Below, in pieces: positions 1 to 64,000 of a stretch of 64,000 nt of DNA (its first letter is position 1; every line of letters begins with the position of its first letter). The translations under genes and the position numbers were made by a program. The stretch is taken from the sequence record LC739534.1. One strand, given 5' to 3'. The notes below the pieces were generated by a model. The model made no database searches and had not been told where the DNA came from. It saw only the letters and a list, made by a program, of their open reading frames with translations. The DNA is from Escherichia phage phiWec181.

Positions 1-1
1 A

Positions 2-844
2 CTAAGCATGACGGATTTGGCAAACGAAGCACAGGTCAAAAGTTTGGTGGTAGAATGCAACCCTGATTTCATTATTCACTTAGCGGCAGAGAGTCATGTG
101 GACAACTCTATCAAAAATCCACGAGCTTTCATCGACTCCAATATCATCGGTACATATAATTTACTGGAAGCTGCGAGACTACTCCCAAGGAATAAGCTGA
201 AGATGTTTGTACACGTCTCCACAGACGAAGTGTACGGCGATATGGCAGACTCTGGCGCTCCCTTTACCGAAGAGACAGCATATACTCCTTCAAGCCCGTA
301 CAGCGCGTCCAAGGCGGCTTCTGATCATCTTGTGAAAGCTTGGCACCGTACTTATGACTTGCCTGTAGTGATAACTAATTGCTCCAATAATTTTGGACCT
401 TACCAATACCCTGAAAAATTGATTCCAAAAGTAATCACAAGCATCTTGACGAACAAAGAAATCCCAGTGTATGGTAAAGGTGATCAGGTACGAGACTGGC
501 TTTTTGTTGAGGACCATGCACGAGCTATTCTTCAGGTAGCTTCTGGCGGCGAACCTGGACAAACTTACAACGTAGGTACACGTAATCCTAAAACCAATAT
601 GGAGATCATCTATATGATTTGTGATTACATGGATGCCGTACACCCGCAAAGTGGAACCTACCCCTCTTCAAGTTTAATAACTTTTGTTGAAGATCGTAAA
701 GGACATGACTTGCATTATGAAATCAACCCTGCTAAGATTGAATCTGAACTGGGTTGGAGTGCAAACTCCACATTTGAACAAGACCTTTACTCTACGATAG
801 AGTGGTATTTAAACAACCCTCAATGGTGGAGAGAAAAGATTTAA
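2..844 (+). CDS. rfbB: dTDP-glucose 4,6-dehydratase (RmlB/RfbB), 5'-truncated at window edge
   Basis: Translation has HLAAESHVD and [13 protein letters not shown] (YxxxK region) typical of RmlB; N-terminal Rossmann part lies upstream of window. Confidence 0.85.
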
Positions 845-852
845 GGAGGGTT

Positions 853-1731
853 ATGAAAGGTATTATTTTGGCTGGAGGAAGTGGAACCCGCCTACATCCA
901 GTAACACGCAGTGTGAGCAAGCAATTGCTCCCTGTGTATGACAAACCTATGATTTATTATCCTTTATCAGTCTTGATGTTGGCAGATATTAAGGATATCT
1001 TAATCATCACAACCCCAGGCGATCAGGAAGATTTTGAGTATCTTCTTGGAGATGGATCTATGTTTGGGATAAAGATCACTTACGCAATGCAGTCTGAACC
1101 ACGAGGTCTTGCAGATGCTTTCATCATTGGTAAAGATTTCATTGGGGAAGATTCTGTTGCCCTTATTTTAGGGGATAACTTGTTCTTCGGACAAAGTTTC
1201 GGAAAACTTCTTATCCAAGCCAGCGAAATGGTGGATGTTTGGGGTGGAGCTTGTATCTTCGGGTATCTGGTGAAAGATCCTGAACGATTCGGTGTTGTTG
1301 AGTTTGGAAGTAATCGCCAAGCTATCTCTATTGAAGAGAAACCGGAACATCCTAAATCAGACTATGCTGTCACGGGTTTGTATTTCTATGACAACTCTGT
1401 TGTTCAACGTGCATTGGAAGTAACCCCTTCCGAGCGTGGAGAACTGGAGATCACAGATATCAATCGCAGCTACCTCGAAGACAGGAAGTTACAAGTTGAA
1501 GTTCTTGGAAGAGGATTCACTTGGTTGGATACAGGGACACACGCCAGTCTAATGGAAGCAGGTCAATTCGTGCAGACTATTGAGAACTGCCAAGGATTGA
1601 AGATTGCGTGCCTGGAAGAGATCGCTTTCAAAAAAGGGTGGATTTCTTTAGAGACTTTGGTGTATCATGGCAACTCATTGAAGAAAACAGAGTACGGGCA
1701 ATATTTGTTAAAATTAGCGGAGGGTAAATGA
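853..1731 (+). CDS. rfbA: glucose-1-phosphate thymidylyltransferase (RmlA/RfbA)
   Basis: N-terminal [12 protein letters not shown] sugar-nucleotidyltransferase motif; SD AAGGAGG upstream of ATG 853. Confidence 0.9.
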
Positions 1732-2288
1732 AAATAAAAGAATTAAGTATTCCTGGTCTGGTTGTCTTTAAACCTCAAGTTTACAAAGATGATCGTGGTT
1801 ACTTCACGGAGACGTTTAACGAGAAGATTTACGAAGAGGTTATTGGCAAACAAACGTTTGTTCAGGATAACCATTCATTCTCTACTTTAGGTGTTCTTCG
1901 CGGAATGCACTTTCAAGTAAACAATCCGCAAGGTAAGCTTGTACGTTGCACACGAGGTGAAGTTTTTGACGTGGCTGTAGATCTTCGTGAAGGTAGTCCA
2001 ACCTTCGGACAATGGGAAGGTGTGATTCTTAGTGGGCGTAACAATAAACAGTTTTGGATTCCACCTGGCTTTGCACATGGTTTTGTTGTAACCTCTTATG
2101 AAGCCAACTTTGAATACAAGTGCACCAACTACTACGATCCGGCATCTGAACGTAGTTTGTTGTGGAACGATCCTACTGTGAATATTGATTGGGGTTTTGA
2201 TATGATTTTCAATGATGAGAATTTTGTACCTATCATTTCGGAAAAGGATGCACAAGCTAAAACACTGAAGGAGCTTATGGAATCATGA
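1728..2288 (+). CDS. rfbC: dTDP-4-dehydrorhamnose 3,5-epimerase (RmlC/RfbC)
   Basis: RmlC-like cupin sequence ([22 protein letters not shown]); start overlaps rfbA stop (ATGA). Confidence 0.85.
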
Positions 2289-3127
2289 AAACATATTTAG
2301 TATTGGGTGGTAATGGTCAATTAGGTCAGGCACTGCGTAAAGTGGTGCCGGAGAATGTGACTTTGGTGTATCCAGAAAAGCGTGTAGATATCACCAGTTT
2401 CGAAGCTGTAAGAAAAGCGATCATGGACACCCCAAATATTAACGGTGTTATCAACTGTGCGGCATACACTGCGGTGGACAAAGCAGAGACAGATGTTGAT
2501 GCAGCTATGGCTGTAAATTTACACGGGGCAGCTAATATTGCTGCCTTCTGTAAGGCTTGGGATATTGACATGGTGCATATTTCTACTGACTATGTGTTCA
2601 ACAGCGATAAACCGTTGTTCCATCAGGATGAACCCAACCCTATCAATGTTTACGGGTTATCTAAAAGTTTGGGTGAAGCTGCTGTTCGTGGTATCTACCA
2701 TAAAGCTTTTATTATCCGCACGGCTTCTGTGTATAGCGAGTTTGGTAACAACTTCCTGAAGACTATGGTGTCTCGTTACAACGATGGTCAAAGAGACTTC
2801 TCGGTAGTTGCAGATCAAACATCTCGACCAACTTATGCCCCAGATTTGGCTAAGATGATTTTCCAAGTGTTGGAAACAGGATATAACACCCGTACTTTGC
2901 ATTACGCTGGGAACATCACTGTTTCGTGGCACCAGTTCGCAAAAATGATATTGACACGTATGCCTGAATCTGTTATTATACACCCGACCTCTGCTGCAAC
3001 CTATAATTCGGCAGCGATGCGACCAGCAAAGTCTATACTAATTACGTCTGGTTGGAACGAACCTTCAAGCGTCGGACAAGGTATTGAAGAATCTTTAGCA
3101 GTATTACTTAATAAGGAGAGAGCATGA
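2285..3127 (+). CDS. rfbD: dTDP-4-dehydrorhamnose reductase (RmlD/RfbD)
   Basis: N-terminal LGGNGQLGQAL dinucleotide-binding motif, RmlD-like length; ATGA overlap with rfbC. Confidence 0.8.
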   Translation: MKTYLVLGGNGQLGQALRKVVPENVTLVYPEKRVDITSFEAVRKAIMDTPNINGVINCAAYTAVDKAETDVDAAMAVNLHGAANIAAFCKAWDIDMVHISTDYVFNSDKPLFHQDEPNPINVYGLSKSLGEAAVRGIYHKAFIIRTASVYSEFGNNFLKTMVSRYNDGQRDFSVVADQTSRPTYAPDLAKMIFQVLETGYNTRTLHYAGNITVSWHQFAKMILTRMPESVIIHPTSAATYNSAAMRPAKSILITSGWNEPSSVGQGIEESLAVLLNKERA

Positions 3128-3384
3128 ATTTTGTAATTTACGGCAAACCAAATTGCCAGTTCTGTGAAATGTCCAAACAACTCTTAACTATGCGTGAAAA
3201 AGAGTTTGAATATCTGACATTAGATCAGGACTATGATTTTGAAGTGATGACTCAAGCAGTGATCGCAGCAACAGGAATTGCACCTCGCACCTTCCCGCAG
3301 ATTTTTGTGGAAGAGCTTGGAGCAGTAACCCACGTAGGCGGTTTTACCGAACTGCGTGATTTCATGGCTCAAATTGCGGAGTAA
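3124..3384 (+). CDS. glutaredoxin/thioredoxin-like protein (NrdC/NrdH-like)
   Basis: 86 aa with CQFC redox motif near N-terminus, same layout as T4 NrdC thioredoxin; ATGA overlap with rfbD. Confidence 0.65.
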   Translation: MNFVIYGKPNCQFCEMSKQLLTMREKEFEYLTLDQDYDFEVMTQAVIAATGIAPRTFPQIFVEELGAVTHVGGFTELRDFMAQIAE

Positions 3385-3389
3385 TATAA

Positions 3390-3539
3390 ATGAAAAGTAA
3401 ACAGAAACGTAAGATCTTTTCTCGTGCTTTAGCAAACGAGCTTAAGTCCAACACAAAGAAGACGAAACCGAAACGTGAGACTTCTCCTGAACATTTACTG
3501 TTTGACGAACTGGATCACGGAGTAGAGGACGACGAATAA
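3390..3539 (+). CDS. small basic protein (49 aa), hypothetical
   Basis: ORF MKSKQKRKIFSRALANELKS... not in ORF track (<60 aa); no clear SD, so low confidence. Confidence 0.3.
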   Translation: MKSKQKRKIFSRALANELKSNTKKTKPKRETSPEHLLFDELDHGVEDDE

Positions 3540-3547
3540 AGGAAAAC

Positions 3548-4051
3548 ATGGCTAAAAAAGTAGTAGATGAGTTTGACATGTTGGCTGTTGATGAAGGACT
3601 GAAGCTGACTGTTTACCCAGACACCTTGGGATATTGGACAGTCGGCATTGGACACCTCTTAACTAAAAAGAAAGATAAGGCGGAAGCTATTCGTATTCTG
3701 GATGCTCTTGTTGGTCGCAAGACTAACGGAGTTATCACAGAGAAAGAAGCCCGTGCTATCTTTGCTGACGATGTTGAAAAGGCGAAAAAACAGATTAAAA
3801 ACAGTTCCATTCTTGCCCCAATTTATGATAAGGTGAGTGAAACCCGTAAACTGGCAATCATCAATATGGTGTTCCAGTTGGGGTTAACAGGAACGGAAGG
3901 CTTTAAAAATAGCTTGACTTTAATCAGTAATTCGTACTATACTCAAGCTGGTAAAAACATGAGAGCCAGTAAATGGTACTCTCAAACGCCAAACCGTGCA
4001 GAACGAGTAATCAAGGTTCTAACATCTGGGACTCTTGATTCTTACAACTAA
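3548..4051 (+). CDS. e: T4-type lysozyme (endolysin, GH24 muramidase)
   Basis: MLAVDEGLKLTVYPDTLGYWTVGIGHLLTK...ITEKEA...INMVFQLG...SKWYSQTPNRAERVI aligns along whole length with T4 lysozyme. Confidence 0.9.
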   Translation: MAKKVVDEFDMLAVDEGLKLTVYPDTLGYWTVGIGHLLTKKKDKAEAIRILDALVGRKTNGVITEKEARAIFADDVEKAKKQIKNSSILAPIYDKVSETRKLAIINMVFQLGLTGTEGFKNSLTLISNSYYTQAGKNMRASKWYSQTPNRAERVIKVLTSGTLDSYN

Positions 4052-4088
4052 CAAAGGGGCGCAAGCCCCTTCTATAAGGAGTGCTACT

Positions 4089-4844
4089 ATGGGAAAAACA
4101 GCTACCGCTAAATCACCGCGCCAGAAGTTAGCTTCTAATGCGAAAGTAGAAAGTCGTTATGCTGCAAAAGCAGTTGGAAATGATGACTATCGTTTAGATG
4201 GGTTTTCACCAGAAGGAGATCAGCAGCAAATCGTTCAAAGTATGATCTGGAATGATCTTACAGTCGTAAATGCTCCAGCAGGGACAGGCAAGACTTCCGT
4301 GACTTTATGGAAAGCTTTGCAGATGCTTCGAGCAGGAGATTTCCGTAAGCTTCTTTTTATTAAAAACCCGACTGAAGTTGGTGATGATCAGATTGGTTTC
4401 CTTTCAGGAGATAAAACTGATAAACTGGCGGCGCACTACGAATCAACCAAACGAATCTTCCAGCAGTTTATGACTGCAAACAAATTAGAGAATGATATTG
4501 GTTCCGGTAAGATTGAACTTAATATCCCGAACTACCTACTGGGTGCTACCCTGGACAACACTATTGTGATCATTGATGAAGCACAGCTTATGTCTCCAGA
4601 AACATTAAAACTTCTGGTAGAGCGTGCAGGGATCAACACTCATGTTGTTGTTCTTGGAGATGTTCGTCAAACCTACGCTATCAAGAAGCGTGCAAACGGT
4701 TTGAAAGATCTTCTTGACAAAGTTGCCCCTGAAGGTGAAGATGGTGTTCGTGTCCCTCTGGTAGACTTTATCGGTTATGTGCAGTTAACCACAGATGACA
4801 ACAAACGATCTCGTTTGTCTAAGTTCATCACGGAAATTTATTAA
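4089..4844 (+). CDS. phoH: PhoH-like ATPase
   Basis: Walker A NAPAGTGKT and Walker B-like VIIDEAQ; SD AAGGAG upstream of ATG 4089. Confidence 0.8.
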   Translation: MGKTATAKSPRQKLASNAKVESRYAAKAVGNDDYRLDGFSPEGDQQQIVQSMIWNDLTVVNAPAGTGKTSVTLWKALQMLRAGDFRKLLFIKNPTEVGDDQIGFLSGDKTDKLAAHYESTKRIFQQFMTANKLENDIGSGKIELNIPNYLLGATLDNTIVIIDEAQLMSPETLKLLVERAGINTHVVVLGDVRQTYAIKKRANGLKDLLDKVAPEGEDGVRVPLVDFIGYVQLTTDDNKRSRLSKFITEIY

Positions 4845-4883
4845 TAACAAAAAAGCAAGGATGCTTTATTAAAGGGAGGGTCG

Positions 4884-5381
4884 ATGGTACAGACAATTAT
4901 AGATCGGACTGGTATTGATGAATGTTACCAAACTGGGCTTGTGAAGCCTAACGAGTTCCGACAGATTTGCGTGAATCATATTGAGAAAGAAATTGCACTA
5001 ACTTTGGAGAACCTTACTCTCCGAGACAAGCTGTCAATGTTTGTGGCTTGGTGTAAAGGTGAAGATTGGTTATTGGCCCATTTTCAAGAACTTTCTGATA
5101 GTCAAGAAGGCTTATATGAATGTATAATAGGAATAGCTGGCTCCAATCCTGAACTTCTCCATTTGGAAGAAGAAGAGGCGAAGTTATTGTTCTTAAGCAA
5201 CATGTTCAATCGTAAAGCATTGCTTGTTCGTGAGTGTAGTGATCTTTTAAATCATCCACTGGCGATCACAAACGAAATACTGGTTGACAAAGAGACATTA
5301 CGTGCGATAGACTATCTGCGCAAGTATGTCAACGGCGGGAAAGCAGTTCTTAAAACATTAACAGAGGAGGAAGCAGAATGA
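4884..5381 (+). CDS. hypothetical protein (165 aa)
   Basis: ORF with SD GGGAGGG upstream; no recognisable motif. Confidence 0.5.
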   Translation: MVQTIIDRTGIDECYQTGLVKPNEFRQICVNHIEKEIALTLENLTLRDKLSMFVAWCKGEDWLLAHFQELSDSQEGLYECIIGIAGSNPELLHLEEEEAKLLFLSNMFNRKALLVRECSDLLNHPLAITNEILVDKETLRAIDYLRKYVNGGKAVLKTLTEEEAE

Positions 5382-6067
5382 CTACAATTATCGCAACCAA
5401 AAACAAGATCCTTAGCGACGGTAAAGTAACTTTCGGTGGTCGTGTAGATTCAACCAATTTCAAGAAAGTACGTAAGATTGGGGATTATCTCGTAGGTGGC
5501 GCAGGGCGTTTGACTTCGGTATTAGCTTTCTTCCAGTGGTTCGAACAGAACCTGCAATGTGAAGCGGCGCGTGAGGCAGTGCCTGGGTTGATGATCAGTT
5601 CTAACCCTGATCGTGAAGATGAAGAGTTTATTGCTCTCGTTGTTCACCCAGACGGACGTATTTTCCTGCATGAAGGTAATGATCCTACTCGTGCATACCC
5701 AATCGACGAAGAATACTACGCAGTAGGTAGTGGTTCCGATTTCGCGCTCGCAGCACTGGACGGCGGTGCTTCTCCAGAAGCTGCTATGGAGGTTGCCAAG
5801 AAGCGTGACGCATACTCCGGTGGCGAAACCTTCGTTGAAGAATTAGATGAGATCATTGAACTGACTGACGAAGATCTCGAAAACTTCACCAAACAAGAAC
5901 TGATCAACCTGCTCAAGTTTGGTGATCCTTCTGGTGAAGAAACTCCTCGTGACGTGGCAGGTGACGAGACGGTAGAAGAAGAGGTTGCTGTAGAAAAAGA
6001 CTTGACTTCTAAACCGGAAAATATTAATCTCGTAAACGTAGCGGATTTCGACAATCCCGCTGCTTAA
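5378..6067 (+). CDS. HslV-like N-terminal-nucleophile peptidase with acidic C-terminal extension
   Basis: Starts MTTII (Thr after Met), KVRKI and AVGSGSDFALAAL resemble HslV MTTIV/KVRRL/AIGSGG; ~50 extra acidic residues at C-terminus. Confidence 0.6.
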   Translation: MTTIIATKNKILSDGKVTFGGRVDSTNFKKVRKIGDYLVGGAGRLTSVLAFFQWFEQNLQCEAAREAVPGLMISSNPDREDEEFIALVVHPDGRIFLHEGNDPTRAYPIDEEYYAVGSGSDFALAALDGGASPEAAMEVAKKRDAYSGGETFVEELDEIIELTDEDLENFTKQELINLLKFGDPSGEETPRDVAGDETVEEEVAVEKDLTSKPENINLVNVADFDNPAA

Positions 6068-6073
6068 TAAAAC

Positions 6074-6096
6074 TGCCCCTTCGGGGGCATTTCTTA
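6074..6096 (+). terminator. rho-independent terminator
   Basis: GCCCC-TTCG-GGGGC hairpin followed by TTTCTT directly after CDS stop. Confidence 0.6.
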
Positions 6097-6112
6097 CACA
6101 GAGGAGATTATT

Positions 6113-6550
6113 ATGTTGAACGTTCCTGTTAAATTCGTCGATAGCTGTGTTAATGCTTACCAACAAACTTGTAAACGTGCCTCAAACTGTTTGCAGTCTT
6201 TGATTCAAACGCGGTACGTGATCCAAAAGAAAAGAAAGTGGTTTGGTAAGGATTCTTATAGTGTTAATGCGTTTGGGGAGTATCAACTCCAATATGACGA
6301 TAACATGCAGCACATCTTAGAGTTTTTACTGATAAAAGATAAAATCTCCCCTGCGGATTACCAGTTACTTAAATTCTACGATCAGAGTTTGTCTATTGAG
6401 GAAGTTATTGAAGATATCCTTTCTCGTAAGACAGATAAGAACACTATTGGTATTACAAACTTAGAGATGCAATTGCTTAATGAGATCTTTTTGTTTGTGG
6501 AAGATGAGTCTGTAACTAAGGAGGAGCTTTTAAATGGCTTTAAGCTATGA
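6113..6550 (+). CDS. hypothetical protein (145 aa)
   Basis: ORF with SD GAGGAG upstream. Confidence 0.5.
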   Translation: MLNVPVKFVDSCVNAYQQTCKRASNCLQSLIQTRYVIQKKRKWFGKDSYSVNAFGEYQLQYDDNMQHILEFLLIKDKISPADYQLLKFYDQSLSIEEVIEDILSRKTDKNTIGITNLEMQLLNEIFLFVEDESVTKEELLNGFKL

Positions 6551-7043
6551 TCGTCCAGAGTCCGATTACTATCCGACTCCGCAAAAAGCGATTAACTCGT
6601 TATTTAGCATTATTGATTTTAAAAATTTGAAAGAGGAAGGATTTACATTTGCAGAACCGTGTAAAGGACAAGCAGCGGCTATTTACCGTCACTTCCCTGA
6701 AGGTTCTCAGTATTGTGAGCTTGAAGAAGGTAAAGATTATTTTAGTCACGTATGGGAAAATCGTCCCGACATTATAATCACTAACCCCCCGTTCAAGCTG
6801 GCATTAGAGTTCTTGGAAAAGAGCTTGAAAGAAGCAGACGTATCAGTCTACCTGCTTCGCTTGGGATTCCTTGAGTCAAAGAAACGTCGAGCGTTTCATC
6901 AAGAAAACCCACCTACGAATTTGATTGTACTCTCCGAACGTCCTTCGTTCGTAGCGGGTGGAACAGATAAGACAGCGTATGCTTGGTACGTATACGATCC
7001 AAAACAAATTTTGGGTCTAACTCAACCATTTTATTTCGTTTAA
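6534..7043 (+). CDS. putative DNA N6-adenine methyltransferase (small, NPPF motif)
   Basis: IITNPPF (motif IV (D/N)PP(F/Y)) preceded by FAEPCKG AdoMet-binding-like motif and DYYPTP. Confidence 0.5.
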   Translation: MALSYDRPESDYYPTPQKAINSLFSIIDFKNLKEEGFTFAEPCKGQAAAIYRHFPEGSQYCELEEGKDYFSHVWENRPDIIITNPPFKLALEFLEKSLKEADVSVYLLRLGFLESKKRRAFHQENPPTNLIVLSERPSFVAGGTDKTAYAWYVYDPKQILGLTQPFYFV

Positions 7044-7053
7044 GGAGCACACT

Positions 7054-7290
7054 ATGGCTAAATTTATTATGACCGTTTCTATTGATTTTGATGATGAGGA
7101 CGGAGGCATTAACTTAGGTATTGCTCAGAACCTGGAAGGGGATTTGAACCCGACAGAAGCAGCTATGGCGGTATTCTTTAAAGATGCCATAACAGCCACA
7201 GCAACGCATTCTGCAAATCAAACTGTAGATTACGGTAGCATGGTTCAAGCCTTGGTTGATGCTCAAAACGGTGAAGATTGGGATGATTAA
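7054..7290 (+). CDS. hypothetical protein (78 aa)
   Basis: ORF with SD AAGGAG upstream. Confidence 0.45.
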   Translation: MAKFIMTVSIDFDDEDGGINLGIAQNLEGDLNPTEAAMAVFFKDAITATATHSANQTVDYGSMVQALVDAQNGEDWDD

Positions 7291-7493
7291 TGGCTTACAA
7301 TTATTATTGCGTTTACGCAAATGAAGCAAAGAAAGGCGACACTGGCACTAATGTCTATGCAGAATCAGAAATACATGCAAAAGAAATTGGTGCGATCCTT
7401 CTGTCACGTTGGACAGGTGGTAACTATTCTGCTGCGGATTTGTTCGCAGAAATGGATGACACCATCCAAGAAGATACCATCACCACAACCTGA
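7290..7493 (+). CDS. hypothetical protein (67 aa)
   Basis: ORF start overlaps previous stop (TAATG). Confidence 0.4.
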   Translation: MAYNYYCVYANEAKKGDTGTNVYAESEIHAKEIGAILLSRWTGGNYSAADLFAEMDDTIQEDTITTT

Positions 7494-7515
7494 TATTGCT
7501 TGAAGTAGTTGGTAC

Positions 7516-7545
7516 TCTCCTTGTTTCGGCAAGGAGGGTATTTTT
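7516..7545 (+). terminator. rho-independent terminator
   Basis: CTCCTTG-TTTCGG-CAAGGAG hairpin followed by GGTATTTTT. Confidence 0.5.
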
Positions 7546-7557
7546 AAGGAGGAAATT

Positions 7558-7749
7558 ATGCAGGAGAATGAAGAGATAGTTGTTAAAAAGTTCCCGACAC
7601 GTACACAGGCAGTCAACTTTGCCTCTGATTTGCTTTTGGATGTGGAAGGAGTTCTCATTAGACATGAAGGGGATTCCTGGAATGTCTCTTATAATGTAAA
7701 CAGATCAATTATATATTTAGGAGAAGAGAACTTCTCTCGTATAGAGTGA
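7558..7749 (+). CDS. hypothetical protein (63 aa)
   Basis: SD AAGGAGG 5 nt upstream of ATG. Confidence 0.45.
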   Translation: MQENEEIVVKKFPTRTQAVNFASDLLLDVEGVLIRHEGDSWNVSYNVNRSIIYLGEENFSRIE

Positions 7750-7763
7750 TCGAAGGAGCAATT

Positions 7764-8336
7764 ATGCGTTCTACTTACACAGGTAAGATTAATTCTGGTA
7801 TCATTTTAGCAGCAGCAGGAATCATCAGCAAAACTTTCAAAGTGGCAAACCTACCAGAGTGTGTAGATTTTGACCACGTATTCAATCCATTAAATCCTTC
7901 TCGTTGTGTTGTTCGTAGCAACGTTGAGAATCCAAATGAGAACTTGTTTTATGTAACATCACCTTCACAAAGTATTCTAAACCAAGTGGAGGCTAAAATT
8001 ATTACCGAAGGTAGTTATTTCTCATTGCTACCTTGTAAATCGGTGGAGATTGAAGATAGTATCACCTTCGCAAATAACTTGGTCTTGACCATGTTCATGG
8101 TTTCTGATAAAGACTGTGGAGACGATATGGTTTTAGCTGTAAGGAATGTTTATGACACATTGGGTATTGCTTATAGCTGTAAGTTGTGCGATGATTATAA
8201 ATCTTGTTCAGACTTTTACATAAATGGTGTTCGGGTATGCCGTGTTGAATCCTACTGGGTGCAAGACACATACATAACAGTAGCGAACGTGATCAATGAA
8301 CCTATGTTCAGCCACGCTTTAGCGTTAATCATTTGA
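7764..8336 (+). CDS. hypothetical protein (190 aa), Cys-rich C-terminal half
   Basis: SD GAAGGAG upstream of ATG 7764; ORF-track start 7746 lacks SD. Confidence 0.5.
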   Translation: MRSTYTGKINSGIILAAAGIISKTFKVANLPECVDFDHVFNPLNPSRCVVRSNVENPNENLFYVTSPSQSILNQVEAKIITEGSYFSLLPCKSVEIEDSITFANNLVLTMFMVSDKDCGDDMVLAVRNVYDTLGIAYSCKLCDDYKSCSDFYINGVRVCRVESYWVQDTYITVANVINEPMFSHALALII

Positions 8337-8346
8337 GGAGGAAGGA

Positions 8347-8676
8347 ATGGAAATTACTACAGAACAGGCTCTTATCGACGAAGGGCGTAAAATCTTAGAG
8401 AAGCATTTGGGAGATATACATCAAACCCCTGGCTACTTAGGGTGGCGCATGGTTGAAGCTGTAGATTTCCTTCCTCGTACAAAACAAGACGTTGAAATGC
8501 GTTCTCTGTTCTTGCTTGTCAAAGTAGACGGGGATACGCCTTTCAAACTCGCAGCTTCACACATTGAGAAGGTGGAGGAGAAAGCTTATTCAGAGTTTGC
8601 CGAACTCGTATTACAGGAGGATCTCGAAGGGAAGGTAAACATTTTTATTTTTCTGGATTTTGAGGAGGAGATATGA
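8347..8676 (+). CDS. hypothetical protein (109 aa)
   Basis: SD GGAGGAAGGA upstream. Confidence 0.5.
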   Translation: MEITTEQALIDEGRKILEKHLGDIHQTPGYLGWRMVEAVDFLPRTKQDVEMRSLFLLVKVDGDTPFKLAASHIEKVEEKAYSEFAELVLQEDLEGKVNIFIFLDFEEEI

Positions 8677-9410
8677 TTTTATATAAAGAGATTACCGTGG
8701 AGCAGGATCAAGACCTCTTCATCATCGGGGACTTACATGGTTGCTACGATCTTTACTTGAAAGGTAAGAATTATCTTGGTATCCGAGATACAGATGTGGT
8801 TGTGTCTCTCGGAGATTTGACAGATCGCGGTAAACAAAACTTCAAATGTGTTGTGGAATTTACACGCAAAGAGAATCGTTATGCGCTTTGTGGTAATCAC
8901 GAAGATATGATGATTAAAGGCTTACTGGAAGGGGATCGTCGTTACTACGAATGTTGGTATCAGAACGGTGGTCATACAGTGTTGGCAGAATGTGATGAAG
9001 AAGGCTCTACATTACTTGCTACGATGGTCGAGGACAACCCTGTGGTTTTGGTTGTGAATTACCGAGGTATGAAGTTAGGGTTTATTCATGGCGGATATCC
9101 TTCCTCTTTTGAATATATTCCGCTGACAGACATACCGCACCTACGTATGAACAAAGCAAGAGAGGCTACTTTTGCTGAAGCTTTGATGTGGGATCGTGAC
9201 ATGGTGGAGTGTGCTAAAGAAGGTATGAAACTTCCGGTTGTTATGGGTGTTGATTATGTGTTTCACGGGCACTCTTATGTGAAAGAACCTTTGATCAATG
9301 CTAATCGTGTTTATATGGACACTGGGTCTGTTTTCAATAACAACTTAACGTTTGCCTATTTTGATGCAGACGGTGGACTTCAGTTTTATTCAACTTTACA
9401 GGAGGATTAA
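8673..9410 (+). CDS. Ser/Thr protein phosphatase (calcineurin-like metallophosphoesterase)
   Basis: Ordered GDLHGC, GDLTDRG and GNHE metallophosphatase motifs. Confidence 0.75.
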   Translation: MILYKEITVEQDQDLFIIGDLHGCYDLYLKGKNYLGIRDTDVVVSLGDLTDRGKQNFKCVVEFTRKENRYALCGNHEDMMIKGLLEGDRRYYECWYQNGGHTVLAECDEEGSTLLATMVEDNPVVLVVNYRGMKLGFIHGGYPSSFEYIPLTDIPHLRMNKAREATFAEALMWDRDMVECAKEGMKLPVVMGVDYVFHGHSYVKEPLINANRVYMDTGSVFNNNLTFAYFDADGGLQFYSTLQED

Positions 9411-9703
9411 TGTATAAAATTACAATCGTAGAATCTGTGGGTGAGATTCGTAAAGAAATTATTCTGGAGACGGAAGATCTGGAACTGGTACGTGAAATCA
9501 TAATTGGTAAGAATGTAGACAAGGTGGAGTCGGACGCACCCAACCTGATGATCGATGACCAATATGCAGAATTTCGTCGTATTTTTGAGGAAGAAAGGAA
9601 GAAGTGGGGCAAAGAACCAAACGTTTTTCGTCCTTATAATCCGTATCCTTCTGGTGATCCGTGGATCATGACTAACAGAAACCCGTTTGAAATAACCTGT
9701 TGA
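9410..9703 (+). CDS. hypothetical protein (97 aa)
   Basis: ORF overlapping previous stop (TAATG). Confidence 0.45.
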   Translation: MYKITIVESVGEIRKEIILETEDLELVREIIIGKNVDKVESDAPNLMIDDQYAEFRRIFEEERKKWGKEPNVFRPYNPYPSGDPWIMTNRNPFEITC

Positions 9704-9711
9704 GGTGGCCT

Positions 9712-10290
9712 ATGAGCAACCTATTTTACACAGGCGTGGGAAGTCGAGAGATAACCCACGAAGAATGGGATTTAATGGTCGCTGTAGCAAAGTGGTTGGC
9801 TAACTGTGGTTTTACTTTACGTTCAGGTAATGCAAACGGTAGTGACTCTGCTTTCGAAACAGGTGTGGAAGAATCCAAAAACAAATCTCTCAAGGAGATT
9901 TATATCCCTTGGGAGAAGTTTGAAGGCAATGATATTCCAGGTGAGAAAATAGTTCTTGCTAAACCTGACAGTATGAACTATGCTATCAGTCTCCAGTGGA
10001 TAAAGGATATTCATCCGGCATTTGATAAATTGAAACAAGGTGCACGTAAATTGCATCAACGTAACGTTCATCAGGTGTTGGGACAAGATCTGGAGCATCC
10101 AATTCCTTCTTTGTTTTTACTGGCTTGTTCCAAAGAAGATAAGAAGGGAGACGTTATGGGTGGAACACGGACGGCGTGGCTCATCGCTAAAGCTAATAAC
10201 GTTCCATGTTTTAACTTACGTGGTAAAACAAAGGAAGAACTTTATGCTTTTCTTAAACCGTTGGTCAAGGGGGCAATCAGTGGCAATTAA
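9712..10290 (+). CDS. SLOG/DprA-like Rossmann-fold protein (putative nucleotide-binding)
   Basis: GVGSREIT...LRSGNANGSDSAFETG resembles the DprA/Smf GxR...SGxAxGxDxAAH core; assignment tentative. Confidence 0.4.
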   Translation: MSNLFYTGVGSREITHEEWDLMVAVAKWLANCGFTLRSGNANGSDSAFETGVEESKNKSLKEIYIPWEKFEGNDIPGEKIVLAKPDSMNYAISLQWIKDIHPAFDKLKQGARKLHQRNVHQVLGQDLEHPIPSLFLLACSKEDKKGDVMGGTRTAWLIAKANNVPCFNLRGKTKEELYAFLKPLVKGAISGN

Positions 10291-10804
10291 GTTAAATCGT
10301 GCAAACGTAGGTAATCGTTTTAACCTTAGCCGTATAAACGAGGACGTAGATGTTACAGCAGATATTGAAAAAATCATGCAGGGTATTGTCCATCACGGTT
10401 TGCGTTTTGCCAGGGATTTGGTAATCTTCCGTTATGACGGAGAAGATGATCGTTCAAAGAATGATGGGATTATCTTCGTAGATAAAGATTTAACCCAAGC
10501 AGATATTGAACAGATCAACCGTTATTTTATTGGTGTAGGGGATCTTCAAGACACGCAGCTTGCACGTATGGCAGAAATTCTGGCGAATAAATTGTTGCAA
10601 GATATCGGAAAAGTTCTTGACAAAAATCCAAAACATGTTATAGTGACTATCCACAAAATGAGTTTTATTAAGTATCTTAACAAACCTGGTAAACTGGGTT
10701 ATGGATGGATACGCACAAGTGGACCACAAACCACTCTCGAAACCGAGATGTGCTATACAATTGAAGAAGTAAAACGTGAGGAGGAAGAGAATGGCGGAAT
10801 TTAA
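10280..10804 (+). CDS. hypothetical protein (~174 aa), GTG start
   Basis: In frame with ORF-track 10040..10804; GTG at 10280 preceded by AAGGGGG and placed just before the upstream stop; longer version would overlap upstream gene. Confidence 0.4.
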   Translation: MAIKLNRANVGNRFNLSRINEDVDVTADIEKIMQGIVHHGLRFARDLVIFRYDGEDDRSKNDGIIFVDKDLTQADIEQINRYFIGVGDLQDTQLARMAEILANKLLQDIGKVLDKNPKHVIVTIHKMSFIKYLNKPGKLGYGWIRTSGPQTTLETEMCYTIEEVKREEEENGGI

Positions 10805-11081
10805 TGAAGTGAAAAGTTACGAAAGCAATTTCGTAAGCAATTGGGAAGCATGGGATGAGATGGGTGTTGGTGAACTCTATTTCTACAATGTAACCCTTCG
10901 TCCAGAATATCAACATCTCATTCCAGAAGGCACTGTGCAGATCGGTATGTTCATGTCTTCTCAAGACGGTGTTGTGCAGTTTGAGTTTTACTCTGACACA
11001 GAACAGAACGAATTCACTTATCGTGCATTCAATATCGTATTAGCTTTAGGAGAGGAGAAATTTTATGACGACGAAGTATAA
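10791..11081 (+). CDS. hypothetical protein (96 aa)
   Basis: SD GAGGAGGAAGAGA upstream of ATG 10791. Confidence 0.45.
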   Translation: MAEFNEVKSYESNFVSNWEAWDEMGVGELYFYNVTLRPEYQHLIPEGTVQIGMFMSSQDGVVQFEFYSDTEQNEFTYRAFNIVLALGEEKFYDDEV

Positions 11082-11262
11082 AACAGTAGCAGAAGCACTG
11101 AAAGCAGCACACGAAGCCATTGCAGAAGCTGAACAATTGGCTGATGAAACTGGCACAAGTTTTCACTTCTCTGTTGAATATGGGATGGGTGGTACTTATG
11201 ACCCAGAAGATGAGAACGAATACACTGGGACCAACTGGCACCCATCTTCCCTCGGTTGTTAA
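11065..11262 (+). CDS. small protein, paralog family G (N-terminal helix, C-terminal Cys)
   Basis: SD GGAGAGGAG upstream; shares architecture with the next two ORFs. Confidence 0.45.
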   Translation: MTTKYKTVAEALKAAHEAIAEAEQLADETGTSFHFSVEYGMGGTYDPEDENEYTGTNWHPSSLGC

Positions 11263-11276
11263 TAAGGAGAAATAAA

Positions 11277-11495
11277 ATGAGTGATCGTAATGCACAAGCA
11301 TTAGCAGACAAAGCAAAAGAAATCATGAAGCTTGTGGATGCACTGGCAGCAGAAGCAGAAAAGGAAGGTTTCGGTCTTAGCTTAGAAAACAATACAATCT
11401 GTTTTGAAGATTGGCAGTCTTCTGCTTGCTATGGCGAAGCTGATGATGGTTTCACCGTTGACTCTGACGGTGTTTGGTATAGCAGTAATTGTTAA
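11277..11495 (+). CDS. small protein, paralog family G
   Basis: SD AAGGAGA upstream of ATG 11277; Ala/Glu-rich N-terminus, ends ...WYSSNC. Confidence 0.45.
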   Translation: MSDRNAQALADKAKEIMKLVDALAAEAEKEGFGLSLENNTICFEDWQSSACYGEADDGFTVDSDGVWYSSNC

Positions 11496-11504
11496 GGAGG
11501 GATC

Positions 11505-11774
11505 ATGTCAGAAGGTAGTGCCTTAATCAAGGCAAAAGTTAAAGAGATGGAAGAATCACAACAGAAGTTCCGCAACGAGATTGAAGAGCTTTGTGAGCAG
11601 TTCCAAGAACAAGCGTGGATCGGTGATTACGGGAATGGGGAAACTTACTACCCAACAGGAACAAACGCAGAAGAACATTATCTCACCTATATCTGCGGAG
11701 ACTATGATATTGAGATTGACGAAAACGGTCTGATGACCGAAGGTCTTTGGGTGTCTTCCTCGGAAATGTGCTAA
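11505..11774 (+). CDS. small protein, paralog family G
   Basis: SD AAGGAGGG upstream; ends ...WVSSSEMC like its neighbours. Confidence 0.45.
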   Translation: MSEGSALIKAKVKEMEESQQKFRNEIEELCEQFQEQAWIGDYGNGETYYPTGTNAEEHYLTYICGDYDIEIDENGLMTEGLWVSSSEMC

Positions 11775-11782
11775 TAAATAAT

Positions 11783-11808
11783 AACCCGCTTCGGCGGGTT
11801 TTTTATTG
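11783..11808 (+). terminator. rho-independent terminator
   Basis: AACCCGC-TTCG-GCGGGTT hairpin followed by TTTTTATT. Confidence 0.65.
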
Positions 11809-11816
11809 TGTGAGTG

Positions 11817-11845
11817 TTGACAAGACACGAAGAACCTGGTAGACT
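11817..11845 (+). promoter_or_regulatory. sigma70-type promoter
   Basis: TTGACA, 17-nt spacer, TAGACT upstream of CDS 11874. Confidence 0.4.
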
Positions 11846-11873
11846 TGTCTCATCAACTAAGAGAGGAGGATAT

Positions 11874-12812
11874 ATGAAAGTATTAATCGGTAGTCGTGCG
11901 TTGGAAATGATTTGTCGTTCTCGTGGTGTAGAACTGTATCGTGCTTGCGTAGATCTGGATTACCTCTGCACTGAAGAAGAGTGGCAAGCAGAAGCCCAGA
12001 AATTCTCGAAAGATCGTTTCGTAGAAATTGTTGAACGTAAAGGTAACAAAGGGCATATCAAAATGATCGCGGGCGCTCATCTGGAATATGATATTGCACA
12101 ACCAGGCGACTCTACAGATGCTTTGATTCAATACATCAAAGAGAATGCAGATCATCTGCCGCGTATTGGTTATGATGTGGTCGCGCCTTTGGATGTTTTA
12201 TACCTTCTGAAGATGAGTCACCGTTTTAAGAAGGACAGTCCTCACTTCCTGAAAACAATGAAGGATATCCACTTCATGCGTAACCTTGGAGCGAAGATCC
12301 CTGAAGAGTTGGAAGATACATACAAACTGCGTCAGAAGGAGTCCTATAATTACGGGCACCCTAATCTGAACGTGAAAAGTAAAGATTTCTTCAAGGGTGA
12401 TGAAGTGCCTTATGTGTATGATCACGATAGCCTGCACAGAGTTTTAGCTGTAATGGAGGAACCAGCTTACACGAACTACCTAAAGGATGGTAACGAGGTA
12501 ATGACAAGTAAAGATAAGTTCTATGCTGTTGACGAAACTACCAGATTGCTTGGGGTGTTAGAGGAGAGTTTGGTTCTGGCTTCGGAAAGGTGTCTAATAC
12601 CTTTCAACTACAGTGTTACAGGGAAGAAGGCATTTCTTATGGCTTTGACTAAAGTTTGCACTTCTATCACATCGGGCTACTTTCGAGAATATGCTTATGA
12701 AAAGTTCTTCCTTGTGTGTAAGGTATACGATAATATGTATCCTAACGACGAGTGGGTGGATACGTTAAGACAAGCCATAGATAAGGGGGCTGTTGATGTA
12801 TATAAAGCATAA
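11874..12812 (+). CDS. hypothetical protein (312 aa), possible minimal nucleotidyltransferase fold
   Basis: SD GAGAGGAGG upstream; N-terminal LIGSRAL...VDLDYL loosely resembles the GS...DxD NTase motif (weak). Confidence 0.5.
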   Translation: MKVLIGSRALEMICRSRGVELYRACVDLDYLCTEEEWQAEAQKFSKDRFVEIVERKGNKGHIKMIAGAHLEYDIAQPGDSTDALIQYIKENADHLPRIGYDVVAPLDVLYLLKMSHRFKKDSPHFLKTMKDIHFMRNLGAKIPEELEDTYKLRQKESYNYGHPNLNVKSKDFFKGDEVPYVYDHDSLHRVLAVMEEPAYTNYLKDGNEVMTSKDKFYAVDETTRLLGVLEESLVLASERCLIPFNYSVTGKKAFLMALTKVCTSITSGYFREYAYEKFFLVCKVYDNMYPNDEWVDTLRQAIDKGAVDVYKA

Positions 12813-13407
12813 ATATTTAGGAATCACAGACGAAGACTCCAAAGATGGAGAATTCGTCTACACGATCACAGCAGCGAATGGATACTACCAGACCCGTATA
12901 GGGGGTTTATGGAGAGCTTTAAATGCGCGGGTAGGTAAGGGATCATACACAAACGTATGTGTAGATTTTAAAGATTTCAAAGAGTTTGCCGAGAGTGTAA
13001 CAATATTAGCCAATTATAAAACATTAGATAGTTATGGGAACCACTATCACTTAGATAAAGACTTAAAATGTTACAAGAAGGATAAATCTTACAACAAAGA
13101 TTCAGTGCTGTTTATCCCTGGGCACTTAAATACCGCCTTGAAAGGTGTGATCCCTTACTTGGAGTGTGGGGCTACTTGTGGAGTCAGTTTTAGTAAGATT
13201 CGGAATAAGTTTCGAGCCTACTGTAATGATGGCGGTAGTAGACAGATACATTTAGGGTACTTCGAAAGTAAAGAAGCTGCTCAAAAAGCTTGGGTATTGG
13301 AGAAGATAAATCAAATAAAACGTTCCTTAATCAAAGAGAACATCTCGGACGAAGATATTTTGTATTTTACGGGTGTTTTGATAAGCGATTTAGAAGGAGG
13401 TTATTGA
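12793..13407 (+). CDS. AP2-domain-like DNA-binding protein (possible homing-endonuclease relative)
   Basis: C-terminal GVSFSKIRNKFRAYCNDGGSRQIHLGYFESKEAAQKAW matches the AP2 pattern common in phage HNH/AP2 endonucleases; nuclease motif not evident. Confidence 0.4.
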   Translation: MMYIKHKYLGITDEDSKDGEFVYTITAANGYYQTRIGGLWRALNARVGKGSYTNVCVDFKDFKEFAESVTILANYKTLDSYGNHYHLDKDLKCYKKDKSYNKDSVLFIPGHLNTALKGVIPYLECGATCGVSFSKIRNKFRAYCNDGGSRQIHLGYFESKEAAQKAWVLEKINQIKRSLIKENISDEDILYFTGVLISDLEGGY

Positions 13408-13408
13408 T

Positions 13409-13807
13409 ATGGGTTGGTGTGATCAGTCACAAAGTTACTTCAAAGTGACACATGTGGATCTCAACAAGGCAAGAGTGAAGCTGTTGAGTATTGAAAAAGA
13501 AACAGCAGCTATTGACAAACGCCTCCGAGAGAGTAAAGTGGTAATCACTTCTTGGTTCGGACTGAAACGTAAAGTCCTCACGCAGCGAGAGCATGTAATT
13601 AAAAATATGCATGGTTGGGCTTGGTTCCACGACATGGCAAAACACCTGGGGTACATTTCTACTGAAGAACACGACCTCTTGGAGCTACGTTATCGCCTTC
13701 CAGATGTAGAAGATTTAGATTTGTGGATCAGTTCCGAACAAATCTTCTTAACCGAGAGCGATTGGAAGAAAGTCAATATTTGTCTTAAATGGAGGGAGAA
13801 TGAGTAA
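13409..13807 (+). CDS. hypothetical protein (132 aa)
   Basis: ORF with SD GAAGGAGG upstream. Confidence 0.45.
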   Translation: MGWCDQSQSYFKVTHVDLNKARVKLLSIEKETAAIDKRLRESKVVITSWFGLKRKVLTQREHVIKNMHGWAWFHDMAKHLGYISTEEHDLLELRYRLPDVEDLDLWISSEQIFLTESDWKKVNICLKWRENE

Positions 13808-14483
13808 AGTAGTTTTATCAACATTTGATGGATCTGGGATCATGGTACTTCGTTACGCAGAAGCGGGACATAAATGCTATTGTGTAAATGCTGACGAAGG
13901 TGATCACGGGGCTTATGAAGTTCGCATGGAACATCCTAACATCACTTACGTGAACGCATGGATTGATTCCAACTTCAACCCTGAAGATTACGGTATTCCT
14001 AAGCCAGATATTATCTTTGGCTTCCCTCCATGTACCATGCTTGCTGGTTGCGGTAGTAAGCACGAACGTAGCGCAGAAGAGTTGGAAGAAGCTTTGGCTA
14101 ACATTCGTATCGTGGAAGCTTTAGGAAATAAATACAACGTTCCGTGGATGATTGAGAATCCGGTGGGTAAACTGTCAACATTGTGGCGTAAACCGGATTT
14201 CTATTTCGATCCTTACGAATATGGCGGATATCTGTTTGATGAAGAAGGCAGCTTCCACCCTAAAATGCCTACCCGTGACGGTTACACAAAGAAAACCTGT
14301 ATTTGGCATGGCAATGGTTTTGTTAAGCCTGTGAAGAAGCCTGTGGAACATATTGGTTGCTTCTGGGGCTGGAAAAGTTTAGGCGGAGCAAGTGCGAAAA
14401 CAAAGCAACTCCGATCGTTAACTGCTCGCGGTTTTGCTCGTGCTGTGTTTTTATCTAACAACCTTTTAGATAAGGAGGAATGA
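13800..14483 (+). CDS. compact C5-methyltransferase-fold protein (motifs I, IV, VI only)
   Basis: FDGSG (motif I), GFPPC (motif IV PC) and ENPVG (motif VI ENV) in canonical order, but only 227 aa with no room for a TRD or motifs VIII-X. Confidence 0.5.
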   Translation: MSKVVLSTFDGSGIMVLRYAEAGHKCYCVNADEGDHGAYEVRMEHPNITYVNAWIDSNFNPEDYGIPKPDIIFGFPPCTMLAGCGSKHERSAEELEEALANIRIVEALGNKYNVPWMIENPVGKLSTLWRKPDFYFDPYEYGGYLFDEEGSFHPKMPTRDGYTKKTCIWHGNGFVKPVKKPVEHIGCFWGWKSLGGASAKTKQLRSLTARGFARAVFLSNNLLDKEE

Positions 14484-15148
14484 TGACCCATTTAAAACCT
14501 TTTGGTGGAAAACCTATTGTGGCGTATCAAGTAGATCGTGATGATTGGGAAGGCAGTGTAGTTGTCTTTGGTAATCATTTCTTTGCTGTGCGTCGTAAAG
14601 GCGCAAGCATGTTAGATTGTGAGGAGGAGTATTGTCATGTCTCCCGTGCCAAAGAATTCGACCAGTATGTAGAAAAAGGTTTTGTGCCTGTCAAAGCTTT
14701 ACTGGAGGCAGGATGGTGGATACACTCTGCTCATGATGGTGTTAGACTTGACGAGTCTGTAGATAGTCTTGAGGCAGATTTTGACGAATGTGAAGATGGC
14801 ATGTATATTGAGGGGGATCTTGTATTTTCCCTTGACGAGAAAAGTGTGTGGAAGAACTGGGAAGAAATGGAACGTCACGCGCATTTTATCAATGATGCTT
14901 TGATTCGTAAAGCTTGGTTCACGGAGGCGGTGAAGGTAGCGTATCCGCAATTCACCTTTACAGAGGTTTGGGGCGGTCCACACCACATCACCCATACAGC
15001 ATTTTTCGACTTCCCTGGTTCACGTTACAAAGGTAATGTAATGTGGGACTGGGATGAGAATGAAGTACCATCTGTTCAAGACTTTCGTTGTTATGTTTGC
15101 CAAGGCGATCAAGAAGCCCTTGACAAATACCTGCAAAGTCTGGTATAG
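14480..15148 (+). CDS. hypothetical protein (222 aa)
   Basis: SD AAGGAGG upstream; start overlaps previous stop. Confidence 0.5.
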   Translation: MMTHLKPFGGKPIVAYQVDRDDWEGSVVVFGNHFFAVRRKGASMLDCEEEYCHVSRAKEFDQYVEKGFVPVKALLEAGWWIHSAHDGVRLDESVDSLEADFDECEDGMYIEGDLVFSLDEKSVWKNWEEMERHAHFINDALIRKAWFTEAVKVAYPQFTFTEVWGGPHHITHTAFFDFPGSRYKGNVMWDWDENEVPSVQDFRCYVCQGDQEALDKYLQSLV

Positions 15149-15164
15149 TGCCAGCATCTGAACA

Positions 15165-15194
15165 AAGCCTCCTGCTTCAGGGGGCTTTTCTTTT
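15165..15194 (+). terminator. rho-independent terminator
   Basis: AGCCTCC...GGGGGCT hairpin followed by TTTCTTTT. Confidence 0.5.
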
Positions 15195-15206
15195 ATGGGA
15201 GGAAAT

Positions 15207-15701
15207 ATGTTTCAAGTAGAAATTCATGTGCACAACAGTTGTTCAAATTGCGAAACTTGTGGTTACAATAGTTCAACCATGATCACTGTTAGCGGAGACT
15301 TAGGACATGCCAAGTTTGGCGAAGTCGCAAGCTGCTTCAGCGGAGAGGATGCAGATTGGCATGATATTGCTTTGTGGCTATGCGGAAGACTGAATGTAAA
15401 TTGTAAAGACTTCCCTGAACTGTTGAGCCGAAATCTTATTGATAGTCGGGAACAAGCCTACAATATTTATGCCGCTTCTGTTTATGTTGATCATAAATGG
15501 GTAGAAGATGAAGAAGCTGAACGTTTGCTGCGCCTCTACTACGAAGCAGAGGAAGCTTATGATAACTATTATAGCATGTCCAACATTCTACGCTTGTTTG
15601 CAGAGTTTGATATTTACTTTGAAGTGAGTTATTCTGAAGAGGAAGTGTATGATTTTGATGACGATGATTACGAGGAGGATGAAGAATGCCAAGACGATTA
15701 A
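15207..15701 (+). CDS. hypothetical acidic protein (164 aa) with N-terminal Cys cluster
   Basis: SD GGGAGG upstream of ATG 15207; CSNCETCG motif; highly acidic C-terminus. Confidence 0.5.
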   Translation: MFQVEIHVHNSCSNCETCGYNSSTMITVSGDLGHAKFGEVASCFSGEDADWHDIALWLCGRLNVNCKDFPELLSRNLIDSREQAYNIYAASVYVDHKWVEDEEAERLLRLYYEAEEAYDNYYSMSNILRLFAEFDIYFEVSYSEEEVYDFDDDDYEEDEECQDD

Positions 15702-16486
15702 TAGTGATCAGCGGTGCTGGTCTAAGCGCCGATAGCGGTGTACGTACTTTCCGCACTGATACAGATAGCGGGAAAGCTTTGTGGGATGAATACGACCTTT
15801 CTGAAGTGTGCGATATTTTCAATTTCCGTGCTGGCTACCAGCAAGAACAATGTGTTCCTGGCGCTGCTGGTGGATTAGATGCAGAGGGATACAACCTCTA
15901 CCGTAAAACTCACGACTTCTACAATAAACGTCGCGTAGAGATGGATAGTGTGTCTCCTAACGCTGCGCATTACCAGATCGCAGAGTGGTTCCAAGAGTAC
16001 GGCTGCGATCGTGTTATCAACATCACAACAAACGTAGATGATCTTCTGGAACAAGCAGGGGTTGTTCATGAAGATGTTCTGCATGTTCACGGCTTCCTGC
16101 CTGAAGTGATTGTAGACAATAGAATCATCAAGGATGTTGGTTATGCTGCTATTGATGTAGATGATTACAAGTATGTGAAGCCCAATGTAGTGTTCTTTGG
16201 GGAGACTGCCCCACTGTATAACGATATGTACCACATCTTAGACGGCTTGACGGCTCAAGATATGGTGGTTGTAGTGGGCTGCTCTAATCAAGTGATCAAC
16301 TTCAACTGGGATTTGTTCCCAGCCCTCAACATAGGAACAAAGATGGTCGTAGTTAATCCTGGGGTTAATTACGAAGAAACACTTCTCTATGAAGATCGTG
16401 GAGTTTTTGTTTACCGAGAAAAAGCTGCAACAGCCTTCAGTAATGAAGGTTTCATTAAAATGATCGAAGACCACTTAAACAAATAA
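15686..16486 (+). CDS. SIR2-family (sirtuin-like) NAD-dependent protein
   Basis: N-terminal VISGAGLSADSGVRTFR matches sirtuin GAGISxxSGIPxFR; HVHGF resembles the catalytic His region. Confidence 0.7.
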   Translation: MPRRLIVISGAGLSADSGVRTFRTDTDSGKALWDEYDLSEVCDIFNFRAGYQQEQCVPGAAGGLDAEGYNLYRKTHDFYNKRRVEMDSVSPNAAHYQIAEWFQEYGCDRVINITTNVDDLLEQAGVVHEDVLHVHGFLPEVIVDNRIIKDVGYAAIDVDDYKYVKPNVVFFGETAPLYNDMYHILDGLTAQDMVVVVGCSNQVINFNWDLFPALNIGTKMVVVNPGVNYEETLLYEDRGVFVYREKAATAFSNEGFIKMIEDHLNK

Positions 16487-16493
16487 ACCAACC

Positions 16494-16518
16494 AAGGGGC
16501 TACGGCCCCTTTCTTATT
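16494..16518 (+). terminator. rho-independent terminator
   Basis: AGGGGC-TACG-GCCCCT hairpin followed by TTCTTATT. Confidence 0.6.
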
Positions 16519-16529
16519 AGGAGATTACT

Positions 16530-16802
16530 ATGCAACAAGAAACTTTCGATTTTTATCTCGCCAATTACGTCTACTACTTCTCTAATGGTACACAGAAAGG
16601 GGAAGGCAACCTTTACCTGGCTACCAACACTGGAGCAGGTGTTCGTAAAGCCAATATTGATTTAGCAAGAGAAACAGTTCGCTCTGGACTGGAAGAGACG
16701 CTTGAAACTCCCGTTGTTGTGGTTATACAAACTATCAGTTACCTTGCAACTTGTACTAAAGAAGATTTTGAGGCTCCTCAAACGCAATCTAACGAAGCAT
16801 AA
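16530..16802 (+). CDS. hypothetical protein (90 aa)
   Basis: SD AGGAG upstream. Confidence 0.45.
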   Translation: MQQETFDFYLANYVYYFSNGTQKGEGNLYLATNTGAGVRKANIDLARETVRSGLEETLETPVVVVIQTISYLATCTKEDFEAPQTQSNEA

Positions 16803-16836
16803 AAGAAAGGCACCCAAGTGGGTGCCTTTTCTATTT
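16801..16836. terminator. bidirectional rho-independent terminator at convergent gene junction
   Basis: GGCACCC-AAGT-GGGTGCC hairpin flanked by A-run on left and T-run on right, between last + gene and first minus gene. Confidence 0.6.
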
Positions 16837-16871
16837 GAGAGCGTCTCTGTGCGATTTAAGGGGGTTCTCGG

Positions 16872-17102
16872 CTATTTGTGAAGTGCTCTCTCGTACAACT
16901 CGATAATCAACTCGTCTTCGGCAGTAATACGGGCCATTTGATCTGTCTTCAGGATTGCTGGTTGGTAATGATGCATTTCACTGCTCAAGATACACTCCCA
17001 CTCATCTTCCCCTACTCTCTCACCTACGTGAATCTTCACAGGATACCAGAAAGGATTGTCCACCAGGAATGCCATACAACCTTCTTCGATTTTGCTCAAC
17101 AT
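16872..17102 (-). CDS. hypothetical protein (76 aa)
   Basis: SD AAGGAGA upstream of ATG. Confidence 0.5.
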   Translation of the reverse strand: MLSKIEEGCMAFLVDNPFWYPVKIHVGERVGEDEWECILSSEMHHYQPAILKTDQMARITAEDELIIELYERALHK

Positions 17103-17123
17103 AGTAATCTCCTTTGTTCAGAT

Positions 17124-17148
17124 ATGAAAAAACCCGCCGAAGCGGGTT
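17124..17148 (-). terminator. rho-independent terminator
   Basis: AACCCGC-TTCG-GCGGGTT hairpin followed by TTTTTT on minus strand. Confidence 0.6.
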
Positions 17149-17192
17149 CATGTGCTGCGGTAGGATCAGTATCCTACAACACGAATTGTTTG

Positions 17193-17477
17193 TCAACGTT
17201 TGGAGTAGAAAAACTCCTCATATTCTGATCGTGTGACTATTGCTGGGCGACCTTTAGTGCCGAAGAAGTTTGCGCTTGGGCCTTGTGCCATACCTTTATT
17301 GAACAAGCAGTAATCCCCACGCATATAAATCCCAGAGAATGTTTCAACAACATCGTATTTGCCAACGCTGGAGAACTTAATTTCTCCATCTGCATCTCGA
17401 ACTGCGATCACAGCTTGTTCAGGCCATTCTTCGTTGAGAGCTTTAAGACCGTTGTAAACTTCTTGTACGAGTTCCAT
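17193..17477 (-). CDS. hypothetical protein (94 aa)
   Basis: SD AAGGAGG upstream. Confidence 0.5.
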   Translation of the reverse strand: MELVQEVYNGLKALNEEWPEQAVIAVRDADGEIKFSSVGKYDVVETFSGIYMRGDYCLFNKGMAQGPSANFFGTKGRPAIVTRSEYEEFFYSKR

Positions 17478-17486
17478 ATTACCTCC

Positions 17487-17660
17487 TTAAAGTACGATTT
17501 TTTCTTCGTCTGGTTTGTCATAATTTGGAGAGTAGACATGTGAAGGGTTGAAACCCTTGAAGCTACCACGTCCTTTACGAGGACAGTTGAAAGTACGAGC
17601 CTGATGATCACCGAAAGACTTACCACAATGCACACATTTGAAGTTGGTAACTTTATTCAT
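17487..17660 (-). CDS. small zinc-ribbon-like protein (57 aa)
   Basis: SD AAAGGAGAAG upstream of ATG 17660; CVHCG...CPRKG Cys pairs; ORF-track start 17690 lacks SD. Confidence 0.45.
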   Translation of the reverse strand: MNKVTNFKCVHCGKSFGDHQARTFNCPRKGRGSFKGFNPSHVYSPNYDKPDEEKIVL

Positions 17661-17715
17661 GTTCTTCTCCTTTAGGTTAATAGGCTGCACCTATTAAGAT
17701 GCAGCTTTTGATAGA

Positions 17716-17817
17716 TTACTTAGATGAGTCCAGAATATCTTTTACTTTGGCGATGATAACATCTTGATACTTATGGATGTGATATCCTACTACTAAACCT
17801 ACGATAAATGCAATCAT
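17716..17817 (-). CDS. small hydrophobic peptide (33 aa)
   Basis: MIAFIVGLVVGYHIHKYQ...; SD GGAGAAA upstream; TAATG overlap with upstream gene; not in ORF track. Confidence 0.3.
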   Translation of the reverse strand: MIAFIVGLVVGYHIHKYQDVIIAKVKDILDSSK

Positions 17818-18416
17818 TATTTTCTCCTATTTTGCTCGAATGTAGCTTGTGTCGGTATGTCAAACCAGTGGAAGTAACCTTTTTGTTGGGGTGCGATGCT
17901 GGTGCCAGTTGCCACAGCCAACACATCCACACTGATACCTATCTGATCATCTTCTACCGTATAATCCGAGGACCATAATTTAACAGTCAACGGTGTCTTT
18001 CCGACGAGGAAGTGAAGTCCTGCGTTTCCCCAGAGATTCACTTCAATCGCCTCGTCTTGAGATACATCTTGCTCTACTTCCTGTAGTTTGTCAAACACTT
18101 TCTGCACATCTTTTGGGTTAAGACGGATACTGTGCAGATAGTCAAACATGTTCACAAAATCTTGTGCTCGTTTTGTGTTTTTGGATACAGGATGAAGACA
18201 GTGTGGCACTAACGGCGACACACGAATATACCCTCCATCATCGTACCAACGCACAATAAACACGTCTCGACTTGGCTGACGATCTTTTGCTAAGATCGTA
18301 ACTTCTTGACCCTCTTCAATAGATGGGTAGTCTGGATCATACGCTGATGCACCATAGACCAAAGCTACGTGTCCAACATCCAAAGGTGTTTTTCCGTCCC
18401 AATAATTTGTTTCCAT
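17817..18416 (-). CDS. hypothetical protein (199 aa)
   Basis: SD AGGAGGGG upstream. Confidence 0.55.
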   Translation of the reverse strand: METNYWDGKTPLDVGHVALVYGASAYDPDYPSIEEGQEVTILAKDRQPSRDVFIVRWYDDGGYIRVSPLVPHCLHPVSKNTKRAQDFVNMFDYLHSIRLNPKDVQKVFDKLQEVEQDVSQDEAIEVNLWGNAGLHFLVGKTPLTVKLWSSDYTVEDDQIGISVDVLAVATGTSIAPQQKGYFHWFDIPTQATFEQNRRK

Positions 18417-18425
18417 TTTCCCCTC

Positions 18426-18689
18426 CTAAATAAGATCTGTGAAGTAGTGAATAACTTCAATATTATGGAAAAGCGTTTTACGCTCTTTTGTGTATTCTGT
18501 TGTCGTGACAGTTACCTTCGCCACCCCAAAATCTTTCATAGGGAACGTGGGTGCCTCTTTCAGGATATTATGTACTGTTTGGATGGCTTCAAATTCTGTC
18601 TCCCAGTAACTGAAGTAACCTTCGTCATCCGTGACGAGATTCTTGCCTTCCAAGTTCACGAAACAATAAAACTCTCGCGGTGTTGTCAT
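18426..18689 (-). CDS. hypothetical protein (87 aa)
   Basis: SD GAAGGTGG upstream; ATGA overlap with upstream small ORF. Confidence 0.5.
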   Translation of the reverse strand: MTTPREFYCFVNLEGKNLVTDDEGYFSYWETEFEAIQTVHNILKEAPTFPMKDFGVAKVTVTTTEYTKERKTLFHNIEVIHYFTDLI

Positions 18690-18844
18690 TCCACCTTCTC
18701 CAAAGCTTTCTTGAAGAATGTAGCATGTAACAGATGGCCCTCTGTATCAAACCATGTCACTTTACAGGAGTCCCCGTAGTCCTCTGTGACGGTCATGATA
18801 ACAGCTTCCCCACGTAAGGTTACAACATCGCCTACTGTAATCAT
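18686..18844 (-). CDS. small protein (52 aa)
   Basis: SD CCGGAGGA upstream; ATGA overlaps at both ends; not in ORF track. Confidence 0.4.
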   Translation of the reverse strand: MITVGDVVTLRGEAVIMTVTEDYGDSCKVTWFDTEGHLLHATFFKKALEKVE

Positions 18845-19287
18845 AAATCCTCCGGTGTACCAGCACGTAAAGCAGCTAAAGGTTCGGCTACAGCTTCCAG
18901 GGCGGCTTCAATTTGATCTTCAATCACATCACGAACCATTGCAATACGCTCATCAATATGCACAACGAAAGCATCGCTATAAGCACCAACTAACGTATTG
19001 TAAAATGTTTCTTGTGCGCTTAACGCGCCGCTAAGAATGAAATTACGTTGATCTTCAGGTAGTTGTTGGTGCTCTTCATATTTGGCAAACGTTTCACGGT
19101 TGATTTCCAACAGAGTCCCCATCATAAGGTCAAACTGCAAATCTTTGTCCGAGGGATTTCCCATTACAATGGTATTGTAAATGTTCAGCAAGCTGGTGCT
19201 AACACGAGCATTGTTTTCTACACCTTCCATCTGACGGAAAATAGTTAACACATCAATAGTTTCTTCAATCTTTTCGTTTTGGTTCAT
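18841..19287 (-). CDS. hypothetical protein (148 aa)
   Basis: SD AGAGGAGAA upstream. Confidence 0.55.
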   Translation of the reverse strand: MNQNEKIEETIDVLTIFRQMEGVENNARVSTSLLNIYNTIVMGNPSDKDLQFDLMMGTLLEINRETFAKYEEHQQLPEDQRNFILSGALSAQETFYNTLVGAYSDAFVVHIDERIAMVRDVIEDQIEAALEAVAEPLAALRAGTPEDL

Positions 19288-19459
19288 ATACGTTCTCCTC
19301 TATTATTGGAAGATATCCTGTAGTTTTACAGGGATTGCACTCATAAAGCTGGCCTACATCAACCATAACGTAGCCTAAACCTCCACAATATGGACACTCC
19401 ATAGGGGTACAAGGTACAGGTGTTGTTACGGTTACATCCACAACACGGGCAATTCTCAT
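19265..19459 (-). CDS. small Cys-rich protein (64 aa), putative zinc-binding
   Basis: CPYCGG...CNPC Cys pairs; SD AGGAGA upstream of ATG 19459. Confidence 0.45.
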   Translation of the reverse strand: MRIARVVDVTVTTPVPCTPMECPYCGGLGYVMVDVGQLYECNPCKTTGYLPIIEENVYEPKRKD

Positions 19460-19683
19460 TCCCATTCTCCTATAAGCTGGGGATTCAAGGCGAATTGTGA
19501 CATACGTTCAGTGGGAGAGTATAAGTACGGAGGTGTAATTTGCTCCAGCACCTTAGCTGCACGTACTTCATCTTCCACATCAATATGGAAACCACGTTCC
19601 ATAGTTAATACGCCATGATCATTAAGAAGGAATAGAGATTCTACTCCATCTACCTTATCAATTGCAACATAAAGTTTAGTCAT
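19456..19683 (-). CDS. small protein, paralog family H
   Basis: SD GGAGAT upstream of ATG 19683; C-terminus FALNPQLIGEWE matches next gene. Confidence 0.45.
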   Translation of the reverse strand: MTKLYVAIDKVDGVESLFLLNDHGVLTMERGFHIDVEDEVRAAKVLEQITPPYLYSPTERMSQFALNPQLIGEWE

Positions 19684-19693
19684 ATTATCTCCA

Positions 19694-19909
19694 TTACCAT
19701 TCGGCAATCAGTTGAGGTTTGACAGCAAAAGCTTGAAAGGTTGTAATATCATAAAGAAAGACATTAGTCGCCTCTTTCAGCTTAGTTGTCATGCCAGCCT
19801 TAGTTTCTCCGTTCCACGGGAAGATAGCAACACCTTGCTCTCCAACTAACCACCAGTGGTAATTGCCGTCACGAAGATCTTTTGCTTTATAAAGATAATT
19901 AGTAATCAT
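19694..19909 (-). CDS. small protein, paralog family H
   Basis: C-terminus FAVKPQLIAEW; start set at ATG 19909 (SD GGGAGA) rather than ORF-track 19999. Confidence 0.4.
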   Translation of the reverse strand: MITNYLYKAKDLRDGNYHWWLVGEQGVAIFPWNGETKAGMTTKLKEATNVFLYDITTFQAFAVKPQLIAEW

Positions 19910-20072
19910 TGCCACGTTTCTCCCATCTTTGCATCGCCTGTAACCAGCCCTCGGCTCTTTCCCTGGTTTCGAAGTAGACAGGAATACCCGTCCCTGCAAA
20001 TGTGACCCACCAAGTGAAGATCCACCAACCTGTTTTTATGCGATATCCTGTTTCATATTCGACCACTTTCAT
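19899..20072 (-). CDS. small Trp-rich protein (57 aa)
   Basis: MKVVEYETGYRIKTGWWIFTWW...; SD AAAGGTGA upstream; explains the N-terminal part of track ORF 19694..19999 in another frame. Confidence 0.4.
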   Translation of the reverse strand: MKVVEYETGYRIKTGWWIFTWWVTFAGTGIPVYFETRERAEGWLQAMQRWEKRGNDY

Positions 20073-20094
20073 GAGTCACCTTTAAAATCGTCTC

Positions 20095-20124
20095 ACTATA
20101 TCATTTACTATGTGTGTCTGTCAA
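20095..20124 (-). promoter_or_regulatory. sigma70-type promoter
   Basis: Minus strand TTGACA, 18-nt spacer, TATAGT; A-tract upstream. Confidence 0.4.
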
Positions 20125-20262
20125 GTTTTTCTTAGGGAAGAAGAGATCACAATAATGAATGTAGAAAAGTTCCACCAAAACCTCATCCTTGTACGACAAA
20201 CACTGCTCATCCTATTATTTTACATTAAAGCTTGGATAACAACCATCAGACAAATCTTAGTA

Positions 20263-20427
20263 TCATCTTATGGCTACAAGATAGAAACATAGAACACATC
20301 CAACCACACTTACTAAGAAACTGACATAAACAACAAACCTGTTATCGTCCACAATAGCCACAGCTAATGCGGCAGATGTTATCAGGAAAAGAACCATCAA
20401 CAGAATATCCCTGTTTACTGCATCCAT
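20263..20427 (-). CDS. small membrane protein (54 aa)
   Basis: Hydrophobic MDAVNRDILLMVLFLITSAALAVAIV...; strong SD AGGAGGTG upstream; not in ORF track. Confidence 0.45.
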   Translation of the reverse strand: MDAVNRDILLMVLFLITSAALAVAIVDDNRFVVYVSFLVSVVGCVLCFYLVAIR

Positions 20428-20556
20428 AGACACCTCCTCTTGTTAGTTACAGAGAGTATAATACCGGAACGTTACGATTACAACTACGAAGAACGGGTGA
20501 TTTTTGATTGATAGGTAGGACTTATCTGAAAGGAATAATTGATAGGGAACGCTGTA

Positions 20557-20585
20557 TTGACTTTTGCGAAAAAACATGCTACCCT
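20557..20585 (+). promoter_or_regulatory. promoter-like element, extended -10 type (TTGACT N17 TGcTACCCT), copy 1
   Basis: Nearly identical element recurs at 61274..61303; on + strand inside a minus-gene block, followed by homologous structured sequence. Confidence 0.35.
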
Positions 20586-20714
20586 AAACATATGTTTACG
20601 AGCGATAGCGAGTAGTGATTTCTATAGTATTATTGCATGTTACTCACGATAGGGAGTAAGCAATGTTAGTGAGGTAGACAGACTATGATCAACCATCTAC
20701 CTACTAACTATCTA

Positions 20715-20915
20715 TTACTCAGAGAAGGTACATTCGAGTACAGTCCAGACTAATATTACAGTCCAAGATGCTAACAGTATCCTGAAGATAGTCCACCAAC
20801 TAAACACATCTACCGTAATCCAGTGTCCAGCTACCAGTGATCCTGCTAACCAACCTCCTACAACAGTGATAACCCAAAGAATAAAACCTATCAAAGAAAA
20901 CGTAGCAAGTTTCAT
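20715..20915 (-). CDS. small membrane protein (66 aa)
   Basis: Two hydrophobic segments rich in Trp; SD AGAGGAGAAG upstream. Confidence 0.55.
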   Translation of the reverse strand: MKLATFSLIGFILWVITVVGGWLAGSLVAGHWITVDVFSWWTIFRILLASWTVILVWTVLECTFSE

Positions 20916-21196
20916 TAGACTTCTCCTCTATAAAGTTTATCTTCTCTTCTAACTTCAATCTTACACTCTTTGTCTACCACAATCAAGACTGAACATGAGT
21001 AATATCCTTCTGCAACAGTCTCGATCTGTTCTTCCAGATCCTTCGTCAATTCCTCTCCCATGAGATAGAAGGCAAACTTCGTGCAATGTAATAACTCTTC
21101 CTTGAAGTTAACCATCTTGTAGATGTTCATCCCAGTCTTATGTTCATCTACTGTCCAACCACTTGATCGAAGTCTGACTGCTGCGTTATGTCTCAT
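20915..21196 (-). CDS. hypothetical protein (93 aa)
   Basis: ATG overlaps stop of upstream small ORF (ATGA coupling). Confidence 0.45.
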   Translation of the reverse strand: MRHNAAVRLRSSGWTVDEHKTGMNIYKMVNFKEELLHCTKFAFYLMGEELTKDLEEQIETVAEGYYSCSVLIVVDKECKIEVRREDKLYRGEV

Positions 21197-21336
21197 CGTC
21201 CGTTACCATTCAATTGATCACGTAGCTTTTCTGCATCTCGTTTCTGTGGGAACGTGGCAACAGAGACATTGAATTCATTAACAACAGAAAAGGACTTGTC
21301 CAGGTTTTCACGGATAGTAAAAGGTTTCTTGCTCAT
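21193..21336 (-). CDS. small protein (47 aa)
   Basis: MSKKPFTIRENLDKSF...; SD GGAGGGAGA upstream; ATGA overlaps at both ends; not in ORF track. Confidence 0.4.
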   Translation of the reverse strand: MSKKPFTIRENLDKSFSVVNEFNVSVATFPQKRDAEKLRDQLNGNGR

Positions 21337-21686
21337 AATCTCCCTCCATCTTTAAGACGATTTTTAACCCAGCGTAGACGATCTGGATCTGTGTGTTGTG
21401 AAGCGTTTTCCGAATCCAGTAAATAAGCCTTTCTTCCGAACGGATAGGTTTCACATAACCCTGCTTCAATAAACTGATTATACATCTCTTTCATAGTGTT
21501 TTCGATTAAATACCAGTTACCTTCTGGAAGGTCTAAATCATACAACCAATACTCAAGATTACCACACAACCCTACAGAAGAGCTAAACACGTCTTCCATA
21601 ACAAGGCCCGTCTCGTCTCCATTTTCAGCCCAAGATAACCAAGCCTGATAAAAATCTAAAAGTAATTTACTTGATGCAATCTTCAT
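21333..21686 (-). CDS. paralog family A member
   Basis: Family pattern L..FY..WL.W...GLC...PF(N/G)...RL.WVK.R; SD AGGAGAG upstream of ATG 21686. Confidence 0.6.
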   Translation of the reverse strand: MKIASSKLLLDFYQAWLSWAENGDETGLVMEDVFSSSVGLCGNLEYWLYDLDLPEGNWYLIENTMKEMYNQFIEAGLCETYPFGRKAYLLDSENASQHTDPDRLRWVKNRLKDGGRL

Positions 21687-21688
21687 GC

Positions 21689-21874
21689 TCACTCTCCTAC
21701 ACTTTCTGGTGTGCCATCCCAAGCACCTAAGACTTCTTTCAGGTGTGCACGGGGTTCTTTAAAATACTCCTCCATTTTATCCAGAAGATCGTCTGTGTTT
21801 GGGCTGTATCCCAACATCCCACGTAAAACTCTTTCTTCTTGCAAGACCAACCATCTATGATAGCTTCGAATCAT
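21689..21874 (-). CDS. small protein (61 aa)
   Basis: SD GGAGG upstream of ATG 21874; ORF-track start 22006 lacks SD. Confidence 0.4.
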   Translation of the reverse strand: MIRSYHRWLVLQEERVLRGMLGYSPNTDDLLDKMEEYFKEPRAHLKEVLGAWDGTPESVGE

Positions 21875-22289
21875 AATATTCCTCCAAGAGTTTCTCAATT
21901 CTCTGAACGGTCTTAGTATCCCAATAAACCTTATTAAAGTCAAGTGTTCCATGTGCATTTCTTTTTGTTTCGAAGTAATAACCACCTTCCCGCTCCAAGC
22001 GATCACGGATCACTTCTATAAGATGATCCTTACCTATCTGCGTCAAACAATAATCATACTCTCCTTTTAAGAGATCTATAGAAGGTTGACGGTTATCTCC
22101 AACCTGGGAAATCTTCCAATTTACCAATGATCCTTGTATACCAACGTCTGTCTGCTTCACAGCGAAGCCTTTGGCACCCCAGCTACCCAACGTTACCACT
22201 AACAGGGCTTCTCCCGTCAGAGAGCGATTAAGCGTGTCGCTTCGGGGTTCACTTAAAGTTGAAAACCATTTAAGAATCTTTTTAAACAT
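21855..22289 (-). CDS. hypothetical protein (144 aa)
   Basis: SD GAGAGGAG upstream of ATG 22289. Confidence 0.5.
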   Translation of the reverse strand: MFKKILKWFSTLSEPRSDTLNRSLTGEALLVVTLGSWGAKGFAVKQTDVGIQGSLVNWKISQVGDNRQPSIDLLKGEYDYCLTQIGKDHLIEVIRDRLEREGGYYFETKRNAHGTLDFNKVYWDTKTVQRIEKLLEEYYDSKLS

Positions 22290-22309
22290 TATATGCTCCT
22301 CTCGTTCAA

Positions 22310-22344
22310 CATGCACAAACAATAACACCCTCCAAAGAGGGTGT
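22310..22344 (-). terminator. putative rho-independent terminator
   Basis: ACACCCTC-TTTG-GAGGGTGT hairpin followed by T-rich run on minus strand. Confidence 0.45.
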
Positions 22345-22350
22345 CAATGA

Positions 22351-22560
22351 TTAATCGATCACAAAAAACGTAGCGTTCAAACGTCTGAATGTCGCAGGGC
22401 TATATCCATGATCACACTCTTCAATGAACTGATCTGTAGTCTGATCGTAACTATAATACTGATCATTTTGGAAATGGAAGGACGCACAGAACAAATCATT
22501 TCCTACAGTCCACACTGCCACAAAATTCTTACCGAACGGATAACCTTCAGCTACTTTCAT
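22351..22560 (-). CDS. hypothetical protein (69 aa)
   Basis: SD AGAGGAGGGAGA upstream of ATG 22560. Confidence 0.45.
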   Translation of the reverse strand: MKVAEGYPFGKNFVAVWTVGNDLFCASFHFQNDQYYSYDQTTDQFIEECDHGYSPATFRRLNATFFVID

Positions 22561-22571
22561 TCTCCCTCCTC

Positions 22572-22841
22572 TTACCAAGAAACATACATAGAATACACAA
22601 AATCATTGCAGTCTGTCGTAAACGTCGCACTGCAACCTTGAGATCTGAATTTATCACAAATCCCGCGTACAATCGAAGCTTGTAGTTCTTTACCTTTCGG
22701 TAGACCTAAAGCTTTTACTGGGTTCTGAATCGTCGTGCTGTAGTAACCCCCTTCTGCTGCCGTTGTAATGAGGATTTCTGCTCGTTTGATATATTCAAAG
22801 TTCACAGAGTCAGCCAAAGCGTGTAAAGAATATGCATCCAT
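22572..22841 (-). CDS. hypothetical protein (89 aa)
   Basis: SD GAGGAGG upstream. Confidence 0.5.
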   Translation of the reverse strand: MDAYSLHALADSVNFEYIKRAEILITTAAEGGYYSTTIQNPVKALGLPKGKELQASIVRGICDKFRSQGCSATFTTDCNDFVYSMYVSW

Positions 22842-22851
22842 TATAACCTCC

Positions 22852-23187
22852 TCAAGAACGATCGAGTTTCATTAAAAATACAATCATAGCTGCACGCAGT
22901 GGTTTATCGTCTTCACGGGACGGTACACCTTCTGTCTTCGCAAGCCAACCGCGAGGAAAACCATCTTCCCCTGTTACAGGGCTGATACAAATCCTATGTT
23001 TTACTATGATAGCCCAAGCATCTGCTGGATCATTGCAGTAATCATACCAAGTGTAATTGCCGTTGCAGTCATTCCCCACTGATCGTCCATCTGCATTGTG
23101 CGGATAACCTAAAGGCTTGACACCGTGGACTGCTGCAAACACACGCTTGTTGATTTCAAAATCACTCATTACTCCATATTCTGTCAT
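22852..23187 (-). CDS. hypothetical protein (111 aa)
   Basis: SD AAGGAGAAAG upstream. Confidence 0.5.
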   Translation of the reverse strand: MTEYGVMSDFEINKRVFAAVHGVKPLGYPHNADGRSVGNDCNGNYTWYDYCNDPADAWAIIVKHRICISPVTGEDGFPRGWLAKTEGVPSREDDKPLRAAMIVFLMKLDRS

Positions 23188-23513
23188 GCTTTCTCCTTAT
23201 CTTTGGATACTGGAAGGATATTGATCATAACAACCCCATCATATCCGTAGGTATCGTTGATTGTAGTTTCAACTTCACGTATGTCGGCTAAAGATGGAGG
23301 CCAATCTGTGAATTGCACATCAATATTACCTGTCCCGATAAAATTACCTTCTTCTGGTCTGTAGTTGTATACAAACACAGCATCGTAACGAAACTCCTTC
23401 TGTTTGTTACGCTTCTTAAAAGTGCGGTCTAAGGCATAGATGCTTCCTATGACACATACCGCTACAGCAACAACAACAATGTTAAAATAGAGTTCTTGTA
23501 AAATTGCGCTCAT
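23184..23513 (-). CDS. membrane-anchored protein (109 aa)
   Basis: N-terminal hydrophobic segment NIVVVAVAVCVIGSIYAL; SD AAAGGGGG upstream. Confidence 0.5.
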   Translation of the reverse strand: MSAILQELYFNIVVVAVAVCVIGSIYALDRTFKKRNKQKEFRYDAVFVYNYRPEEGNFIGTGNIDVQFTDWPPSLADIREVETTINDTYGYDGVVMINILPVSKDKEKA

Positions 23514-23515
23514 TG

Positions 23516-23845
23516 TTATTTACCCCCTTTCAGTTTTGATTTAACCCATGCCAACCGTTCTTTGTTCATATGTTGCGTGCCGTGCTCATAATCCTGCATA
23601 TAAGCTAAGTCACCAAATGGGTACAAGGTGTCTTGGAAATCTTTGAAAAGCATCTCTGCAAATGCTTCGTTAACTTCGTCAATTTCTTTTAATGAAAACC
23701 CTTGTTCCAGTAACCAGTAAGACAAAGAGTCGCAAAGCCTAACAAGTGTGCTGAAAGGTTTGACATTCTCTCTTTTCGGAGCCACTTTAGCCCAGGCTAA
23801 CCATGCCTTAAGAAATTGTTGGATAATCACTTCGTTCTTTGTCAT
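23516..23845 (-). CDS. paralog family A member
   Basis: Family A pattern (FLKAWLAW...YPFG...RLAWVKSKL); SD AGGAG upstream of ATG 23845. Confidence 0.6.
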   Translation of the reverse strand: MTKNEVIIQQFLKAWLAWAKVAPKRENVKPFSTLVRLCDSLSYWLLEQGFSLKEIDEVNEAFAEMLFKDFQDTLYPFGDLAYMQDYEHGTQHMNKERLAWVKSKLKGGK

Positions 23846-23853
23846 TTTAGCTC

Positions 23854-24528
23854 CTATTTGATGTTCAGTTTGTTGAGCAGACGTTGAACCGTATAAGGGT
23901 GCCATGTGGTACTGCCACGAACGGTTTCAATTTTCTCTTCAGTAAAGATCTCTGCAATTCGAGTCAGAGATGCTCCTGCTTTCCTCATTAACGTCACTTT
24001 ATCACGAAGCTTCTCTGCATACAAGACACTTTTATCATTTTTTCGAGGTTGTTTGTAGTCTTGACGTGATTCTTTATACTTAGGGGAAGCAGATCCTAAA
24101 AGAACTCCTTTGCTCTTAGCTACTGCCAAACCTTTTTTGATACGATCTGCCATACCGCGAACTTCCTGTTCGGCGAGAACAGATAAAAGCTGGATAACCA
24201 TCTTATCCGCATCTGGCATAATGGCGATCTTAACGTCGATCATTTCCAGCAAGATTGCTACCGAGGCGTTGTTACGACCTAAACGGTCCACTTTAGCTAC
24301 CAGGAGGGTTGCTCCGGTAGCTTTACACATCTCAACAGCCTTGACAAGTTCTTTACGTTGCTTCCAGTCACCTTTACCTGAATAGAATTCAGAAAACTCT
24401 CCGATCACTTCAGCCTCCGGCACAGACTCCAAGAAGTAACGGATATCGTTCTCCTGACTCTGCATACCATACTGGGCTTCGCCTTTCTTCTGTTTGGACA
24501 AACGGCTGTAAACAACAAACTTTTTCAT
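23854..24528 (-). CDS. serine recombinase (resolvase/invertase family)
   Basis: N-terminal VVYSRLS...Q with catalytic Ser, VDRLGR motif, C-terminal HTH-like SLTRIAEIF; SD GAGGAG 6 nt upstream of ATG 24528. Confidence 0.7.
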   Translation of the reverse strand: MKKFVVYSRLSKQKKGEAQYGMQSQENDIRYFLESVPEAEVIGEFSEFYSGKGDWKQRKELVKAVEMCKATGATLLVAKVDRLGRNNASVAILLEMIDVKIAIMPDADKMVIQLLSVLAEQEVRGMADRIKKGLAVAKSKGVLLGSASPKYKESRQDYKQPRKNDKSVLYAEKLRDKVTLMRKAGASLTRIAEIFTEEKIETVRGSTTWHPYTVQRLLNKLNIK

Positions 24529-24538
24529 GATCAACTCC

Positions 24539-24745
24539 TCAATCGTTATTAGGCTTCCATTTTACAAACTTGAAGCAGTTATTGTCAAGGAATTTATTGG
24601 CATCTTTTTCCTGTTTCCAAACGGTGCATTGTTCTTTAAGGGCTATCTGTTCATTCTGCACATCTGATACCACATCAGCAAGGAGGATCAGAAATCCCAA
24701 AAAGACCAACATCAATAACAGATTAAAGAAAGTTTGAAAACTCAT
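24539..24745 (-). CDS. small membrane protein (68 aa)
   Basis: Hydrophobic FNLLLMLVFLGFLILL; SD GGGAGG upstream of ATG 24745. Confidence 0.45.
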   Translation of the reverse strand: MSFQTFFNLLLMLVFLGFLILLADVVSDVQNEQIALKEQCTVWKQEKDANKFLDNNCFKFVKWKPNND

Positions 24746-24996
24746 GCGTCCTCCCATTTGATCCACAGAATCATTTCTTCAACGTAAACCTCTTTACCTT
24801 TGTTATTGATGAAAGTGTATTCTATGAACTCCGCTGTATACTTTTTGTTGTATTGCTCCGCTGCTGGGATCGGACACTTTGTCATACGTGTCTCAACCCA
24901 TTGACGATGAATCGTTGCCTTGTTTTTGGGGTCAAACGGGTGTAAATAGTGTGGTTCCCCACCCTGACTTTGCCCCATCTTATTTTTCTTTGCCAT
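24742..24996 (-). CDS. hypothetical protein (84 aa)
   Basis: SD GGAGGAGG upstream of ATG 24996. Confidence 0.4.
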   Translation of the reverse strand: MAKKNKMGQSQGGEPHYLHPFDPKNKATIHRQWVETRMTKCPIPAAEQYNKKYTAEFIEYTFINNKGKEVYVEEMILWIKWEDA

Positions 24997-25324
24997 GCTG
25001 CACCTCCTCCAGACGGTCATACACCCAAGCAAGACGATCGAAGTTTTTGTGTTGGGTGCCGGACTTCTTCTCAATCCAATAACAAGGAATCCAACCTGAC
25101 AGATCCCACTCGCCATCGAACGGATAGTTCCATTCTAAACCTTCCGCTTCAAACTGCTCTACCATTTCATCAGAAAGGGAAATATACAAATCTTGGTCTT
25201 CCCCGCAATACACTTCCACTGCATGACACAAACCGCAAGCTTTGATGTTTTCGTGCGGATCTTGGCCCATAGCCTGATCCAACCACCACTCATAAAACTC
25301 CAGTAAAGCTTCACTTGATCTCAT
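24980..25324 (-). CDS. paralog family A member
   Basis: Family A pattern (LLEFYEWWL...GLC...YPFDG...RLAWVYDRL); SD GGGGAGGGGAAG upstream. Confidence 0.6.
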   Translation of the reverse strand: MRSSEALLEFYEWWLDQAMGQDPHENIKACGLCHAVEVYCGEDQDLYISLSDEMVEQFEAEGLEWNYPFDGEWDLSGWIPCYWIEKKSGTQHKNFDRLAWVYDRLEEVQHGKEK

Positions 25325-25697
25325 TTTCTTCCCCTCCCCCTTTTCCAATAAGCGGCGAAGCCGCGATCATCGACTTATAGACAACTTCGGCTGTTCGGGT
25401 TAGCCCCGTCCAGTCCTTCGCTGCCTCCAACATTTCTGGGGTAGGCTCTTTCGGGACCAAGACATACCCTTCTGGGACACACATCCCACTCTCTTTCTTT
25501 TCGGCTTCTTCCGACATAACTTGCCACACTCCATAGCTGCAATTCTCGAACAAACAATAGAGTTCAGATCCTTCATCATCCACGACAATGAAACAGTTCT
25601 CATCTGCTACTTTGGCATTATAGATCCGACCTATGGTCAAATAGTCTCGGACATTAATAAACTTAGAGGCAAGAAACTTCACACGAATGTTTTTCAT
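25311..25697 (-). CDS. hypothetical protein (128 aa)
   Basis: SD CGGAG upstream. Confidence 0.5.
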   Translation of the reverse strand: MKNIRVKFLASKFINVRDYLTIGRIYNAKVADENCFIVVDDEGSELYCLFENCSYGVWQVMSEEAEKKESGMCVPEGYVLVPKEPTPEMLEAAKDWTGLTRTAEVVYKSMIAASPLIGKGGGEENEIK

Positions 25698-25933
25698 TTC
25701 TTAAACTCCGAAAAGCAACCCAAAGAGATGACCCCGCCATTATAGACGATAGCAAACTGGCACCCTGTCTTTGTGTCTGTGATGATGTAATCTAAAGCCC
25801 CAGTCATGCCAGTTTGAACAAAGCGATCCTTGGTTACAACTTTTGAGTCCGAGAAGCCGTTAACTTTCGGCACAGTGTCTGCCATAACAGTAGGAGTCAC
25901 CAGAAACAATGCGATCAGTAATGCCTTTTTCAT
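25694..25933 (-). CDS. small secreted protein (79 aa) with signal peptide
   Basis: MKKALLIALFLVTPTVMA signal-like N-terminus; SD TGGAGGG upstream. Confidence 0.5.
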   Translation of the reverse strand: MKKALLIALFLVTPTVMADTVPKVNGFSDSKVVTKDRFVQTGMTGALDYIITDTKTGCQFAIVYNGGVISLGCFSEFKK

Positions 25934-25944
25934 AAACCCTCCAG

Positions 25945-26259
25945 TTAGCCTTGAAATGAATTGCGACGACCAATACGGGCACAGCGATCACCTTCATAAG
26001 AGGTGAAATCCAGACTCACTCGGAAGCCAGGGTGGGTATCAGAGATCCCCACATTCTTCACCCACATCTCGAAACTGCCGATATGTAAGGTCATAATGTT
26101 TACATACCATTCCAGCGTCACTTCTGTGCCGTCTACGCCTGTGATGTAGAAATCACGAGCGAAATGGGTGTCGTGCTTCTGTTTCTGACGCTCATACTTA
26201 GCGATTGCACCTTTCTCAACAGCCGCTTTCAGGATCACTTCTAACTCTTCTATTTGCAT
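25945..26259 (-). CDS. hypothetical protein (104 aa)
   Basis: SD AAAGGAGAGAGA upstream. Confidence 0.5.
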   Translation of the reverse strand: MQIEELEVILKAAVEKGAIAKYERQKQKHDTHFARDFYITGVDGTEVTLEWYVNIMTLHIGSFEMWVKNVGISDTHPGFRVSLDFTSYEGDRCARIGRRNSFQG

Positions 26260-26288
26260 GTTCTCTCTCCTTTATTGTTGATGCAACC

Positions 26289-26317
26289 ACTATAATATGT
26301 CTGACACTCTCTGTCAA
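26289..26317 (-). promoter_or_regulatory. sigma70-type promoter
   Basis: Minus strand TTGACA, 17-nt spacer, TATAGT upstream of CDS 25945..26259. Confidence 0.4.
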
Positions 26318-26529
26318 ATGTTTTCTGCTTCCAGCACTACTCTTTGGATCTGCACGTCATCAATGTTTGCGAGACAATTCCCTAAAATAAGCCCTGCTCG
26401 GAAAGGGGCTTGGAACTTGGAGGAAGCCCCCACTCGAATAGAATACTCCACACCGCACATAACATAATCTACACGGTACATATTCAAGCCCATGAACATG
26501 AGTTCTTCTTCCGACTCTTCGATTTGCAT
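26314..26529 (-). CDS. hypothetical protein (71 aa)
   Basis: SD AGAGGAGA upstream. Confidence 0.45.
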   Translation of the reverse strand: MQIEESEEELMFMGLNMYRVDYVMCGVEYSIRVGASSKFQAPFRAGLILGNCLANIDDVQIQRVVLEAENI

Positions 26530-26541
26530 TTTTATCTCCTC

Positions 26542-27096
26542 TTAGTTCCAACTAATAATGATGTGTTTGATAACCCCAAAAACGCTATATTCCGCTGTTG
26601 TCAACGTTACATCTAAACCTTTTGCACGCAACATTGCGGCTACTACATTCACCCCTTCTTTCTGTTTATCCATCTCTTCGTAAGAAGAAGGGCTGTTACA
26701 CAAACCAAAACTCGAAGGTTCAAAATATTTTTGGAATTTTCCCTGTTCTGCATAATCTTCAATCTCCAGCAGAACACAGTCTACCATTTCAGTAAAATGG
26801 GAATTTGCTTGCAGTGCTTTACTACGTAGTTTATCACGTAAACTTCCCACAAACCCTTCCTGATCTTCTGTTTGCTCTACTTCACAGAAAGGATGAAGTT
26901 CAGCCCAGTCCCAAACGTCTCCCTCTAAAGCAAACGTTGTGTTGTAGTTGAAGAAGGTGCAACGTGGAAGTTCCCCGTTGAAAGAATCCTTCAGCAAAAT
27001 GTATTTCTTACCATTTGCGTGGAAGAGTTCCCCTTTGATAACCTTGCCTTTCTGGATATCGCTGTCGGTGGAACGGGTGCAGATAAACTGTTTCAT
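26542..27096 (-). CDS. hypothetical protein (184 aa), paralog family B (C-terminal domain)
   Basis: C-terminal FEPSSFGLCNSP...AMLRAKGLDV resembles CDS 33333..33635; SD GAGAGGAGAA upstream. Confidence 0.55.
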   Translation of the reverse strand: MKQFICTRSTDSDIQKGKVIKGELFHANGKKYILLKDSFNGELPRCTFFNYNTTFALEGDVWDWAELHPFCEVEQTEDQEGFVGSLRDKLRSKALQANSHFTEMVDCVLLEIEDYAEQGKFQKYFEPSSFGLCNSPSSYEEMDKQKEGVNVVAAMLRAKGLDVTLTTAEYSVFGVIKHIIISWN

Positions 27097-27150
27097 GATT
27101 TTCTCCTCTCTGTTTCGATGAGATGATTATGACAAAGACAGATCCTTCTG

Positions 27151-27477
27151 TCAACCAATTATTTCTTCTGCTATACGTTCTTTTACCCAGTTCACACGAT
27201 CCACATTCAAATGACAACGGCTTCTTTCCGCTTCTAAGGTGTACTTTCCAAAATTACTGTTGAAAGGCAACACCATAACCAAATCTTTGCGGTAGAACTG
27301 CTCATGCATTTCATCCAGTACAGGTTCGTATCGTTCGCTTTCCCCCATATCGTAAAAATCATAGAGGTTCGAGCACAAACCTGTGCAACGGGTGAACGGT
27401 TCACCTTCAGGAGCACCAGCTTCCAACCATGCCAAATACGTGCGGTAAAATGTTAATAGTTCTTCGCTCATTTCCAC
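27151..27477 (-). CDS. paralog family A member
   Basis: Family A pattern (LLTFYRTYLAWL...GLC...LPFNSN...HLNVDRVNWVKERI); SD AAGGAGAG upstream. Confidence 0.6.
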   Translation of the reverse strand: MEMSEELLTFYRTYLAWLEAGAPEGEPFTRCTGLCSNLYDFYDMGESERYEPVLDEMHEQFYRKDLVMVLPFNSNFGKYTLEAERSRCHLNVDRVNWVKERIAEEIIG

Positions 27478-27680
27478 TCTCCTTCATGATAGTAAACCTC
27501 AAAAGAATAGTAAGTGAACATGCTCATTGTAACACCTCCCATTTCTGGATCAACGGAAGTGTTGTTATACATGTCAACTACTGCCTGACCCGCTGCTTTG
27601 GCATGTGCTGCCGAATCACAGGCACAAACATCTTTCTCCCACGGAAACTTGCCATCATACTTAAGACGGACAATCCACAT
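27468..27680 (-). CDS. hypothetical protein (70 aa)
   Basis: SD TGGAGGAA upstream. Confidence 0.45.
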   Translation of the reverse strand: MWIVRLKYDGKFPWEKDVCACDSAAHAKAAGQAVVDMYNNTSVDPEMGGVTMSMFTYYSFEVYYHEGEWK

Positions 27681-27682
27681 GA

Positions 27683-27910
27683 TTATTCCTCCATCTTAAA
27701 CCATTGAGGGAATACTTTACGGAAGACACGAGTTGCTTCCAAAAGGAATTCCAATTCTTTTTCCCGATCTGCGTTCCAACCGTGTACTTTAACATTGATC
27801 GCCAGTGCATCAGCGCGCTGACTCAATGCTTGGCAAATCGGATCGCGCAACACTACCGCATCATAAAACTGACAAACAGCTTCAAGTTCATACCAATTAT
27901 AAGCAGCCAT
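27683..27910 (-). CDS. hypothetical protein (75 aa)
   Basis: SD AGAGGAGAA upstream. Confidence 0.45.
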   Translation of the reverse strand: MAAYNWYELEAVCQFYDAVVLRDPICQALSQRADALAINVKVHGWNADREKELEFLLEATRVFRKVFPQWFKMEE

Positions 27911-28236
27911 TATTCATTCTCCTCTGCAATACGATCTTTAACCCAATTAATCCTGTCCACGTTCAGGTGACAGGCATCTGCATCTGACTCTAAAACATAT
28001 GCATCGTAGTTCTCATTGAAAGGGAGTTCTTGACTCAACCCTTTATAGTGGAACTGTGCGTGCATCTCATCTGACAAGGTTATTATAATGAGATTGAAGC
28101 CATCCCTGTGCACATAATCGAACAAGTTGGCACACAAACCCACACTTGGCAGAAACGGTCTGCCATAAGGAGCACCATTTTCAATCCATGCCAGATACTT
28201 TTTGTAAAACTTCATCAACTCTTCACTTGTTTTCAT
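27910..28236 (-). CDS. paralog family A member
   Basis: Closest relative of 27151..27477 (…GLCANL…HLNVDRINWVKDRIAEE); SD GAGGTGG upstream. Confidence 0.6.
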   Translation of the reverse strand: MKTSEELMKFYKKYLAWIENGAPYGRPFLPSVGLCANLFDYVHRDGFNLIIITLSDEMHAQFHYKGLSQELPFNENYDAYVLESDADACHLNVDRINWVKDRIAEENE

Positions 28237-28474
28237 TTAGCCACCTCGTCAGTTTTTCTTGCTCTTTGTTTGCGCGTTCTAAGCTTCTAAACTTTAAACA
28301 AAGGGGAAGAGTATCCACACCCATGCACAAGCTTTTATCTAAGCTGTGCTCCCCAACCAACCAAAGAGAATATGTTTGAACATCTAACCCATAGTTTCTG
28401 TCTTTCCATAATCTCACCCCAAGAACATCAAAAGGCGCTTCCGCGACTAAAGAAAGAAACCGATCTTTATTCAT
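28223..28474 (-). CDS. hypothetical protein (83 aa)
   Basis: SD GAGGTGG upstream. Confidence 0.45.
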   Translation of the reverse strand: MNKDRFLSLVAEAPFDVLGVRLWKDRNYGLDVQTYSLWLVGEHSLDKSLCMGVDTLPLCLKFRSLERANKEQEKLTRWLNENK

Positions 28475-28475
28475 G

Positions 28476-28820
28476 TTACACCACCTCTACCACATGAATG
28501 GACACATCGTCACGGTAGTATTTATCATCCCCGTAAATCTGGCCCAAACGTACACATGCGTCGTAGATAGAAAGGGCTGGGATCTGATAAGTTTTAATAC
28601 TGCCGTTATCTTTTGTATACCGGATCTCAAAAAGACGCATCACATCTTCAGCTACCACCTCAAAAGTGGCGCAGCCCATTCTCAACTCAATAACACAATC
28701 TGTTCCGTCATCACTATTGATCCAGTAGTAGTCCACATCCTCGTCTGTATTTGTCACAGGGTATTGCTTACCAACAGTGAAATATGGAACGGAAGATGAT
28801 ACGCACAAAAGTTTAGTCAT
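28476..28820 (-). CDS. hypothetical protein (114 aa)
   Basis: SD AAGGAGAGAA upstream of ATG 28820; ORF-track start 28877 lacks SD. Confidence 0.5.
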   Translation of the reverse strand: MTKLLCVSSSVPYFTVGKQYPVTNTDEDVDYYWINSDDGTDCVIELRMGCATFEVVAEDVMRLFEIRYTKDNGSIKTYQIPALSIYDACVRLGQIYGDDKYYRDDVSIHVVEVV

Positions 28821-28848
28821 TTTTCTCTCCTTATTGTCTTGATGTGGT

Positions 28849-28877
28849 AAGCATACCATACAGAAATCAGGTGTCAA
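28849..28877 (-). promoter_or_regulatory. sigma70-type promoter
   Basis: Minus strand TTGACA, ~16-nt spacer, TATGCT upstream of CDS 28476..28820. Confidence 0.35.
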
Positions 28878-28880
28878 GCT

Positions 28881-29081
28881 TTATCGACACAGATAGTTGT
28901 AACGATCTGCTTTATCCTCTGCTTCAGCAAAGTCAGCAATCAAGGAAGTTTTGAGTTCTTCCAACTCTTTCACCCAAGAGTCGTAATCGCTCTGTGTTTC
29001 CCCGATGGTTTGGAGAAAACAATCGTCGTAGCCAATAGACATGGCTAACTCGATAATACGTTCCAGTTTTTCTTCCATCAT
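28881..29081 (-). CDS. hypothetical acidic protein (66 aa)
   Basis: SD GAAGGAGAGA upstream. Confidence 0.45.
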   Translation of the reverse strand: MMEEKLERIIELAMSIGYDDCFLQTIGETQSDYDSWVKELEELKTSLIADFAEAEDKADRYNYLCR

Positions 29082-29602
29082 TTCTCTCCTTCTACAGATT
29101 CTTGTTTAATATGATAATAGGCACCCCGTGCCAGATACACTTCGTGTTCTACATCGCTGATCGGGAACCCATCAGGATTGGAAAGTCCTTGCTCAATAGT
29201 GAGAATAAGGCTTCGCAAACTAAGAGCCAGCAATTCTATACGTGCTTCAAGCACACGGTTGTGTTTACGAGAAATATCGTAGTTGCACTGTGCTTCCTTC
29301 CATTGTTCGGTGGCATGTTCCGCTACACGCAGAAGAACAGCTTTCTCCTGTTCAGCTTTAGATACTTCCCAGTTCACAGAAGTGTCAGCAGGAACAAGAA
29401 TGAAAGGTTCTTCTTTCTCTCCCACAACAGACCAACGCCCCAGCTTACTATCTTTCAATGTATCCCACGCATAGTCCCCATCGTCACAAGTAAATCGGAA
29501 TACCTCTCCTTCCTTGGCCTCCCATTCAGCCTCGTAAGTTTTACCAGTGGTAACAAAGGAATGTTTAGAGAGACTACAGTAAACAGCGAATACCTTGCTC
29601 AT
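29078..29602 (-). CDS. hypothetical protein (174 aa)
   Basis: SD GAGGAGG upstream. Confidence 0.55.
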   Translation of the reverse strand: MSKVFAVYCSLSKHSFVTTGKTYEAEWEAKEGEVFRFTCDDGDYAWDTLKDSKLGRWSVVGEKEEPFILVPADTSVNWEVSKAEQEKAVLLRVAEHATEQWKEAQCNYDISRKHNRVLEARIELLALSLRSLILTIEQGLSNPDGFPISDVEHEVYLARGAYYHIKQESVEGEK

Positions 29603-29844
29603 TCTACCTCCTCATTAGAAATTACAGACAAAGAGAGCGTAGCAAAACCTACAGAGATTGCTCGCCCCTCATCAATAGCTTCGTTAATCATATAACTTAC
29701 CAAACTGGTAGTAGCAAAATCACCATCTTCAGTAAGGCGAAACACTTCTTGATCCGGTTCGGTGATGAAAGGCAGAAGGTATTCTTTCTTTGTATCCAGG
29801 AAACGTACTACATGGAATAAACGGGTTTTATTTCCGTAAGACAT
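29599..29844 (-). CDS. hypothetical protein (81 aa)
   Basis: SD AAAGGAGAGA upstream of ATG 29844. Confidence 0.4.
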   Translation of the reverse strand: MSYGNKTRLFHVVRFLDTKKEYLLPFITEPDQEVFRLTEDGDFATTSLVSYMINEAIDEGRAISVGFATLSLSVISNEEVE

Positions 29845-30109
29845 TCTTTCTCTCCTTTGCTTTTGGATACTCCCAACCCTCTGGGAGATCTTCGTTAAGC
29901 ATCCACTCAAAAGGCCAGCGACAATAGCTATGCCACTTTCCATCCAAGTAGAGGCAATCTTCATCTACTGGTCCACAAGGATTGATAACTACAACACACC
30001 CTTTTGCTCGCCAATACTGAACTATTTCGGGGTAAAAACAAGAAACATCAGTCCACTCCCAAATACGTTCATCATTCAAACGATACGCTGCTGGTAATGT
30101 TTCTTTCAT
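29828..30109 (-). CDS. hypothetical Cys/Trp-rich protein (93 aa)
   Basis: ORF; weak SD AGAGG. Confidence 0.45.
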   Translation of the reverse strand: MKETLPAAYRLNDERIWEWTDVSCFYPEIVQYWRAKGCVVVINPCGPVDEDCLYLDGKWHSYCRWPFEWMLNEDLPEGWEYPKAKERKNVLRK

Positions 30110-30113
30110 CCGA

Positions 30114-30560
30114 TCAAACCTCTGTCAAAGAGAAACGCCAATCTTTACTACTACCCACACCAAGGAAGTAATAGTCTCCGGTACTAACGGAAATACGCCA
30201 AGCGGAAATCCAGTCAGGAATCTCTGGCTTATGGCTGTAGCCATAGCGATCACCACTTGAATCTGTTGCAATATAATTAACAAATTCAGGCACATCTAAA
30301 GTTTCACCTTGATACTCTACACGCTTGAAGCCATCTTCCACTTGTTCCTCCCCTTCTACCAGAAGGGCAAGAAGCTGAATGTGCGGACAAGTGAAATCTT
30401 GCCCTGGATAACGTGAACGGATATCTGTAAGCAGAGCGATCACCGCGTCTGCCAGATTTTGGTAATCTTCATACTTCACGAACGTCCCTTTTGTAGGATC
30501 ATCCGAACACAAAAGCCAAGCGTCGTTCGGATTCACTCCATAATGTTTAACTTTAGACAT
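30114..30560 (-). CDS. hypothetical protein (148 aa), paralog family D
   Basis: YEDYQNLADAVIALLTD resembles YDDYQKLAEATSWLVSML of CDS 33121..33333; SD AGGAGGG upstream. Confidence 0.5.
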   Translation of the reverse strand: MSKVKHYGVNPNDAWLLCSDDPTKGTFVKYEDYQNLADAVIALLTDIRSRYPGQDFTCPHIQLLALLVEGEEQVEDGFKRVEYQGETLDVPEFVNYIATDSSGDRYGYSHKPEIPDWISAWRISVSTGDYYFLGVGSSKDWRFSLTEV

Positions 30561-30640
30561 ACACCCTCCTATTCGTACATTAAGAAGCCCAAAATAATAA
30601 TCAGGGCAGCGAAAATAATAATCTCTATCATATCACATTC

Positions 30641-30853
30641 TCACTTATTCATAGAAGCAGGAAGAATCGAATGACACTTCCTGCACACTTTCACTTTAAC
30701 AAGATTATCACTCCCTTCTGCGTAAATCAAAGCTTCTTTCAACTTATTCCCACACGAACAATACTCTGTTAGGTCCAGGGGAACATCAAAAAGCCCGTAA
30801 TCGCTCTCATATTGTTTCTTACACAACGAAACCACTCTTGTAAAGTAAGACAT
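30641..30853 (-). CDS. small zinc-finger-like protein (70 aa)
   Basis: CSCGNK...CRKCH four-Cys arrangement; SD GAGGAA upstream. Confidence 0.45.
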   Translation of the reverse strand: MSYFTRVVSLCKKQYESDYGLFDVPLDLTEYCSCGNKLKEALIYAEGSDNLVKVKVCRKCHSILPASMNK

Positions 30854-30856
30854 TTC

Positions 30857-31078
30857 TTATTCCTCGATCACTTCTACATCCCAAGAGAAGAATACATAGT
30901 CACAACCTTCCCAAACATCATCCTCCAGGATCTCACAACCTTCCACTTTAGCCATCTCTTCTTGGGAAACGAAGAATGTTTGCAGATCATCGCTGAAAAG
31001 GTGTGCTTCAACAACAAAAGGAAGCTGAACGTTCTCGAAACCTACATAGCCTGTAACATCAATAATCTTAATTTTCAT
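30857..31078 (-). CDS. small acidic protein (73 aa), paralog family C
   Basis: MKIKIIDVTGYVGFENVQLPFVV... resembles CDS 35471..35701; SD AAAGGAGAA upstream. Confidence 0.5.
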   Translation of the reverse strand: MKIKIIDVTGYVGFENVQLPFVVEAHLFSDDLQTFFVSQEEMAKVEGCEILEDDVWEGCDYVFFSWDVEVIEE

Positions 31079-31269
31079 GATGGTTCTCCTTTATAAAGTA
31101 AACCTCTTAGTTCGCATTCTGCCACCAATAGACGGTTGGCTTGATTGTCCATAGACACGTCTATCTCCACACTCCAAGCATTAATATACACTTCGTTGAT
31201 CTTTGCGTCAAGCATTTGTGCAACTAAAGCTACGGCTCCAGCATATTCAAGTTTGATCTCTATAATCAT
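31075..31269 (-). CDS. hypothetical protein (64 aa)
   Basis: ORF with start overlapping upstream stop; no clear SD. Confidence 0.4.
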   Translation of the reverse strand: MIIEIKLEYAGAVALVAQMLDAKINEVYINAWSVEIDVSMDNQANRLLVAECELRGLLYKGEPS

Positions 31270-31553
31270 TTAAGATGATCCCTTACCCATTGGATACGGA
31301 CAGCATTGAGATGAGAACCATCTTCCTTGTATTCTTTCGCGTAATCATCCCAATCCTTATTGAACGGGAGTTCTGGGTCCAACCCCGCAGCTTCAAACTG
31401 TTTTGACATTTCATACAGCAAATCATCATCACAATAACCGAAGAAATAGAGATTAGTACATAAACCCCATTCACGGCGGAAAGGATTACCGTCTGGCGCT
31501 CCCGCGTCCACCCAATCTGCGTAAGCTTGATAGAACTCTCGTAATGTTTTCAT
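31266..31553 (-). CDS. paralog family A member
   Basis: Family A pattern (LREFYQAYADWV...GLC...LPFNKD...RIQWVRDHL); ATG 31553 overlaps stop of upstream small ORF. Confidence 0.6.
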   Translation of the reverse strand: MKTLREFYQAYADWVDAGAPDGNPFRREWGLCTNLYFFGYCDDDLLYEMSKQFEAAGLDPELPFNKDWDDYAKEYKEDGSHLNAVRIQWVRDHLK

Positions 31554-31708
31554 AACCACCCCTTATCTTGATAACCTTTAGAAAACCCTTCTTCCCACTC
31601 TTGAAACTGTTCAGGATGTTTATTGGGATCGTAAGGATTGTGGCGGCAAAACATGCCGAATTTATAACCCTGTGCGTAGCCTTTATCGAATGCGTTCTTA
31701 CTCTCCAT
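31550..31708 (-). CDS. small protein (52 aa) with KGY repeats
   Basis: MESKNAFDKGYAQGYKFG...SKGYQDKGWL; strong SD AGAGGAGAGAA upstream; not in ORF track. Confidence 0.4.
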   Translation of the reverse strand: MESKNAFDKGYAQGYKFGMFCRHNPYDPNKHPEQFQEWEEGFSKGYQDKGWL

Positions 31709-31720
31709 TGTTCTCTCCTC

Positions 31721-31993
31721 TTATTCAACGTTCCAGAAAACACCCCGTTTATCTGTAATGTCTATACGATACTCCTCCCACATCTTAGTTACAAGAGGTC
31801 TTTTCACATAACCGTGAAAATAAACTTCAGAATGCACCCCGTAAGCTGTGTAATTGTCAACAGTCCCTTCTACCTTGAAGATCACCATGTCTCCACCTAA
31901 AAATCTTTCAAAAACCAAGGTGAAACAGTCGAACTTAACAACGTCTCCCTCGAAGAGGGAGATATCTTTCACCTTACAGAAATGTCCGATCAT
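31721..31993 (-). CDS. hypothetical protein (90 aa)
   Basis: SD AAGGAGAGAA upstream. Confidence 0.5.
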   Translation of the reverse strand: MIGHFCKVKDISLFEGDVVKFDCFTLVFERFLGGDMVIFKVEGTVDNYTAYGVHSEVYFHGYVKRPLVTKMWEEYRIDITDKRGVFWNVE

Positions 31994-32002
31994 TTTCTCT
32001 CC

Positions 32003-32194
32003 TTAATACACATCACCTACAAACCAGATTTCTGGATCGCCATACTGATCCTTCTCGTAAGATTTGTAGACACTACAGCAATATTTCAAAACACCGTCCA
32101 CAAGGATTGTTGATCTTTCTTCTGGAATCTCTGTGATCTCCCCTTTGCGGGTTTCGAAGATGGTATCACCCTTTTCAATTAGTCGGATTTTCAT
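32003..32194 (-). CDS. hypothetical protein (63 aa)
   Basis: SD GGGAGG upstream. Confidence 0.5.
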   Translation of the reverse strand: MKIRLIEKGDTIFETRKGEITEIPEERSTILVDGVLKYCCSVYKSYEKDQYGDPEIWFVGDVY

Positions 32195-32195
32195 A

Positions 32196-32393
32196 TCATA
32201 CCTCCCTCAATGCGATTAGTGCGTTCACCAGATTATCAACACCTTGAGCATCCAGGGCAATAACATCAAAGTTAAACCCTGTATCAGTTGGGACTTTACG
32301 TGTTATGGTGTAATAATCCTCTGCATGACGTTCAACATATGCGTATGGGTAACTGGTGTTCGGATCATGTTTTACGCGAATAGATGTTTTCAT
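32196..32393 (-). CDS. hypothetical protein (65 aa)
   Basis: SD AAGAGGAGAA upstream. Confidence 0.5.
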   Translation of the reverse strand: MKTSIRVKHDPNTSYPYAYVERHAEDYYTITRKVPTDTGFNFDVIALDAQGVDNLVNALIALREV

Positions 32394-32863
32394 GTTTTGT
32401 TCTCCTCTTTAGTTGCAACACGGAACTTATTAGCTTCTCTCACCTGGAACATGAAGTCTTTCTTCTTCATAATCCCGATGGACATTTCATCCAGTTCTTC
32501 TGGATGGATCTGGAGATTACGGCGATCGGACAGGAACCAAGATTTCTCCCACCAGAAGCGTTGATCCTCCTCCTTGTGGTGCTTGTATTCCTCTTTTTCT
32601 TTTTCTGTGAGGATCTTGAAGCGATTCTTTCCTTCCCAACGCATTGCTGTGTTAAAAGGAATACCGTTATCCCCATTATACACTGCGGAAGTAGGAAGGC
32701 AATAGCCAGTTTCTGCGTCGATCATTTGGTAGTGAAATTCACATTCCAGTTCAACGTACTCTAAATCCCCATAAAAATCACTGATCAAGAAAGCAATGTA
32801 AGTTTCACCATGTTCGGGAACAAATTCTTGCTTTGTCAACATCTCCAGTTTCAAACCTGCCAT
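32390..32863 (-). CDS. hypothetical protein (157 aa)
   Basis: SD AAAGGAGAAAG upstream. Confidence 0.55.
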   Translation of the reverse strand: MAGLKLEMLTKQEFVPEHGETYIAFLISDFYGDLEYVELECEFHYQMIDAETGYCLPTSAVYNGDNGIPFNTAMRWEGKNRFKILTEKEKEEYKHHKEEDQRFWWEKSWFLSDRRNLQIHPEELDEMSIGIMKKKDFMFQVREANKFRVATKEENKT

Positions 32864-32875
32864 TGCTTTCTCCTT

Positions 32876-33109
32876 TTAGTCGAACCAGTTATATTCAGAA
32901 GGGTAACGCGCATAGTTTGGCTTATACCCCAGCCTTTTCATCTTAACAGACATACGAGTGAAGCCAAAGGTTTTTTTGCCCTTAGACATAAACTTCTTCC
33001 CACTCTTCATTGGCTTCTTAGGGTCTTTGATCGCCTGGTTTAACGCTCGCGCAAGCCACAAAGTGTATGCGCTCGGTGCTTGGTTAACTTTCATCTTGTT
33101 ACCCTTCAT
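32876..33109 (-). CDS. small basic protein (77 aa)
   Basis: Lys-rich (KDPKKPMKSGKKFMSKGKK); SD AAGAGGAGA upstream. Confidence 0.5.
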   Translation of the reverse strand: MKGNKMKVNQAPSAYTLWLARALNQAIKDPKKPMKSGKKFMSKGKKTFGFTRMSVKMKRLGYKPNYARYPSEYNWFD

Positions 33110-33120
33110 ACGATCTCCTC

Positions 33121-33333
33121 TTATAAAATTTCAAGTTCTTCGAGTGTTTCTTTCAGGGAAACTGGCAAATCACACTCCACATCCAGCATCGAAACCAACC
33201 AAGAGGTGGCTTCGGCTAACTTCTGGTAATCATCATACAACACATAACCCCCTTCGTCAACCTCTACGATGCAACGATAAGATGCAAAAGGGTTTTTGCT
33301 CATTTCTTCAATGTCATAACGTTCAACAACCAT
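33121..33333 (-). CDS. small acidic protein (70 aa), paralog family D
   Basis: SD AGAGGTGA upstream of ATG 33333; related to CDS 30114..30560. Confidence 0.45.
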   Translation of the reverse strand: MVVERYDIEEMSKNPFASYRCIVEVDEGGYVLYDDYQKLAEATSWLVSMLDVECDLPVSLKETLEELEIL

Positions 33334-33635
33334 TATTTCACCTCTGACCAATCAACAGTAATACATTGATAAGCTTGATGATTTATGTCCAATTCAATAT
33401 AAACCACAAGCCCACGCTCGCGGAGTGCTGTTACCACCATATACATTAACTCGCGCTGTCTGGCGATCCCATCTTGGGAAAGAGGACGATTACAGAAGCC
33501 AAAATCAGAGGGCGTGAAATCCCGTTGGTAATTTCCCGCCCGTGCTTCTGAAAAACACGTCTCAATAACCTCTTCAATAGGAAAACCGATGGAAGCTTCT
33601 TTGGCAATACTGCGTAACTGTTCGGTCAAATTCAT
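33333..33635 (-). CDS. hypothetical protein (100 aa), paralog family B
   Basis: FTPSDFGFCNRP...TALRERGLVV resembles C-terminus of CDS 26542..27096; SD GAGAGGAGAA upstream. Confidence 0.5.
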   Translation of the reverse strand: MNLTEQLRSIAKEASIGFPIEEVIETCFSEARAGNYQRDFTPSDFGFCNRPLSQDGIARQRELMYMVVTALRERGLVVYIELDINHQAYQCITVDWSEVK

Positions 33636-33700
33636 TTCATTTCTCCTCTCGTCTGTGTATGCAAAGATTATCTACCAACGTGATCCTTATGTCAAGCTAT

Positions 33701-34213
33701 TTATTCAAAATAAACTTTAACTTGTGCCGTGCTGTAGCGATTGTAAATCTCGACCACGGCTTTAGCATTATCTTCTTTATAGGATTCTGCCAGATCTTCC
33801 GCATCTCGGATATTTCCGGCAACACCTACGAGAACAAGATCCACCATTACAAGATATTTTTTATCTTCTGGACTCTCTTGAGAAGGCTCTTGCACTGGTT
33901 CTTCCTTTGGTTCTGGTGGCAAACCAACCTCTGCCTCAACATAAGAGTCAAACCAAGTGATATCGTTAAAATGCTTTAACTCGTGTTTGGACAGCAGCAT
34001 ACCACAATCAACGAAAGCACCTGCATCAGCTTCAAAGACATGCCCTTCAAATGTTTGGAACTTAACCACATCCCCTTTTTCTGTTGTCTCCAACACCAGG
34101 AAGTGTTTTGGCCCCAGCAGATCTGAAATCTTTCGGTTCAGATTGACAGCTTCACGGAACGCATTGTACTCTTTTGTATTTTTGAATTTATAAGAATGCC
34201 CTTGAATAAACAT
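33701..34213 (-). CDS. hypothetical protein (170 aa), paralog family E
   Basis: SD AAGAGGAGA upstream; tandem duplicate of next gene. Confidence 0.55.
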   Translation of the reverse strand: MFIQGHSYKFKNTKEYNAFREAVNLNRKISDLLGPKHFLVLETTEKGDVVKFQTFEGHVFEADAGAFVDCGMLLSKHELKHFNDITWFDSYVEAEVGLPPEPKEEPVQEPSQESPEDKKYLVMVDLVLVGVAGNIRDAEDLAESYKEDNAKAVVEIYNRYSTAQVKVYFE

Positions 34214-34225
34214 AGTAGTCTCCTC

Positions 34226-34744
34226 TTAGTCAAATATCACATTACTTACGAGTTTCGCTGTGCTACGCAGAGTATAAATCTCCACAAGCTTCCCTGGACT
34301 CTCTTTCTTCGCTTTCGTGGCTCTTTCTTGTGCCTCTGAAAAAGATGATACAGTATGCACTACTACGTAGTCAACAATAACTGCAAACTTTTTAGGCACA
34401 ATATCGGCATCAGGACGATCGTCGTGCGCAGAAACATCCTTACCTGGCTGTGGTGCCAGCGGCGGCAAGCCTGTCATTAACAGTGCACCTCCATCAAAGA
34501 AATATCCGATTTCATCGTGTGCAATAAGGAAGCGATCCATTTGAGCATCACCTACTCCCTGATCCCAGAACACTTTCCTATCTTCTACGAAGATGATAAG
34601 GGACAGGACATTCCCATGAACATCCGTGTTAACTGGTTGGAACCAGTGATCCCCAATCGCTTCAGCCAATTGTTTAGAGATTGATTGAAACAACTCTTGG
34701 TACGTGCCTTGTCTGAAACGATATACATTATTTGTTTTAAACAT
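34226..34744 (-). CDS. hypothetical protein (172 aa), paralog family E
   Basis: SD AAGAGGAGA upstream; C-terminal KKFAVIVDYVVVHT...VEIY resembles previous gene. Confidence 0.55.
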   Translation of the reverse strand: MFKTNNVYRFRQGTYQELFQSISKQLAEAIGDHWFQPVNTDVHGNVLSLIIFVEDRKVFWDQGVGDAQMDRFLIAHDEIGYFFDGGALLMTGLPPLAPQPGKDVSAHDDRPDADIVPKKFAVIVDYVVVHTVSSFSEAQERATKAKKESPGKLVEIYTLRSTAKLVSNVIFD

Positions 34745-34766
34745 TAGTGTCTCCTCTTGTATTAAA

Positions 34767-35225
34767 TTATTGTTCTACTTCACGCAGCCACGCTAAAGCC
34801 TCTTCTGGGGATTTATCGAAGTCGTTGAGCAGTTCCTGCTCCAACTCCTCTTTCATTTCATTCAGCACTTGTAGTTGACGTGCCTTTTTCCACAAGGCTA
34901 CACGATAATCAACACCTTGTGGTGCTTCTTCTGCCACTTTTACATTACCTGTCGGGCAGCGAGGAAGATAGTCTTCAATATCTTCCAAGGCACGGCGATA
35001 ATTGGGGTCCATGTAGTTCACACGAACACGATTACATTCTAACAAAGTGGCACGGAACACTTCATAACGTGTTTCGGATAGAATGTGTTTCACACAGACA
35101 GCACCAGTATCTTCTGAAATTACGCTATACACTTCCAGTAGGCTGGAGTTTCTCTTGACATAATCTGTAACGCATTGCACATATGCTCCCAATATTGTGG
35201 AAGCTCTCGCTGGTTTTTCGCTCAT
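34767..35225 (-). CDS. hypothetical protein (152 aa)
   Basis: SD GGGGAGG upstream. Confidence 0.55.
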   Translation of the reverse strand: MSEKPARASTILGAYVQCVTDYVKRNSSLLEVYSVISEDTGAVCVKHILSETRYEVFRATLLECNRVRVNYMDPNYRRALEDIEDYLPRCPTGNVKVAEEAPQGVDYRVALWKKARQLQVLNEMKEELEQELLNDFDKSPEEALAWLREVEQ

Positions 35226-35461
35226 TTTCTACCTCCCCATAATGCCACCATTTTATTAAAGATGGAAGCGCGTCGTGCACGAGATGCTAACATACGATTG
35301 GCTTCTTCGTAGCCATAGAACAAACGATCTGTCAATACCAACGCCAGTGTCTTCTCTTGCAGAGACTGGCAATTATGTTCAGGACGACAGTCGTGCCCTG
35401 CATCGAAGTACAGATTGTTCAGATAGTTGTTTGCTCTCTCATTCTGCTTTGCAGTGATCAC
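35222..35461 (-). CDS. hypothetical protein (79 aa), GTG start
   Basis: ORF-track start is GTG preceded by AAGGAGGG; start uncertain. Confidence 0.4.
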   Translation of the reverse strand: MITAKQNERANNYLNNLYFDAGHDCRPEHNCQSLQEKTLALVLTDRLFYGYEEANRMLASRARRASIFNKMVALWGGRK

Positions 35462-35470
35462 GATCCCTCC

Positions 35471-35701
35471 TTAATGAACAATTTCATATTCGTGAGGAAG
35501 GAAAACATAATCTTCCCCTTCACCTGCATCTTCTTCATCCCAGAAGAAACCTGGTATCTCAATCATCTTCGAAAAGCGCACATGCGCCAACCCACTATAC
35601 CCTATCTGTGCATTCAGCACAACGGGTAACTCTGCACCAATCAGACCTACATACCCGCAAGCGGTTTCAATACGAATTTTCATACGTTTTATGTTATGCA
35701 T
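35471..35701 (-). CDS. small protein (76 aa), paralog family C
   Basis: Related to CDS 30857..31078; weak SD. Confidence 0.45.
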   Translation of the reverse strand: MHNIKRMKIRIETACGYVGLIGAELPVVLNAQIGYSGLAHVRFSKMIEIPGFFWDEEDAGEGEDYVFLPHEYEIVH

Positions 35702-35903
35702 CTTTCATATTCTCCACGAAGTGACGAGCAACAGGATTCCCGTAGAAATATTCATTGATGAAATCGATCACACAGGTTTCACTGCCTGTCACAACGGACG
35801 GTGCGAAGTTTCGGAACTGCACGAGTACACGACTTGCGTTAGCAAGGGCGTTCACACGATCAGTATTAGCTAAATACAAGGATACAGTTTTCATATTCGA
35901 CAT
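35694..35903 (-). CDS. hypothetical protein (69 aa)
   Basis: SD TGAGGAGA upstream. Confidence 0.5.
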   Translation of the reverse strand: MSNMKTVSLYLANTDRVNALANASRVLVQFRNFAPSVVTGSETCVIDFINEYFYGNPVARHFVENMKDA

Positions 35904-35974
35904 TTCAATCTCCTCATTGGCTATCTGTTATGCGCGGTATTGCGCCTCTCATGCAAACAAGTATACAGACATTT

Positions 35975-36343
35975 TTATTCAATGCAAGCATTATTTGCAT
36001 CTTCGATGCGATCTTTCACCCATTGAAGACGTAACGTGTTGGTATGACACGCCAAGTCTATACACTCTGAAAGGTAATCCATGCAATCTGCATTGAACGG
36101 AAGATTGTAGTCCAGTTTTGCACATGTAAATTGTTTCCTCATTTCGTATTTCAAACTATCCAACAAACGATCACGCCATCTTTTATCTTCTTCTCTAATT
36201 ACCTCACCAACAAAATCATCTACATAATCTACCAGACAACCACACAAGCCACTCGTTGTGCGATTCATTGCCGGATGGTTGGCAATCCATGCTTTATAGA
36301 ATCGTATTAATGTTGCACTGCTCAACGGAATGTTACTTTTCAT
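35975..36343 (-). CDS. paralog family A member
   Basis: Family A pattern (LIRFYKAWIANH...GLCGCL...LPFNAD...RLQWVKDRI); SD GAAGGAGG upstream of ATG 36343. Confidence 0.6.
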   Translation of the reverse strand: MKSNIPLSSATLIRFYKAWIANHPAMNRTTSGLCGCLVDYVDDFVGEVIREEDKRWRDRLLDSLKYEMRKQFTCAKLDYNLPFNADCMDYLSECIDLACHTNTLRLQWVKDRIEDANNACIE

Positions 36344-36698
36344 TATTGCCTCCTTCACAATCCTGGATACGATCTTCTACCCATTGCACACGCAGTCGGT
36401 TGAGATGACATTTTCTGTTTTCACATTCTTCCTCGTAGTCGAAGAAGTTGGTATTGAAAGGTGTGGTTTTAGACAACCCTGCATACATAAACTGTACCAG
36501 CATTTCATCAGCTAAAGCTTCACGCATCTCCCAAAACTGATCCACATCGGCACCATGTATCGGACACAATACGTCCCATGCAAAATTGCCTAAACATACG
36601 CACAAGCCATTCGCTGTGTTCACCAACTCACTACGGTGAGCCATCCAATTCTTATAGAACATCAGAAGAGTATCACTACTCAAGGGAATATTTTTCAT
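36333..36698 (-). CDS. paralog family A member
   Basis: Family A pattern; N-terminus MKNIPLSSDTLLMFYKNWM; SD AAAGGAG upstream. Confidence 0.6.
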   Translation of the reverse strand: MKNIPLSSDTLLMFYKNWMAHRSELVNTANGLCVCLGNFAWDVLCPIHGADVDQFWEMREALADEMLVQFMYAGLSKTTPFNTNFFDYEEECENRKCHLNRLRVQWVEDRIQDCEGGNNEK

Positions 36699-36699
36699 A

Positions 36700-37080
36700 T
36701 CAGGCTCCTTTACGATTATGGAAACAATCTTTCACTCGCTCTTGCACCCACTCTACACGAAGCTTGTTTTCATGCGCTCTGTTGTGGTTATGCTCTTGCA
36801 CATAGTCTTCGTAGTTCACATTAAAGGGAACACTGACAGACAATCCTGCACAACGAAATTGTTTCTTCATTTCTTTTAATGTCGCATCACTTAGGGCACA
36901 AAGCTGATTTGCCTGTTCCTCACTGAAGTTACTGTCCCACATCTCATCCCAGATAAAACTATCCAAGCATACACATAACCCATGCCTTGTGCGCTCTTTA
37001 GTATGATGATCAGCAAGCCAACTTTCATAGAAAGCTAACAACACCGGACTACTCAACGGAACATTTTTACTCTCTTGCAT
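36700..37080 (-). CDS. paralog family A member
   Basis: Family A pattern; SD AGAGAGGAGA upstream of ATG 37080; ORF-track start 37167 lacks SD. Confidence 0.6.
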   Translation of the reverse strand: MQESKNVPLSSPVLLAFYESWLADHHTKERTRHGLCVCLDSFIWDEMWDSNFSEEQANQLCALSDATLKEMKKQFRCAGLSVSVPFNVNYEDYVQEHNHNRAHENKLRVEWVQERVKDCFHNRKGA

Positions 37081-37133
37081 GATAATCTCCTCTCTTGGTT
37101 TCATGACAAACATCCTAATTCTCAACGAGGAAC

Positions 37134-37162
37134 ATCTTACGATCAATCCTCGGCAATTACAA
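37134..37162 (-). promoter_or_regulatory. putative sigma70-type promoter for the three tandem family-A genes
   Basis: Minus strand TTGTAA, 17-nt spacer, TAAGAT (same -10 as array promoters). Confidence 0.35.
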
Positions 37163-37437
37163 TTCATTTATCATCGCTTTTCCCTATCAATTATTCTATA
37201 TATACCTGTTATTTTTGACACCCCCTTTGGTCAAATATTAATCGGCAAAATATCTGGGGGTACTCTATAAAATGATGCCCCCTGTTCCTGCAATTTATCG
37301 AGGAGAATATCATTCGACTATCATCGGCAAAGAGACAGAAAAGCCTTTGGTAGCAAGGATTTATGGCGAGTACGTCAGGACTGCTTAACGCGAATTTTTC
37401 GGCCCCTCCACTTCTGCGAGCCGGAATCCTCAAATAT

Positions 37438-37470
37438 CAATGAGAATAATTATCATTATCATTCGTATTC
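37438..37470. promoter_or_regulatory. Fur-box-like palindromic operator motif
   Basis: AATGAGAATAATTATCATTATCATT: 16/19 identity to Fur consensus GATAATGATAATCATTATC; related copies at 52026..52140. Confidence 0.35.
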
Positions 37471-37859
37471 AATAACTTAGGCGATCTTTTCCCCTGCTAT
37501 AAGGTCGGGCCTAACTTAACCATCACTTTTCAAACAATCCTTTATCAATCAACTACTTAACAACCTAAACATATGATTACTACGGTGTAAAGGTGCCGCC
37601 CATAACAGACTACCTATAAAATAGATGAGAATGATTATTATTCAGACAATTCTTACAACAAATCGACCAACAAATCAAGAATTTTCTTATTTTTATTCAC
37701 GTTTAAGAGAACGTGCTCAACATTCCGCTACGCGTAACGGTTCGCCCCCAAAAGATTAGCCTTTGCTTTCCTGTATATTTATACACTATGTGCAAGGTGT
37801 CGCTACACGCTCGCCTTGCCCCGCATAATCCTTCACTGTGCTAATGATTTCATAGTGCA

Positions 37860-38060
37860 ACAATAACACTTATTATTATATTACGCTTAATTATTCTTAC
37901 ATACAATGCTAATAATAAGCCAGCGTAATTAGTGTAAGCGTAATACGCTTGCAATAATTGCAAGCTACATAATCACAAGAAATAACTATCACCGATAGTT
38001 ATGATTGTGGGGGTGTAGTTGGCTTATTATTAGCTCGCTACGTGTCCGGCGTAGCGTGCT
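37860..38060. repeat. cluster of four distinct perfect palindromes in non-coding DNA
   Basis: AAGCGTA-a-TACGCTT, GCTTGCAAT-a-ATTGCAAGC, ATAACTATC-acc-GATAGTTAT, CGCTACG-N7-CGTAGCG within ~120 bp. Confidence 0.45.
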
Positions 38061-38099
38061 AATGATGAGGCTTGGAATGATTCATTTTGCAATTATTAC

Positions 38100-38480
38100 A
38101 GTCTTCACTATTTTGATAATAGTTGTTCTTTTAATGGTTTCATTTGTTATCGTTAGTTAGTTGGTTGTTTTGTAGTGTTATCGTTATCTTGCTTAGTATT
38201 CATCACGGTTTGATTGTTTGTCGTTATCAATCATCTTTCTATTATTCCTTTGATTATGATTAGTTTGCTTATTGTTTTAGGTTGTTGGTTGGTTAGTTGT
38301 TGCGAACTATTATCAACATTATAGTTATGCACTTATATTGCATAGATACGCAAGGGTAGATGATAATGGTTATCATTGCACTGGAAAGGAAGAAAACAGC
38401 CTTTTTCGGTTGTTTGTTGTTGGTTGTTGATCTATTTTAACCGCTCTAAATAGCTCTCTAACAGCCTGTTTACCTGGGGT
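38100..38480. repeat. G+T-rich low-complexity tract with reiterated GTTATC / GGTTGG motifs (iteron-like)
   Basis: Multiple GTTATC(G/A) and GTTGTTGG repeats; no ORF with SD on either strand. Confidence 0.4.
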
Positions 38481-38583
38481 GTATGGTTATTCGTTTGCTG
38501 GTTGATTAGCTCGATACCGCGATTTATTCAGTTTTGTTCTGTGTCGGTTTTTCATAGGCGGAATCTATCAACATTGTTCGGGC

Positions 38584-38612
38584 AAAAAGAAAGGGCGCTT
38601 GGTGCGCCCCTT
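38584..38612 (-). terminator. rho-independent terminator
   Basis: AAGGGGCGC-ACCAA-GCGCCCTT hairpin followed by TTTCTTTTT on minus strand, just after CDS 38626..39045. Confidence 0.55.
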
Positions 38613-38625
38613 GTTTTGTTGTCGA

Positions 38626-39045
38626 TTATAACGCTTCATAGATTGAGTAGATCCGGTTCGCCAGGTCATTACGAAAGCGGAATTTTTCATCACGTTTAAT
38701 CATCAGATCCTTAAAACCGCATTCTTTCAAGGCTTCATTAACTTTACTGCGGCATACTTTCATATTGTCCTGCGCGTCACCAATAAACTTATTGCTATGA
38801 TGCATTGCTTTGATCTCTTCCTCCAGGACCAGGGCAACTACACGGATCGGATCAAGCTGATACGCGGTAACATCCATGCGGCATTGTAAACGGCTTTTAA
38901 CATCGTTTACCGGATACACTGCAACCTCTTCCCCGTCAACGTTCACGATAACCAGTTTGCCATCAATTTCGAAGCCTTTAGCGGCGCTACCGTGACAAAA
39001 AGCGTTATCGAAGGAGTAAGCCGGATTATTTGATTTAATGTTCAT
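38626..39045 (-). CDS. hypothetical protein (139 aa)
   Basis: SD AAAGGAC upstream; promoter TTGACA inside palindrome CCCCTGTCAATAGGGG upstream. Confidence 0.55.
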   Translation of the reverse strand: MNIKSNNPAYSFDNAFCHGSAAKGFEIDGKLVIVNVDGEEVAVYPVNDVKSRLQCRMDVTAYQLDPIRVVALVLEEEIKAMHHSNKFIGDAQDNMKVCRSKVNEALKECGFKDLMIKRDEKFRFRNDLANRIYSIYEAL

Positions 39046-39156
39046 GTTGTTGTCCTTTGTTTGGTTGCGTTGTTTGCTGCCAGTGAGTTAAATATAATAT
39101 AACGCCGATCCCCTGTCAATAGGGGATAGCGTATTATTTACATTTCTTTACGTTAA

Positions 39157-39175
39157 AGGGCGCTTAGTGCGCCCT
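39157..39175 (-). promoter_or_regulatory. intergenic GC hairpin (weak terminator or mRNA-stabilising element)
   Basis: AGGGCGC-ACTAA-GCGCCCT 10 nt after stop of CDS 39185..39553; only a short T-run follows. Confidence 0.35.
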
Positions 39176-39184
39176 TGTATAATC

Positions 39185-39553
39185 TTACTTTGTGCGGTTG
39201 TGAACGTTATCGCGTTCAACCATCAAGGCAAGGCGGATCAGTTGATCAGTTGTATCGCGTAAGCTGTCAGGCCATGTCTTATAGTTCCAGCTATCCAGGT
39301 TTGATTGTATATAGGTTTCAATCGCTTGATCCATATTATCAAACAAGTTTTCCTCCAAGCTCTCGGCTGTTTCACACTGGAAAGCATCAGCGACACTATT
39401 AATCAATAAGCAAGCCAGTAAATCAGCGTTGCGCCAATTTTTACGGATAGTTTCATCTGTCAGATAACCAACGAGATTAACCTTTGCGCCAGTGGTGGAC
39501 GTTGCGATCACTTCTTGCGCTTTTTCAACTGCTTTAATTGCTGATTTGCTCAT
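39185..39553 (-). CDS. hypothetical protein (122 aa)
   Basis: SD AAAGAGGAAAAG upstream. Confidence 0.55.
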   Translation of the reverse strand: MSKSAIKAVEKAQEVIATSTTGAKVNLVGYLTDETIRKNWRNADLLACLLINSVADAFQCETAESLEENLFDNMDQAIETYIQSNLDSWNYKTWPDSLRDTTDQLIRLALMVERDNVHNRTK

Positions 39554-39631
39554 CTTCTTTTCCTCTTTGTGGGCTTGCTGTATTGCTTGCCCTACGCAAT
39601 AACTATAAGTTAACAGGGTGTATAAAGCAAG

Positions 39632-39865
39632 CTATTTTTTATAAAATTTTTCTGCTGTGATATTCTTCCCTGTAGGCTTAACCGCTTGCAAAATCTTATC
39701 ATGTGCCGAACGTCCAAAGGAATAAGATCCGTAAACGGTAAACCAATAATCGCCATTGGGTTGCACGGTTACGGCGGCGTATGGTGTACCTCTCTCATTA
39801 TCACCGATAAAGTGTGAAACATTGCCGTTAACGTTCGATTTAGTGCTTTTAATTTGTCCGATCAT
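39632..39865 (-). CDS. hypothetical protein (77 aa)
   Basis: SD TAGGAAT upstream. Confidence 0.5.
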   Translation of the reverse strand: MIGQIKSTKSNVNGNVSHFIGDNERGTPYAAVTVQPNGDYWFTVYGSYSFGRSAHDKILQAVKPTGKNITAEKFYKK

Positions 39866-39885
39866 GGTGTTATTCCTATATTAGA

Positions 39886-39942
39886 CGGGAAACATTCCCG
39901 CCCTACGTGATAAATAATAATATAAGCGTGATCCGGTGTCAA
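39886..39942 (-). promoter_or_regulatory. promoter + 5'-proximal GC stem-loop cassette (PeSL-like), hairpin class IV
   Basis: Minus strand TTGACA, 17 nt, TATTAT, 10 nt, GGGAATGTTTCCC hairpin, then CDS 39632..39865. Confidence 0.5.
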
Positions 39943-40077
39943 TAGGTAGAATTGTAAAGATTTGATAGTTTGTCTCTTTGTTGTTTTGTTGTTTGATAGA
40001 TGTTAGCTATCAATATATAGCGGGGTCGTCCGGTGATTACCTCCCCCGTTGCCAGTGCCGCCCGTTCAATAAGCATA

Positions 40078-40107
40078 ACAAAAAACAGGACAAAAGCAAG
40101 CCCTGTT
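40078..40107 (-). terminator. rho-independent terminator
   Basis: ACAGGGCTTGCTTTTGTCCTGT hairpin followed by TTTTTTGTT on minus strand after CDS 40117..40320. Confidence 0.55.
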
Positions 40108-40116
40108 TTGTAAAGA

Positions 40117-40320
40117 TTAGATGATCTGCATATCCTCCACGATAATTTCTAATTTCCAAACAAGATGATCTAAGCTCCCTGATAAAAATGATTCCGATAC
40201 ATAACCGCCATCGGACACCGTAGCAAGGATCTCGCCATTTGCTTGCTCTTTGATTTGAACATCCAGGCGGTTAGCCTTTGCTTTGTTCAGGACGGCGATC
40301 AGGCGGTTAGCTGTAGTCAT
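40117..40320 (-). CDS. hypothetical protein (67 aa)
   Basis: SD GAAAGGAAAA upstream; loosely similar to CDS 41063..41299. Confidence 0.5.
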   Translation of the reverse strand: MTTANRLIAVLNKAKANRLDVQIKEQANGEILATVSDGGYVSESFLSGSLDHLVWKLEIIVEDMQII

Positions 40321-40340
40321 GGTGTTTTCCTTTCAGTTGT

Positions 40341-40398
40341 GAGCGGCACCATTGCCGCCCTACGTGATACATCTTACACTATCAGATACATTGTGCAA
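40341..40398 (-). promoter_or_regulatory. PeSL-like cassette, hairpin class I
   Basis: TTGCAC, ~16 nt, TAAGAT, 10 nt, GGCGGCA-ATGG-TGCCGCT hairpin ~20 nt before ATG of CDS 40117..40320. Confidence 0.5.
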
Positions 40399-40404
40399 GC
40401 TATT

Positions 40405-40596
40405 TTAGATCTCGTCACCTATATAATCAGATCTGTTCTTCTCTGTCATACGTTTTAATAATTCTTGCATATCGCTTATAGCTTGCAATGTGTCTTCTTC
40501 CAGGCTTGAATCCACATAGTCAGGATCATTCTTTACCTTGCTATGGTTATGATAGCGCAACGCTGCTAATACCTTTCTAACTTGTTCCACGTTCAT
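40405..40596 (-). CDS. hypothetical protein (63 aa)
   Basis: ORF; weak SD AAGGG. Confidence 0.45.
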   Translation of the reverse strand: MNVEQVRKVLAALRYHNHSKVKNDPDYVDSSLEEDTLQAISDMQELLKRMTEKNRSDYIGDEI

Positions 40597-40605
40597 GATG
40601 TACCC

Positions 40606-40725
40606 TTAAAATAGTGTGCCGATGGAAGATAGCAGGTCACTAATAACCAGGACCAGATCTACTATCACATATCTAATCAGGAAGGGGATTAGCGCCAGCG
40701 TCGCTACTATGATCCCCATTGTCAT
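40606..40725 (-). CDS. small hydrophobic peptide (39 aa)
   Basis: MTMGIIVATLALIPFLIRYVIVDLVLV...; SD GAGAAAGG upstream; not in ORF track. Confidence 0.4.
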   Translation of the reverse strand: MTMGIIVATLALIPFLIRYVIVDLVLVISDLLSSIGTLF

Positions 40726-40736
40726 GATTACCTTTC

Positions 40737-41027
40737 TCATTGTTGGCGGTTTACATAAGCTTTACCGTTTACGGTCATCGGTATGGCCTCAAGGTCTGGA
40801 TCTTCCTTAAGGTCGCGTGCAAGCTCACCGCACCGGACACCCTCGAATCCGTGGTATTCTGTTTCCCCGTTCTTAAAAGTTTTAGCGGCAAGGCATAGGC
40901 GATAATTAACACCGATCCGGTTTACTGCGTTGATATCGGTTAACGTGATCGATTCCGGCAAATCGTTAGCCATTACAGGCGCGTTAATACCAACAACCAG
41001 GGCAACTACTGCGATCATCTTTTTCAT
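40737..41027 (-). CDS. small secreted protein (96 aa) with signal peptide
   Basis: MKKMIAVVALVVGINAPVMA signal-like N-terminus; SD GGAAGAGGA upstream. Confidence 0.5.
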   Translation of the reverse strand: MKKMIAVVALVVGINAPVMANDLPESITLTDINAVNRIGVNYRLCLAAKTFKNGETEYHGFEGVRCGELARDLKEDPDLEAIPMTVNGKAYVNRQQ

Positions 41028-41062
41028 GTGTCTATCCTCTTCCTATTGCGTTTAATGGGGCG

Positions 41063-41299
41063 TTATTGATTGATGTTATGATGAAAGTTATTTTCTTCAA
41101 CGGCTTTTAAAATAAAGGCTGTTACCGCTTTCGTGTCTACTTGTTCGAACGTATCAGAATAAGCCCAATAATAATCATCCCCTACTTTAGGCGGGTAAAC
41201 CTGGACAAGGAGATCGCCACCTGGTTGATCTATAAGCTCAACATGTAAGCCGGATGATTCAGCGGTTTTAACGGCGTTTAATACTGTTGCAATACTCAT
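41063..41299 (-). CDS. hypothetical protein (78 aa)
   Basis: SD GAAAGGAAAAG upstream. Confidence 0.5.
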   Translation of the reverse strand: MSIATVLNAVKTAESSGLHVELIDQPGGDLLVQVYPPKVGDDYYWAYSDTFEQVDTKAVTAFILKAVEENNFHHNINQ

Positions 41300-41318
41300 A
41301 ATCTTTTCCTTTCTAATG

Positions 41319-41334
41319 TGGGGCGTTGCCGCCC
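41319..41334 (-). promoter_or_regulatory. intergenic GC hairpin without adjacent promoter
   Basis: GGGGCG-GCAA-CGCCCC between CDS 41344..41643 and 41063..41299; no -35/-10 next to it. Confidence 0.3.
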
Positions 41335-41343
41335 CTTTGTTGA

Positions 41344-41643
41344 TTAGATCGCTGTTTCCAGTAGTTCGGCTAACGTCTTACCGCCTGATAGTTGGTCTAA
41401 CGTTTGCTCTTCTGACAAGAAATTAGCGGATATTAAACCGACCTGGTTCCCTTTGTGCCAGTTAGCCTGGCGGGTGATTCCATCCTTTAAGGATTTTACC
41501 GCCATTGTGCAACCATCACCAAATGATTCATTTTTATGGTCCATCACTTCATAAGCGCCCAGCTTGCTGCTGTTAGGCACCATTAACGCGAATACATCAC
41601 CAACAACCAGTTTTTCTACGGTAACAATAGCGATAGTTTCCAT
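41344..41643 (-). CDS. hypothetical protein (99 aa)
   Basis: SD TGAGGAAAAC upstream. Confidence 0.5.
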   Translation of the reverse strand: METIAIVTVEKLVVGDVFALMVPNSSKLGAYEVMDHKNESFGDGCTMAVKSLKDGITRQANWHKGNQVGLISANFLSEEQTLDQLSGGKTLAELLETAI

Positions 41644-41660
41644 TTTGTTTTCCTCATTAT

Positions 41661-41718
41661 CGGCGGCACCATTGCCGCCCTACGTGGTAAATATTATCAC
41701 ACTGGCGATCTGTGTCAA
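41661..41718 (-). promoter_or_regulatory. PeSL-like cassette, hairpin class I
   Basis: TTGACA, 16 nt, TAATAT, 10 nt, GGCGGCA-ATGG-TGCCGCC hairpin, then CDS 41344..41643. Confidence 0.5.
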
Positions 41719-41724
41719 TACTTT

Positions 41725-42111
41725 TTATTCAATATAAATCAAATTATCTTCACCAATGTAAGCCGACACGTCCGGCATGAATTTAGCGGCATTTGTTAGG
41801 CGGTTGGCTGTGTTAGTAGTGTATATTTCAGGGCGATCCCAAAATCCTACGCCGTGACCGTTACGGGTAAAATGTAAATCATTCCCGATCTGGTTGGCTG
41901 TAGCGCCGTCGCTCATTGCTTCCGCAATAGCGGCAACGTTAGCATTACAAAATGATGTAACATCGTCCGCGATACGGTCCAGGGCTTGAGAAGAAAAATC
42001 ATAATCGTCTAAGTTATCAATAAAATCACCTTCGTGATCCCTGGCTGATTCAGCAAAAATAAAAACGTCTTTATAACCGTTGATGATTTCGTTAATGATT
42101 TCTGTTTTCAT
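41725..42111 (-). CDS. hypothetical acidic protein (128 aa)
   Basis: SD AAAGAGAGA upstream. Confidence 0.55.
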   Translation of the reverse strand: MKTEIINEIINGYKDVFIFAESARDHEGDFIDNLDDYDFSSQALDRIADDVTSFCNANVAAIAEAMSDGATANQIGNDLHFTRNGHGVGFWDRPEIYTTNTANRLTNAAKFMPDVSAYIGEDNLIYIE

Positions 42112-42125
42112 GTTGTGTCTCTCTT

Positions 42126-42230
42126 TTAACCGATACCGTGGGAAGATAGGATCATATTAGCCATAGTTGCAACCACTCCAACCGATAACGCCAGGCCAAC
42201 TACTGCAACCGTGAAAATTTTCTCTAACAT
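42126..42230 (-). CDS. small hydrophobic peptide (34 aa)
   Basis: MLEKIFTVAVVGLALSVGVVATMANMILSSHGIG; SD GAGGGTAG upstream; C-terminus resembles 40606..40725 peptide; not in ORF track. Confidence 0.4.
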   Translation of the reverse strand: MLEKIFTVAVVGLALSVGVVATMANMILSSHGIG

Positions 42231-42248
42231 GATGCTACCCTCATTAAT

Positions 42249-42310
42249 GGGCGTTGCCTTATTGCCCCGCCCTACGTAATACAGTTTACCCGATTTATAA
42301 TTGTTGTCAA
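42249..42310 (-). promoter_or_regulatory. PeSL-like cassette, hairpin class V
   Basis: TTGACA, 16 nt, TAAACT, 10 nt, GC hairpin GGGCG...CGCCC, then small ORF 42126..42230. Confidence 0.45.
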
Positions 42311-42311
42311 A

Positions 42312-42593
42312 TTATTTTTTCAAGCTTGACCACTCAAAACACGGCGGGATCTCGTTAAAACTTGCACCCTGTAAAGCACATAATTTTTTAGCAATAGCCG
42401 CCGTAACCTGGCGTTGTACGCGCGGATCTGCTACTGATTGGAGAAAGTAGGCGGCTTTATATGTGATCATGCTTTCGCCTGTTTCCTTGTTAACGTGGTG
42501 CACTATTTTAGCCTTATCATCTTTAACCAGGGTGTAACCGGATTCGATGGCCTTGATTGCAACGTCCAATGATATTTTCATGATTTGTCTCAT
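42312..42593 (-). CDS. hypothetical protein (93 aa)
   Basis: ATG only 7 nt after hairpin and without SD; possible short-leader translation. Confidence 0.45.
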   Translation of the reverse strand: MRQIMKISLDVAIKAIESGYTLVKDDKAKIVHHVNKETGESMITYKAAYFLQSVADPRVQRQVTAAIAKKLCALQGASFNEIPPCFEWSSLKK

Positions 42594-42599
42594 CTGATA

Positions 42600-42658
42600 A
42601 GCGGGGCGGTTGTCGCCCCTGTAAAATGAATACTACGCGCTTATTTTGCTGTTGTCAA
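42600..42658 (-). promoter_or_regulatory. PeSL-like cassette, hairpin class III
   Basis: TTGACA, 17 nt, TAGTAT, ~10 nt, GGGGCG-ACAAC-CGCCCC hairpin, then CDS 42312..42593. Confidence 0.5.
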
Positions 42659-42823
42659 CAACGGGCGAAAAAACTTTTTGATCTGGTTTGCTGTTAGGCG
42701 CATATCTGCTTTGAGCGTTGCCAGGCGATAAGCTTTACCCTTGATCAGTTTATGGTGTCCGGTGCCGTTGCCGATGATAACATCGATTTCACACAATACG
42801 CGGGAAGCATCAATCTTTTTCAT
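42641..42823 (-). CDS. hypothetical basic protein (60 aa)
   Basis: SD GAAAGGTAA upstream. Confidence 0.45.
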   Translation of the reverse strand: MKKIDASRVLCEIDVIIGNGTGHHKLIKGKAYRLATLKADMRLTANQIKKFFRPLLTTAK

Positions 42824-42843
42824 GTTGTTACCTTTCGTGTTAT

Positions 42844-42899
42844 GGGGCGCTTGTCGCCCCCTGTCTGATAAAGATAATCCCTTTCGGGATATCTGTCAA
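42844..42899 (-). promoter_or_regulatory. PeSL-like cassette, hairpin class III, with second hairpin in promoter spacer
   Basis: TTGACA, 17 nt (contains ATCCC-GAAA-GGGAT), TATCTT, 10 nt, GGGGCG-ACAAG-CGCCCC. Confidence 0.5.
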
Positions 42900-42905
42900 C
42901 TATTT

Positions 42906-43091
42906 TTATTGTACGGTGTGGCGATCGCTGTATTCAGCGTAAAACTCACATCCATCGTCACGGCTATCAAGTTTAACGATGTACCCGCTATTCCAACGTT
43001 CAACTGATACTACCGGATAATACTTCCCGTTAAGGATATTTTTCACCAGGTCGCCTTTTACCAGTTCTTTCGTTTTCTTGTAAGTAGTCAT
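42906..43091 (-). CDS. hypothetical protein (61 aa)
   Basis: ATG 43091 preceded by AGAAGAGAAAAC; ORF-track start 43172 would lie inside the promoter cassette. Confidence 0.45.
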   Translation of the reverse strand: MTTYKKTKELVKGDLVKNILNGKYYPVVSVERWNSGYIVKLDSRDDGCEFYAEYSDRHTVQ

Positions 43092-43110
43092 GATGTTTTC
43101 TCTTCTGTTT

Positions 43111-43172
43111 TGCGGTGGACCGTTCCGCCGCCCTATGTAATAAACTATACGCGCCAACGTTCCAGGCGTCAA
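43111..43172 (-). promoter_or_regulatory. PeSL-like cassette, hairpin class II
   Basis: TTGACG, 17 nt, TATAGT, 10 nt, GGCGGCGGA-ACGG-TCCACCGC hairpin. Confidence 0.5.
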
Positions 43173-43289
43173 GTATATTTTTAAAATTATTTTCTACAAC
43201 GTAAAACGCCCCAGCATAAGCCAGGGCGCACTAATTAAATCAGGTAGGGGATTGCATTGCCTTACACCTTTTAGGCTGTTAGCTGGCGA

Positions 43290-43517
43290 TTAGTAGCGTA
43301 GGATGTTTACACGCTCATCCCGCCCCAAGATATCTTCATATCTGTTTCCCCTTCCTTCGTACCAGATGATCACGGTGTCAGGATCAAACGGATTGTTTTC
43401 GATAGCCGTTACCTTACAAAAATCATAAAACGGGAACGGATAAACGCCAACCTGTAAACGCGCCCGATCTCCTGGGCGAATGGTAGCGGCACGATCTGCA
43501 ATGACATTGTTATACAT
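43290..43517 (-). CDS. hypothetical protein (75 aa)
   Basis: SD TAAGGGG upstream of ATG 43517. Confidence 0.45.
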   Translation of the reverse strand: MYNNVIADRAATIRPGDRARLQVGVYPFPFYDFCKVTAIENNPFDPDTVIIWYEGRGNRYEDILGRDERVNILRY

Positions 43518-43527
43518 AGTAAGCCCC

Positions 43528-43806
43528 TTAACGATTATAAACATTGTGGATGGCATCGAAAGCAAGCCGACCATAAGCCGCCAAATCGGGATTGATCCAG
43601 GCGTTATCTAACATCGTTTCAAGGACTGTGGAATCATCGTATAAAGCATCATAAAAATCTGCACGGATGATCGTTTCAATATCGTCCGGTGTTAGTTCCC
43701 TGTTAAGGTTGCAAACCGCTAAAACGTCCACCAATAATTTCCAATCTTGCAAATTAGTGGTTAATACTGTTTTCATTTCTTCGGTTGTGAGTTTAACGAT
43801 GGTCAT
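43528..43806 (-). CDS. hypothetical acidic protein (92 aa)
   Basis: SD AGAGAGATAA upstream. Confidence 0.5.
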   Translation of the reverse strand: MTIVKLTTEEMKTVLTTNLQDWKLLVDVLAVCNLNRELTPDDIETIIRADFYDALYDDSTVLETMLDNAWINPDLAAYGRLAFDAIHNVYNR

Positions 43807-43823
43807 GATTTTATCTCTCTGTT

Positions 43824-43882
43824 AGGCGGGGCGCTTGTCGCCCCTATGTGATACACTTTATCAGATTGGTTGGGCTTGTCAA
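43824..43882 (-). promoter_or_regulatory. PeSL-like cassette, hairpin class III
   Basis: TTGACA, 17 nt, TAnnnT -10, GGGGCG-ACAAG-CGCCCC hairpin, then CDS 43528..43806. Confidence 0.5.
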
Positions 43883-43883
43883 A

Positions 43884-43994
43884 CTATTTTTTCTTTTTCT
43901 TTGCTTCCAACCGTCTAAGGTTACGGCTTGACTTATTGCGCAAGGCGCTTAGATCGTCGTACCCTTTCCATGCTTGCATATCTTTCGGATTCAT
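43884..43994 (-). CDS. small basic protein (36 aa)
   Basis: MNPKDMQAWKGYDDL...KKKKK; SD TAAGGGGGG upstream of ATG 43994. Confidence 0.4.
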   Translation of the reverse strand: MNPKDMQAWKGYDDLSALRNKSSRNLRRLEAKKKKK

Positions 43995-44004
43995 GTTAGC
44001 CCCC

Positions 44005-44211
44005 TTAACGCGTTGCGTAAATAATATGACTTGCCGGACTACTGCAAACCAGGTTAAGCGGCTTGCTGTTATATTGCATCTTGTCGGCTTGTTTGCTTGC
44101 TGCGATGATTCCATCTATTACACGTTGCAAACTAACCTTTACCGCCTTTTTTGCCAACCGTTGACGCTTTACCAGTGCCTGGATCTTTTTCTTGTCTGCG
44201 TTGCTTAACAT
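44005..44211 (-). CDS. hypothetical basic protein (68 aa)
   Basis: SD TAAGGGCG upstream. Confidence 0.45.
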   Translation of the reverse strand: MLSNADKKKIQALVKRQRLAKKAVKVSLQRVIDGIIAASKQADKMQYNSKPLNLVCSSPASHIIYATR

Positions 44212-44220
44212 GGTGCGCCC

Positions 44221-44400
44221 TTACTTGTTAGCCGGATTGTATGCCAGGATCGCGCCGCTTGCTTTCACGCTTTCATCTTCATAGTTGCGCAGATCGTTTT
44301 CTGTAAGATTGAGCGCGATCACTTCCTCGATCTCAATGCCAGTGGCAAGGGCGATCTCTTTAATGATGTTTGATGATCTGATAACGTTTACTGTTTTCAT
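44221..44400 (-). CDS. hypothetical protein (59 aa)
   Basis: SD AAGGTG upstream of ATG 44400. Confidence 0.45.
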   Translation of the reverse strand: MKTVNVIRSSNIIKEIALATGIEIEEVIALNLTENDLRNYEDESVKASGAILAYNPANK

Positions 44401-44410
44401 GGTGTGCACC

Positions 44411-44530
44411 TTATAAGATGATTGATAAGATAGTGATAACGAAAGCGATAACACCAACGGCGATCGTAGTCTTACGCCCTTCGGATACTGCCGGATTCTC
44501 TACCGTGTATTCTACTGTGTATTTGTTCAT
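44411..44530 (-). CDS. small hydrophobic peptide (39 aa)
   Basis: MNKYTVEYTVENPAVSEGRKTTIAVGVIAFVITILSIIL; SD AGAGGATAA upstream; not in ORF track. Confidence 0.4.
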   Translation of the reverse strand: MNKYTVEYTVENPAVSEGRKTTIAVGVIAFVITILSIIL

Positions 44531-44552
44531 TGTGTTATCCTCTCGCTTGCTT

Positions 44553-44610
44553 TGAGAACTATTCCCGCCGCCCTATGAATTAAATATACACTATCCCAAA
44601 ATGATTGCAA
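44553..44610 (-). promoter_or_regulatory. PeSL-like cassette, hairpin class IV (degenerate stem)
   Basis: TTGCAA -35, TAnnnT -10, GGCGGCGGGAATAGTTCTC region with weaker pairing. Confidence 0.4.
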
Positions 44611-44629
44611 GCCTTTTTCTAAATTATTT

Positions 44630-44914
44630 TTATGCAGTAAACAGACCATCATTTACAACGGCGGCGATGATCTCCCGTGCCATTGATTCAGGGAACGGGG
44701 CGCTATAGTCCTGGCTTGTCTCGTCGCTGTCTGTTACCCAATGATAAGCCAACGAGTAAAAGCCTTTACTCCCTGTTTTCAGTGAAACGATGATCACTCG
44801 GTTAAGTCCATCGGTAAACGTTGCCGTTAATGTGTTATCATCTTGCGTCATGTTGGACAAGTAAGCGGCATCATTAACCAGGGAAAACAGTAGCACCGTG
44901 TTAGCTTTAACCAT
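44630..44914 (-). CDS. hypothetical protein (94 aa)
   Basis: SD GAGGAT upstream of ATG 44914, immediately after hairpin. Confidence 0.5.
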   Translation of the reverse strand: MVKANTVLLFSLVNDAAYLSNMTQDDNTLTATFTDGLNRVIIVSLKTGSKGFYSLAYHWVTDSDETSQDYSAPFPESMAREIIAAVVNDGLFTA

Positions 44915-44932
44915 GATTTGATCCTCAAACGG

Positions 44933-44990
44933 GCGCGGCACCATTGCCGCCCTACGTAATACACTTTACCTTATTTCTTCCAAAAAGCAA
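44933..44990 (-). promoter_or_regulatory. PeSL-like cassette, hairpin class I
   Basis: TTGCTT, ~17 nt, TAAAGT, 10 nt, GGCGGCA-ATGG-TGCCGCGC hairpin; -35 overlaps 3' end of upstream CDS. Confidence 0.45.
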
Positions 44991-45171
44991 GTTTATTTGC
45001 AATTGGTGACAAATAACGTTTACCCGCGTAAAACAGTACAGCGACACTAACCACGGCGGCGATCTCATGCATAGCCGACGGGAAACGAGTATCATAATAA
45101 GATCCAATAATAGCAATAGCGGCAACGGCTGCAACGTCGATAATGATTTTTTCTTGTTTTGCGGTGATCAT
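44971..45171 (-). CDS. small membrane protein (66 aa)
   Basis: Two hydrophobic segments; SD AAAAGGTAAAT upstream. Confidence 0.5.
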   Translation of the reverse strand: MITAKQEKIIIDVAAVAAIAIIGSYYDTRFPSAMHEIAAVVSVAVLFYAGKRYLSPIANKLAFWKK

Positions 45172-45192
45172 AATATTTACCTTTTTGTATGG

Positions 45193-45253
45193 TGGGGGGA
45201 ACTATTCCCCGCCCTGATGTAATACAGTTTAACAGATCCGGTTATAGTGTCAA
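45193..45253 (-). promoter_or_regulatory. PeSL-like cassette, hairpin class IV
   Basis: TTGACA, TAnnnT -10, GGGGAA-TAG-TTCCCC hairpin, then CDS 44971..45171. Confidence 0.5.
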
Positions 45254-45259
45254 CCACTT

Positions 45260-45445
45260 TTAAAGATATTTTATACTGATAACATTTTCCGGTTTAACCT
45301 GGTTGTGATAAGCATCAATGTAAATCAAACCATCGTTAGAAACGCCCAGGATCACGCCTTGCGCAATAAAACCGTATCGGTCGCGGTAACGTGCCGCCAC
45401 TTTGTTCGCTGCGTTGTAGGCTGTTTTAATCTCGTTTAAGGTCAT
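45260..45445 (-). CDS. hypothetical protein (61 aa)
   Basis: SD GAGAGGATAA upstream. Confidence 0.5.
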   Translation of the reverse strand: MTLNEIKTAYNAANKVAARYRDRYGFIAQGVILGVSNDGLIYIDAYHNQVKPENVISIKYL

Positions 45446-45469
45446 GTGCTGTTATCCTCTCGTTAGATA

Positions 45470-45493
45470 TAAGAAAGGGCGCTATTTGCGCCC
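45470..45493 (-). terminator. rho-independent terminator
   Basis: GGGCGC-AAATA-GCGCCC hairpin followed by TTTCTTAT on minus strand. Confidence 0.5.
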
Positions 45494-45503
45494 TTGATTT
45501 GTT

Positions 45504-45650
45504 TTAGTCTTCCAGGTCCATCCATGCACGTTTCTCGGTGCGGTCGCGCTTAGTTTTGTTGCGCTTGTCGCCCTTGCGGATCACTTCTTCATTCCACGCT
45601 GCGCGTGTTTTAGAAGATTGGATTTTTTCGGCGCGATTAGATGTATTCAT
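45504..45650 (-). CDS. small basic protein (48 aa)
   Basis: MNTSNRAEKIQSSKTRAAWNEEVIRKGDKRNKTKRDR...; SD AAAGAGGAAA upstream; not in ORF track. Confidence 0.4.
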   Translation of the reverse strand: MNTSNRAEKIQSSKTRAAWNEEVIRKGDKRNKTKRDRTEKRAWMDLED

Positions 45651-45672
45651 GATGTTTCCTCTTTTTAGTTGT

Positions 45673-45731
45673 GAGCGGCACCATTGCCGCCCTACGTGTT
45701 TTAATTTACTTTATTGTTTGATGCCTGTCAA
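45673..45731 (-). promoter_or_regulatory. PeSL-like cassette, hairpin class I
   Basis: TTGACA, TAnnnT -10, GGCGGCA-ATGG-TGCCGCT hairpin, then small ORF 45504..45650. Confidence 0.5.
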
Positions 45732-45748
45732 CTACTTTTAAAAACTTT

Positions 45749-46102
45749 TTATTCGTGGGAAAGTGTAAGGATCACACCTGCAATATATAACCAATAGTTT
45801 TCCCTTTCTTTCTGGATCTTGTTTTCGCTACTACGCTCGTTAATGTACCCCCAGGATGTTAACAACCGATCTACTTCCCAATACTCGAAAGCTATATTAA
45901 TATTTGACGGTAAACCTTGTAACCATGATGCTATTGCTCTGATAATGTTATGATCGTAACGTTTTTGATTATCGGTGTACCAATATTCAGATTTAAAACA
46001 GCGCATCAATTCCGCGATCTTCTCTTTCTCTTCTGTGATGCCATACTCGCTATAATCAATTGAGGCCAGAATATAAAGTTTAATTGCATTTTGTGCTTTC
46101 AT
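45749..46102 (-). CDS. hypothetical protein (117 aa)
   Basis: SD AGAAGAGAGA upstream. Confidence 0.5.
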   Translation of the reverse strand: MKAQNAIKLYILASIDYSEYGITEEKEKIAELMRCFKSEYWYTDNQKRYDHNIIRAIASWLQGLPSNINIAFEYWEVDRLLTSWGYINERSSENKIQKERENYWLYIAGVILTLSHE

Positions 46103-46121
46103 GGTGTCTCTCTTCTGTTGT

Positions 46122-46179
46122 GAGCGGCACCATTGCCGCCCTATGTGTTACATCTTACCGGATTTTTAAAACTTGTCAA
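46122..46179 (-). promoter_or_regulatory. PeSL-like cassette, hairpin class I
   Basis: TTGACA, TAAGAT -10, GGCGGCA-ATGG-TGCCGCT hairpin, then CDS 45749..46102. Confidence 0.5.
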
Positions 46180-46401
46180 TCATTTTTCTACTATCATTTG
46201 ATAACCTGTTTCAAGGTTAGTAAACACCGTGATCCCGTCCTGGCGTTCACTCATAAGCAAGCAAGGCGCTAACATCCTTCCTACTTCCTTGCACTCGTTA
46301 TAAGCGGCGGTAATGTCTCCCGCTGCTTTGTCTTCTGTGGTGAATGTATCGTTTACGTAAACTTTACCAGCGACAACGGCGACAATAGCAAAAGTGATCA
46401 T
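46180..46401 (-). CDS. hypothetical protein (73 aa) with hydrophobic N-terminus
   Basis: SD AAAGAGGAAAAC upstream of ATG 46401; ORF-track start 46473 lacks SD. Confidence 0.45.
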   Translation of the reverse strand: MITFAIVAVVAGKVYVNDTFTTEDKAAGDITAAYNECKEVGRMLAPCLLMSERQDGITVFTNLETGYQMIVEK

Positions 46402-46479
46402 GATGTTTTCCTCTTTGTGTTTTTCGTTTTGATTAGTTGATAATACAGCAATTCGCAGATTAGTCTTTAGCAATTCATG

Positions 46480-46698
46480 CTATTTACTCACAACAGTATC
46501 GAAAACAAATTTTTCTTTGTTGTCGAAGCTAACATATCCGATTCGACCACGCAAGCCGCCAGTAGTGCCGTATTCGTAACCATCAAGGCCTTTAACCTTC
46601 CAATCCGTACCCATTAAAACCGCATTATATTTCTGACCAACTACAAACGCGCCACCAGTTGATTCAATGCAAACAACTTTAATTTTACGGATTGCCAT
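46480..46698 (-). CDS. hypothetical protein (72 aa)
   Basis: SD AAAGAGAGAAAG upstream. Confidence 0.5.
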   Translation of the reverse strand: MAIRKIKVVCIESTGGAFVVGQKYNAVLMGTDWKVKGLDGYEYGTTGGLRGRIGYVSFDNKEKFVFDTVVSK

Positions 46699-46766
46699 TT
46701 TCTTTCTCTCTTTGTGGTGATTGGTTTCTCTTCTCTATAGCGCCCATTATAAGGCGCTATAACGAA

Positions 46767-46934
46767 AAGTCAACGATTATTTTTTACGGCTTAAGGTGCC
46801 CAAGTTATCAGCGTGACGCAGACCAGGGAAGATCCAAGCGCCGGATTCATCTTTTACAGGTGCCTTAACACTTGCGCCCAGGTTGGCGGCGTTAACTTTA
46901 CGTGCTACGTTGCGAGCGGCTTCACGGGTAGTAA
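46767..46934 (-). CDS. small protein (~55 aa)
   Basis: MITFTTREAARNVARKVNAANLGA...; SD AGAGGAAAAC upstream; not in ORF track. Confidence 0.4.
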
Positions 46935-46957
46935 AAGTAATCATGATGTTTTCCTCT

Positions 46958-47020
46958 TCTCTTTGTTAGGCGGTGGACCATTCCGCCGCCTTGATGTAAT
47001 ACAGTTTACTCTATTTTTAT
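46958..47020 (-). promoter_or_regulatory. PeSL-like cassette, hairpin class II
   Basis: TTGCAA, 16 nt, TAAACT, ~11 nt, GGCGGCGGA-ATGG-TCCACCGCC hairpin. Confidence 0.5.
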
Positions 47021-47165
47021 TTCTTTGCAACTACTTTTATATTTTCTTTCTTTGCCTCTTCCACCTGGTCCGCCCACTGCTTACCCCACGTTTGAGCGTT
47101 ATAGTGATATTGACAAAGAGCAACACCACGTTTTAAACCAGCGATAGACTTTTTACCACATTGAC
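47007..47165 (-). CDS. small Cys-containing protein (52 aa)
   Basis: MKTCQCGKKSIAGLKRGVALCQYHY...; SD TAAGGGA upstream; overlaps -35 of downstream cassette; not in ORF track. Confidence 0.4.
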
Positions 47166-47186
47166 AAGTTTTCATTTTGTGATCCC

Positions 47187-47399
47187 TTAGTTGATGATAG
47201 TCAGTGTAAAATTATAATCACCATTCTTATATAACACCATATTACCGAAGGTGCCGACTCGACGCATATCCATACGGATACCTATAACATCTTTAACGTC
47301 TTTAATGTTTTTAACGCCCGTGATATCTTTATTAAAATATTCCTCGTCTGAAAATAAAACTTGACTTGCATTTTTTAACAGTGTGCGGATATTAGCCAT
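47187..47399 (-). CDS. hypothetical protein (70 aa)
   Basis: Purine-rich AGAAGAGAGA upstream. Confidence 0.5.
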   Translation of the reverse strand: MANIRTLLKNASQVLFSDEEYFNKDITGVKNIKDVKDVIGIRMDMRRVGTFGNMVLYKNGDYNFTLTIIN

Positions 47400-47422
47400 C
47401 GTGATAATCTCTCTTCTGTTGT

Positions 47423-47480
47423 GAGCGGCACCATTGCCGCCCTACGTAATACAGTTTACTCTTTTTCTTTCCGGTGTCAA
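47423..47480 (-). promoter_or_regulatory. PeSL-like cassette, hairpin class I
   Basis: TTGACA, 16 nt, TAAACT, 10 nt, GGCGGCA-ATGG-TGCCGCT hairpin, then CDS 47187..47399. Confidence 0.5.
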
Positions 47481-47488
47481 CAATCTTT

Positions 47489-47716
47489 TTAGATTAATTC
47501 GTCCAGGCATAACAGGCGATCAACGTTGAGATCGGTCAGGCTGATGGTTGGCACCTGATAAGATTCGATGTACTCGACGCTTGCATATTCCCCAAAGTTA
47601 GCAATAGCCCACTTATTCAAGATCTCACATACATCATTAATCTTTTTGTTTGTTACAACTGCAATAACCTGGGAAGTGCCAACGGTGCCGGATACGCGAA
47701 CAATATTGATAGCCAT
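47489..47716 (-). CDS. hypothetical protein (75 aa)
   Basis: SD AGAAGAGAGAAAA upstream. Confidence 0.5.
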   Translation of the reverse strand: MAINIVRVSGTVGTSQVIAVVTNKKINDVCEILNKWAIANFGEYASVEYIESYQVPTISLTDLNVDRLLCLDELI

Positions 47717-47735
47717 GATTTTTCTCTCTTCTGTT

Positions 47736-47794
47736 AGGCGGGGCGCTTGTCGCCCCTATGTGATACATCTTACACTAATTTAAAACTTTGTCAA
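47736..47794 (-). promoter_or_regulatory. PeSL-like cassette, hairpin class III
   Basis: TTGACA, TAAGAT -10, GGGGCG-ACAAG-CGCCCC hairpin, then CDS 47489..47716. Confidence 0.5.
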
Positions 47795-47795
47795 A

Positions 47796-47876
47796 TTATT
47801 TTCTATTTCTTCCGTAATAGCCCAATTTATGATCTAAGCTAAAACGTTTTGTGAGATAGGTCGAACGATGTTTCAT
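47796..47876 (-). CDS. tiny basic peptide (26 aa), speculative
   Basis: MKHRSTYLTKRFSLDHKLGYYGRNRK; SD AAAGGAGAC upstream; may be spurious. Confidence 0.25.
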   Translation of the reverse strand: MKHRSTYLTKRFSLDHKLGYYGRNRK

Positions 47877-47889
47877 TTTTATGTCTCCT

Positions 47890-48129
47890 TTACATTCCAA
47901 CCATAGCGGCGCGGATCGCGGTAGTGCTATACTTGAAACCGTCTGGAGTTTTATCTTGTCCAGTCTGTTCCAGAAAGAGCATCATATCACGCGCCGCATC
48001 GTTACGGTTAGAATTATAACTAATAAATTCTTTCGCGGTGCGGTATAATGATTCATCGTTATTAATCCAAAGGCTTACATTCCAATGAGTTTTGTTTTTG
48101 TGACCTAAGAACATTTTTGATTTAGCCAT
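47890..48129 (-). CDS. hypothetical protein (79 aa)
   Basis: SD AAAAAGAGA upstream. Confidence 0.5.
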   Translation of the reverse strand: MAKSKMFLGHKNKTHWNVSLWINNDESLYRTAKEFISYNSNRNDAARDMMLFLEQTGQDKTPDGFKYSTTAIRAAMVGM

Positions 48130-48150
48130 GATGTTAATCTCTTTTTCAGT

Positions 48151-48212
48151 GAGGCGGGAACTATTCCCGCGCCCTATGTAATACAGTTTACTCTTTTTAT
48201 TCGTGCTGTCAA
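48151..48212 (-). promoter_or_regulatory. PeSL-like cassette, hairpin class IV
   Basis: TTGACA, TAAACT -10, GCGGGAA-TAG-TTCCCGC hairpin, then CDS 47890..48129. Confidence 0.5.
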
Positions 48213-48218
48213 TGCTTT

Positions 48219-48572
48219 TTATAAATCTTTTTTACGTTTTACATCGCTTGCATGACTGTATACAGCGATCCCATTATCACGACAAAAACGGGTAAGGTAT
48301 GATCCGCGTGAAAACTCTTTCCCTTCCAGGTCAACAACCTTGCTAAATTCTTCCAGGGCAACGGTATCAAAATGATCACCATAACCATATTGAAACGGCA
48401 CGTTAACAACTTCAATCAATTTACCGCCGATCTCAACGTCCACGCTTAAAGAAAAATATGTGTTACCGTAGGACTGTTGAAACCAGCGACGGGCGCTAAT
48501 GTGAACGGCTTCAATCTCACCAATTTTAAATTGAGTGTTACCCAGGATCGCAACGTTGATATTTTTAGCCAT
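48219..48572 (-). CDS. hypothetical protein (117 aa)
   Basis: SD AAAGAGAGAAAA upstream. Confidence 0.5.
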   Translation of the reverse strand: MAKNINVAILGNTQFKIGEIEAVHISARRWFQQSYGNTYFSLSVDVEIGGKLIEVVNVPFQYGYGDHFDTVALEEFSKVVDLEGKEFSRGSYLTRFCRDNGIAVYSHASDVKRKKDL

Positions 48573-48597
48573 GATTTTTTCTCTCTTTTTGGTTAGT

Positions 48598-48649
48598 GGG
48601 AAGTGTTCCCGATAAAAGTTATTATGCTTATACTATCGTTTTTTGTCAA
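48598..48649 (-). promoter_or_regulatory. PeSL-like cassette, hairpin class IV
   Basis: TTGACA, 17 nt, CATAAT, 10 nt, GGGAAC-ACT-TCCC hairpin, then CDS 48219..48572. Confidence 0.45.
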
Positions 48650-48668
48650 TAGTATAAGACTAAAACTT

Positions 48669-48848
48669 TTAACGATAATCATCGTAGGCTTTATTAACCT
48701 GGCGAATATAACATTCGAAAGCGAGATCAATAGAATCATATTCCCGCACATAATCCCCGTAAGAAACTACATACACACCTTTTTGATCCTCAAACGTCAT
48801 GATGATAGAATCCAGGCCGATGATTTCAGTTTTAGCGATGATAGTCAT
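48669..48848 (-). CDS. hypothetical protein (59 aa)
   Basis: MTIIAKTEIIGLDSIIMTFEDQKGVYVVSYGDYV...; SD AAAAAGGT upstream; not in ORF track. Confidence 0.45.
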   Translation of the reverse strand: MTIIAKTEIIGLDSIIMTFEDQKGVYVVSYGDYVREYDSIDLAFECYIRQVNKAYDDYR

Positions 48849-48867
48849 AATAATAACCTTTTTATTG

Positions 48868-48926
48868 TTGGCGGCACCATTGCCGCCCTACGTGATAAAC
48901 TATACCAGAATTTTAAACAGTGTCAA
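48868..48926 (-). promoter_or_regulatory. PeSL-like cassette, hairpin class I
   Basis: TTGACA, TAnnnT -10, GGCGGCA-ATGG-TGCCGCC hairpin, then CDS 48669..48848. Confidence 0.5.
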
Positions 48927-48936
48927 ACGTTTTTTC

Positions 48937-49182
48937 TTAGTTTGCGAAATATGGCGCGGCGGCTGATGCCGTTAATCTCCAAGTGATTTGGCTATCGATC
49001 AAGTATTCTTCATTCTTGATCCGCACGGTATCAATCGAGAAGTTACTGAAAGGCTTGCTCTTGATTTTACGAACAACCGTTACACGACGGTTATTTTTCA
49101 TCTCTTTTAACTGAATCCAGGCGTAACCTTTTTCATTGACAAATATTTCATTGTGATTGGTGATAGATGATAAGTGTTTCAT
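48937..49182 (-). CDS. hypothetical protein (81 aa)
   Basis: SD AGAAGAGAGAAAA upstream. Confidence 0.5.
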   Translation of the reverse strand: MKHLSSITNHNEIFVNEKGYAWIQLKEMKNNRRVTVVRKIKSKPFSNFSIDTVRIKNEEYLIDSQITWRLTASAAAPYFAN

Positions 49183-49203
49183 GATTTTTCTCTCTTCTGT
49201 TTT

Positions 49204-49265
49204 GAGCGGTGGACCATTCCGCCGCCCTATGTGTTACATCTTACTACTTTTTTAAACATTGTCAA
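49204..49265 (-). promoter_or_regulatory. PeSL-like cassette, hairpin class II
   Basis: TTGACA, TAAGAT -10, GGCGGCGGA-ATGG-TCCACCGC hairpin, then CDS 48937..49182. Confidence 0.5.
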
Positions 49266-49273
49266 GGATATTT

Positions 49274-49555
49274 TTAACTATATGATCCACATCGTTCGCA
49301 GTAGTGATCATCGTCGTCATCTGCTACCTGGCTGATAAAATGATCTACCTTTGCTTTCAAATTATTATAATTGCTTTCTACTTCCTGTAGTCGTCGTTGG
49401 TAGTATTCCAGGGCTTGCACATAGGCCATTTGTTCGGTTTTAGCTTGCATAGCTAAATTCATGCCACGCGTTTCATCGTATAACCAATAACCATCATTAC
49501 ATTCACTAATAGATAGTGTAGGGCTTAGTTTTTCGTGACGGATAACCTTGCTCAT
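49274..49555 (-). CDS. hypothetical protein (93 aa), coiled-coil-like with C-terminal CxxC
   Basis: SD TAAGGGG upstream; ends ...HYCERCGSYS. Confidence 0.5.
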   Translation of the reverse strand: MSKVIRHEKLSPTLSISECNDGYWLYDETRGMNLAMQAKTEQMAYVQALEYYQRRLQEVESNYNNLKAKVDHFISQVADDDDDHYCERCGSYS

Positions 49556-49565
49556 AGTGTGCCCC

Positions 49566-49676
49566 TTACTTCAAAATGATTGTTGTGATAACTGCTACGG
49601 TGATCCAGAATGGAACAACTAAGATAATAGCGTTAATCGTTCCAACTGTCAAACTATTTTCTTTCTTGATCATCAT
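49566..49676 (-). CDS. small hydrophobic peptide (36 aa)
   Basis: MMIKKENSLTVGTINAIILVVPFWITVAVITTIILK; SD AAGGAAAAC upstream; in frame with track ORF 49566..49799, whose N-terminal extension is rejected. Confidence 0.4.
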   Translation of the reverse strand: MMIKKENSLTVGTINAIILVVPFWITVAVITTIILK

Positions 49677-49683
49677 GTTTTCC

Positions 49684-49767
49684 TTACAGTGTCCAAAGAA
49701 TGATTTCAAGTGCAGCACGGAAACCAGGAATAAAATTGATTGCAAAAAACAGGGAAGTAGTAAACAT
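49684..49767 (-). CDS. small hydrophobic peptide (27 aa)
   Basis: MFTTSLFFAINFIPGFRAALEIILWTL; SD GAAAGGATAG upstream; not in ORF track. Confidence 0.35.
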   Translation of the reverse strand: MFTTSLFFAINFIPGFRAALEIILWTL

Positions 49768-49786
49768 TTTTCTATCCTTTCAGTTG

Positions 49787-49845
49787 TGAGCGGCACCATT
49801 GCCGCCTGATGAGTTAACTATAAGGGATCACGTTTTACCTGTCAA
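49787..49845 (-). promoter_or_regulatory. PeSL-like cassette, hairpin class I
   Basis: TTGACA, TAnnnT -10, GGCGGCA-ATGG-TGCCGCT hairpin, then the two small hydrophobic peptide ORFs. Confidence 0.5.
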
Positions 49846-50399
49846 CCTAAATCATCAAAATAAAGATAATTTTTTTCGGCTTCTTTCTTCTCTTCCTGTG
49901 ATGCCTCAAAGACTGGGAGAAAGTGATCAAAGGCGACGCACTCAACCGCTTGATCGTCTTCCTCTTCCTGGTCTTCCTCCTGGGCTATGGCTGCAATTTT
50001 GGCTAATTTCCTTTCAGCCTGGATCAGCTTACCATCTAAAACGCTTTTAGCGGTGCTGTACGCCGTCCAAGTGATGCGCTTACTTTCCAGCGCGGCATCA
50101 AGCGCCGCTATCTTGCTGGGGTATTCATCCAGGACACGAAAAGCCGGATCTACCTTGTACAGCGGATTATCTTTCGCGCCGTCGCTATCATCTGCGGCGC
50201 TTGCAATGTCAGCGTTACCATTCGCCAGCCAACCAGGGCGATCGCTGCGTGTTTTGGTATTCCCATGACTACGCGCCGATCTGTTGCCTACTTGCTCGCC
50301 ACTATAGCCAGGAGCATGATCGATCATGTCGTCCGGTATAATGCGCGGATCATTAACGTCATGTTTTACCCAGGACTGGATCACATATTCGCGCCCCAT
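49842..50399 (-). CDS. hypothetical protein (185 aa), acidic C-terminus
   Basis: SD AAAAGGGGTG upstream. Confidence 0.55.
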   Translation of the reverse strand: MGREYVIQSWVKHDVNDPRIIPDDMIDHAPGYSGEQVGNRSARSHGNTKTRSDRPGWLANGNADIASAADDSDGAKDNPLYKVDPAFRVLDEYPSKIAALDAALESKRITWTAYSTAKSVLDGKLIQAERKLAKIAAIAQEEDQEEEDDQAVECVAFDHFLPVFEASQEEKKEAEKNYLYFDDLG

Positions 50400-50659
50400 T
50401 ATACACCCCTTTTAACAATCATTTCACACACAAGAAATAAGCTGGCGGAATCACGGCAAGGATAGAAAGATGTACGATAATCTCTCACCCCTGCTTTTAT
50501 GATCTCCGTGGTTTTACCTGATAGCACATTGTAAATAGTGTAACTTGTCGGACTGTTTTTATATACCTTGCCAGGGTAGATCATAACATAACGAGCAAGG
50601 TTATAAAATTCCTCGTTACGAAAGGCTATGATCTTCCCGCATACCTTAAGAAAGTGCAC
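50399..50659 (-). CDS. hypothetical protein (86 aa), GTG start
   Basis: GTG preceded by TAAGGGGGG at 6 nt; start overlaps downstream gene stop. Confidence 0.45.
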   Translation of the reverse strand: MHFLKVCGKIIAFRNEEFYNLARYVMIYPGKVYKNSPTSYTIYNVLSGKTTEIIKAGVRDYRTSFYPCRDSASLFLVCEMIVKRGV

Positions 50660-50669
50660 GTTAGCCCCC

Positions 50670-50942
50670 TTACAGCAAAAAGTTTACTTGTCTTGCTGTT
50701 AATGTAGTATCAACCATTTTCGGGCTTTTATAATTGACAAAACGCGCGGTTTTTTCAATAGCGAAGCCGAGATAATCTTGTTTGTTGAAATTACATTCTT
50801 TCTTAAATGTTTCCCGTGCAATGGCGATCGCTGCGTCCAGGGATAAACGCCCGTCAATATTGATATTTGCGAAAGATCCGCCACCGCTCATAGGTTTACC
50901 AGTGGTGCCCGTTACGATCATTGTTGCGCTATATGATGCCAT
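50670..50942 (-). CDS. hypothetical protein (90 aa)
   Basis: ATG 50942 preceded by AAGAGAGATTATC; ORF-track start 50978 would lie inside the hairpin cassette. Confidence 0.5.
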   Translation of the reverse strand: MASYSATMIVTGTTGKPMSGGGSFANINIDGRLSLDAAIAIARETFKKECNFNKQDYLGFAIEKTARFVNYKSPKMVDTTLTARQVNFLL

Positions 50943-50964
50943 GATGATAATCTCTCTTAGTTGT

Positions 50965-51026
50965 GAGCGGTGGACCATTCCGCCGCTCTACGTGATACAT
51001 CTTATCAGGTTGTTGCCTGTTGTCAA
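50965..51026 (-). promoter_or_regulatory. PeSL-like cassette, hairpin class II
   Basis: TTGACA, TAAGAT -10, AGCGGCGGA-ATGG-TCCACCGCT hairpin, then CDS 50670..50942. Confidence 0.5.
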
Positions 51027-51032
51027 TACTTT

Positions 51033-51230
51033 TTATTCAAGCCCTACGATATGTAAGACACGGCGATTAGCAATAGCGTGCTGGTCTTCTGTTATAACGC
51101 CCATTTCTACCAGTGAATCAAGAAAGGAAAGCACCGTGATATATTCGTCATCGGGTACACTCATTTCATTAGTACCGTTTACCACTACGTTGATTTGTCC
51201 TGCTTTCGCTACAATGTGCAATGTTGCCAT
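51033..51230 (-). CDS. hypothetical protein (65 aa)
   Basis: SD CTGGAG upstream; long GC-rich leader. Confidence 0.5.
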   Translation of the reverse strand: MATLHIVAKAGQINVVVNGTNEMSVPDDEYITVLSFLDSLVEMGVITEDQHAIANRRVLHIVGLE

Positions 51231-51365
51231 GATCTTAACTCCAGGTGATGAATGATGTTTTTTGTTGGTTGACGGTGGATTATGGAGATCCTCACCTTTG
51301 CCCGTCCTGCATTGCGCCCTCCTGTTGTTTATTGTCGTTGTGCCTCGCCCCCCTCGACAAGATTA

Positions 51366-51394
51366 ATACTACGCTACCAGGTGCGGAACGTCAA
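51366..51394 (-). promoter_or_regulatory. sigma70-type promoter with long GC-rich leader
   Basis: Minus strand TTGACG, 17-nt spacer, TAGTAT; ~130-nt leader before CDS 51033..51230. Confidence 0.45.
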
Positions 51395-51504
51395 CGACTT
51401 TTTCAATCTTTTTTATTTTCTTTTTGCTTGCTATATATAAAGGAAAGGGCTATCATCTTTCTACCGCGCCAACCAGGGCGCACAACAGAAGAAAGGGCGA
51501 CACC

Positions 51505-51771
51505 ATGACAACTACTACATTACACCTTATGCACTCGTTAGGCTGGCAAGGCGGCACGGTCCACCAGGTAGCAAGCGCAACGGGCTTAAAGGTTGAAACA
51601 GTTCTCAACCTGGGCGATCATAAAGTGGAAGAGATAGACCATTTTGATCCGTTCGCTGATGGTTATCTCTGGGCTTGCAGTGGCGGCGGGGAAAGCAAGA
51701 TACCGCCAGCCGCGCGGGGCGATATGCATTTTTGGTTAGGTGTTCTCTCCTGGCAAGAAAACAAAAAATAA
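51505..51771 (+). CDS. hypothetical protein (88 aa) in GC-rich island, opposite strand to neighbours
   Basis: ATG 51505 preceded by GAAGAAAGGG; codon composition visibly more GC-rich than surrounding genes. Confidence 0.35.
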   Translation: MTTTTLHLMHSLGWQGGTVHQVASATGLKVETVLNLGDHKVEEIDHFDPFADGYLWACSGGGESKIPPAARGDMHFWLGVLSWQENKK

Positions 51772-51773
51772 TC

Positions 51774-51802
51774 TTGACAAGCCCAGGGATCGGGCTTATA
51801 CT
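51774..51802 (+). promoter_or_regulatory. near-consensus sigma70 promoter on + strand with no downstream SD-led ORF
   Basis: TTGACA, exactly 17-nt spacer, TATACT; downstream ~150 nt GC-rich with no convincing ORF. Confidence 0.5.
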
Positions 51803-52025
51803 GTTTTACATACAGAAGAGGAAGCGCCACCCCACGGCGTAAAGGCGGGGCTAACATACCAGGGGCACTGGTTGGAAGGTCGATCGCCGGGAGGCTGGGC
51901 GCTATATATTTGTAAAGAAATGTAAAGATAAAATAATCGCTTGCTTTCCTGGCTGGATCTGTTATTCTTATTACATGGCGAGGGGACACGGGAGCGCGAG
52001 ACAATCACCGGACCTGCCCGTCATT

Positions 52026-52140
52026 CTGCAAATGAGAAAAATTCTCATTTGCAAATAAGACTCATTCGCATTTAATAATTGAATGAGAATCATTCTCATT
52101 CTCATTCGTATTTCGATTTTAAGTGAGAATAATTCTCATT
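52026..52140. promoter_or_regulatory. three palindromic operator-like sites (AATGAGAAT-n-ATTCTCATT), Fur-box-like
   Basis: 27-bp perfect palindrome TGCAAATGAGAA-AAA-TTCTCATTTGCA at 52026..52052; further copies at 52082..52100 and 52121..52140. Confidence 0.45.
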
Positions 52141-52152
52141 TCGGTAATTTTC

Positions 52153-52338
52153 ACGTAAACTTTAGAATTTGCTTTTCAACTTTCACTTTTGTAAAAGCAA
52201 AAAAACTTTAAATACCTGGTGCGCGCGACTTTTTAAAAAATTTTTCTCGGTTTTTTGCTTTGAAATCTGGCCCACCAATTTGAGATAGTGTACGTAAACT
52301 TTAGAATTTGGTTTTGGATTCTCACTTTTGTAAACTCG
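52153..52338. repeat. pair of ~46-bp direct repeats in non-coding DNA
   Basis: ACGTAAACTTTAGAATTTG(C/G)TTTT...TTCTCACTTTTGTAAA at 52153..52198 and 52292..52338; TTGAGATAGT also repeated. Confidence 0.45.
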
Positions 52339-52483
52339 TAAAAAGTTTAAATAATTGTAGGGATTTTGAGATAGTTTGCTTGTAAGGTTTGAGATAATCC
52401 TTCCCGAAGATGTTACGCAGCCTACAGCCTACCTGAATGCTCGTCTAACGAGATTAACTCTAAAAGATGAGTGTTGGTGTAGC

Positions 52484-52521
52484 TAAAGAGAAAAGGCTCT
52501 CTACGGTGTTGTAGGAGCCTT
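52484..52521 (-). terminator. rho-independent terminator after NADAR gene
   Basis: AAGGCTC-N15-GAGCCTT hairpin followed by TTTTCTCTTT on minus strand. Confidence 0.45.
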
Positions 52522-52591
52522 ATTTCTGTGGCACAAAGTTGACGTATTCTTTTTAAAAACGAATTTTTTCAAAATATCACGAATATCGCCT

Positions 52592-53119
52592 TTATGGTAT
52601 TTTGGCTGGGAACAGGATTTTAATCAGATTGTTGTGGTATTGTCCTAAAAGATTCTGCCCTTTCCAGTTGGCAGGATTAAGCACCCCTGGTTCGTACATA
52701 CCCATTCCAATTCCGTAAACCTTATCATAAGGACTCGCCTCAACGAACGTTTTGAATTGGTACAGTCGCAAGTCAGAATAAAGATCAGGGTTCTGTGTAT
52801 ACTTCAAGCATAAGCCTCGCATTACGATACGCTCTCGGTACTCTTCCCACATGTCATTATTAAAACCAGACACCGCTCGACCCATGCGCTTGTAGTATGC
52901 CTGTCCCTTCTCGTCGTCACGCTTCATTGAGTGATCAAGGATAGCTGCTGCGATTACCTGATCCTTGAACAGCAAAGCCTTACGCCACATCATGTATTGC
53001 TCTACACAACAGAAAGTTTCATTGTACCCTGGTTCCGTCTCTGTGAATGGTGCAATGTACCAATTGCTAAACACATCTTTATGTGAAAAGAAGAATACAT
53101 ATTCATTAGTTATTCGCAT
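52592..53119 (-). CDS. NADAR-domain protein (YbiA-like, NAD/ADP-ribose processing family)
   Basis: N-terminal FFFSHKDVFSNWY and overall ~175 aa layout resemble NADAR/DUF1768 (YbiA). Confidence 0.65.
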   Translation of the reverse strand: MRITNEYVFFFSHKDVFSNWYIAPFTETEPGYNETFCCVEQYMMWRKALLFKDQVIAAAILDHSMKRDDEKGQAYYKRMGRAVSGFNNDMWEEYRERIVMRGLCLKYTQNPDLYSDLRLYQFKTFVEASPYDKVYGIGMGMYEPGVLNPANWKGQNLLGQYHNNLIKILFPAKIP

Positions 53120-53294
53120 TTTTCATGCCTCTTAAGACTTCAGCTTGCCCGTCTTGAAAAGCTTTCATCAGAACTATCTTAAGATTGACTTCCAAGCGTT
53201 CTTCATCCTCTTTATAACAATCCAACACTGCCTTAAGTTCATCATAGTGGTTCAGAATAGGTTTAAAGATTTCATGATCTGCTAAACGTGCCAT
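53106..53294 (-). CDS. hypothetical protein (62 aa)
   Basis: SD AAAGGAGAAAC upstream of ATG 53294. Confidence 0.45.
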   Translation of the reverse strand: MARLADHEIFKPILNHYDELKAVLDCYKEDEERLEVNLKIVLMKAFQDGQAEVLRGMKNANN

Positions 53295-53307
53295 AGTTTC
53301 TCCTTTG

Positions 53308-53673
53308 TTAGTCCATCCACCAGTAGCCATAAACTGCGTCTGCGTCGATGAGTTTGTGTTTGTTGTTCCGCATGTAGTCTAAGATAAGTAGACGTTTATT
53401 GTATCTGGAGAGATTATGACCCTCTTTTCCGCCATAGTCAAAATATTTTGCAAGACTTTTACACTCAAACAAAATCAGTTCGGGAGTTTCTTCACATTGG
53501 TCTGTCTGGTACACTTGACGGATGATCATGTATACGTCATCGTCTTCCGCTAAGTGCTCTACTGGTCCACACCCAGCAGGAATAAATTCATAGTCCCATC
53601 GAATCAGATGTTTCTCTACTGCTTCAAAGAAATCCATTTTTTCGCTACGCATGATCTGAACATCAATTAACAT
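53308..53673 (-). CDS. hypothetical protein (121 aa)
   Basis: SD CAGGAGGAAAA upstream. Confidence 0.5.
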   Translation of the reverse strand: MLIDVQIMRSEKMDFFEAVEKHLIRWDYEFIPAGCGPVEHLAEDDDVYMIIRQVYQTDQCEETPELILFECKSLAKYFDYGGKEGHNLSRYNKRLLILDYMRNNKHKLIDADAVYGYWWMD

Positions 53674-54679
53674 AATTTTCCTCCTGTCTCATTATTCCAC
53701 CTGCTTGGTTGATAGCACTTAAGACAACAGCCAAATCCTCACGCAGGAAGGTTTCACTATGACCGTCTTTCATGTGCAACGCTTCCACACAGCCGATAGA
53801 CGGTAGGATCTGATCAGTCTTAGATTTTAGCTTACTCTCTAACGCCCTGCAAGCCTGGTAGGACGGCAGATCAAACAATGCTACACGTTGCATAAAGTAG
53901 TTATTATTTGCATTCTGAATCTTCAAACGTATATCACTATCCTTTGCAATCCCCAGCTTGAAAGCTCCCGTATCTTCTCCATACTCATCAAGGATAACGT
54001 TGATGTAAAATTCTTGCTGTGATCTGCCTTTACATTCAGAACAACCATTCCCACTTAGATACTTATTAGGTGTTATCGTTTGTTCTCCGTGCTCACTACA
54101 TAAATATTTAAACTTAGACATGGTTCCCACCTTACCAACGAACCCTATAAACTGGTCCCCTCGTTCCTGGCAAGCTTCAGTCATACGGAAAATCCATTGC
54201 GCAGGAGTGTAACGATGGTTTTTAGAACAACGGCAAGCAAGCAGCCCATCTCTAAGACTGCTCCTCGTTACTTCAAACCTACCGTTACACACGCCAGCCT
54301 TTACATATTCGTCATGAGAACATACGGAACACTTAACTATCCAATAAGCCGCCCATCCTTTACTATCTAATCTATCACTACGATAATACTCACGCGGAAC
54401 GTTATCAGGACACGCTTTGTTAAAGGTTGTGATATGGATTGAATCATCAATTAAACATGTTTGCCTTATTGCTTCCACCCTACAACCTTTACAACCACTT
54501 CCTATTTTAGCATTATCTATAGAAGTTGTTCTCCATTCCCCATGTATAGAACATTCACAGGTTAGTTTAGTGCGTGCCCCCTTCCATTCACCATGCCACC
54601 CCGTAATGGTCCACGGTTTATCCTGGTAAGCTTGTTCTATTTCTTCCTGATATTCCTCCCAACTTTTAGCCCTCATCAT
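53663..54679 (-). CDS. T5orf172-like (GIY-YIG-related) domain protein with N-terminal CxxC zinc-ribbon repeats
   Basis: Repeated CxxC pairs, then C-terminal KLGIAKD...R...KDGHSETF resembling T5orf172; paralog of CDS 58247..59200. Confidence 0.5.
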   Translation of the reverse strand: MMRAKSWEEYQEEIEQAYQDKPWTITGWHGEWKGARTKLTCECSIHGEWRTTSIDNAKIGSGCKGCRVEAIRQTCLIDDSIHITTFNKACPDNVPREYYRSDRLDSKGWAAYWIVKCSVCSHDEYVKAGVCNGRFEVTRSSLRDGLLACRCSKNHRYTPAQWIFRMTEACQERGDQFIGFVGKVGTMSKFKYLCSEHGEQTITPNKYLSGNGCSECKGRSQQEFYINVILDEYGEDTGAFKLGIAKDSDIRLKIQNANNNYFMQRVALFDLPSYQACRALESKLKSKTDQILPSIGCVEALHMKDGHSETFLREDLAVVLSAINQAGGIMRQEENYVN

Positions 54680-54716
54680 CCCCCCTACAACAAATGCCCC
54701 TTGCGGGGCATCTTTA

Positions 54717-55856
54717 TTAGAACACGCTACTTAAGGTTGCAGATCGTGTAGTGGTTGGTTCCAGAACCACACGGAACGTATCCCCAGGTTTATCGCTCAC
54801 TACTACAATCTTACCACCTTCGATCAGGTCACACTTCAAACCTTCGGCAGTAGCTTTCAGGTCGATGCGTGGATCGCCATCATCATCCAGGATAACGTAG
54901 CTGCTATCTTCGAGAGGCTCCAGTTCTTCGTCTTTCACGGCTTCCAGGTAGATGTTCAGTTCACATGCACCAGACAAGAACTTGGTAGGAGTGAACTCAT
55001 GCCAGTTGTTGACCCAGTTAGGCTTGATAGCTTTACCGTTGACAACAATAGAGCTAATCGTCCAGCGTGCATCGTTACCCAGAGAGATACCCATCATCTC
55101 CAGACAGGTCTTGAACGTCATTTTCGGATAGAAGTTTAACTCTTCTACGATCCCTTGAATAACATCGAAAGACAGTTCAGTGCTAACATCCCACAAACGT
55201 TGGAAGCTTTCAACATGTTTGCGATTCTTCAGATTCTTGTCCAGGTAGTCCAGCATAGTTTCAATAGACAGTTTGTCGTAGTTGAAGCTATAGAAGATAC
55301 GGCTCGGACGGTTGACGAAGTATTCCGAGATGTATCCGCTGTTCTTTGTCAGCATGAACAGTTTGTTACCGCTACCTGTGCCATCCAGCAGAGTCAGCAG
55401 TGCTTCCTGATCTTCCTTCTTGGAATACACTTTGTCGAACTCATCGAACAGTACTACTGCGCGTTCAGAGATCTTACTCATGAACTCCAGGAAATTGGCA
55501 TCAGAATATGGCTGCGTTACCAGAATAGTTGGGATTCCCAGGTCTTCCGCTTCCAACAGAGTGTTACTGATCAGTTTTGCCAGCATTGTCTTGCCACTGC
55601 CTTTTGTACCCGACAACAGGACACCTGTGTTCTTACCTTCTTTACTACGACGAGCGAAGGTACGGATAACGTGGGCTGCACGTTCTTTGGTTTCCCCGTA
55701 CAGGCGATCAGGAATCGTGAACTTATCAGCGCGACTAAGAGAATAGTTACCATGTGGATCACAATTGACAGTCCAAACGCCAGCGGGGAGTTTATCAACC
55801 TCTACACCAAAATCTTTATTAACAATTGCAACATCCCCATAAACTGTGTATTTCAT
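54717..55856 (-). CDS. AAA+ family ATPase
   Basis: Walker A GTKGSGKT and Walker B VVLFDEFD; SD AGAGGAGAAAG upstream. Confidence 0.7.
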   Translation of the reverse strand: MKYTVYGDVAIVNKDFGVEVDKLPAGVWTVNCDPHGNYSLSRADKFTIPDRLYGETKERAAHVIRTFARRSKEGKNTGVLLSGTKGSGKTMLAKLISNTLLEAEDLGIPTILVTQPYSDANFLEFMSKISERAVVLFDEFDKVYSKKEDQEALLTLLDGTGSGNKLFMLTKNSGYISEYFVNRPSRIFYSFNYDKLSIETMLDYLDKNLKNRKHVESFQRLWDVSTELSFDVIQGIVEELNFYPKMTFKTCLEMMGISLGNDARWTISSIVVNGKAIKPNWVNNWHEFTPTKFLSGACELNIYLEAVKDEELEPLEDSSYVILDDDGDPRIDLKATAEGLKCDLIEGGKIVVVSDKPGDTFRVVLEPTTTRSATLSSVF

Positions 55857-55879
55857 TTACTTTCTCCTCTTCTGTTGGA

Positions 55880-55916
55880 ATAGACGTATTATCTCTTGTC
55901 TAATACGTCTTGTCAA
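55880..55916 (-). promoter_or_regulatory. sigma70-type promoter overlapped by 10-bp inverted repeat (operator-like)
   Basis: TTGACA, 17 nt, GATAAT; inverted repeat AGACGTATTA / TAATACGTCT spans the spacer and -10. Confidence 0.45.
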
Positions 55917-55924
55917 TACTTGTT

Positions 55925-56284
55925 TTAGATCCCTTCGCCTTTAGTGATGATAGCTTCCATCACCACAGCTTTCTTCTTACGTTGAACATCTTGACGGATC
56001 AGGAGGCTACCACCTTGATCATCCTTATACTGCTTCATGATGATGAAGTTGTTGCCACACACAGCGCCGATAGCCACGTATGGGCGATTAGAATTATCCA
56101 CATCCGCAGATGGGGTTACATCCGTGCAAGTAAAGAACTTGCCATCAGGATCAGTATAAGCAAAGTGGCCTTTAGCAGTTACTGCAACTTCTCCGGTGCT
56201 TGTGGACTGTGCAGCCACAAACGGTGCAGCAGATGCTACGAAACTTGCAGACAGCAGGGCTACAGCTAAAATAATCTTTTTCAT
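55925..56284 (-). CDS. secreted protein (119 aa) with signal peptide
   Basis: MKKIILAVALLSASFVASAAPFVAA signal-like N-terminus; SD AAGAGGAGA upstream. Confidence 0.55.
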   Translation of the reverse strand: MKKIILAVALLSASFVASAAPFVAAQSTSTGEVAVTAKGHFAYTDPDGKFFTCTDVTPSADVDNSNRPYVAIGAVCGNNFIIMKQYKDDQGGSLLIRQDVQRKKKAVVMEAIITKGEGI

Positions 56285-56296
56285 GGTGATCTCCTC

Positions 56297-56458
56297 TTAT
56301 TCCAACAACATACACAATGCAGCTACAACCAAGAACAGAGTAGCCACGCTTAAAGCGATAAACATTCCTAATTGAGAATGAAATTCGCCTATGATAGGTG
56401 CAGACAACGCACTTAGCAAACAACCTGTCAAACTTGCTTTGATAATAAGATCTAACAT
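56297..56458 (-). CDS. small membrane protein (53 aa)
   Basis: Two hydrophobic segments; strong SD TAGGAGGTAAT upstream; not in ORF track. Confidence 0.45.
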   Translation of the reverse strand: MLDLIIKASLTGCLLSALSAPIIGEFHSQLGMFIALSVATLFLVVAALCMLLE

Positions 56459-56466
56459 ATTACCTC

Positions 56467-56718
56467 CTACAATTCCACAATAGTTTTATCTAAGTGGTGT
56501 GCCTCAACTTGAGATAAGGTTAGCACTTCAACCAAACCTCTGTCAATACCTAATTTGATCACTTGCAAATAATCACCGAAAAGATCAGAGATTTCAATCT
56601 GGTGTTCAGTAACCACCACGACCTCGTTACCCTTGGTATACTCTCTCCAGATTCGTCCACACTTATAAATGAAATCTTTCTGGTCTTCACTGATCATCTT
56701 AGGCTTAACGCTTAACAT
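56467..56718 (-). CDS. hypothetical protein (83 aa)
   Basis: SD CGGGAG upstream. Confidence 0.5.
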   Translation of the reverse strand: MLSVKPKMISEDQKDFIYKCGRIWREYTKGNEVVVVTEHQIEISDLFGDYLQVIKLGIDRGLVEVLTLSQVEAHHLDKTIVEL

Positions 56719-57056
56719 TACATACTCCCGTAGTCTGGTTCAATATGGTGTTTACGACAAATAGCATCCCAACGTTCACTACCGAAACCCCGTCCGTGTA
56801 GTGCATCGTATGCGAAATGTTCTGCCAACCACAATACTACACCATCTGGTTCAGTGTCAAGCGGAATTCGAAATTCTCGATCATAACGCATACGGAGAAC
56901 AAACTCATTACCGTCTTCCAGGAGATGCATGTGACTTTTCGCTCGTGATGCCAAGTCAAAGAAAGGTGCCTCGTCTTTCCAAACCTGGCGCTCAACCTCA
57001 ATACCGTGATCAACTACCAGGGTAGCAATCACATCTTTCATTTCTTTACTAAACAT
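56718..57056 (-). CDS. hypothetical protein (112 aa)
   Basis: SD TAGGAGGGAAT upstream of ATG 57056. Confidence 0.5.
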   Translation of the reverse strand: MFSKEMKDVIATLVVDHGIEVERQVWKDEAPFFDLASRAKSHMHLLEDGNEFVLRMRYDREFRIPLDTEPDGVVLWLAEHFAYDALHGRGFGSERWDAICRKHHIEPDYGSM

Positions 57057-57064
57057 ATTCCCTC

Positions 57065-57310
57065 CTAATAATGTTTTAAAGTCCACTCAATACCTGACGG
57101 GTAACTGCCTCGACAAATCTTACCATCGGAATGCCAGTTAATGCTATCAGGGAAAGTATGATTTAGTGTTTTTTCATGAGGAAGCCATTCTGTAGGCTTC
57201 TCTCCACCATTGATCCATACAAAACCTTCGTCTTCCAGTAAACCTAAAGCAAACTCCATCTCTTCTGCATCGTGAACCGTTACTTTCTGACCTTTCTGTA
57301 ATTTAATCAT
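57065..57310 (-). CDS. hypothetical protein (81 aa)
   Basis: SD TAAGGGGG upstream. Confidence 0.5.
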   Translation of the reverse strand: MIKLQKGQKVTVHDAEEMEFALGLLEDEGFVWINGGEKPTEWLPHEKTLNHTFPDSINWHSDGKICRGSYPSGIEWTLKHY

Positions 57311-57319
57311 ATTACCCCC

Positions 57320-57493
57320 TTAACCAATTAGTTGGACTGCCTTGCAGATGTAAATCCAAACAGGACTAAGCATAAGTGCTACAATACTGGGGTAAATCCC
57401 TTTTGGCTCTATCTCAATTATTGATAAGATTAAGGTGACAGCACTGATAAACATATAAGCTCCCAAGAAAGCCAGCGTCAAGAATTCAGACAT
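57320..57493 (-). CDS. small membrane protein (57 aa)
   Basis: Two hydrophobic helices; SD GTGGAG upstream of ATG 57493. Confidence 0.45.
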   Translation of the reverse strand: MSEFLTLAFLGAYMFISAVTLILSIIEIEPKGIYPSIVALMLSPVWIYICKAVQLIG

Positions 57494-57495
57494 AA

Positions 57496-57828
57496 TTAGC
57501 TCCACAAGTTATGAAAATATTCAGCAAACAGGCAACGACCTTCGATTTTATCCGTTTTGGTCATAACGGATTCAGGTTTAAAACCTTCAATCATTTGATC
57601 AATAATGGATAACCACTCCACTGTAGCTTCCCGCTCCTGCTCTTCTGTTAGTTTACGGTAATCTGACACATATTTAGCCCAAATCTTAGATGGGATAAGG
57701 ATATCCCCTCGTTCCACAATACGTGCCTTGAACGCGTACAGTCCAGCACAGATAATCGCGGAGAACGTATCATCCAGGTCTTGCAGATCTTCTACGCCAA
57801 ATTGTAATTCATCATGGATAATTTTCAT
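57496..57828 (-). CDS. hypothetical protein (110 aa)
   Basis: SD CGGGGAGAAAC upstream. Confidence 0.5.
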   Translation of the reverse strand: MKIIHDELQFGVEDLQDLDDTFSAIICAGLYAFKARIVERGDILIPSKIWAKYVSDYRKLTEEQEREATVEWLSIIDQMIEGFKPESVMTKTDKIEGRCLFAEYFHNLWS

Positions 57829-58112
57829 TTTGTTTCTCCCCGCTCTGCGTCTAATTTCAATAAGAAGGCTGCATACTCTTCCGAACCTTTGTGTAAGAAC
57901 ATACGATAAGAACTCACCAGTTTCTTCGTTGTTGTATAACGCTCCATTCCGCCGACAACCCCTGTACCGAGAGTGTAGAGAACAACACCTTCAACCCCAA
58001 CATGGGTTACGACTTCAACCATGTCCGTGTTATCCCAGTGATATTTAGGGGATACAATAAGATCGCCAACTGCTAATTTGATGTTTGCCGCTTCGTCTTG
58101 TGAATAGTACAT
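57825..58112 (-). CDS. hypothetical protein (95 aa)
   Basis: SD GAGAGGAGAA upstream. Confidence 0.5.
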   Translation of the reverse strand: MYYSQDEAANIKLAVGDLIVSPKYHWDNTDMVEVVTHVGVEGVVLYTLGTGVVGGMERYTTTKKLVSSYRMFLHKGSEEYAAFLLKLDAERGETK

Positions 58113-58157
58113 TTTGTTCTCCTCTCACATTAGGACACGTTTTGTGTCGATGGGTGT

Positions 58158-58186
58158 AGATTACGTGAGCACAAAGGGGTTGTCAA
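58158..58186 (-). promoter_or_regulatory. sigma70-type promoter
   Basis: Minus strand TTGACA, 17 nt, TAATCT upstream of CDS 57825..58112. Confidence 0.45.
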
Positions 58187-58194
58187 CTACTTAT

Positions 58195-58222
58195 TGACAA
58201 AAATTTCTAAACGTTGTAAATT
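58195..58222 (+). promoter_or_regulatory. sigma70-type promoter, divergent from 58158..58186
   Basis: TTGACA, 16 nt, TAAATT upstream of + strand CDS 58247. Confidence 0.45.
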
Positions 58223-58246
58223 AAAAACATCTACAAAGGAGGAAAC

Positions 58247-59200
58247 ATGAAATACGAAGATTTTAAACAAATAGTTAAAGACGATGTGGTATTTGAGAAC
58301 TTACAGGAAGGTTGTGAAGTCTTAGGTTGGACAGAAAGAGATAGAAACTTTGCAAAAATATACGTAATACGTTGTAGTGTTTGTGCCAAAGACCCCGAAA
58401 TGTATGGAGATGGTCTTTTTACAGCTACAAAAGGGCGTTTAGTGAAAGGTCAGAAATGTTGCGCGTGCGCTGTATCCTTTAAATACAGTCAAAACCAACA
58501 CCTAATTCTGCTAAACAGGCATTTAAGTGTCGCAGGGTACAGCATAGTTTCTATTGGTGCTTGGGAGTGTTCTAAGACGAGAATAGAGTTTAGTTGTGAG
58601 AATGGACACACGAAGAACAGAACCCTGGCTCAAGCAAAGGTAGTAGAACCTTGTAAACAGTGTCTTGAAGAAGGCTGTACAAAACACAAACAAGATGAGG
58701 CAGAGGCAAAAATTATGAAGATAATAGAAGATAAATGTTTACCTTATGTATTTGTAGGGTGGGATACTTCTTACAAGAATGTAACTTCAAAATTCAACCT
58801 CATCTGTTCGGATCACGGTTTAAAAACAATAAGATACGCTTGTTTCCTAAATGGTCATTTTTGTAACGAGTGTTCTGGTAGAAATTGCCTAAGTCTTTAT
58901 TTATTAGGAGTTTATGATAGAGACTTGTTGGTAGGTTTAAAATTTGGCATCTCTCAGAGTCCAGTAAGAAGGGTTCAACAGTTAAATAAAAGGAACTTAT
59001 TTAAATGTAAAATACTACAGATTTGGACTTTTACATCACATGATCAAGCTGTACGGATGGAAACATTATTAAAGAACACATTGCGAACTGGAATATTTAC
59101 TAAAAGAGAGATGAAAGATGGTCATACAGAAACCACAGAAGTTACTAATTTAGAAACCATAATGGACCTTATGACCTCATCTCATGGATTGGTTAGTTAA
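58247..59200 (+). CDS. T5orf172-like (GIY-YIG-related) domain protein with CxxC repeats; + strand gene inside minus-strand block
   Basis: Repeated CxxC pairs, then C-terminal KFGISQS...R...KDGHTETT; own divergent promoter; SD AAAGGAGGAAAC upstream. Confidence 0.5.
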   Translation: MKYEDFKQIVKDDVVFENLQEGCEVLGWTERDRNFAKIYVIRCSVCAKDPEMYGDGLFTATKGRLVKGQKCCACAVSFKYSQNQHLILLNRHLSVAGYSIVSIGAWECSKTRIEFSCENGHTKNRTLAQAKVVEPCKQCLEEGCTKHKQDEAEAKIMKIIEDKCLPYVFVGWDTSYKNVTSKFNLICSDHGLKTIRYACFLNGHFCNECSGRNCLSLYLLGVYDRDLLVGLKFGISQSPVRRVQQLNKRNLFKCKILQIWTFTSHDQAVRMETLLKNTLRTGIFTKREMKDGHTETTEVTNLETIMDLMTSSHGLVS

Positions 59201-59495
59201 CAAAAACCTTAACATTTCCGATGTTCTTGCTGACTTCTTGTGAGAACATTGAAAGTACCTTGTCAAGCAGTTTTACTAATTCATTTGTAATTTGTTCCTC
59301 TGAACGAGAAGAAGTAAGTACCTTACTCTCACCAACGATGTGCATCACCTTGATAGGAGCATTCAGGATAACATTGTGCTTTTCATCTTCTTCGAAAGAT
59401 GCTAACCACTTCTCATTATTCCCGTGCAAAGCCACGATAACACCAAAACCGTTAATAGTTTGTGAAATGTTCTTAGTTGCTAATGTAATGTTCAT
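59193..59495 (-). CDS. hypothetical protein (100 aa)
   Basis: SD AAGAGAGGTGA upstream; 3' end overlaps 3' end of + strand gene by 8 nt. Confidence 0.5.
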   Translation of the reverse strand: MNITLATKNISQTINGFGVIVALHGNNEKWLASFEEDEKHNVILNAPIKVMHIVGESKVLTSSRSEEQITNELVKLLDKVLSMFSQEVSKNIGNVKVFVN

Positions 59496-59523
59496 TGTTC
59501 ACCTCTCTTAATAATGTAGGGCT

Positions 59524-59582
59524 ATTGTACACTAAAAATATTTCAGGTCAAGTGTTGACAAGCTTTTTGGTTCTGTTATGAT
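59524..59582. promoter_or_regulatory. back-to-back divergent sigma70-type promoters at strand-switch point
   Basis: Minus: TTGACC, 16 nt, TACAAT (59524..59551); plus: TTGACA, 16 nt, TATGAT (59555..59582); -35 boxes 4 bp apart. Confidence 0.45.
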
Positions 59583-59612
59583 TAGCTCATACTAAATGAG
59601 AGGAGAAAACAA

Positions 59613-60050
59613 ATGCAAAACATCAAACTGACTTGGACCGAAGCTAAAGAAGCAATGAAGGAAGGTAGACGTGTTAAACACGAGTATTTCTGTGGTGGGG
59701 AATGGTTTGAGATGCAATATGGTGTTATTCTGGACGAACATGGTTATAATATGACTGATTGGTATCGTGACGAAGCTTGGCAGGATGATGGTTGGTCTGT
59801 GGTTGAGAAAGAAGGTAATGAGGAAGAAGGACTGTTGTCTAATGTAGAGCGCGAAATGCGGGAAACAAAGGTGCCCGAACTGGACTACCATCACCTGGAA
59901 CTTCTTGTGGCAGCATCTTTCGCTACTGGAGATACAATGTGGCAAACTCCGGTGTCCCGTGTCGATAACCAAAATAAACCGTCTGCCCGTAATCACAAGC
60001 TTTACAAAGGTAAAGGTCATAACAAACTGAAGAAAGGAAAGAAGAAATGA
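59613..60050 (+). CDS. hypothetical protein (145 aa), Lys-rich C-terminal tail
   Basis: SD GAGAGGAGAAAAC upstream. Confidence 0.55.
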   Translation: MQNIKLTWTEAKEAMKEGRRVKHEYFCGGEWFEMQYGVILDEHGYNMTDWYRDEAWQDDGWSVVEKEGNEEEGLLSNVEREMRETKVPELDYHHLELLVAASFATGDTMWQTPVSRVDNQNKPSARNHKLYKGKGHNKLKKGKKK

Positions 60051-60193
60051 TCTACAAAAACAAGTTCACTGGTTGTCTACGTAAGTTTGTCGATAAAAAA
60101 GGTTATGTTTCGCTTGACAACGGGACTACATGGGTGCAGAATGGGACTTCAGAACAATTGATCAAGGCTCTGCCTTACTACGAGGAGGTTTAA
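60047..60193 (+). CDS. small protein (48 aa)
   Basis: ATGA overlap with upstream stop; next gene starts directly after its TAA with SD GAGGAGG inside it; not in ORF track. Confidence 0.4.
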   Translation: MIYKNKFTGCLRKFVDKKGYVSLDNGTTWVQNGTSEQLIKALPYYEEV

Positions 60194-60517
60194 ATGTCCA
60201 ACAATCTGTTTAGCGTGTCAATCGCACCGCGTGTTAATATTCGCTGTCAGTTTGTTACCTTGCCAGGCGTGACACACATTACTTTAGAGTATGATCCTCG
60301 TTCACGAGAGAACCCAATTACAGGCAAGATTGATTCAGCCTACGGCGACTTCCTAATGGATCACCAAGCGATCTTATGTTGTGTGCAACGCTTACAGGCA
60401 GGGTCTTTATACATCTTTAAGAAGTCTGTGTTCCAAGAGATTGCTCAAGCAGTTGAAAGCGGTATGGAGACTCTTAACGCTATGATTGAAGCAGCCAACA
60501 AGAAGGAGGTTTTATGA
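60194..60517 (+). CDS. hypothetical protein (107 aa)
   Basis: SD GAGGAGG upstream. Confidence 0.55.
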   Translation: MSNNLFSVSIAPRVNIRCQFVTLPGVTHITLEYDPRSRENPITGKIDSAYGDFLMDHQAILCCVQRLQAGSLYIFKKSVFQEIAQAVESGMETLNAMIEAANKKEVL

Positions 60518-60771
60518 CACTCTATCACGTAACCACTGAAGGCGATACCGAAGGTCGTACTACAAAAGACTTAGGGTATGTTGAAGCAGATTCGCCTGAA
60601 CATGCAATCAAGTATCTGCACTCTATAGGGAAGTATGCAGGGTATAAATATGACATTCAAGAAGTTGAAGTCAACCCTGTACAAGTGGCAACACCTATGG
60701 TAGAGTTGCAGTATCTTAAAGCCAAGGTTACACCTGGGCCTTTGGGCGGTTATAAGGGAGAGGTAAAATGA
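60514..60771 (+). CDS. hypothetical protein (85 aa)
   Basis: ATGA overlap with previous gene; SD AAGGAGG upstream. Confidence 0.5.
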   Translation: MTLYHVTTEGDTEGRTTKDLGYVEADSPEHAIKYLHSIGKYAGYKYDIQEVEVNPVQVATPMVELQYLKAKVTPGPLGGYKGEVK

Positions 60772-60977
60772 GCGGTTGGATTAAGGTATCTGGCACCGAA
60801 GATGTTCCTGTAGGAGAGTGGCTTGTCATCATGGCAGACGGCAAGAAGGGCTTCTGTGAGGTGCACAAAGCCGCAAAAGGGACAATAGCAGTCATTAACC
60901 GTTTATTTTACTTTGACTGTGAACCTGTAATAGCGTATCATGCATTACCAACTTATGAAGAGGAGACTAACAAATGA
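60768..60977 (+). CDS. hypothetical protein (69 aa)
   Basis: ATGA overlap; SD GGGAGAGG upstream. Confidence 0.5.
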   Translation: MSGWIKVSGTEDVPVGEWLVIMADGKKGFCEVHKAAKGTIAVINRLFYFDCEPVIAYHALPTYEEETNK

Positions 60978-61270
60978 GCCTTACCACTATGCACAAAACA
61001 CTGCTCAAACTATTTAACAATCAACGTAATCTTTTGATCGAAGATTTCCGTAGCTTTAAACGTAACAAGGTCAATCGTGCCTACATGCCTCATTCAGCCT
61101 TTGATGCCACGTTAAAAGAGTTTCGTAACCGTATCTCTGAAATGGATGCTTACATCCGTGGCACAAAGCTTGCACGCACAGTAACTATCCAAACAGGATT
61201 GTTGCACTTTTATGATGGAACTACCGGATCGATCTACAATCCAGACAGCATAGAGAATTATTTAAAATAG
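60974..61270 (+). CDS. hypothetical protein (98 aa)
   Basis: ATGA overlap; SD GAGGAGA upstream. Confidence 0.5.
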   Translation: MSLTTMHKTLLKLFNNQRNLLIEDFRSFKRNKVNRAYMPHSAFDATLKEFRNRISEMDAYIRGTKLARTVTIQTGLLHFYDGTTGSIYNPDSIENYLK

Positions 61271-61273
61271 TTG

Positions 61274-61303
61274 TTGACTTTGATATACGAAGTATGCTAC
61301 CCT
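61274..61303 (+). promoter_or_regulatory. promoter-like element, extended -10 type (TTGACT N18 TGcTACCCT), copy 2
   Basis: Shares TTGACTTT and ATGCTACCCTA with element at 20557..20585. Confidence 0.4.
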
Positions 61304-61470
61304 ACCCACGAAGTGCCGAGCGGGAGCGAGGTATAAGTGTTACCCTCCCGTTAGGGTAGAGGGTAGTAATTATAGTTTCTATCGTTAGATTGTTCGAAGA
61401 ACAGAAACTTAGATCTTGTTCTTATCGTTAGATGATCGTAAGATCAAGAACATAATATAGAGGAGATAAA
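61304..61470 (+). promoter_or_regulatory. structured 5' leader with inverted and direct repeats
   Basis: CGAGCGGGAGCGAGG block and TTACCCTC...GAGGGTAG hairpin homologous to 20600..20665; GTTC-gaa-GAAC palindrome; two CGTTAGAT repeats. Confidence 0.35.
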
Positions 61471-61472
61471 GA

Positions 61473-62009
61473 ATGAAATTGTTAGACTATGCGATGGTTA
61501 TGGATCTTAGTGTGCTTCGTGACGATGCTCAATACATGACACAGAACCAGGATGGCACCTTAAACCTGTATTCTGCCTATCCACGTAATCATGGTCCAGT
61601 TACAACTTACGGTTGGGGTGATAGCAACTTCCTGGATTACTACCCAGCACCACGTAGCCTGGAAACTGCTGAAGATTGGTTCCACTCTATTATCAACTTG
61701 CAAGCAATCCGTGACTACCAAGAGAGTGGGTCAGATAGCAACCTGGCAAATACATTGGGAACGTTGAATACCATCTCTTACAAAGAGAAGCCGCCTAAGC
61801 TTTACTTCCTGCGGGATATTCCAGAAGGCACTTTCTTTGTCTATGGCGGTGCTGACGCTTCTGGTGAGCCTCCTATCTGGCAGAAAGTAGATGGCGGTTT
61901 AGCAGTTATGTTTGATACAGGGATCACTTCTCCGCAAGATACTTTCTCTCAAGATCGTGTGTGGAAAATCTTGAAAGCGCATCTGACTGTTAGCCCAATC
62001 CGAGAATAA
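61473..62009 (+). CDS. hypothetical protein (178 aa)
   Basis: SD AGAGGAGATAAAG upstream. Confidence 0.55.
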   Translation: MKLLDYAMVMDLSVLRDDAQYMTQNQDGTLNLYSAYPRNHGPVTTYGWGDSNFLDYYPAPRSLETAEDWFHSIINLQAIRDYQESGSDSNLANTLGTLNTISYKEKPPKLYFLRDIPEGTFFVYGGADASGEPPIWQKVDGGLAVMFDTGITSPQDTFSQDRVWKILKAHLTVSPIRE

Positions 62010-62087
62010 TCTTAATCTGCAAATAAGTCTTGATCACAAGGTTGTATTCTGATAGAATGCAATCTCACTAAACAAAAGGAGATTTAA

Positions 62088-62285
62088 ATGGCTACGAAGA
62101 AACAAAAAATGAAATGTCTGTCACTAACTCAACTGGGACACAGTGCAGGTTGTGTGACGATCGGTAAAACCTACTCCACCACTTTGAATAAAGAGAACAA
62201 CAGCTTTACATTCAAAGATGACAATGGTAACATGCAGGTGGGGATTTACCCTGAGTGTGCATTCGGTACTTGGGAAAAAGTTTAA
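62088..62285 (+). CDS. hypothetical protein (65 aa)
   Basis: SD AAAAGGAGA upstream. Confidence 0.5.
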   Translation: MATKKQKMKCLSLTQLGHSAGCVTIGKTYSTTLNKENNSFTFKDDNGNMQVGIYPECAFGTWEKV

Positions 62286-62304
62286 TTAACTGATCGGAGG
62301 GAGT

Positions 62305-62478
62305 ATGCAAGACAAGAAAAACAATGTTCGTTATGCTTTGTACGGACGTATGGGCGTAGACTGCGAATGGAGACTTCTGTTACAGCGTATTCCCTCTTAT
62401 CAAGAAGCTATGACGAAGCGAGAACATTATAAGAAGACGTGGAGACACGTTGTTTGCAAACATTACGAGGAGGCATAA
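62305..62478 (+). CDS. small basic protein (57 aa)
   Basis: MQDKKNNVRYALYGRMGVDCEWRLL...; SD GGAGGGAG upstream; TAATG overlap with next gene; not in ORF track. Confidence 0.4.
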   Translation: MQDKKNNVRYALYGRMGVDCEWRLLLQRIPSYQEAMTKREHYKKTWRHVVCKHYEEA

Positions 62479-62786
62479 TGAGCACATTATCAACAGCAGT
62501 CAAGTTCCACCAGGATTATGAAGAAGCTGTCAAAGATGCTGACAATCCTTCCTCGTTAGTGTTTGAGGATCGTACAGGTTTGAAGTGGGTTAAATCTTTC
62601 GATGAGATCTATTTCTGGTATCCGCAGGGAGCCACAAGCAATAGTTCTCTGTATAGCTACGAACTGGAATACCGTGGCCCTGTAGATGAAGATGAAAACT
62701 TTATCATGTATTTCGTAAATAATGGTTGCGGTGAAACGTTTAATGTTGTATTCTCTAAAGCAGATGAGTCTGACGAGGAGGTGTAA
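62478..62786 (+). CDS. hypothetical protein (102 aa), paralog family F
   Basis: SD GAGGAGG upstream of ATG 62478; ...DENFIMYFVNNGCGETFNVVF resembles next gene. Confidence 0.5.
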   Translation: MSTLSTAVKFHQDYEEAVKDADNPSSLVFEDRTGLKWVKSFDEIYFWYPQGATSNSSLYSYELEYRGPVDEDENFIMYFVNNGCGETFNVVFSKADESDEEV

Positions 62787-63091
62787 TGCAGTACAATACG
62801 ACTTTAAGTTTGGCAGTTGCAGCCCACATGCTGTACAATGATTCTGTGAAGGATGAGTTGTCGCCTGTGAGTTTAGCTTTCTATCTGATAGAAAGGGATT
62901 GGATGTTCTCTGGTGAGGACGAAATCTACTACGTAAATTCGCGCGGTTTTATTGAAAGTTTTGAACTTGAACATCGCGCACCAACAGCAGAAGATGATCG
63001 TTTTATTATGTTCTGTGTAAGTGATGGTTACGGAGAGGTATATGATGTAGTATTCTTCAAAAACCGACAGAAGATTGAAGAGGAATTCTAA
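62786..63091 (+). CDS. hypothetical protein (101 aa), paralog family F
   Basis: ...DDRFIMFCVSDGYGEVYDVVFF parallel to previous gene; SD GACGAGGAGG upstream. Confidence 0.5.
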   Translation: MQYNTTLSLAVAAHMLYNDSVKDELSPVSLAFYLIERDWMFSGEDEIYYVNSRGFIESFELEHRAPTAEDDRFIMFCVSDGYGEVYDVVFFKNRQKIEEEF

Positions 63092-63454
63092 ATGAAAAAG
63101 CTACTTTGTGTCCTGATGTTGATGATTGCCACCAATGCTACAGCCGCCCGTGACGGTTTCAAGATTGGGGTGGAAGGTAGCCAATTCTTCACTTGGTACG
63201 GTGGTGAAGCTGTCTACCAGGTGGATGATAAAAAGTATAACTGTAAGTTTGATCGTATAGATCGTGGAGTAGATAATTGGGGCGACGCTTATAAAGCAAC
63301 AGGTTTTTATTGCACCAAAGAAATCTACATTACGGTCAAAGAACCACAAGACAACAGAAAGGTGTTGTTTATTGTGATAAACCCTGCTAAATTTGAAGAA
63401 CGTAAAGCTTACTATGCAGATATGTTCATTGAATACAAAAAGGAGGAAAAATGA
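63092..63454 (+). CDS. secreted protein (120 aa) with signal peptide
   Basis: MKKLLCVLMLMIATNATAA signal-like N-terminus; SD GAGGAA upstream. Confidence 0.5.
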   Translation: MKKLLCVLMLMIATNATAARDGFKIGVEGSQFFTWYGGEAVYQVDDKKYNCKFDRIDRGVDNWGDAYKATGFYCTKEIYITVKEPQDNRKVLFIVINPAKFEERKAYYADMFIEYKKEEK

Positions 63455-63813
63455 GAGAAACAATCGTAGATGTTGTTATTAATGGACAACGTTATGTACC
63501 TGTTATAGAGAAAGCTGAACCAGACGCTTTAGATGTTGTCTTTGAAGATGATGATCTTGGCACTGTTACTGTACGTGAATATTTCAGACGACTACTCTCT
63601 ACACTTTGGGAAGAAGAAGACAGTTTTAGTGGAAAACGACCTTTTGGTAACTCTTGCTGGCAGTTCGATTTGATTATCGGTTTGATCGATGCTGGCTACC
63701 TGGAGGGTAAAGTTTATCGTGACGAAGATGGAGGTATAGAAGATACCGACTATGATCGTGAAGAAGCAGATAAACTCATTCAAGGTCTAATTTCACGTAT
63801 GTGTTTGGGGTAA
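63451..63813 (+). CDS. hypothetical acidic protein (120 aa)
   Basis: SD AAAAAGGAGGAAAA upstream; ATGA overlap. Confidence 0.55.
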   Translation: MRETIVDVVINGQRYVPVIEKAEPDALDVVFEDDDLGTVTVREYFRRLLSTLWEEEDSFSGKRPFGNSCWQFDLIIGLIDAGYLEGKVYRDEDGGIEDTDYDREEADKLIQGLISRMCLG

Positions 63814-63814
63814 T

Positions 63815-64000
63815 ATGAAAGTCTTGAACTTCTACCATTTAGGTAAAGTTGTTCCCGACACTGCAATATACATTGGACGCGCGATGCCCCACTTCGGGTT
63901 GAAAGCGTCAAAGTTTGCCAACCCGTTCAAACTGAAAGAGGATGAACCAAGAGGTGCTACCATTCAAAGATACAAAGAGTGGTTGTGGGATCAGATCCGT
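63815..64000 (+). CDS. hypothetical protein, 3'-truncated at window edge
   Basis: ORF MKVLNFYHLGKVVPDTAIYIGRAMPHFGLKASKFANPFKL... continues past window end; weak SD. Confidence 0.4.
   Translation, partial: MKVLNFYHLGKVVPDTAIYIGRAMPHFGLKASKFANPFKLKEDEPRGATIQRYKEWLWDQIR

Follow-up and report, generated by a model that had tools for sequence, protein, structure and literature searches.

A minimal stand-alone class-I amino-methyltransferase of the PHROG 799 family in Escherichia phage phiWec181, a likely orphan DNA N6-adenine methyltransferase

Closest described systems and the gene in phiWec181

The closest described system is PHROG 799, a family of phage proteins that includes phi92 gp056, phiTE_140, CB7_183 and the rV5-like orthologues. 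As far as we found, its name, 'DNA methyltransferase', derives from annotation by motifs rather than from experiment, and no biochemically characterised member was found in the literature on the present gene, on phi92 gp056, on the rV5 orthologues or on phage methyltransferases lacking a target-recognition domain (TRD). T1 Dam (PF05869) is GATC-specific and, like the protein described here, a compact phage-borne orphan without a discrete TRD. The gamma-class type II/IIG enzymes, represented by M.TaqI and by the Pfam families Eco57I (PF07669), N6_Mtase (PF02384) and EcoRI_methylase (PF13651), share the motif order X (TP), I, IV (NPPY/F). M.TaqI chains in the PDB comprise 382–394 residues and include a C-terminal TRD, whereas the protein described here has 169 and lacks this domain entirely. 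Adenine-N6 methyltransferases of RNA (KsgA/Dim1, Erm, TrmM/TrmN6, METTL5/PH1948) have the same fold and an NPP-aromatic type of chemistry, and PH1948 and TrmM are of similar size, but they bind RNA through C-terminal or partner modules, of which the present protein has none, and the present gene occurs in a context of phage DNA metabolism. Hia5, Hin1523 and M.EcoGII are non-specific phage- or prophage-borne orphan adenine methyltransferases.

The stretch of DNA analysed, referred to as the window, comprises 64,000 nucleotides (64 kb) of Escherichia phage phiWec181 (accession no. LC739534.1), and the 4 kb of it that were tested showed 100% identity to Escherichia phage phiWec179 (Stephanstirmvirinae). 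The open reading frame (ORF) of 169 aa was present exactly where the original prediction had placed it, with an ATG start and a TAA stop that lies within the coordinates in Table 1. It is preceded by a strong Shine-Dalgarno sequence and is probably co-transcribed and translationally coupled with the 145-aa ORF that overlaps its start. The proposal of a compact methyltransferase, with a motif IV of the amino-methyltransferase type and a motif for SAM binding, was borne out by a match to the PHROG 799 HMM (E = 3e-54, 185.9 bits, residues 4–157). The protein is thus a direct member of this family, of the same size, with the same motifs and in the same stand-alone phage context, and showed no structural difference except that motif I is one residue longer in the window clade, which has K-G-Q-A-A-A-I-Y (Q-A-A-A in place of x-G-A) compared to the family consensus K-G-x-G-A-I-Y.

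Table 1. Positions in the window of the methyltransferase gene, its upstream features and the conserved segments of its product
Feature	Residues	Position	Strand	Remarks
145-aa ORF, PHROG 15078 (function unknown)		6113..6550	+	3′ end overlaps methyltransferase start by 17 nt
Shine-Dalgarno AAGGAGG, strong		6518..6524	+	9 nt before ATG; read from sequence
CDS of minimal SAM-dependent amino-methyltransferase, 169 aa, PHROG 799 family		6534..7043	+	ORF list, sequence
Motif X, YYPTP	12–16	6567..6581	+	T15 invariant; Y13 and P16 at least 90% conserved
Motif I, FAEPCKGQAAAIY	39–51	6648..6686	+	E41, P42 and C43 invariant; G45 at least 90%
Acidic segment E62 to D68-Y69, motif II/III positions	62–69	6717..6740	+	E62 and D68 at least 90%; Y69 invariant
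Motif IV, DIIITNPPF	79–87	6768..6794	+	I81, T83, N84, P85 and P86 invariant
RPSF, candidate motif VIII	136–139	6939..6950	+	R136, P137 and F139 invariant
Variable loop VAGGTDKTA, candidate minimal target-recognition loop	140–148	6951..6977	+	function inferred

The family was found to comprise 13,492 cluster representatives, nearly all of 160–220 aa and mainly from phages, with 210 close homologues. Phage contexts were covered by no fewer than 226 loci in IMG/VR and by 531 records of cultured phages, and the family occurs in phages of every size, including ones with genomes of 36–37 kb. Orthologues in phi92, PaulScherrer, WalterGehring, phiTE and CR3 are annotated as DNA or N6-adenine methyltransferase, and naming of the family in GenBank is inconsistent, ranging from 'hypothetical protein' up to 'dimethyladenosine transferase'. 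An identical protein is encoded by phage PsgM04F, which has a near-identical genome and in which the protein was already labelled DNA methyltransferase. Compared to four orthologues (83–89% amino-acid identity) the gene showed a dN/dS of about 0.03, a ratio that is approximate owing to saturated dS; the gene is under strong purifying selection. In phiWec188 a 1-nt deletion truncates the protein to 129 aa, which reflects either a sequencing error or a dispensable gene. Apparent '142-aa truncated orthologues' in the phi92 cluster turned out to be homologues of the upstream ORF that had been drawn into the cluster and not truncated methyltransferases. One representative consists of two tandem copies of the methyltransferase domain, in keeping with action as a dimer, and a fusion to an HNH nuclease occurs in one member.

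Motifs, fold and profile comparisons

The IITNPPF motif on which the gene had been singled out was present at residues 81–87 (nt 6774–6794), within motif IV, which is predicted from the sequence and the structural model to form, after beta-strand 4, the loop that catalyses methylation of an exocyclic amine. Among 268 family representatives 202 had NPPF and 61 had NPPY at this position (263 of the 268 together), and F87 was conserved in at least 90% of the family alignment. In the 64-kb window, the methyltransferase ORF was the single one of at least 90 aa to contain a [DNS]PP[YFWH] motif, and the match is not a chance one. The putative AdoMet-binding segment of the original prediction corresponds to motif I, which matches the nearly invariant family motif F-x-E-P-C-x-G; its E/D-P-C/A core was found in 252 of 268 representatives, and it probably forms the SAM-binding loop after beta-strand 1. 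Motif X, with its TP conserved in 250 of 268 representatives, aligned with the F-Y-T-P segment of HsdM/PacII-type methyltransferases in a profile search against the PDB (E = 0.036–0.045) and would contact the methionine part of SAM. By analogy with the general architecture of class-I methyltransferases, E62 and D68 would contact the ribose and adenine of SAM. RPSF, which we take to be a candidate motif VIII by analogy with M.TaqI, aligned with G-R-L-A-F of T1 Dam in a relaxed hhalign comparison, and its aromatic residue would, as in M.TaqI, stack on the flipped base. At the variable loop that follows, some relatives have an insertion of about 25–30 residues that is rich in Cys (CxxC...CxC) and resembles a zinc ribbon.

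The AlphaFold (AF2) model (pLDDT 90.8, pTM 0.87) showed a class-I methyltransferase fold. Strands were modelled at residues 39–41 before EPCKG and at 80–83 before NPPF, so that a SAM loop after strand 1 and a catalytic loop after strand 4 are predicted, as in class-I (Rossmann-like) SAM-dependent methyltransferases. The segment from motif I to motif IV comprises about 33 residues and is missing helices, and only about 30 residues follow RPSF, forming the last core strands. The block 141–150 had a pLDDT of 78, the lowest outside the N-terminus. No separate TRD was present in the modelled 169-aa protein. A Foldseek search against the PDB gave 943 matches, and the top 50 were all class-I methyltransferases (probability 0.82–1.0). 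The best match was M.TaqI, a gamma-class DNA m6A methyltransferase (E = 3.4e-4, probability 1.0, TMq 0.52); M.BseCI, PacII-M and lmo1582 were also among the top 50, and the top matches were nearly all adenine-N6 methyltransferases. By TMq, the RNA m6A enzymes PH1948 (0.62), KsgA/Dim1 (0.56) and ErmE (0.55) compare with 0.52 for M.TaqI. Structural matches in BFVD included phage proteins named 'DNA N-6-adenine-methyltransferase' with E-values of about 1e-6.

Searches of Pfam, NCBIfam and PDB sequences with the window protein gave no match at threshold. The best Pfam score was for EcoRI_methylase (12.8 bits compared to a cutoff of 26.4), PADLOC reported a Type II methyltransferase (E = 7e-5), and the best profile match in the PDB was an Erm rRNA methyltransferase (E = 0.01). 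Sub-threshold Pfam matches among 56 family members were almost all to DNA m6A families, namely EcoRI_methylase (42 members), Eco57I (7), Dam (7) and N6_Mtase (6), with Eco57I and N6_Mtase thus appearing in few relatives; the gamma-class matches lie on the motif IV/V region with all scores below the cutoffs. Further weak matches were to MTS in 12 and to N6-adenineMlase in 3 of the 56 members. The motif IV stretch underlies every weak Pfam and PADLOC methyltransferase match, and a bridge to a curated family via the most diverged members likewise yielded sub-threshold matches only. None of the RNA methyltransferase families in Pfam (RrnaAD, TrmN6, METTL5 types) matched any of the 56 members at E ≤ 0.1. 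Profile searching, an outcome of which could have spoken against the original prediction, gave no assignment to RNA or protein methyltransferases, and the sole non-DNA family was Pfam MTS, below threshold and on motif IV alone.

The comparison with T1 Dam was carried further with profiles. The PF05869 HMM did not match the window protein, and the best of the 56 relatives reached E = 0.0011, below the 28.1-bit cutoff, while T1 Dam as positive control scored 236.5 bits. With hhalign, the probability of a match to T1 Dam was 1.5% for the single sequence and 10% for shallow profiles, and it rose to 70% (E = 4e-5) for a family profile of 256 sequences, in an under-powered test with a T1 Dam profile that is not diverse (viral scans and a large protein search gave relatives of at least 61% identity only). 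The confident core covered 32 columns, and a relaxed alignment was collinear over 134 columns, in which both proteins show, in this order, (W/Y)-x-T-P, a motif I of acidic character, NPP(Y/F) with a helix after it, an 'LL' strand and R-x-x-F. T1 Dam differs by about 50 extra N-terminal residues, by a longer insert before R-L-A-F and by LDAAAS in motif I, where the window protein has EPCKG. The likeness to T1 Dam, as read from these alignments, is a tentative, remote similarity, and a 70% hhalign probability is not membership of PF05869.

Neighbourhood and restriction

The orphan status proposed for the gene held across more than 80 loci, which showed no restriction endonuclease or other conserved partner beside it. 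Outside the window's own lineage, no neighbour family was conserved in 84 loci, the only recurrent neighbour being a 5′-3′ exonuclease (10 loci), and no restriction endonuclease was found in the Pfam-annotated neighbourhoods of three diverged members. A restriction-modification (RM) operon or conserved partner was therefore rejected for the loci examined. The upstream 145-aa ORF was rejected as a specificity subunit since it is kept in the window's own lineage only (14 of 84 loci). Members of the family are often located among DNA-replication genes or beside other DNA methyltransferases, and one locus has a member adjoining a canonical Dam. In the window, the neighbours of the methyltransferase gene belong to PHROGs of unknown function. 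A link with the nearby dTDP-sugar genes was dismissed, as no co-conservation was found and NPPF chemistry differs from that of sugar methyltransferases. A tRNA link was also dismissed, as no tRNA genes are present within the 64-kb window and the label 'histidyl tRNA synthetase', met downstream, derives from a PHROG without Pfam support. A scan for promoters and terminators gave nothing above chance; one hairpin was observed at 6074–6089, after an HslV-like gene.

It had also been proposed that, together with a C5-methyltransferase-like gene, the gene implies an investment of the phage in DNA modification against restriction. The companion gene was found at 13800..14483 (+) and encodes 227 aa with a match to PHROG 757 'DNA methyltransferase' (E = 1e-82). 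The anti-restriction rationale was weakened. Vequintavirinae and phi92-like phages were described as 'exceptionally susceptible' to RM systems in the BASEL study, which used a panel of six RM systems based on adenine methylation, EcoKI, EcoCFT_I, EcoRI, EcoRV, EcoP1_I and EcoCFT_II (PMC8594841), and both groups carry family members (e.g., PaulScherrer and WalterGehring), at about 83% identity in the Vequintavirinae (rV5-like) and 44% in the phi92-like phages. Any DNA methylation by these enzymes thus gives no broad protection. A TRD-less enzyme might share the relaxed specificity of Hia5, Hin1523 and M.EcoGII; however, the high sensitivity of the phi92-like and rV5-like carriers to EcoRI, EcoRV, EcoKI, EcoP1 and others speaks against non-specific activity, since genome-wide adenine methylation would be expected to prevent it. 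The window itself showed massive avoidance of restriction sites, which is a different, passive strategy. The gene is accordingly unlikely to serve as a broad anti-restriction device, and a narrow protective or regulatory role, directed at one nuclease class or concerned with replication or packaging, is more plausible.

GATC was the sole 4-bp palindrome clearly in excess in the window (403 sites, observed/expected 1.09), with TGCA (1.04) and GCGC (1.00) at expectation. Besides, the ClaI pattern of DNA from phage CB7, which carries the family member CB7_183, was read by its authors as Dam-type methylation (PMC7344957). Both observations hint weakly at GATC specificity and both are confounded by host Dam.

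Substrate and target selection

Taken on its motifs and fold, the protein is most likely a stand-alone minimal class-I SAM-dependent amino-methyltransferase acting as an orphan DNA N6-adenine methyltransferase on a defined short site. Binding of SAM would involve the Y-x-T-P segment near the N-terminus, the loop with E-P-C-x-G and the acidic residues E62 and D68, and the target adenine would be flipped into a pocket formed by N84-P-P-F87 and F139 and then methylated at N6. As the protein has no TRD, sequence recognition must come from short loops; it may occur above all via residues 140–148, where some relatives have the zinc-ribbon-like insert, and possibly with dimerisation. The outcome would be that replicating phage DNA is methylated at a short defined site, GATC being one candidate. 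A point against this reading is that, without a TRD, sequence-specific DNA recognition lacks an explanation.

The original prediction of a DNA N6-adenine methyltransferase stood with respect to the class-I fold and the top PDB matches, which are nearly all adenine-N6 enzymes with M.TaqI as the best, whereas the choice of DNA over RNA is not established because RNA m6A enzymes fit the fold about equally and all matches to curated DNA methyltransferase families are sub-threshold. An enzyme placing m6A (or m2G) on tRNA or rRNA of the host or the phage, with its NPPF chemistry tuning translation during infection, would agree with the E-values of KsgA/Dim1, Erm, TrmM (tRNA m6A37), METTL5-like PH1948 and CAPAM, which lie within tenfold of that of M.TaqI, and with the TM-scores of those enzymes, which equal that of M.TaqI or are better. 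It would also agree with the Erm enzyme at the top of the profile search, the weak matches to MTS, an rRNA/protein small-methyltransferase domain, and the one GenBank relative labelled 'dimethyladenosine transferase'; moreover, RNA methyltransferases of about 170–200 aa without extra domains exist, and TRD-less DNA methyltransferases are unusual. We nevertheless consider RNA an unlikely substrate, as four DNA m6A families appear among the 56 members and RrnaAD and the other RNA families do not even weakly, Y-x-T-P aligns with DNA methyltransferases of the HsdM/PacII type, and T1 Dam is a putative remote homologue. The occurrence in phages of all sizes, often near DNA-replication genes or DNA methyltransferases, the lack of tRNA genes in the window and the HNH nuclease fusion point in the same direction.

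The motif (D/N/S)PP(Y/F) is common to N6-adenine and N4-cytosine enzymes, and sequence cannot reliably separate them, which leaves some room for a DNA methyltransferase acting on N4 of cytosine instead of N6 of adenine. N84 is invariant here, however, and N4-cytosine enzymes typically have SPPY/F. Among the fold matches is the PacII M1M2S complex, which is reported to perform both activities (PMC9613975). The sub-threshold family matches are all adenine-specific and the structural neighbours nearly all adenine-N6 enzymes, and action on cytosine is thus improbable. Least expected of all is a target other than nucleic acid (glutamine or lysine of a protein, or some small molecule), or a role without catalysis, in which a dead enzyme binds SAM and depletes or senses it. 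NPPY-type enzymes do include the glutamine methyltransferase PrmC/HemK, and N6-adenineMlase, weakly matched in a few members, has come to be associated with lysine methylation of proteins; absence of a TRD would fit a substrate other than DNA, and the truncated phiWec188 allele suggests dispensability. Structures of the HemK/PrmC type were, however, absent from the top 50 fold matches, the residues of the catalytic motif are all invariant under strong purifying selection, which argues against a dead enzyme, and all stronger evidence favours nucleic-acid adenine methyltransferases.

A broader reading, which we regard as conceivable though rather doubtful, is that target selection is unconventional, relying on the 9-residue loop, on obligate dimerisation, or on a substrate that is RNA or is DNA in single-stranded or replicating form, with a role other than classical anti-restriction. 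These proteins, bare catalytic domains of about 170 aa in a family of at least 13,000 clusters at 50% identity, would then be the smallest known nucleic-acid amino-methyltransferases.

For the phage itself little changes, as the gene is an ordinary orphan methyltransferase already catalogued in PHROGs. That carriers of the family are among the most restriction-sensitive coliphages tested is a caution against reading every phage methyltransferase as an anti-restriction device. The family is abundant in phages, with thousands of metagenomic clusters, and has no Pfam model; the methylome of a single member would settle how thousands of genes should be annotated and would show how an enzyme of 170 residues without a recognition domain picks its target.

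The methyltransferase gene, its close relatives and its family

The 169-codon ORF and the IITNPPF motif on which the original prediction was built were both recovered in the window with exactly matching position and size. The 145-aa ORF before it runs 17 nt into its start, and among the ORFs of at least 90 aa in the 64-kb window it was the only carrier of a (D/N/S)PP(Y/F/W/H) motif. Except for one hairpin, a promoter and terminator scan at the locus detected nothing beyond chance.

Features of the methyltransferase gene (nucleotides of the window) and of its product (residues); conserved residues are those invariant or nearly invariant in a 56-sequence alignment
Feature	Position	Strand	Remarks
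Methyltransferase CDS	6534..7043	+	ATG start, 169 codons, TAA stop
Shine-Dalgarno AAGGAGG	6518-6524	+	Canonical; 9 nt 5′ of ATG
Hairpin	6074-6089		3′ of HslV-like gene; promoter/terminator scan
Motif X	Y13, T15, P16		Conserved
Presumed AdoMet-binding segment	residues 39-51		FAEPCKGQAAAIY
Motif I	F39, E41, P42, C43, G45		Conserved
Motif II/III positions	E62, D68, Y69		Conserved
IITNPPF	residues 81-87		
Motif IV	D79, I81, T83, N84, P85, P86, F87		Conserved
Other residues	F93, K96, S97; Y106-L-L-R-L; R118		Conserved
Further residues	R136, P137, F139; D145, Y149, W151, D155		Conserved

The 4-kb region at 5000-9000 matched Escherichia phages phiWec179 and phiWec186 at 100% identity, and phiWec188, phiWec190 and the 'Pseudomonas' phage PsgM04F at 97%, all belonging to Stephanstirmvirinae; in PsgM04F the identical protein is already labelled 'DNA methyltransferase'. 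The phiWec188 allele lacks 1 nt of a C-rich run (AAAACCCACC to AAAACCC-CC; about 1905-1912 of its locus L182, equivalent to about 6907-6916 of the window), a frameshift that cuts the product to 129 aa without the RPSF segment and the C-terminus. Since the DNA 3′ of the deletion is otherwise almost identical, either an error in the sequencing or an inactivation that happened very recently would explain it. The 90%-identity cluster with phi92 gp056 also holds many 142-aa proteins, which were considered as truncated orthologues and rejected, as they are homologous to the 145-aa ORF that lies upstream; their inclusion seems to be an artefact of clustering, and gene calls fused across the 17-nt overlap are a possible cause. 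Among the sequence-search matches, H5/H16 (OR584014.1), H21 (OP562383.1) and H25 (MG065656.1) were deposited as 'Pseudomonas', 'Acinetobacter' and 'Campylobacter' phages; these host assignments look doubtful because the records are near-identical to coliphages (DNA identity of at least 97%, or methyltransferase 83-100% identical).

The window protein showed no above-threshold match in Pfam, the sub-threshold matches covering motif IV only (EcoRI_methylase, 12.8 bits, cutoff 26.4; MTS, 12.6 bits, cutoff 23), and neither NCBIfam nor a search of PDB sequences gave a meaningful match. It fell firmly within phrog_799, 'DNA methyltransferase' (E = 3e-54); PHROGs thus already catalogues the family, and the window gene is a further member. 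A word-indexed search gave 210 homologues, every one of about 160-205 aa and without Pfam domains. When 1.84 billion cluster representatives were searched exhaustively with a profile, there were 13,492 matches at E ≤ 1e-3, 6,801 at E ≤ 1e-10 and 343 at E ≤ 1e-30, with lengths of 160-220 aa in almost all among the matches listed. Motif IV reads NPPF in 202 and NPPY in 61 of 268 representatives, and the E/D-P-C/A of motif I and the T-P were present in 252 and 250 of them, respectively. Comparison with orthologues at 83-89% amino-acid identity gave a dN/dS of about 0.03, an approximate value as dS was saturated. Judged from these sequences, the motif conservation and the low dN/dS indicate that the gene is real and that its catalytic motifs are under strong selection.

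At least 226 family loci were confirmed in IMG/VR, and the family was present in 531 cultured-phage records, from phages of Escherichia, Vibrio, Klebsiella, Campylobacter, Aeromonas, Salmonella, Cronobacter, Pectobacterium, Staphylococcus and Listeria. Only three loci turned up when a single genome of each bacterial species was scanned, from which rarity in cells is not firmly established because a single narrow pattern was used. The window gene lies among an HslV-like peptidase gene and PHROGs of unknown function, which are kept only inside the same phage lineage (loci L001-L017). De novo clustering of 962 neighbouring ORFs revealed no partner gene common to the family, the sole recurrent neighbour in diverged loci being a 5′-3′ exonuclease (10 loci); one member adjoins a canonical Dam (PF02086) and others lie amid accessory genes such as NAMPT, RtcB and PARP. 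No restriction endonuclease adjoined a family member in the loci inspected, so the enzyme is an orphan, as originally predicted.

Several other ORFs of the region, all on the + strand, were also inspected. The 196-aa ORF at 7746-8336 is called 'histidyl tRNA synthetase' by PHROG 4806 (E = 1e-47) and by pharokka-style GenBank annotations, a label that looks unreliable because the protein has zero Pfam matches and is far too short for HisRS. Just 5′ of the C5-like methyltransferase region are a DUF7275/DUF7277 protein (11814-12812) and an HNH-type homing-endonuclease-like ORF (12793-13407; PHROG 953, E = 2e-25; weak AP2 domain). The 'C5-MTase-like' companion gene of the original prediction (13800-14483; 227 aa) contains F-P-P-C (motif IV-like) and E-N-P-V-G (motif VI-like), and matched PHROG 757 'DNA methyltransferase' (E = 1e-82), no Pfam family and, over its first ~110 residues only, the PADLOC Type II MTase and DruM cytosine methylase models weakly. 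Like the 169-aa protein, it is much shorter than canonical enzymes and seems to have no recognition domain.

Predicted fold and substrate

A confident AlphaFold2 model of the window protein built on the alignment (pLDDT 90.8, pTM 0.87) predicts a pared-down class-I methyltransferase, which together with the PHROG assignment bears out the methyltransferase part of the original prediction. Motifs I and IV are only about 33 residues apart in the model and about 30 residues follow RPSF, and the modelled protein has no room for a target-recognition domain (TRD) anywhere. Among viral predicted structures, the top matches were family members; other small methyltransferases of phages came next, among them proteins with the name 'DNA N-6-adenine-methyltransferase' (E about 1e-6).

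Foldseek against the PDB ranked M.TaqI first (E = 3.4e-4, TMq 0.52), followed by the further DNA m6A enzymes lmo1582, PacII-M and M.BseCI, but RNA adenine-N6 methyltransferases reached equal or better TM-scores (PH1948/METTL5-like, TMq 0.62; KsgA/Dim1; Erm; TrmM). As DNA and RNA enzymes match alike, the fold supports adenine-N6 chemistry and does not separate a DNA from an RNA substrate. In favour of DNA, a profile search of PDB sequences aligned the N-terminal Y-x-T-P region with F-Y-T-P of HsdM- and PacII-type DNA methyltransferases, although an Erm rRNA methyltransferase (E = 0.01) had a slightly better score. Also counting towards DNA are the PADLOC Type II MTase model (E = 7e-5) and the sub-threshold Pfam matches over 56 members (EcoRI_methylase in 42, Eco57I in 7, Dam PF05869 in 7 and N6_Mtase in 6), among which MTS (12 members) was the sole non-DNA family and no rRNA or tRNA methyltransferase family appeared. 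Thus, of the predicted N6-adenine DNA methyltransferase, the adenine-N6 chemistry is likely, and DNA, with an N4-cytosine variant included, is a reasonably probable substrate.

Restriction and site avoidance

The literature yielded no experimental work on this gene or on an orthologue. EcoKI, EcoCFT_I, EcoRI, EcoRV, EcoP1_I and EcoCFT_II all protect through adenine methylation. These six systems make up the RM panel of the BASEL study, in which Vequintavirinae and phi92-like phages were 'exceptionally susceptible' to RM systems (PMC8594841). Phages of these groups carry family members labelled 'putative N6 adenine methyltransferase': the one in PaulScherrer belongs to a cluster with about 83% identity to the window protein, and the one in WalterGehring is 44% identical. 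The RM sensitivity of phage groups carrying the family speaks against both a non-specific, Hia5/EcoGII-type adenine methylation and a broad anti-restriction effect, and is compatible with a narrow specificity. The anti-restriction role originally proposed is unsupported and, as regards broad protection, weakened.

Enterobacterial hosts would be expected to encode a Dam themselves. For this reason, the ClaI digestion pattern of Pectobacterium phage CB7 DNA, consistent with Dam-type methylation according to its authors (PMC7344957), is only a hint; the CB7 family member, CB7_183, has the same sequence as phiTE_140 and shares 45.5% identity with the window protein.

Within the DNA-metabolism region, a few kb upstream of the methyltransferase gene and at about 1-3130 of the window, lies a dTDP-sugar gene cluster encoding two nucleotide-sugar epimerases and one dTDP-4-dehydrorhamnose 3,5-epimerase, identified by homology with the PsgM04F annotation (L001 2853-6128). 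Olsen et al. speculated that the dTDP-rhamnose pathway of these phages might glycosylate modified nucleotides (PMC7552041), and in BASEL the pathway gave no visible restriction protection (PMC8594841). These genes and the methyltransferase showed no co-conservation.

CTAG was absent from the 64-kb window against about 118 sites expected under a maximal-order Markov model (z = -10.9). It was also missing from the closest-relative loci L001, L003, L004, L007 and L009 (0 in about 113 kb overall), whereas more distant Stephanstirmvirinae loci with the same methyltransferase contained 9-22 CTAG per 8 kb, showing the avoidance to be extreme and clade-specific. Most other 4-bp palindromes in the window were also depleted, including GGCC (29 observed, 106 expected) and GTAC (117 and 219), and eight 6-bp palindromes were at zero (GGATCC, TCCGGA, CTGCAG, CACGTG, GGCGCC, CAGCTG, CCATGG and GCATGC). 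TGCA (O/E 1.04) and GCGC (1.00) were at expectation, and GATC was the sole 4-bp palindrome in clear excess (403 sites, O/E 1.09). The visible anti-restriction investment of the phage is thus site avoidance; the tolerance of GATC is compatible with GATC methylation and does not demonstrate it.

A minimal architecture and its known analogues

Of the families with experimental backing, the compact phage Dam family of T1 (PF05869) is the nearest analogue. T1 Dam methylates GATC and scores 236 bits on the PF05869 model; the window protein showed no match to this model and so does not qualify as a member. The hhalign probability against T1 Dam was 1.5% against a single sequence and 10% with shallow profiles, and rose to 70% (E = 4e-5) when a 256-sequence family profile was compared with a low-diversity T1-Dam profile, the confident core being 32 columns of motif IV and the helix and strand after it. 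Under relaxed settings the two were collinear over 134 columns, pairing TP/TP, EP/LD, NPPF/NPPY, LLRL/LLPA and RPSF/RLAF (window family first). This points to either a remote relationship or convergence on a minimal design, neither of which is proven. Nor does the window protein qualify as a member of the gamma-class families (TaqI/Eco57I, N6_Mtase, EcoRI methylase): its HMM scores are sub-threshold and the defining C-terminal TRD is missing, although its motif order and best fold match are of that type.

Within the family, a subfamily (representatives P0052, P0076, P0089, P0096, P0115, P0118 and P0172) has about 25-30 extra residues, Cys-rich and zinc-ribbon-like, inserted exactly between R-P-x-F and G-T-D. 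In the window protein this site falls at residues 140-148, where the interior of the model is also least confident. The loop may be the minimal recognition element, and dimerisation would be a possible way of reading a site. Further variants are the 560-aa representative P0225, a tandem duplication of two complete domains (first NPPH, second NPPY), and one member fused to an HNH_3 endonuclease domain (L049 3713-5068). What remains novel is the family as a whole, a very large and uncharacterised set of minimal methyltransferases that have neither a TRD nor a Pfam model.

Follow-up and report, generated by a model that had tools for sequence, protein, structure and literature searches.

Three adjacent genes for small proteins in Escherichia phage phiWec181 make up one side of a conserved two-gene module; on its other side is the gene, located just downstream, for the long form of a DUF7277-DUF7275 protein (hereafter the enzyme). 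The three small proteins have little in common apart from a C-terminal tail with a conserved Trp, a Ser-Ser pair and a terminal Cys, and no other segment is conserved in every subtype of the family to which they belong. The distribution of tail-bearing proteins points to their being functionally coupled to the long-form enzyme, and specifically to the part of it that is absent from short forms. Taken as a whole, the sequences suggest that many large phages encode an enzyme and its partners as a system that has yet to be described. As a tentative reading, we propose that the enzyme recognizes and covalently modifies the tail.

Genomic setting of the trio

The window, by which we mean the whole stretch of 64,000 nucleotides that was analysed (record LC739534.1), derives from an Escherichia Phapecoctavirus (Stephanstirmvirinae). 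Its bases 10500-12500 share 100% identity with phages phiWec179 and phiWec186, ~97% identity with phiWec188, phiWec190 and PsgM04F, and ~74-75% identity with the remaining ~65 records, which are mostly of the Phapecoctavirus type (e.g. Mt1B1_P17). The features discussed below are as follows.

11065..11262, plus strand: ORF1, 65 aa, pI 4.4, 'YGMGG' subtype, matching phrog_899 at E = 6.7e-14; laid out as an N-terminal helix, an F-x-F strand, Y-G-M-G-G-T-Y, an acidic linker and the tail W-H-P-S-S-L-G-C
11236..11259, plus strand: C-terminal tail of ORF1, WHPSSLGC, of the 8-residue class (W-x-x-S-S-x-x-C)
11277..11495, plus strand: ORF2, 72 aa from ATG, pI 4.05, 'double-motif' subtype, matching phrog_899 at E = 2.6e-4
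11412..11429, plus strand: internal motif copy of ORF2, W46-Q-S-S-A-C51, followed by Y-G-E and kept in orthologues
11475..11492, plus strand: C-terminal tail of ORF2, WYSSNC, of the 6-residue class (W-x-S-S-x-C)
11505..11774, plus strand: ORF3, 89 aa, pI 4.05, 'GDYGxGxTYYP' subtype, matching phrog_899 at E = 5e-13
11748..11771, plus strand: C-terminal tail of ORF3, WVSSSEMC
11783..11806, plus strand: predicted intrinsic terminator (AACCCGC-TTCG-GCGGGTT, then a T-run), closing the transcription unit of the trio
11817..11845, plus strand: sigma-70-like promoter match (TTGACA, 17 nt, TAGACT, with TG), a consensus match only
11874..12812, plus strand: gene of the putative partner enzyme, long form, 312 aa, with DUF7277 (residues 3-87) and DUF7275 (residues 108-291)

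The three adjacent plus-strand ORFs of 65, 72 and 89 aa that a preliminary description had reported from the sequence were recovered at the same coordinates, and they are identical to CDSs of phiWec179 annotated as 'hypothetical protein'. ORF2 was taken from its ATG, which gives 72 aa, while the mechanical ORF list begins at TTG 11256. Each of the three is preceded by a GGAG Shine-Dalgarno site, and ORF1 and ORF2 each end with a stop codon that adjoins the Shine-Dalgarno site of the following gene. The strong terminator that had been placed after the trio is an intrinsic terminator whose hairpin (11783-11800) has a 7-bp stem with 5 G-C pairs, and the promoter match at 11817-11845 lies upstream of the enzyme gene. 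Because both the terminator and the promoter-like site lie between the trio and the enzyme gene, the two are predicted to form separate transcription units that are not co-transcribed in this phage. The 'early' expression assumed in the preliminary description goes no further than a suggestion from sigma-70-like promoter matches. Searches for Rfam families in the window found none.

Relatedness, selection and predicted structure

Similarity on formal alignment had been proposed as a check on the kinship of the three proteins, and the outcome depended on the method. Pairwise BLASTP among ORF1-3 was not significant (E = 0.016, >100 and 4.6), whereas the single profile phrog_899 (PHROG 899) matched all three at the E values listed above, with alignments to positions 148-221 of its 221. 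This common match despite the failed BLASTP comparisons indicates that ORF1-3 are members of PHROG 899, a family whose profile carries no annotation, and that they are anciently diverged paralogues and not the products of recent tandem duplication; no repeat was found among the three genes at the DNA level. With dN/dS values against the nearest relative (locus L005) of 0 for ORF1, which shows zero nonsynonymous changes, 0.20 for ORF2 and 0.17 for ORF3, and of 0.10-0.19 for ORF1 against more distant relatives, all three are genuine protein-coding genes kept under purifying selection, and they appear to be expressed.

The helical N-terminus described earlier is predicted by AlphaFold2 for ORF3 (residues 3-36, pLDDT 72-80). 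This model was built from an 18-sequence alignment and has an overall pLDDT of 55, such that the N-terminal helix alone is credible and the rest is of low confidence. Residues 78-89, which comprise the tail, have a pLDDT <50 and are modelled as unstructured, as would be expected for a substrate or docking tail. We detected no signal peptide or lipobox in ORF1-3: their N-termini are charged helices lacking a hydrophobic segment, and the Cys is C-terminal.

Annotation libraries were of little help for these proteins. Pfam, NCBIfam and PADLOC gave no real match for the trio and contained no model of the small-protein family; PADLOC, which is a library of defence proteins and not of anti-defence proteins, matched neither the trio nor the enzyme. 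In the PDB the small proteins matched designed helices of a generic kind and, through a weak helical alignment, AcrIIC4; these matches were dismissed as compositional. Word-indexed homologue searches recovered close relatives only.

A phage family defined by its C-terminal tail

The window contains 376 stop-to-stop ORFs that are 60 aa or longer; a terminal Cys is found in 14 of them, and W..S.{1,3}C is the ending of ORF1-3 alone. This ending was carried by none of the 6,229 ORFs of a control set from unrelated phage loci, and the tail shared by the adjacent trio is not a product of chance.

A profile of the three subtypes was run against 1.84 billion representative proteins and retrieved at least 315 clusters (50% identity) at E <= 1e-3, named 'hypothetical protein' throughout. 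Nearly all of the 150 best matches listed (65-200 aa) align through their last residue; a 1,920-aa match (P0023) proved to be an Ig/cadherin-repeat protein and was discarded as a false positive. Relatives of ORF3 were found in 440 phage records, many T4-like Straboviridae among them. Family members are acidic, with a median pI of 4.4 across 376 unique members, and their bodies extend up to 150-200 aa.

The terminal Cys, which the preliminary description had noted in all three proteins (WHPSSLGC, WYSSNC and WVSSSEMC), is near-invariant in the family: W..S.{1,3}C falls exactly at the end of 162/168 family proteins, and 3 more have one extra residue. The tail takes the form G-W-x-(S 59%, P 21%, A 14%)-S-S(93%)-x-x-C in 306 of the 376 unique members and W-x-S-S-x-C in 68; tails finish x-x-Cys, with no Gly-Gly at the end. 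In 202/376 members the terminal Cys is the sole Cys.

The bodies fall into subtypes that recur in distant phages, namely 'YGMGG' (ORF1), 'double-motif' (ORF2) and 'GDYGxGxTYYP' (ORF3). Proteins of the double-motif type carry an internal D-W-x-S-S-x-C-Y-G-E and are also present in Aeromonas 44RR2.8t, VR26 and others, and both motif copies are kept in the ORF2 orthologues of Aeromonas and E. coli T4-like phages.

Linkage to the DUF7277-DUF7275 gene

The clade-specific linkage of these genes to a downstream DUF7277-DUF7275 gene is a context absent from the preliminary description. In RB69-like, VR26 and 44RR2.8t phages, 2-5 small Cys-tailed ORFs are followed by an enzyme homologue of 300-321 aa. 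For a forward test, 80 viral loci were retrieved via the enzyme, and the W..S.{0,3}C ending was present in 202 of their 14,430 six-frame ORFs as against 6 for the reversed motif. These tail ORFs are nearly all on the strand of the enzyme and directly upstream of it, at 1-6 per locus. At least one small protein was present in about 76 of the 79 informative long-form loci; exceptions were inspected individually and comprised one locus with variant spacing, four with a copy farther off and one without upstream sequence. Counted upstream of the enzyme gene, loci have 1-5 copies, and the gap between the last small ORF and the enzyme gene was <50 nt, an operon-like spacing, in 27/63 loci. For the reverse test, loci were retrieved with a YGMGG-type alignment, and the enzyme gene was just downstream in 32/32 (enzyme matches at E <= 1e-95). 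No other conserved neighbour of the enzyme was found, the next-best family being present in 16/80 loci.

Actinophages, KVP40-like phages and other phages carry the enzyme in a short form of about 250-270 aa, which retains G-S...D-x-D and DUF7275 and lacks profile positions about 32-93. The 33 short-form loci yielded no tail ORF and no HMM match among 6,229 ORFs, and four annotated phages with a short-form enzyme likewise had neither. Across cellular genomes (185,579 species), the enzyme occurs on seven contigs only, all of them from metagenome bins, and most of these contigs also carry small ORFs; the family and the module are essentially phage-only. In the literature searched we found no mention of DUF7275, DUF7277, PHROG 899, PHROG 2141 or the RB69/44RR ORF names, nor of the invariant tail and its link to DUF7277-DUF7275.

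What the enzyme may be

The 312-aa enzyme matches DUF7275 (E = 1.3e-67) and DUF7277 (E = 9.3e-9) in Pfam. Residues G6, S7, A9, D27, D29, K113, H116, K127, H184, D185 and H188 are invariant in both forms of the enzyme, as are E230, E231, E238 and R239. The N-terminal G6-S7...D27-x-D29 resembles the signature of Pol-beta-type nucleotidyltransferases, with E71, conserved in 86% of long forms, as a candidate third carboxylate, and the H...HD pattern (H116, H184-D185 and H188) recalls HD hydrolases. Several GenBank submitters have labelled homologues 'nucleotidyltransferase'.

These motifs suggest that the enzyme may be a nucleotidyltransferase. No significant Pfam match to HD or NTP_transf was obtained, and NTP_transf_5 and DUF6036 each gave a faint match to 1/52 enzyme members (E = 0.02-0.09). 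Sequence and profile searches of the PDB with the enzyme found no match. Comparisons by hhalign of the enzyme profile with E. coli Cca, GlnD and GlnE were not significant; the best alignment with Cca overlaid both head motifs, but at a probability of 0.6%. An AlphaFold2 model of the enzyme made without an alignment was unusable (pLDDT 37). A classical nucleotidyltransferase fold seems doubtful, because short forms keep G-S...D-x-D without the full domain.

A further set of residues (E71, R117, R136, R153, Y160, H162, C262, S267, R271 and E272) is conserved in long forms only, and R117, R136, R153, Y160, H162, C262, S267 and R271 could line a pocket that binds the tail. Covariation between Cys262 of the enzyme and the tail Cys (97% vs 0%) is no more than a weak lead because there are exceptions in both directions; C262 is absent from two long-form enzymes that still have small proteins nearby.

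A proposed mechanism and its known parallels

We propose that the trio comprises three divergent, phage-only paralogues that would act as small, acidic, cytoplasmic proteins together with the adjacent long-form enzyme, each running from an amphipathic helix at the N-terminus through a short beta segment and an acidic linker to the invariant C-terminal tail. The tail is taken as the element recognized by the enzyme because it is the sole common element, is almost always C-terminal and is predicted to be flexible. It may insert into the active site and be covalently modified there, most plausibly by receiving a nucleotidyl or phosphoryl-linked group on the conserved Ser; the thiol and carboxylate of the terminal Cys would assist binding or reaction. 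The differing bodies of the paralogues would then send the modified proteins to separate roles in early infection. A free C-terminus would not always be required for recognition, given the internal copy of the motif that is conserved in proteins of the ORF2 type. We infer the physical interaction, the covalent modification, the nucleotidyltransferase chemistry and the biological role; recognition and modification of the tail by the enzyme, with transfer of the group to Ser and participation of Cys, is the reading that we favour, although we hold it with less than even confidence.

Several characterized systems offer partial parallels. GlnD, a nucleotidyltransferase with an HD domain, reversibly uridylylates the small signalling protein PII. 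The present module resembles this pair in having a G-S...D-x-D-type motif alongside a putative His/Asp-rich helical domain, and small partners with what may be an exposed conserved element. There is, however, no detectable homology (hhalign of the enzyme against E. coli GlnD gave a probability of 0.1%), the candidate site is a Ser/Cys tail at the C-terminus whereas that of PII is a Tyr in the T-loop, and the small proteins have no Pfam match. The holo-ACP synthases of the MdcG/CitX type (EC 2.7.7.x) join a prosthetic group, by way of a phosphodiester, to a Ser in a carrier protein that is small and acidic. The present small proteins would be analogous in being acidic and helical, in having a conserved Ser and in lying next to a gene for a putative transferase, but no gene for a CoA-precursor synthase is conserved nearby and the Ser belongs to a tail at the C-terminus that also holds Trp and ends in Cys. 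In the MNT-HEPN system (MntA-HepT), a minimal nucleotidyltransferase is found with a helical domain protein, and the enzyme nucleotidylates its protein partner. The pairing of a G-S/D-x-D motif with a helical domain may be a likeness; the enzyme described here differs in lacking the conserved R-x4-6-H motif of HEPN and any PADLOC or Pfam match to MNT-HEPN, and its partners are 1-6 small acidic proteins, with no toxin.

Other candidate classes were considered and rejected. Ubiquitin-like and ThiS-MoaD sulfur carriers are at odds with the lack of a C-terminal Gly-Gly and of a ThiF/MoeB-type Pfam match for the neighbouring gene. Bacterial lipoproteins do not fit proteins with no hydrophobic N-terminal segment, no lipobox and a Cys at the C-terminus. 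Zinc-ribbon and Cys-rich metal-binding proteins need 3-4 Cys/His ligands, and 202/376 members have a single Cys. A known anti-phage defence protein was not indicated, as PADLOC had no match for the trio or the enzyme.

An extension of the favoured reading is that the module is a hitherto undescribed phage system for protein tagging or cofactor building, in which the long-form enzyme would transform the tail and the modified small proteins, or their conjugates with host molecules, would reprogramme the host early. We regard this as speculative and rather unlikely. Its variants could include nucleotidylation of Ser followed by elimination or cyclization onto Cys, a Trp-Cys cross-link, or activation for conjugation, and such a system could span T4-like, phAPEC8-like and jumbo phages.

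Alternative explanations

Gene linkage is equally compatible with a substrate role and with a role as regulator or adaptor. In the latter case, the tail would be a non-covalent element that docks on or plugs the enzyme: the thiolate and carboxylate of the terminal Cys may bind a metal site in the His/Asp-rich domain, and the small proteins would switch the enzyme on or off, or their bodies would bring varied host targets to it. This explanation is possible, and we give it serious if limited weight. It fits well with the pairing of a single enzyme gene with 1-6 divergent paralogues sharing only the tail, and with the maintenance of subtypes such as the double-motif type of ORF2 across distant phage groups, which implies distinct functions for the bodies. 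The specific Arg, His and Cys residues of the long form and the single Cys of most small proteins are also in keeping with docking. The near-absolute conservation of Ser-Ser plus Cys, however, suggests chemistry over simple docking, and the two enzymes that lack C262 still have partners.

Alternatively, the small proteins may be independent effectors of host takeover or anti-defence, for example acidic decoys, with a tail that binds a host protein. The adjacency of the enzyme would then reflect a shared pathway or an inherited gene order with no direct partnership. Their strong acidity (median pI 4.4), their position in a stretch of small genes where sigma-70-like promoter matches occur, the transcription unit separate from that of the enzyme in this window and a paralogue number that differs among phages, as is typical of arms-race genes, would all be consistent with such a role. 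We nevertheless consider it unlikely, since the linkage is kept across Straboviridae, Stephanstirmvirinae, jumbo phages and others while all other neighbours change, and since inherited gene order leaves the total absence of these genes beside short-form enzymes unexplained. The lack of a PADLOC match also counts against it, with the proviso that this library holds defence and not anti-defence proteins.

A third possibility is that the proteins are RiPP-like precursors in which the helix is a leader and W-x-x-S-S-x-x-C is a core from which the enzyme makes a small molecule or a cross-linked peptide, for instance by attack of the Cys thiol on a Ser-derived dehydroalanine or by a Trp-Cys link. 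The arrangement does recall gene clusters for RiPPs with a C-terminal Cys in the core, such as AviCys lanthipeptides and linaridins: there are several short genes per locus, a C-terminal core with Ser and Cys at fixed spacing, and an adjacent enzyme. Against this stands a neighbourhood in which no protease, exporter or transporter, known dehydratase, cyclase, radical-SAM enzyme or flavin (LanD-type) decarboxylase is conserved. The bodies are long (up to 150-200 aa) and conserved as distinct subtypes, unlike disposable leaders, the setting is the early region of lytic phages, and the enzyme has no match among the known families of RiPP maturases. We therefore judge a RiPP-like origin to be very unlikely.

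Least probable of all is the proposal of the preliminary description that the terminal Cys is lipidated, oligomerized through disulfides or part of a metal site of the protein's own: the Cys is nearly invariant, but lipidation is unlikely for proteins with charged helical N-termini and no signal peptide or lipobox, we know of no C-terminal prenylation system in bacteria, the single Cys of 202/376 members excludes an intramolecular disulfide for most of the family and makes a self-contained Cys-based metal site unlikely, the bacterial cytoplasm is reducing, and the conserved Trp, the Ser-Ser and the enzyme linkage would be left unexplained. An intermolecular disulfide, a metal shared between chains or donation of the Cys to a metal site of the partner is compatible with the sequence and possible.

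Significance for phage biology

Large lytic phages are rich in small early genes that lack an assigned function. Here, hundreds of such anonymous small genes from T4-like Straboviridae, Stephanstirmvirinae, Pseudomonas and Stenotrophomonas myoviruses and jumbo phages are joined into one family. With its sharply defined C-terminal signature and just one conserved enzyme as partner, this family becomes a testable two-component system: we infer that the module pairs an enzyme with small proteins dedicated to it, all from uncharacterized families. Should the small proteins prove to be adaptors or inhibitors, the module would illustrate how a single enzyme of a phage is directed or kept under control. 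If, as we tentatively favour, the tail is enzymatically modified, the module would represent a new post-translational chemistry of phages and a possible new peptide tag.

Possible covariation of the enzyme and its partners

The long form of the DUF7277–DUF7275 enzyme is encoded at 11874-12812, and a cysteine within it, Cys262 (KVCTSITSG), is kept in 97% of long forms, while all short-form enzymes carry Ile or Val in its place. The short form (about 250-270 aa) is present in Streptomyces, Gordonia, KVP40-like Vibrio and other phages (loci L125-L128 and L132-L164), where G-S...D-x-D and DUF7275 are retained and about 60 residues of DUF7277 are missing. No Cys-tailed small ORFs were detected near the short-form enzyme in these loci, with the enzyme gene placed near position 5001 in L132-L164. 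The Cys262 pattern parallels the terminal Cys of the small partner proteins. There are, however, exceptions in both directions: Cys262 is absent and partners are present in L066 and L074, and Cys262 is present without adjacent partners in L012, L014 and L081.

In one phage group (L011-L014), the long-form enzyme has no small ORF upstream of it; instead, one acidic ORF sits about 5 kb downstream, on the opposite strand:

about 10050-10780 in L011-L014, minus strand: single 65-aa acidic ORF ending ...YWDDSGC

This distant and inverted arrangement indicates that the module of enzyme and small proteins can be split. A search of 185,579 species genomes gave enzyme matches labelled as cellular in only seven metagenome-bin contigs (L117-L123), whose bins were assigned to Saccharibacteria, Bacteriovoracales, Flavobacteriaceae or Thermosynechococcus. 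Small ORFs are also present on most of these contigs, which look like misbinned phage sequences.

Position of the tail motif

In ORF2 the tail motif occurs a second time, at an internal position:

11412-11429 (residues 46-51 of ORF2): W-Q-S-S-A-C, followed by Y-G-E

The orthologues of Aeromonas phage 44RR2.8t, VR26, RB69-like phages and several metagenomic phages also keep this internal copy, and its conservation suggests that the motif can function away from the C-terminus.

Separately, a few family members (P0060, P0061, P0075 and P0119) break the rule that Cys is the last residue. Three of these proteins extend by one residue (…SCN, …GCS and …SCS) and the other ends in …SQSCWWWW.

Genomic context

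Of the sigma-70-like promoter matches in this region, the best sits inside a coding sequence, two genes before ORF1:

10617-10644: TTGACA, 16 nt, TATAGT, with TG (11/12 consensus match)

This predicted promoter may be the source of a transcript ending at the intrinsic terminator at 11783. Further upstream, the gene at 9700-10290 has a match at E = 2.9e-62 to phrog_768, which denotes a DprA-like DNA recombination-mediator protein; its hit to Pfam DNA_processg_A is only weak. Such a gene is uncommon for the early region of a lytic phage.

Some genomes that are nearly identical to this E. coli phage, or close relatives of it, have been deposited under other hosts: Pseudomonas phage PsgM04F (96.7% identity), Campylobacter phage B15 and an Acinetobacter phage. 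The host names on these records look doubtful.

Of 80 loci, 11 have a gene for a glutaredoxin-like protein (about 78 aa, with a CGSC motif) some 2.2 kb upstream of the enzyme, for example:

L016, 1538-1771: glutaredoxin-like gene

In 44RR2.8t, nrdH and nrdC.2 lie nearby. The position of the glutaredoxin-like gene could be a matter of plain gene order; alternatively, a redox connection between this gene and the Cys tail is conceivable.
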